Shown here: positions 1-20,000 of the stretch, in pieces
Numbering within the stretch: the stretch's first letter is position 1
Layout of the letters: each line of letters starts with the position of its first letter
From: Vicugna vicugna
Taxonomy: Eukaryota
Assembly (NCBI GenBank): GCA_013265495.1
Contig: MU057743.1
Coordinates: 82,590 to 102,589 of the forward strand
DNA: 20,000 nucleotides
Direction of reading: 5' to 3'
Program-made: the position numbers and the translations under genes
Notes under the pieces: generated by a model
Seen by the model: the letters and a program-made list of their open reading frames with translations, nothing else
What the model was told of the DNA's origin: nothing
The model's database searches: none

Positions 1-611
1 CCCCTGCCCCCAGAGTGTCCCATGACTTCTCCCCACACAGGGCACTGTCCCTGTTACAGGTAATGAGCTCCTGGTGGTTCCAGCCCGAGGGTGGGGGCTG
101 TATCTAACCTGTTAGGATGCCTGGAGCCTTTGTATGAAACCTCAGACCATAATGTAGGCATGCACAGAGGCCCCTCAAACAGCATTTCCTGCATGGCCCT
201 CCCCACCACGCACCCACATCGCAGCTGCCACACTGGGCCAAGCCTGTCGGAGGACCCCTGGTTCCTCTCCTCCTGTCCCTGATCAAGAGTGCACCGCCCA
301 CACTGCTGGGTATTTAGGGGGCCTTAGAAGAGCAGCTGGTATTTTCATGGGCAAATATTTGCTCTTTTGGGAAGATTTGAGTGCAAAGGGATCTAGGGTA
401 TGCTTTTTCTGTTGCCCTGGAACTGGTGACTAGGATGCAAACTATAGTCAAAGCAGTTTTTACAGAGAGCCGCAAAATATCTAACCCAAAGATCACTGTT
501 CCCCAACAAAGGCAACACCTCCTGGCCGGTGGGGGCCTGGCCCCTCTTTCTGGAGGTTGGAGTTTGCACCCTCCAGCTGTGACAGAGCCCGAAACAGCTC
601 TGAACACGCTG

Positions 612-1150
612 CAACAGGCTTTCCCAGGACAAACTGCCTTTATTTTGAATCTGGGTGAAGGAACCAGCTGAGAAATCTGGGTAAATCTTCCCGGGTGTAA
701 CCATGCCTTTTATGCTGAATGAAAGAGCGGCTCTCCACACGCTAACATCTTAGAACTGAATGTGCGTCGAAGCCTTCATGCATGTAGCATGTTGGGAACA
801 GCGTTTCATGGTGAGAGGAACTATATAACTTACATGTGTATGGGGAAGCCCTCACTCCAACAGGCTTTTCCTGCGCAAACTGCCTTTATTTCAAAATTGG
901 CTCTTGCTGAGAAATCTTGGTAAGCGTTCCTAGGTGTAACCATGCCCATTATGCTGGGTGAAACAGCGGCTCTACACTTGTTCACATCTCAGAAATGAAT
1001 GTGTGTTGAAGCCGTCATTCATGTAGCTTGTTGGGAACACAGAATTTCGTGGTGAGAAGAACTATGTAAATTACATGTCTATGATGAAGCACTCGCTCGA
1101 ACTGGGTATTCCAGCGCATACTGCCTTTATTTCGAACCTGGCTTCTCAGA
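612..1150. repeat. Diverged tandem repeat, ~243-bp unit, about 2.2 copies (612-857, 858-1098, partial from 1099); satellite-like
   Basis: Blocks recur in order in units 1 and 2: caacaggcttt, actgcctttatt, gctgagaaatct, ggtgtaaccatgcc, catgtagc, gttgggaaca, ggtgaga, ttacatgt. actgcctttattt recurs again near 1120. Confidence 0.85.
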
Positions 1151-4100
1151 AGACCTGTGGTCTCCACTGCAGGTCTGTCTCCAAGCCCAGGGCCAGCATG
1201 GTGACTCGCTCCCCCTGTCTATTCTGGGAGGTAAAGATGTCCTCCATGGCCCTTCCACCATTGTTTCTTTTGGAAACACCCCGCAGATGAAATGGACCTG
1301 AGAACAGGAGAGCTGGATGCCAGCAGCCACTGCCCAGTGTGTGGCTCCTGGGAGGGGCATCTCCTCTCTGTGGGCTCTGATCTCCCCTCCTCTCTCCCCT
1401 ACCCCCACCCCTCTCCTCCTGAATTTCCTGATTGATCCCTGGATAATGGTCCATACCAGGAATGACCTGGGAGAGGTTTTATGAGACTTTAAGGAAAAAA
1501 AAAAAACTTTAGACAAATTACTGAAAGTAACTTCCAGCTTTCCCTGGAAAGTCCTCTTTCCAATGTTTAAGGCTAGTTGACGTGGTGTCAAATTGCCTAA
1601 CCACTCACATCTGAGCAAGTGCTACCTCTCTCTCCAGCTCCCCGCAGCATCCACCTGTGGCAACTTGGCCACAAGAGGGCAAGAAAGCTCTTTCCCCACG
1701 CCAGCGCCAGCATGGCTCTGGGGGCAGTGGAGGCTGAGAGAAAGGGCCCCCCCCTTGAGGTTTGGGGGGCCTCCAGCCACAGCCAGAGGAGCGGGGGTTT
1801 TCAAAGTGGCCCAGCAGGGAAACCAGGCAAGGCCGCCTGGCCCAAGTCTTCCCTGCCCAGAGAGCCCCATGAACTGCTTTGGGCCCCACTCCCCATTTGG
1901 GCCCCCTGCAAAAAGTTACCACGGGATCCACACCTTAGAAGTCAGAAGGACGGCCTTTTGGCCTGGGGTCCCAGCAGGTGTGTCCTGTGAGACTTGTGGC
2001 CACATATCTTCCTTGTTTCTCCAGGTCACTGGAGGTTCTGTGCTGGGCACCTTGGTGGTCAGGGACATGGGAAAAACTCTAAACTCTGAAGAAAGACAGA
2101 GAGACTCTTCCTGGAAGCAAGGATTCCAGGGAGACGCCTTGCCCAGAACTGGGGGACTGTGTCCTGAGTAGACCCCTGGGAGGCAGTGTGGGGCTGTGGG
2201 GTCCTCTTCAGAGAAGGGAGCAGGTGTGATTTCCGGGGGTGGGGTCCTGCTTTGTCCAGTCATGTCCTTGTGTAAGACTCATTTACAAACACCTCCCAGT
2301 CCACCTATGGGTGTCCCCGGGGGGGGGGTAGAGGAGGAGAATGAAGGGTGCAGACTTAGGGCCCCCTGACCCACACAGGGAGCCAAGGGTCAGTGGGAAC
2401 ATCTTGGGAGTCTAGTTCAGGGGTGGAGGAAGAGCACTAAGAACATGGCAAGTCATGCAATAAAGTGACCCGTGACCACGAGACACAGGTGTCCGTACAC
2501 CAAAGGAGGGAGATAGAAATTTAGACCCAGGCTCTGAGAACCTTGAGAGGGGCTGGAAGGTCCCAGGAGCCCTCAGGAACAGCTCTTCTAGGGGCACAGA
2601 TATTCCAATACACTCATTTCTCATGGATGCTTTTTGGGGTGCAGAGTGAGTTACCATGATCCTGAACTTAGTATGGAATCCCAAACCCTTGTTCATCACG
2701 GTTCCTGGCAATAAATTGCTGTCATTTGTCCCTGGACATGCACAGGAGAGCTGACTGCTGTGGGGGTCACTGCAGGACAAGAATCTTGTGTGTGGGCACT
2801 GTGACCACAGAAACCCAGGGGGATTCCTTAACGTGAGCACCTGGAGACCATGCATGCAAGGACCACCCTCATGGGATGGCCAAGGAGCCCGTGGTACCCA
2901 GGTCACCAAGTGACGAAGTTGTGAGGTTGCCTGGGGTATGGTGGGGGCATGTAGATTTCTGTGGTCAGCACATGGGCCCAGCACTGCGGGTTGGTCTGCA
3001 CAAAGAGGGGCCTGCCCTTCTGATGATGGCTCCTAACACCTGCAGGGAAACTGCTCCCAGAGCTCCTGGAGGTCCATATTGAGAGTGTCCTGCCAGCCAT
3101 GTAGGGTCACCTTCCCCTGATGCAGAGGCAGACCTCTCCCCCTAAAGACCCACGGGACACCTGGCTCCGGTCCCACCTGTGTGCCCTGGACACGTAGAGC
3201 CCCAGAGCTCTGGCACAGCCTGGGGTGTGGTCGTGTCGGACCAGGAAAGGCCCAGGGAAGGGGCTCATTCAGGGGCATAGGCCACTCTGCAGGGATGCTG
3301 GACCAGGCAGCGATGCACTGCTTCAGAACTCCCCTGGGCTGGGTTTCCAAGCTGTGGGATGGAAGGGCCTCTCCTTCCTGCGGTGCAGTGGGAGGAAATA
3401 GATCCATCATTAATGTCAGCCCTGAAAATGGAGGCTGCGCTACCTCCATTCCTGGGAAGAAAAATCAGGCCCCTCCAGTCCAGGTGACCCAGAAAGTCAT
3501 TCAGCAATGTTCGGGGTCCCCATGTTAGGCTTTGAATTAGAGCTGAACGGCTCAGGAGGCCAGATCTTTGTCCGTGGCTCCAGGAGTAGTCTTTCTGCTG
3601 GGGGACAGGATCCTCACAAACACCTGTGTCTTTGTGGGTCACTCCCCTCTGACCAGCTGGGAGGCAGGGTGCAGTTGTGGGAAATCGTGTTTCCATGAGG
3701 AGAGGGCCACCAAGTGTTGGGGGCACAGGAGACTGTGAGAATGAGTCCCACAGCCTTTCTGGAATCAAAACACTGGCAAATGTGAAAAAGTGCATAATTT
3801 ATTTTATTGAACAGGCTGCTTATGTAAGTTTGGAGGGCCAAGTTCAAGGACTCTGCATCCCTCAGGAAAATAGCCTCAGGAGTTTCTCAATGAGGCGGAA
3901 CAGGGATTTCTGCAGATTTGCAAGGAGACCCAAACCACTGAGTACGGGATTACAACCCCACGTGACCCCTGTCGTGTTTGGCTTGGGCTCTGGGTCTGGC
4001 CTGATCATGTATTCTTCCAGATGAGTTCTAGAAACTCAGAGGGTGGACTTAGAGGGGTTGCATTTGGAACCTAGTGAGGAGGTGGAGGGTCCTTTATATT

Positions 4101-4494
4101 GAGTCCCTTCAGCCTAATCACCATAGCTGAAGCCCAACACCCCCCCAGGCCCCTAGGGTGGCCGTGGAGGGAGAGCAAACCTGGCAGGCGACCTAGGGGT
4201 CCCACTGCTGTGTCCCTCCCTTGTCTTCGTTCCCGTTCACCCCGGAAGGTGTAATTGTCTCGTGTCATGGTGGCCACCGCAGTGTCCCTCCCAGCAATCT
4301 CTCTTCTCCGTCAGGTGGGGTTCCCACCCCCGCTCAGCCTTCTCTCTGCATGGATGCTGAAGGTCCAGGCACACCTGAAGTTCTGAGCTTGAGCAGTAAG
4401 GTGGAAACAAAGAAACCAATGGAAAAAAAGAAGCAAGTGATTGTGGCAAAGCTCCCCACCACAGAGAAGCTGCCCTGAGTGGAAGGGAGGGTGT

Positions 4495-4630
4495 GGGCAT
4501 GCCCATTTGTTTCCTGTCTCCCAGTGCTCTTCGCTTTCTTATTGCAGACCTGCATGGTTACAACAAAATGATCTGCAAAACTGAAAATATTTTCTCTCTG
4601 GCTTTTACAGAAAAGGCTGGCCAGCCTCTG
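4495..4630 (+). mobile_element. MER58-like hAT-Charlie DNA transposon, 3' fragment
   Basis: gcccatttgttt...ctgaaaatattttctctctggcttttacagaaaaggctggccagcctctg resembles the MER58 end (aaaatatttactatctggccctttacagaaaaagtttgccgacccctg), recalled from memory. Confidence 0.6.
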
Positions 4631-5399
4631 GTCCCGGTACCAGGCAAGTGATTGGAGTTCCTTTCCAGTTTGGAATCATCTTGGCAGGCTCAGGTTTGCA
4701 AAGGTCTTTAAGAGTAGTTATGGAGTTTTGCTTCTAAAATTTTTTACGGCTGTGTATACTTCTGAGATGCGGTTGTGCTGTGTAATTCTGAGCCGGGATT
4801 TTCTCAAACTGTTTCTCACTTCTTATTCCAGACATTCCTAAATTTCAAGGGGAACTGTATATTAAGGAAGCCATGGAATTTAGGAAAAGGATACAGATCT
4901 CATTTCCTTTTAAGCATCGGTGTACCTCCATCATGGCAGTATTGGTTATGTGTTATTGATAGGGGAACTAAATAGTAACCAGATTAATAGAAAATAGGGG
5001 ATTTTAGGCACACAGTTTCATCTTTTCAACATTTTTTGTAATGTTTGCAGTTTAAGATGAACATTCCTGAGAAACAGGCAGCCTCTTAGAATGAAATAGC
5101 ATTTCCTCTGAACCATACTTAATTTTTATTTCGTAGACAGCAGGAAGGGTAATCACACATCACACATTTGGGGACGTCAAAGAGAAAATGTAACTTTCTG
5201 GGAGCGCACTCCCCCATCTCCCCCTGCTCTTTTCACTGTCCCATTCTCCCTAAAGGCTCTTTCTTATCTTCTGCTCACGGCTCCAGTAACTCTTTCTTCC
5301 TCCTCTTTCCTCAGCTGGTAATGCTACTTTTCTACTTTGAACAAGCAAACAAGCCAACAGAAGAGAAATTTCACCAGCAACTCCCAGCACATCCGCTCG

Positions 5400-6050
5400 C
5401 CTTCTGATGTCTGTGACCTCACTCTCGGTGCCCCACCTGTTATTACAAGTGGCAACGAAAGCCAGATCCTCCAAAAGTCCCCGGGGCCCCATCCCTCCCA
5501 TCTTCTCTGGTTTGTCACTCCCAAAACCATCCTCTCTTTCACTACCTCATCTATTTTGTTCTCCTGCTAGTTGGCTCCTATCAGCATATAAACGTCCATC
5601 CTCTTAAAAGTAACAAACAGCACTCCTTGACCCTAATTCACCCCCATCAATTGCCACCCTGTGTCTTTGCAGCAAATCTTTAAGGAGTTGTTTAAACTCA
5701 CTGTCTGCATCTTCTCTTGAGCCATCCCGTTTTACACCCACTCTGGCTTTTCCCTGATCCCTTGCTCTATGGAAACTTCCCTGTCAAGGCCATCAGTGAC
5801 CCCACGTTGCTAAATATAGTGGTCAATTTTCAGTCCTCATCATGCGTGGCCCCTCGGCAGCATTTGACCCAGCTCTTCCATCTCTCCTCCCCCCTGTTCC
5901 TGCTTCACTCAACCTCCAGCCCATTGCTCTGTCTGTTTTCTGCTTTTGGTCTACTGGCTGGTCCTTTGCCAATATCTCCACTTCTTTCCAAACATATACT
6001 GTGGGTGTGCCCCAGGGTTGGTTCCTGGGCCTCTCCTCTCTCTTTCTGCT
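5400..6050 (+). mobile_element. Ancient LINE-2 fragment (RT region)
   Basis: Degenerate LINE RT motifs: AKYSGQFSVLIMRGPSAAFD (cf. GQFSVLILLDLSAAFD) at ~5807-5868 and VGVPQGWFLG (cf. GVPQGSVLG) at ~6001-6030. Pyrimidine-rich. Left boundary approximate. Confidence 0.75.
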
Positions 6051-6129
6051 ATTTCTTTGTGGAAGGAACTCAGCCTTGCAAATTGGCATGCCATAAATTT
6101 CTCGAATTCTCCAAAACTCCCTGATTTGC

Positions 6130-6690
6130 CCTTTCCATCTGGATCTTTATCCCTGAGACTCACATTCTTTTTCTTTCATTCATCTTGCTTTCACATTCAT
6201 ACATATGTTCTACTATGTAATTACTTTTCCAAATTTTGAATCAGTACATATATATCATGTAAAAAGCTCAAATCTTTATTATTTCCACTAAGATGCTTAT
6301 TCTACCTTAGAACATTTCTGCATTTCTGTATTTATGTGAATAAAGCGAATAGTATTTCTACAAGCCTCATAGTTAAACAGTGTGTTTGTTTGGGGCTATT
6401 ACATAACATGAAATAATGATACATCAACATAGTCCTTTTTCATTTAATTTTATGTAACACCAAGAAGAGGTTTTTGCACTGAAGACTGGTTTTATTGCAA
6501 TTTTACCTACGTTAAGGACAGTCAGTTTATAGGACAGTCAGGTGAAAGCCCTCATTTCTCCCCTTTTCTGATATATTTTCCATTTGGCTATATATAACAT
6601 ATACCTTGGCATGAAATAAAATTCCCAAATCATTCACATAATACAATTATTTCATTTAAATTATATTTATTAAATGTTAAAAAGGAAAAG
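6130..6690. other. AT-rich segment interrupting the L2; possibly an old L1 fragment
   Basis: Abrupt compositional shift between two collinear L2 pieces. The family cannot be identified by eye. Confidence 0.3.
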
Positions 6691-6699
6691 AAAACAGAC

Positions 6700-7690
6700 T
6701 CCTGTCCCTATTAAGCATGTCTGTGGCAATATGTAATACACTCCTTAACCGTGACATTGAAGAACTGAGGTGATTCCAGCCCCTTTCCACCTGCTCAGCC
6801 CCACCTCGTCCCATACCCTGTGGATGGAGAGGACATCCCTCCCATTGTCCAGGTCCAGATGTTGGAACCATGTCCTTTCTCTCTCTTTCTCTTGCACACA
6901 CAGACAGAAAATCCAGCTTGTTAGAAAATTCTGGATACTCTGTCTTCATTAAACACCTGCTCCCTGCTCCCGGCCCTCCTAAGAGCCACCTTCAGCCCTC
7001 CTGGACACCAATAGCCTCCTGTTTCCATCTTTGCTTTCCTACAATCTCTCATCCACACAGAGTCAGAGGGAGCCTGTAAAAGCATACATTGAAGGGGTGG
7101 GTGTAGCTCAGTGGTAGGGCGCATGCTTAGCATGCGTGAGATCCTGGGTTCAATCCCCAGCATCTTCATTAAAATAAATAAATTACCTCCCCCCCAAAAC
7201 ACACAAACACAAAAGCATAAGTTGGACTACATCACCCCTCCCCTCAAAACTCACTAAACGGGTCACCATTTCATTAGGAGCCAAAGTCGTCACAAAGGCC
7301 TCAGGACCCGGCGTGCTCTGCCTCTCTGCCCACACTCTCCCCCTCACTCTGGGGGCCTCTGGCTCCGGCTCTTCCTTCTTCCTCTGGATTTATTCTGCTT
7401 CAAGTTCATTACTCCGTGAGATCTGCCAGGATTGCCTTATTCCCTCCTGCCTGCCTTCCACCCCACTGCCATCACCCGAGTTTGCTCATATGACTTTTTT
7501 TTTAATTTTTCCAAGCTCTTGCTACCCCTAACATGCTGCCTGTTTCCTCTGCTAAAACTCTGAGCCCCTAGTGATGGGGAGTCATGTCTATTTTGTGGAC
7601 TGATAAAGCCCGAGAACCTTGGGAACGGGTATAGTTAGGAGATTCCCGTATGTAGTAGGAGCTTATACACATGTGCTGAATGAATATAGA
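6700..7690 (+). mobile_element. LINE-2 3' portion, interrupted by a SINE
   Basis: L2-like tracts (catcacccctcccctcaaaac; ccaaagtc...cacaaaggcc) ending in an L2-like tail, tagtaggagcttatacacatgtgctgaatgaat. Confidence 0.6.
7094..7210 (+). mobile_element. tRNA(Ala)-derived SINE, camelid vic-1-like
   Basis: Pol III A box tagctcagtgg, B box ggttcaatccc, tail aaaataaataaattacctcccccc. TSD core aaaagcata at 7078-7086 and 7211-7219. Confidence 0.85.
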
Positions 7691-8774
7691 TGCCCTGGTC
7701 CAATCCGATGGAGCACTTCTGTGTACTTTTCAAAGAATAACTCTCCTTTCCACCTGAGAGGGGGTGACAACTTCCTTGGCGATCAAAGGTAAAATCTTTT
7801 TGCTTTACGCTGTTAAGCTTAGGCGGGGAGACTAGGGGATCTTCATATATATTTTTAAATTTGGTTCATTCTGCAGTTTGTCTTTGGTCTCTGTATAATT
7901 TTGAGAAACTCTTTATGAGTGATCATTCTTCCATCAGATTGAACAGTGTCCAGGGGTTAGGACCAAACCTGTCCCATCGGCCATGCTGTGTGTCATGTCC
8001 TGGGACCCAGTGGATGCTCAGCACGTAAGTGAACCGACAGGAGTGAGTGAAGAGATGGGAGCATCTCCTTATTGTGGTGGCTGTTCTCTGTCCGATGCCT
8101 TGAGATTTGGAAAAGGGTTTACAAGTGCGGAGGGGAGAGATCAGGTACTCTGTGCTCTTCCTGAGTGCCCTGTCCTTACCCATTCCCCCAGCCCCCCCTG
8201 GGCAGCGAAGTCGAGGAGCTGGGCAACCGGGGGTTGTGCTGATCAATAATCCACCTTCACCCCAAGTCCGGGGGCTAGGTAGACCAGGCTGTAGACTCTG
8301 GAGTCAGGTCCTTGGAGGAATTCCTCACCGAACTATGTTTTGGACCTTTTACTTTTCTCTATAACCTCCAGCTGAAGAAGAAGTTTGTCTTAGACACATG
8401 AAATTTGAGGACGCCTACAGTCCCCTCGGAACCCAGGTGGGGCTGGGAGTCTGCTGTTTGTACAGCCGGTGGGCTCGTGTTGCTTTGGGCATCCCTGTGC
8501 CTGAATTCCTGCAGTACACTCGGTGGTAAGGACAGGGGATCCTGGCAGGGAGGGAAGCGGGTCGGGAGACTACACAGCTGGGGAGATGTTAACCTGGAGT
8601 GAGCGGGAGCCTGCTGATGCATGGCATGTCAGTGCAGGGAACTCTCCACACTCATAGGGGTTCCCACTCCCGCAGGGGTCTTTTGATCAGGGTGCTGGGC
8701 TGTCAGGGGACCGCAGGGGTCCCAGTGAGGATTATGGTGCCTTCAGGCGGTGGGAAGTGAGGGGTCCAGTGGCA

Positions 8775-8880
8775 CTTAAATTAACTGTGGACCCAAAACC
8801 AGCCCCCACCTCTTTCAGCCTGTTTCCTAATCTGCAAAACTGGAATGATATTAACCATCCCACGGGGTCGTTGATGGGCT
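8775..8880 (+). mobile_element. MIR SINE core fragment
   Basis: cacctctttcagcctgtttcctaatctgcaaaactggaatgatatt resembles the MIR core ctctgagcctcagtttcctcatctgtaaaatggggataat. Confidence 0.65.
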
Positions 8881-9739
8881 GGGACACACTAGACAGCCAG
8901 GAGCTGGAATTCCTCTGTCCCCTGACTGTTTTCCTACTTTCTGACTATTTGCTCTCACAAGCTCAGTCTCTCTGTCTCTCTCTCTTTCACTTCTAACTTT
9001 CTCTAATGCTCTGATTTCATTTGATTTCCAACCACCGCCCCTCCCCCTCACCAATCCCCAGATGAGTGAACTGGATTTCTGTGTGTCAGTACCAAATTCC
9101 CAGGGAAGATGCTCTGTCTCCCTCTGAATCTGTTATCCAACCCATCAGTTGTGGCCAGAGGAGCGAGTCCGTCTGGGACCAGCGGAGGGTCTCTGCCCAG
9201 CCCCCCAGCCGCCACTGTGGGGACACATTGCTCTCCGAGGAGGAGGTGCTGGCTGTGATCTTGTGTCAGTCAATATGAATCTATGTCTCCTCTTGCCCCA
9301 CATTCATCTCCTAAACAAAGATGAAAATTAAACACTCCCAAGATTTGTGTCATGGAACACTCAGGGTTGGGGCTAAGGGGGCTGGAATCTCTGCTGTATT
9401 TAAGGGGCTACAGTGAATCCCCAACGAGAGCCTGCAAAGGGAACACCACTGGCCCCACCCGGCACTTAGGGGGCTGAGTCTGCGTGACATTGAGCCAGGC
9501 TGCTGACCACAGCTCAGGGGTCTGGTCTGACCAGATAGCCTTTGAAACCAACTAGCTTTGGATTCCTCAATCCCTCCCTGAGGTTTTACCTGAACCACCA
9601 GCTTCTGTATCTCTGAAGACAGATGATGAGGACCCTTCACGTAAGCCGTTCTCACAGCCCTGTGCAGGCCTTTGTGCTGCATGGTCTGCCCTGCGAGCTG
9701 ACCGAGGTTGGTATTTCTGATGTCAGAAATAGTTTGGTT

Positions 9740-9936
9740 TCCCGATGCACTGTTTCTCTGAACAAGCAACAGAAGCCACTTCTCGCTGATAAAAGCAAAA
9801 AAGGGACTTAATGAAAAGATACTGGGAGGGTGTGTGGAGTGGCCAGGACCGGAGCCAAGCCAGGAGCTGTAGGAGGTGTTAGGGAGCCCCAGGCACCAGG
9901 CCGGGCGGGGTGCTACCGGGCCCCCTGCCACCCCAG
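9740..9936 (-). mobile_element. Possible MLT1 (MaLR) LTR relic flanking the ERV insertion
   Basis: caagcaacagaagccacttctcgctgataaaagcaaaaaagggacttaatgaaaagatactggg resembles an old MLT1 terminal motif, recalled from memory. Confidence 0.4.
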
Positions 9937-10367
9937 TGTTACGGAAATGACAGGTCAGCCAAGAAACAAGCACCACTCGGAGGGTTGGAGTACTCAGATT
10001 TATTACCCCGGCGGGCTCAGAGGGGCTTCTTCTCCAAACCTCTGAGCACCTCCAAGACGTGTGCATGGGGTTTTATAGGGTTAATTAAAAGCTTGGGGTA
10101 TTTGGCCAATAGGCATGGAACAGCTTTAGCAACATCATTATCACAAAAGTAGAGGCAGGGAGGCAGCAAACCAACATTTCAAGGCCAGATATTTCTCTTT
10201 GAAAATCCAGCAGGCTAGCAAAAAAACATGAACAGGGAATCAGCAAAACAACAATAATTAACTCAGATTTACAAGTTAACCCAGCAGAACTCAGATCAGT
10301 AATCCGACACTTGTTGCACTTAGATTTGTGAGTTAGCTTGTTAGCCCAGCTGGGCTTTTCCTTCACA
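9937..10367 (-). repeat. 3' LTR of the outer provirus (431 bp)
   Basis: TG...CA termini, TATAAAA 10071-10077, AATAAA 9999-10004. Homologous to 13821-14354 and 18233-18665. Confidence 0.95.
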
Positions 10368-11894
10368 TTCCCCCCTCTTGATGCTTTCACAACCCTTGTT
10401 GGAGTAAGCATCATCATTTACCTGTTGCAGGGGCTCATAATTGGAGGCTAACATCTGAAGTTTTATAGCCTCTATCCACTCACTGACAAAGTGGGTCAGG
10501 AAGTTTAGGACACAGGGCCCAAACAGCAGAACTGCAAAAATCAGGAGTAAGGGACCTATGAACGGTGCCAGCCAGGAGGTCCAGCCCCAGGGTCCTGTCC
10601 ATGGGCTCTTATCAAAAATATGTTTTCTTTTTTTCACTCGGTCTTGTAACTCTTGAACCATTCCTCTGACAATTTCTATTTGATTGGCATAAAAACATCA
10701 CTCTTCGTTTAGGAAGAGGCATAGTCCCCCCTCTTTGGCCGTGAGTTAAGTCCATACCCCTCCTGTTTTGTAAGACCACCTCGGCGAGAGAGTCAGTCTA
10801 ATTTTGCAGAGTTCCCAGTGTTTCTACTATTTGTTGGAGATCGTGGCTGAATTCACCTGTAAGCTGATAACAGTAATAAGAGGAAGAGGTGATGCCCCCA
10901 ATTCCTGTGCCTACCCCTGCTGCCACTCCGAGCCCCACTTGGAAGGGGATCAATTGTATAGCTCGTTTTATTCTCCGTGGATGCTGGTGAGTTATGACAG
11001 GGATGGGCAGACTTTGATTATTAGGCATAATGTCTATTCAGTGAGTGAGATAAGCCAAAGCACATAATCCAGCCCATCTGGCAGGGAGGCACCGTAGGCA
11101 AATTCGCCACATACAAAATAAGTCCCGTTATTAGAACACCATCCTTGTGTGGGTTGGCACCCTAGTCCCATACAGTGAGTGGTTTTAATACATTGATTTA
11201 TAGTTAGATTGCCTTCTAAAGGATTAGTTCCATTGTTGAAATAACATTCTGGTGCCTTGTAGGCGAGCTGTACCCAGTTCAGCCTGGAACTCCTAGTGGA
11301 AGAAACGGCATCGCTATGAGTTGTGGTGAAAGTCTTATTGAGGCTTGTCAAAGGTAAAGCCAGGTGCTGGATGGGGCCAGGACACAAGCATAGCCAGCAA
11401 TCTTTAGCCAGGTCTGGATTGGAATGTTTGAGAATCCCATGGACTGCGGCAAACAGCCCATTTATTTGTGGATCCAGATCCCGAGGCTCGGCTAAAGATG
11501 GAAGTTTTATTGGCTTCCATGTAGGTAATAACTTCTAGTGTTGCCTCTGGACTGCTTGTTGAACAGCTTGCTGGCATGCCTAGTCCTGTACCCCTCCTCC
11601 ATCACTCATCCCATAATGTGTTTGCTTGGTCCAGCACACCAGCTTGCAGGGTGTGCCATAGCATTTGATGCTAGATACATAAGAAGCCTTAATTGTGCCA
11701 ATCCAGTAGGATTTTCCCTGATATGTGCACTCTGAAGCGCAGTCATAGCATTGACTCGGCTGATAAGTATAAGCTGAAAATACAGGCCGGTACATGGACC
11801 ACCTGTCACCCGGTTCCATGCAGGTGCATTGTACAGCCAAGGAGAGTGAGGGTATTAGCGTCAGTAACATCAGACTTATGATTATCTTAGACAT
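10341..11894 (-). pseudogene. env: Gamma-type envelope, HERV-W/syncytin-1 (RDR group)-like, disrupted
   Basis: Signal peptide MSKIIISLMLLTLIPSLSLA, MSDGGGVQD, NPDLAKDCWLCL (CxxC), furin site RRIKR, fusion peptide AIQLIPFQVGLGV, ISD LQNRRGMDL/LTAKEGGLC, CX6CC remnant CLFLNEE*C, TM anchor WLAPFIGPLLLIFAVLLFGPC. Stops at 11580, 11535, 10798 and ~10698; frameshifts near 11040 and 10747. Confidence 0.95.
10368..10379 (-). other. Polypurine tract of the outer provirus
   Basis: aagaggggggaa immediately precedes the LTR TG on the minus strand. Confidence 0.9.
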
Positions 11895-12271
11895 GATGCT
11901 GCGGTGATGGCACTGCACAAAAGAAGATATAAAATAGCTATCAGGATTCTATGGCCTATGTTCCAGTCAGGTGGGGCGGCACTAGCTAGCCCCACTGCTA
12001 GTACGCAGACTGGTATAGAAAACAAGGAAAGAGGCAAGGGAGCACAAAAAAATACATTTAACAGCTGCGTTGAGCTTTCCTCAAGCTTCAGCCGTGCGTT
12101 GACTAGCCAGCTTCCGGGTGTGGCTAGAGCAGGGCTCGTCGATCCTTTTCTGGTCCCTCTTGATCTTGATCTTGAGCGGGTCTCCCGGGACACTCTCAAT
12201 TTTCCAGGCACCCTCTGTCTGAGGTGCAGTCGCTCTCTTGACCCTGGAGTGGTGGATCCAAGGGATGATTC
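11882..12271 (-). CDS. Candidate accessory ORF/exon: Arg-Ser-rich part overlapping the IN tail, followed by two hydrophobic segments in the pol-env gap
   Basis: 129 sense codons from ttgcag|GAA to a TAA just inside env. No in-frame ATG. Confidence 0.4.
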   Translation of the reverse strand, partial: ESSLGSTTPGSRERLHLRQRVPGKLRVSRETRSRSRSRGTRKGSTSPALATPGSWLVNARLKLEESSTQLLNVFFCAPLPLSLFSIPVCVLAVGLASAAPPDWNIGHRILIAILYLLLCSAITAASCLR

Positions 12272-13820
12272 CTGCAACTTTAACAGCTGTAGGAGTAGTT
12301 AATACCACTAAATATGGTCCCTTCCATGTTGGTTTGAGAGGTTCCTTTTTCCAATCCTTCACCCATACCTGGTCACCTGGTTTATGGGGATGCACTTGAA
12401 CCCCTAATGAAATGGGGGTTTTCTCTATCACCCAACCCCAAAATTCTCGTAGTACTTTTCCTAGTTCCAACAGTTTTTGGTGGATCCCTAAATTTCCTAT
12501 TTCTGGGGTGGGATTTCTCATCCTGACTAAAGGTGGTGGTCGCCCATAGAGGATTTCATAGGGAGAGTACCCAATATTAAATCTTGGGGTGCATCTAATT
12601 CGCAACAGAGCCAGGGTAGAATGTCCACCCAGGGGAGTTGGGTTTCTTGGCTGATTTTAGCTATAATTTGTTTTAGAGTTCTGTTCATTTGTTCCACCTT
12701 CCCTGAGCTTCGAGGCCAGTATGCTGTGTGCAGGTTTCAGCGGATGCTCAGTGCCTTTGCCACTTGCTGTACAATTTCTGACACAAAGGCATGTCCATTG
12801 TCAGACCCGATGGAGGTAGGCACTCCAAATCGAGGGATAACATCCCTGAGAAGAGCCTTTGTCACTTCCCTTGCTTTCTCTGTCCTGGTGGGGTAGGCCT
12901 CTACCCACCCTGTGAAGGTGCAGACGAAAACCAGCAGGTACTTATATCCCTTACTGGGCCCAAGTTCAGTAAAGTCCACTTCTAAATCTTCAAAGGGAGC
13001 CAATCCACATCGTTGTATTCCCATTGGCCCAGTGAGCCCTTGTTTTGGATTGTTTTGTGCACAGAGCAAGCAGCGTTGGGAAACTGATGCACATAGAGTA
13101 GGGAGACGAGAAATTAGGAAATATCGCTTTAAGAGGGCCTCCAAAGCCGTTTTTCCCATATGTGTGGCTTCGTGTTGTTGTTGGACTAAATGATAAGCTA
13201 GTCGTTCTGGGGTGAAAACCCTTCCATCCATCATGATCCACCATCCGTCCTTTCCTTTCTCCCCTCGTTCAGCCTGTGCCCACTTGTTTTCTTCGTGACT
13301 ATATTCTGGAGCAGTGGGTAGCTCTGGCGCTGCCATAACTTTAATTGCTGAGTGTTCCCAGGCGGCTGCTTCTCTTGCCTTTTTATCAGCTAGCCTGTTC
13401 CCCTGGCTCACAGGGTCATTTCCTCTTTGGTGTCCCTTACAGTGAAAAACAGCCACTTCCTTTGGATCCCATACTGTCTCCAGTAACTGTAAAATTTCTT
13501 CTTTGTTTTTGATTTCTTTTCCCCTGCAGTCAAAAGTCCTCTCTCCTTATAGATGGCTCCATGTACATGCAAGTTTGCAAATGCATATTTGGAATCAGTG
13601 TATATATTGATTTGCTTTTCTTTCCCTTCCCTTAGTGCCTGGAACAGTGCCCAGATCTCTGCTCGCTGAGCAGACCATCCTGGGGGAAGGGACACTACCT
13701 TTATTACCTCTCGGGTTGTAGTTACAGCATAACCTGCACGCCGTTGTCCAACTTGCATGTAACACCTGCCGTCTCTGAAAAGTTCCAGGTCTGGGTTTTG
13801 CAGGGGCTTGTCGGTTAGAT
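12081..13820 (-). pseudogene. pol: pol 3' part of the outer provirus: RNase H and integrase
   Basis: SAQRAE, NIYTDSKYAF, HHCC (HEATH...CLLC), VDFTE, GSDNG, GKVEQMNR, WKGPY. Frameshifts near 13520 and 12613; stop at 12737. Confidence 0.96.
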
Positions 13821-14354
13821 TGTGAATGAAAAGCCCAGGTGGACTAACATGCTAACTCACAAATCTATGTGTAACAAGTGTCGGATTACCGATCTGAGTT
13901 CTGCTGGGCTAACTTGTAAACCTGAGTTAATTATTGTTGGTTTGCTGATTCCCTGTTCATGTTTTATTTTTTCCTAGCCAGCTGGATGTTCACAGAGAAA
14001 TATCTGGCCTTGAAATGTTGGTTTGCTGCCTCCCTGCCTCTACTTTGGTGATAATGATGTTGCTAAAGCTGTTCATGCCTATTGGCCAAATACCCTAAGC
14101 TTGTAATTAACCCTATAAAACCTCATTGCACACGTCTTGGAGGTGCTCAGAGCTTCGGAGCAGAAGCACCTCTGAGCCCGCCAGCACAAATACCCTGAGC
14201 TTGTAATTAACTATATAAAACCTCATGCACATGTCTTGGAGGTGCTCAGAGCTTCGGCGCAGAAGCCCCTCTGAGCCCGCCAGCGTAATAAATCTGAGTA
14301 ATCCAACCCTCCGAGTAGTGCTTGTTTCTAGGCTGTCCTGTCATTTCCATAACA
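13821..14354 (+). repeat. 5' LTR of the inner provirus (534 bp, including a 100-bp tandem duplication)
   Basis: TG...CA termini, TATA boxes at 14114 and 14212, AATAAA 14287-14292, followed by a PBS. Confidence 0.95.
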
Positions 14355-14358
14355 TTTC

Positions 14359-14376
14359 TGGAGGCCCCAGCGAGAT
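14359..14376 (+). promoter_or_regulatory. Primer binding site, tRNA-Thr
   Basis: TGGAGGCCCCAGCGAGAT is complementary to the tRNA-Thr 3' end (ATCTCGCTGGGGCCTCCA). It lies 4 nt after the LTR. Confidence 0.85.
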
Positions 14377-14580
14377 ACTACCATGCCGAATTTTGAGCCG
14401 CTGGACTGGTGGCTCCGGCCGACCGGGGGACGGATCTCAGGCAGCGAACGGAGGTGGCGCAGACCGACGGTATTCAGGGTTCGCTTTCGTGAAGGCAACT
14501 CGGCCCCCCGGTTGGCTGGGCTACAACCAGAGCCAGACTCCGTGGAGGGACGGACAGACTCACCAGGTGCCCGTCTGGAC

Positions 14581-14589
14581 AAGGTAGGA
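14581..14589 (+). promoter_or_regulatory. Putative major splice donor
   Basis: AAG|GTAGGA about 200 nt after the PBS, a typical position. Confidence 0.55.
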
Positions 14590-14599
14590 TCCCCTGGGA

Positions 14600-14749
14600 G
14601 GAATCAGGTCCTGTCCCATTGGACAGAAGAGGAGGCTGATCCCCTCCTACAGGCTCTCCGTCTGATGGTATTTCAGACGGGGAAATCAGGAATCAGGTCA
14701 GGAATCATGTCCCAGTGGACAGAAGAGGAGGCTGATCCACTCCTACAGG
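14600..14749 (+). repeat. Direct repeat of ~45-50 bp in the leader
   Basis: tgtccca(t/g)tggacagaagaggaggctgatcc(c/a)ctcctacagg at 14612-14653 and 14708-14749. Confidence 0.9.
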
Positions 14750-15629
14750 AAACAGGATATTGGAATTGGTGGGAGGACTGTTGTTAACCTGTGTGTGTGC
14801 GTGTGTGAGGGAATGAGAGGCCTGTGAATCATGCGATCAGGCTCGAGTTTGTAGCTCCATGGCATTCTTCTACGGAGTTCGAGAGAGTCCCAACCTGCGG
14901 TTCCGTGGTGACCTCATATGGCTCAGGGAGCTATCGGTCCCTCAGGGTCCCCATCGGGGTCAGCGGCTTATACTGACCCGCCAAAGCTAAGAGGCACCTT
15001 CGTCCCCGCGAGGAGAGCGGCCAGGAGGACGCAACGTAAACCCACCCTTGTCTTGTCTGCGACACCCGCACAGGGTGGCTACACTGGGAGGGAGAAGGAT
15101 ATAGACAGCCAATGAGTCAACGCCCCGGTGCCCTCGGAGGCTAGGATGCTATTTCTTTGAGAAAGTCTCCTACCTGTCCCTGTCACAGAACACCCAAGTC
15201 TTAGTGTTCCCCTACTGAACTGAACCAAGTCGTGCCCCTTTTGCCTAGCATCAGACCATCAGGATTCAAGTTAAGAAGACGAATTCCTTTAGGACCGGGC
15301 TTGCCCGGCCCTGAAGGTCCCTTTTCTAGTCCATTTGTTTTACCATCTGCCGACAGGCAAACGCCCCTGATACGTTAGTTCAGAATGTAGAGAGGATTTA
15401 ATGAAGAAAGTCCCTGAAACTGCTTGAGGCCTTGAGATCCAGAGACATTAGCTGTGACTGGAATCCAGAGTCCCTGAACAAGTTAGCCTAAAAACAAATC
15501 ATAGACCCAGCAAGAGAGCAGTCTCTCTGGGAACTCCGGTGTTTTGAAGAGTGAAGAAGAAAAAGATATAAAGGCTACCTTCCCAAACATCTAAAGCAAA
15601 AGAACTATTATCCTTAAACATCTAAAAGA

Positions 15630-17200
15630 CTGGGAGGCCCTAAGTGAAAACCCACCACTCTAGACTGCATGATAAAGAATTTCAAAACGGGGTTCTCGGG
15701 AGACTGTGGAATTCGAATGACCCCTGGCAGGCTCCGCACTTTGTGTGAGCTTGAATGGACTGCCTTTGGAGTCGGGTGGCCCTCAGGAGGAACTCTGGAC
15801 CTAGCAACAGTGCAAGCAGTTTATCAAATAATCACTGGAACCCCAGGACACCCAGATCAATTCCCTTGCATTGACTCCTGGCTGAATATCGCCCACAATC
15901 TACCCCCATGGTTTCGGTTTTGCTAAAATGGACCTGGACAATGCAAGATATTAGCAGCTCAGCCGGTGCAGACCAAAAAGACAGACAGAAAGAAGCCGAT
16001 TTTCTAGGGAGATGCAGAAGACGAGATGTGCCTGCCCCCTCCATATGCCCCCAAGGCACAAACACCTCCAGTCCCATTGGAGAACCACCACCCTCTGTGT
16101 CACCACCTCCCCAAACTGAGGACCCAGAGGCAGAGCCCAGCCCCCAGCCTGAGCCGGTAGGGAGGAGACTCCGCTCAGCACAAGCCGAGAAGCCAGCACC
16201 ACCGGCCCTCCAAATGCAGCTGCCGGAGACACAAGGGCCGCAGCAAGTTGGGGAAGACGGGACTGTTCAGCCCGGGCACCCCGTACACTACTACCAACCT
16301 TTTAGCACCACAGACCTTCTCAATTGGCGCCATCACACTCCTTCCTACTCTGAAAAGCCGCAGGCTATGATTGACCTCATAGAGTCTATCTTCCATTCTC
16401 ACCGGCCCACCTGGGAAGATGTCCGCCAGCTGCTTCTGACTCTTTTCAATACAGAGGAAAGGAGACGCATTCTCACTGAAGCACGAAAATGGCTGCAGGG
16501 CCCAGCACCTGGGGACACAATGGATGTTGAACTGTGGGCCATGACACGTGCCCCTGACACCAGACCACATTGGGACTTTAATACCCAAGAAGGAAGAGAA
16601 GCACTACGTGAAAACTGGGAGGCCATCCTACAAGGGCTAAAAGCAGGAGCCAAGAAGCCAACTAACATGTCTAAAGCGACCACGGTGACCCAGAGGCCAG
16701 ACGAAACCCCCACTGACTTCTATGAGAGACTATGTGAAGCATTCCAGGTCTACACTCCTTTTGATCCTGAGGCCCAAGAAAACCAACGGATGGTCAACGC
16801 TGCCTTCGTAGCCCAATCATACCCAGATATACGCCGGAAACTCCAAAAACTGGATGGATTCGCAGGGATGAACACTACACAGCTGCTGGAAGTAGCAAAC
16901 AAAGTTTTTGTAAACCGAGAACGGGAATCCCAACCAGAAGCAGACCAGCGAATGAAGCAGAAAGCCGCGCTCCTTGCAGCAGCCCTGGGGAAAGCAAGCT
17001 TCAGCCAGAATCCTGCACCACTTCGGAACAGGGGACCCCAACCAAGGATGCCTCTGGGCCGAGACCAGTGTGCATACTGCCGGGAGACAGGGCACTGGAA
17101 GAACGAGTGCCCAAACAGAAAGGATAGAAAGAGAGCACTCCCTAAAAGGCCTACTTATCAGCTGGAGCCACCAGCCAGTAATCACATCGGACTGGCTGGG
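15630..17200 (+). pseudogene. gag: gag of the inner provirus (MA disrupted; CA-NC open up to the gap)
   Basis: Start codon position reads CTG-GGA. MA motif LCELEWTAFGVGWPSGGTLD, PPPY late domain at 16035-16046, YYQPFSTTDLLNW, MHR VTQRPDETPTDFYERL, single Zn knuckle CAYCRETGHWKNEC. Stops in MA and a frameshift after PPPY. Confidence 0.95.
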
Positions 17201-17794
17201 NNNNNNNNNNNNNNNNNNNNNNNNNNNNNNNNNNNNNNNNNNNNNNNNNNNNNNNNNNNNNNNNNNNNNNNNNNNNNNNNNNNNNNNNNNNNNNNNNNNN
17301 NNNNNNNNNNNNNNNNNNNNNNNNNNNNNNNNNNNNNNNNNNNNNNNNNNNNNNNNNNNNNNNNNNNNNNNNNNNNNNNNNNNNNNNNNNNNNNNNNNNN
17401 NNNNNNNNNNNNNNNNNNNNNNNNNNNNNNNNNNNNNNNNNNNNNNNNNNNNNNNNNNNNNNNNNNNNNNNNNNNNNNNNNNNNNNNNNNNNNNNNNNNN
17501 NNNNNNNNNNNNNNNNNNNNNNNNNNNNNNNNNNNNNNNNNNNNNNNNNNNNNNNNNNNNNNNNNNNNNNNNNNNNNNNNNNNNNNNNNNNNNNNNNNNN
17601 NNNNNNNNNNNNNNNNNNNNNNNNNNNNNNNNNNNNNNNNNNNNNNNNNNNNNNNNNNNNNNNNNNNNNNNNNNNNNNNNNNNNNNNNNNNNNNNNNNNN
17701 NNNNNNNNNNNNNNNNNNNNNNNNNNNNNNNNNNNNNNNNNNNNNNNNNNNNNNNNNNNNNNNNNNNNNNNNNNNNNNNNNNNNNNNNNNNNNN
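17201..17794. other. Assembly gap (594 N)
   Basis: Run of N. Expected to contain the gag stop, protease and RT N-terminus. Confidence 1.
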
Positions 17795-17960
17795 GAACTC
17801 GAGCCCTCCTAGGGTTACTCCAAACAACTGGGTACAAGGTCTCGTGGAAAAAGGCCCAGATCTGCATAAAGACAGTCAAATACTTGGGATTTATTATCTC
17901 AGAGGGACACCGAGCCCTAGGACCAGAACGAAAGCAAGTTATCTGCACCATACCCATACC
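17795..17960 (+). pseudogene. pol: RT fragment of the inner provirus
   Basis: [34 protein letters not shown]; inverted copy of 19316-19481. Confidence 0.9.
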
Positions 17961-18259
17961 GAGTGGAGAAAAGAAAACATATTTTAGATAAGAGCCCATG
18001 GACAGGACCCTGGGGCTTGACCTCCTGGCTGGCACCGTTCATAGGTCCCTAACTCCTGATTTTTGTAGTTCTGCTGTTTAGGCCCTGTGTCCTAAAATTC
18101 CTGAACCACTTTGTCAGTGAGCAGATAGAGACTGTAAAACTTCAGAAGTTAAAATCCAATTATGAGCCCCTGCAACAGGTAAATGATGATGCTTACTCCA
18201 AAAAGGATTGTGAAAGCATCAAGAGGGGGGAATGTGAAGGAAAAGCCCAGCTGGGCTAA
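17958..18259 (+). pseudogene. env: env TM/cytoplasmic-tail remnant of the inner provirus, including PPT 18221-18232
   Basis: Homologous to 10341-10642 (inverted): TSWLAPFIGP...NYEPLQQVNDDAYS. Confidence 0.9.
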
Positions 18260-18665
18260 CAAGCTAACTCACAAATCTAAGTGCAACAAGTGTCGGATTA
18301 CTGATCTGAGTTCTGCTGGGCTAACTTGTAATTCTGAGTTAATTATTGTTGGTTTGCTGATTCCCTGTTCATGTTTCTTTTTGCTAGCCAGCTGGATGTT
18401 CAAAGAGAAATATCTGGCCTTGAAATGTTGGTTTGCTGCCTCCCTGCCTCTACTTTTGTGATAATGATGTTGCTAAAGCTGTTCCATGCCTATTGGCCAA
18501 ATACCCCAAGCTTGTATTAAACCCTATAAAACCTCATGCACACGTCTTGGAGGTGCTCAGAGCTTCGGAGCAGAAGCCCCTCTGAGACTGCTGGGGTAAT
18601 AAATCTGAATACTCCAACCCTCCGAGTGGTGCTTGTTTCTTGGCTGGCCTGTCATTTCCATAACA
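18233..18665 (+). repeat. 3' LTR of the inner provirus (433 bp)
   Basis: Follows the PPT aagaggggggaa. TG...CA termini, TATAAAA 18525, AATAAA 18598. Confidence 0.95.
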
Positions 18666-20000
18666 AGGTCAGGCCTGCTTGTATACACCTCTTCAATGAT
18701 TCCTTCGCAGTTGTGGTCAGTCTGCCCTTCCCCCTCAGGCAAATGTGTGTCTGGGTTTAAGGTTTGCACAGTCTCTAGACGGATTCTTGGATTTTCACAT
18801 AGAAGCCACTGGTAGTGAGTCATCCTTGTGTTAGTTATCCCTTTGTAACCTGGGCCATTCATCAGGGCCACCACAGAATTGGGCACTTTTGCATATAAAT
18901 TCTGTCCCAGTGTGAGTTTGTCTGCCTCATTGACCAGGAGGGCTGTGGCATCCAGGGCCCATAAACAGGGTGGCCATCCTGATGCTACAGGGTCCAGTCT
19001 TTTAGATAAATAGGCCACAGGGCGCTGCCATGGCCCCACATTCTGAGTTAGGACTCCAAGAGCAGTTTGGTCTCTTTCATGTACAAACAAATTAAACTCT
19101 CGTGTTTCATCTGGTAAGTCTAGTGGTGGGGATAGAGTTAGTAGTTTCTTTAATTGATTGCCTAAAGTTCTTGTTTAGTTTCCCATTTGAGGGTTTCTTT
19201 TCCTGATCCAGCAGTTGCTTCGTAGAGGGGCTTGGCTGTTCTTGAAAACCCGGGGATCCAGATCCCTCAAAACCCAGCTGCGACCAGGAACCCTCGCAGT
19301 TTTCTTTTTGTTTCTGGTGTGGGTATGGCGTAAATAACTTGCTTTCGTTCTGGTCCTAGGGCTCGGTGTCCCTCTGAGATAATAAATCCCAAGTATTTGA
19401 CTGTCTTTATGCAGATCTGGGCCTTTTTCCACGAGACCTTGTACCCAGTTGTTTGGAGTAACCCTAGGAGGGCTCGAGTTCTTTCCAACAGTCCTCTTCA
19501 CTGGGGCTGGCTAACAGCAAGTCATCCACATACTGGAGCAGAGTACAGTTTAATGTTTTCCTAGGGAATTTTACAAGGTCTGCGGCTAGTGCCTCTCCGA
19601 ACAAGGTGGGCGAGTTTTAAAGCCTTGGGGGAGACGTGTCCATGTCAGTTGAGTTTTTCCTCCTGTGTGGGGATCCTCCCATTCAAATGCGAATATGGGC
19701 TGGCTCACAGGTGAGAGTGGAAGACAGAAGAAAGCATCTTTAAGGTCTAGGCATGTAAACCATTTGGCATCTGCCGGAATGAGGCCCAGAAGAGCGTATG
19801 GATTTGGCACTGCTGGATGTATTATAGTGACTACTTCATTTACTTTTCCTAAGTCCTGCACTGGCCTATAATCTGTTCCTTCTGCTTTCTTCACTGGGAG
19901 CAACGGTGTGTTCCAAGGAGATCTACACTCAGTTAGGATTCCCTCTTGTCTGAGACGCTGTATATGCTTCTGGATTTCTAGGTGGGCCTCTCGAGGCATG
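18666..20000 (-). pseudogene. pol: pol 5' part of the outer provirus: reverse transcriptase and connection domain
   Basis: [41 protein letters not shown] (19521-19532), RPVAYLSKRLDPVASGWP. Frameshifts near 19618, 19495 and 19170. Confidence 0.97.

Follow-up and report, generated by a model that had tools for sequence, protein, structure and literature searches.

The window analysed here, a stretch of 20,000 nucleotides from the Vicugna vicugna genome, carries on its minus strand a class I endogenous retrovirus (ERV) that runs from beyond position 20000 to a 3' LTR at 9937-10368. Both pol and env of this provirus are broken, and between them lies the small open reading frame (ORF) discussed here. 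The features of the locus are as follows:

9937-10368, minus strand: 3' LTR of the ORF-bearing provirus (LTR comparison)
10341-11894, minus strand: env, with TLV_coat matches (Pfam), stops and frameshifts
11882-12057, minus strand: small ORF, 58 codons long where the family copy is unbroken (frame reading, family copies)
11891-11947, minus strand: hydrophobic helix 2 of the ORF (hydropathy, AF2)
11912-11940, minus strand: env splice acceptor with its AG at 11914-11913 and 11912 as first exon base, 18 nt upstream of the env ATG (RNA contigs)
11948-11977, minus strand: conserved turn, Pro..Trp..Gly and then a basic residue (alignment of 16 natural sequences)
11978-12049, minus strand: hydrophobic helix 1, about codons 4-27 (hydropathy, AF2)
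12081-12656, minus strand: end of pol, integrase C-terminal domain MLVIN_C (Pfam)
12085-12137, minus strand: conserved block of about 55 nt at the end of pol, with an acceptor-like AG at 12125-12124 (cross-family alignment)
12286-12310, minus strand: acceptor within the codons for the integrase C-terminus, first exon base 12286 (RNA contigs)
about 13821-18665, plus strand: nested deleted copy of the same LTR family, inside the pol of the host provirus (LTR comparison)

The nested copy lies in the opposite orientation to its host provirus, and its LTRs match at 404/430 aligned bases. Its 5' LTR bears a 99-nt tandem duplication, and an assembly gap of 594 N (17201-17794) is followed within it by a short inverted piece of pol (17795-17960). 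Its leader splice donor, with the exon end at 14583, brought to light the env splice described below, and its primer-binding site at 14359-14376 (plus strand), after the 5' LTR, is presumed to resemble the 3' end of tRNA-Thr. Pfam identifies Gag_MA, Gag_p30 and one zinc knuckle in the nested copy, and assignment of the provirus to the class I (gamma-like) ERVs follows from an MLV-type MA, CA and integrase C-terminal domain together with a gamma-type Env, the gag domains in this assignment being those of the nested copy of the same LTR family. The env of the window may be of the RDR type (SDGGGx2Dx2R in SU): it encodes SDGGG-x2-D, followed in this copy by a stop. Elsewhere in the window are a tRNA-Ala(AGC) gene or tRNA-derived element at 7097-7168 on the plus strand (Rfam 50.8 bits, ARAGORN), which was the only match of an Rfam search over the window, and a degenerate 239-nt repeat present in two to three copies at 604-1143 (81% matches).

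A sequence-only reading of this window had described an env separate from pol and, filling the gap, a frame with two hydrophobic segments; both descriptions hold. The pol stop lies at 12083-12081 and the env ATG at 11894, with 186 nt in between, and the gap frame, which ends in a stop at 11884-11882, contains two 19-residue windows with Kyte-Doolittle values of 2.16 and 2.40. When the gap was put through 2000 dinucleotide shuffles, this two-segment hydrophobicity was never equalled in an open frame, and the same test on three other natural copies likewise gave 0/2000 (four sequences, three families), which rules out T-richness, raised by the same reading, as the sole cause. A 55-codon open frame alone appeared in 368/2000 shuffles of the gap, and in 12-18% across the tested sequences. 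The openness of the frame is therefore unsurprising, and it is the two-helix pattern that is surprising, because shuffles often give 55 codons and never both segments.

The ATG at 12057 had been noted as out of frame with the hydrophobic body and proposed as a start codon broken in this copy. The frame is indeed interrupted in the T run that immediately follows this ATG, the remaining body is open, and 13/40 family copies carry the ORF uninterrupted. The extent first given, 11882-12080, needs correction: the ORF is real, and the gene proper occupies 11882-12057. In the window the stop-to-stop open frame starts as far upstream as 12298 and spans 138 codons, but this longer frame with its Arg-rich N-terminus was rejected as the gene and ascribed to the break in this copy, since most family copies have an in-frame stop directly before the start position.

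A DNA search of the 2.03-Gb genome gave 43 matches to the family of the window (family A), and 40 of these loci were read one by one. An ATG and an open frame of 58-60 codons are present in 13 of the 40; in a further 14, eight of which form one near-identical young subgroup, the body is open and the start codon is other than AUG. Four loci share a stop at codon 3, three have stops in the body, and six, the window among them, have frameshifts or deletions. Retention of the frame, which the sequence-only reading had proposed to test, is evident: among 24 distinct indel-free copies, 21 keep the body open, and neither shifted frame is open in any (0/24). The closest family-A pairs look neutral (pairwise w 0.68-3.4), as is expected after insertion; what these close copies show is that the virus they descend from carried the ORF, and they do not show selection since insertion.

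The youngest subgroup comprises eight copies on eight contigs with 0-2 differences in 3542 nt, and represents a very recent burst of this ERV family; its start codon is non-AUG, and its neighbouring frames are uninterrupted over the bases examined. At locus L037 the ORF is fused to env through a deletion. Two deletion lineages have been amplified: one (L064-L076) has lost the ORF and SU together, and a second (L021 and similar) keeps the ORF and has env deleted after about 43 codons. Since the youngest subgroup without an AUG, the four copies with an early stop and a deletion lineage have all spread, the ORF is not essential for spread in the genome.

When a natural intact ORF was used as the query, a protein search of the genome gave 99 matches. 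All 20 distant matches that were fetched lie directly after the end of integrase (about 32-57% identity); the env downstream matches that of the window at 18 of these loci and is unlike it at two. They comprise a sister family, A2, at 57% identity; family B, with 17 loci at about 32-46% identity and an env with a short SU; and family C, with two loci whose env is unmatched by that of the window. The family-B env (L042-L054, L057-L060) consists of a signal peptide followed within about 60 residues by the C-terminal region of SU, so that its SU is without a receptor-binding domain of the usual size. The family-C copies (L055, L056 and nearby matches) cluster on contig C10646, with six matches, which suggests segmental duplication. 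As these searches select for the ORF itself, ascertainment was lessened by an ORF-blind search with a DNA motif upstream of it. This gave 94 matches, of which 11 were chance-like by their spacer and 83 family-like; 67 of the latter have the ORF downstream (by comparison of match tables), three are tandem duplicates and 13, all of them fetched, belong to one deletion lineage. No intact junction without the ORF was found among the 83.

A profile search of public proteins retrieved 28 matches of near-equal length, four of them already in the query, and four longer ones. All come from metagenome assemblies, and most likely derive from host DNA. Two of the longer proteins have MLVIN_C ahead of the ORF, and two run into the start of an env of a fourth kind, so that the ORF precedes at least four unlike env types. 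The C-terminal end lies exactly 26 residues after the conserved Trp in 24/33 homologues, as in family A, and the start 31-32 residues before it in 18/33. Gene callers name family members 'hypothetical' or misname them, and there is no Pfam model. Five of the nine matches of one protein search were dropped as long proteins with short matched stretches (P0001, on inspection, is repetitive). A single-sequence word search with the ORF and a search of a plasmid collection gave no match to it, and a scan of metagenome contigs gave three loci with matches of just 12-15 residues. This spread over several ERV families and, apparently, hosts, which the sequence-only reading had missed, is the stronger point in favour of a gene.

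From the first codon on, natural copies can be aligned across families with no gaps, and nine between-family pairs were compared by NG86 counts. With transition bias uncorrected, and with pairs that share sequences and so are not independent, pS was 0.42-0.86, pN 0.17-0.47 and pN/pS 0.36-0.63 (Fisher p 1e-2 to 5e-8), the low pN in families B and C being favoured because both were found by protein similarity. In the shifted sense frames (six pairs) pN/pS was 0.75-1.14, with no p value under 0.06. Codons 1-36, which lie clear of the env acceptor, retain the signal (pN/pS 0.24-0.68), and codons 37-58 in one pair gave pN/pS 1.00. An excess of synonymous change that is specific to the frame is what is expected of a protein-coding viral gene, and the synonymous bias on which the original proposal hinged is thus present between families, where the ORF shows frame-specific purifying selection. 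The constraint is much weaker than that on integrase (pN/pS 0.11); moderate constraint is usual for accessory proteins.

AlphaFold2 predicts helices at residues 7-27 and 32-57 (pLDDT 69, pTM 0.38). In the 16 aligned natural sequences Leu24, Pro29 and Trp32 are invariant, the turn having the motif Pro-x-x-Trp-x-x-Gly-x-basic, with the basic residue before helix 2. A Cys is usually found near each end of the peptide, and most of the 33 homologues have 0-1 charged residues per helix, with Ser, Thr and Cys present. Helix 1 ends in small residues resembling a signal-peptide cleavage site and may be a signal-anchor or a cleavable signal; the topology would then be either a hairpin whose turn faces the cytosol, its two ends lying on the same side, or one in which cleavage follows helix 1. 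Pfam searches with the window ORF and 16 homologues gave chance-level matches only, and Foldseek against viral structures and the PDB retrieved nothing more specific than hairpins of the PsbZ kind, with no match reaching E <= 0.001. PsbZ was also the best match of a PDB profile search (E 0.045), which was set aside as convergence. The best match in the ESM Atlas (0.88) is bacterial and is a lead only.

RNA contigs from two runs in two studies contain a joint between 14584 (plus) and 11911 (minus). The contigs carry no strand, and the sequences in these runs are related to the window without coming from its own locus (share of words at most 0.36). The joint is one base off both the leader donor of the nested copy and the AG at 11914-11913, an offset that would fit a transcribed copy with another first exon base, and it reads as the env splice of the family, landing in helix 2, where coding sequence and the pyrimidine tract of the env acceptor coincide. 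This joint was absent from one other run (X15), and a raw-read run (X24) gave zero reads on the stretch. Since env has an acceptor of its own inside the ORF, neither leaky scanning nor a bicistronic message in the style of Vpu is required for its expression.

For the ORF itself two acceptors come into question. A GT..AG joint from 12698, a cryptic donor, to 12286 was seen once, in one run. The AG at 12125-12124 (exon from 12123) is a candidate acceptor for an ORF mRNA, and the block of about 55 nt around it is 85-93% identical between families, where third positions of the ORF are near saturation. The ORF starts 65-66 nt behind this block in family A and in 10/17 family-B loci, and about 110 nt behind it in family C. 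The block may be conserved at the RNA level, as an acceptor, an enhancer or an export signal; its predicted fold is no better than that of shuffles (z -1.09). None of the 15 joints listed, out of 24, connects the leader donor to either acceptor (12123 or 12286). The 392 nt that separate 12286 from the env ATG contain a single ATG (shuffle mean 5.4, p 0.008), compared with 2-13 ATGs in each of 31 control windows, and 26/38 family-A copies have no ATG between 12286 and the ORF start. In family B only 1/17 loci are ATG-free from the pol acceptor and 4/17 from the block acceptor, but the extra ATGs fall mostly at CpG sites of family A, and decay may explain them. The AUG context of the ORF is weak, and the AUG-poor stretch in family A would allow leaky scanning to env.

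The best explanation of these results, and one that we hold to be probable, is that the gap contains a genuine viral gene for a two-helix membrane microprotein of 57-60 residues, inherited with the 3' part of pol and kept through exchanges of env. The gene would belong to a clade of class I (gamma-like) ERVs in which env has apparently been swapped several times. Under this proposal the ORF would be read from a spliced mRNA of its own, formed when the leader donor is joined to one of the acceptors near the pol end (12123 or 12286), on which in family A its AUG would be the first; the peptide would insert in the membrane as a helical hairpin; and it would serve as an accessory factor, needed in some infection settings and dispensable for germ-line copying.

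Of the alternatives, the one that survives best, and still an improbable one, is that the frame is a regulatory upstream ORF or the by-product of an RNA signal, its hydrophobicity supplied by a T-rich acceptor and its translation serving only to tune the output of Env or Pol. Such an origin would account for the coincidence of helix 2 with the pyrimidine tract of an acceptor seen in RNA, for the relaxed codons 37-58 in one pair and the weak AUG context, and for the conserved RNA block just upstream. It does not account for codons 1-36, where amino acids are kept while synonymous sites saturate, the opposite of RNA constraint, nor for the failure of shuffles in four sequences from three families to reproduce the pattern, nor for a length and turn motif that are held across hosts. 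Considerably less probable again is a relic, either the signal peptide or leader of an older, replaced env or an N-terminal extension of Env. The end of helix 1 is suggestive in this respect, env capture is evident from the unlike env types, and L037 illustrates how a deletion can fuse the ORF to env; yet the ORF terminates at a stop of its own whose position does not vary between families and which lies ahead of env or out of frame with it, every env has its own signal peptide, no intact fusion of the ORF to Env is found among the four longer public matches, and a pN/pS near 0.5 across saturated synonymous divergence is unexpected of a relic.

It is a shade less probable still that the ORF encodes a C-terminal membrane anchor of integrase or Pol, reached by programmed frameshift or read-through. 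Three public proteins do join integrase to the ORF (P0048, P0049, P0019), and the family-B ORF is in the +1 frame of pol, but these fusions have the appearance of copies in decay, the ORF occupies different frames with respect to pol (+2 in A, +1 in B), and in both families a stop in the ORF frame stands immediately before the AUG. The least probable proposal, that selection acts on an antisense frame (11868-12302, plus strand, 144 codons) like the antisense retroviral frames HBZ and ASP, with the sense ORF as its shadow, draws on the frame that shares third positions having the same pN/pS and being stop-free in families A, A2 and C, but founders on three stops in each of the two family-B copies tested with an open sense ORF, and on start, stop and hydrophobic pattern being conserved on the sense strand.

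Returning to the microprotein, its function, given translation, can be approached only through its predicted shape. We lean slightly towards a protein that binds a host or Env membrane protein in the bilayer and reroutes or neutralises it; whether such binding amounts to antagonism of a restriction factor or to a trafficking aid is a guess. An ion-channel viroporin is unlikely, and some other function, though marginally less so, is also doubtful. Binding in the bilayer appears likelier than a channel because the peptide has no adaptor-recruiting tail and almost no charged helix residues.

Gamma-like retroviruses are taught as having gag, pro-pol and env only, apart from glycoGag or pre-gag ORFs. 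In the available text of PMC1224870 accessory genes are given only for the lenti-, delta-, HML2, epsilon- and spumaviruses, with the caution that their absence is hard to ascertain. The main text of PMC4724089 describes no accessory gene between pol and env, and its supplements may bear on novelty; PMC5388530, in the part consulted, mentions only a pre-gag ORF; and the RDR motif is defined in bioRxiv 2023.10.07.561363, PMC12402889 and PMC12584738, the accessible portions of which contain nothing on this ORF. No description of it was found in searches of the open-access literature. The small gene, broken in this copy yet under protein-level selection in several related families, suggests an overlooked accessory gene in a supposedly 'simple' ERV, and there is perhaps a little better than an even chance that it represents an unrecognised family of class I accessory genes, each encoding a hairpin microprotein read from its own mRNA, older than the env swaps and present in the ERVs of more than one mammalian host. 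The family may also extend to human class I ERVs. A conserved extra gene after pol would alter the picture of the gamma-like genome and provide a clade marker, and its host membrane target would be old enough to have shaped many ERV families. This branch would then count among the 'complex' retroviruses, its hairpin peptide being a convergent counterpart of Vpu or S2 that antagonises a membrane factor of the host. Many copies of such families are transcribed, so intact ORFs may give host cells an unannotated microprotein.

The first comparison to be drawn is with HIV-1 Vpu, which has a single N-terminal transmembrane helix followed by cytoplasmic helices with a DSGxxS motif. Like vpu, the ORF is a small membrane protein gene that lies before env and overlaps its start (by 13 nt in family A), with a weak AUG and an AUG-poor leader. 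Unlike Vpu, it has two helices, at most 2-4 residues after helix 2 and no DSGxxS motif; its host virus is gamma-like rather than a lentivirus, family B has no overlap with env, and the acceptor dedicated to env lies within the ORF. Neither Pfam (16 members), the PDB profile nor Foldseek against viral structures and the PDB gave a match to the sequence or fold of Vpu at E <= 0.001. Of the viroporin- or Vpu-like helical hairpin first proposed, the hairpin is upheld by the AlphaFold2 model, and the Vpu anatomy, with its one membrane helix and cytoplasmic tail, is not.

The gene for EIAV S2 also sits between pol and env; S2 is not known to be a two-helix integral membrane peptide. Like S2 and MLV glycoGag, the peptide would be a small retroviral accessory protein, and it differs from glycoGag in that the latter is an N-terminal extension of Gag; no sequence link to either was found. 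S2 (65-68 residues) and glycoGag are unrelated accessory proteins that both act on Serinc5, a host membrane factor, according to the available text of PMC5120145.

In size and shape (under about 120 residues, with two predicted membrane helices in a hairpin) the peptide falls among the class II viroporins. With HCV p7 and picornavirus 2B it shares a length of about 60 residues, the predicted helical hairpin and a basic residue at the turn, and it differs in its almost charge-free helices and in being a separate ORF that is not cut from a polyprotein; no fold match was found. The virus itself has the Gag_MA, Gag_p30, single zinc knuckle, MLVIN_C, TLV_coat and SDGGG motif of the HERV-E/HERV-I/ERV3/HERV-T class, and from the likeness of Gag and integrase and the tRNA-Thr-like primer-binding site we tentatively place it near HERV-E/HERV-I/ERV3 and HERV-T, with a putative RDR-type env. 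A mosaic env is a further shared feature, having been described for class I HERVs in PMC4724089.
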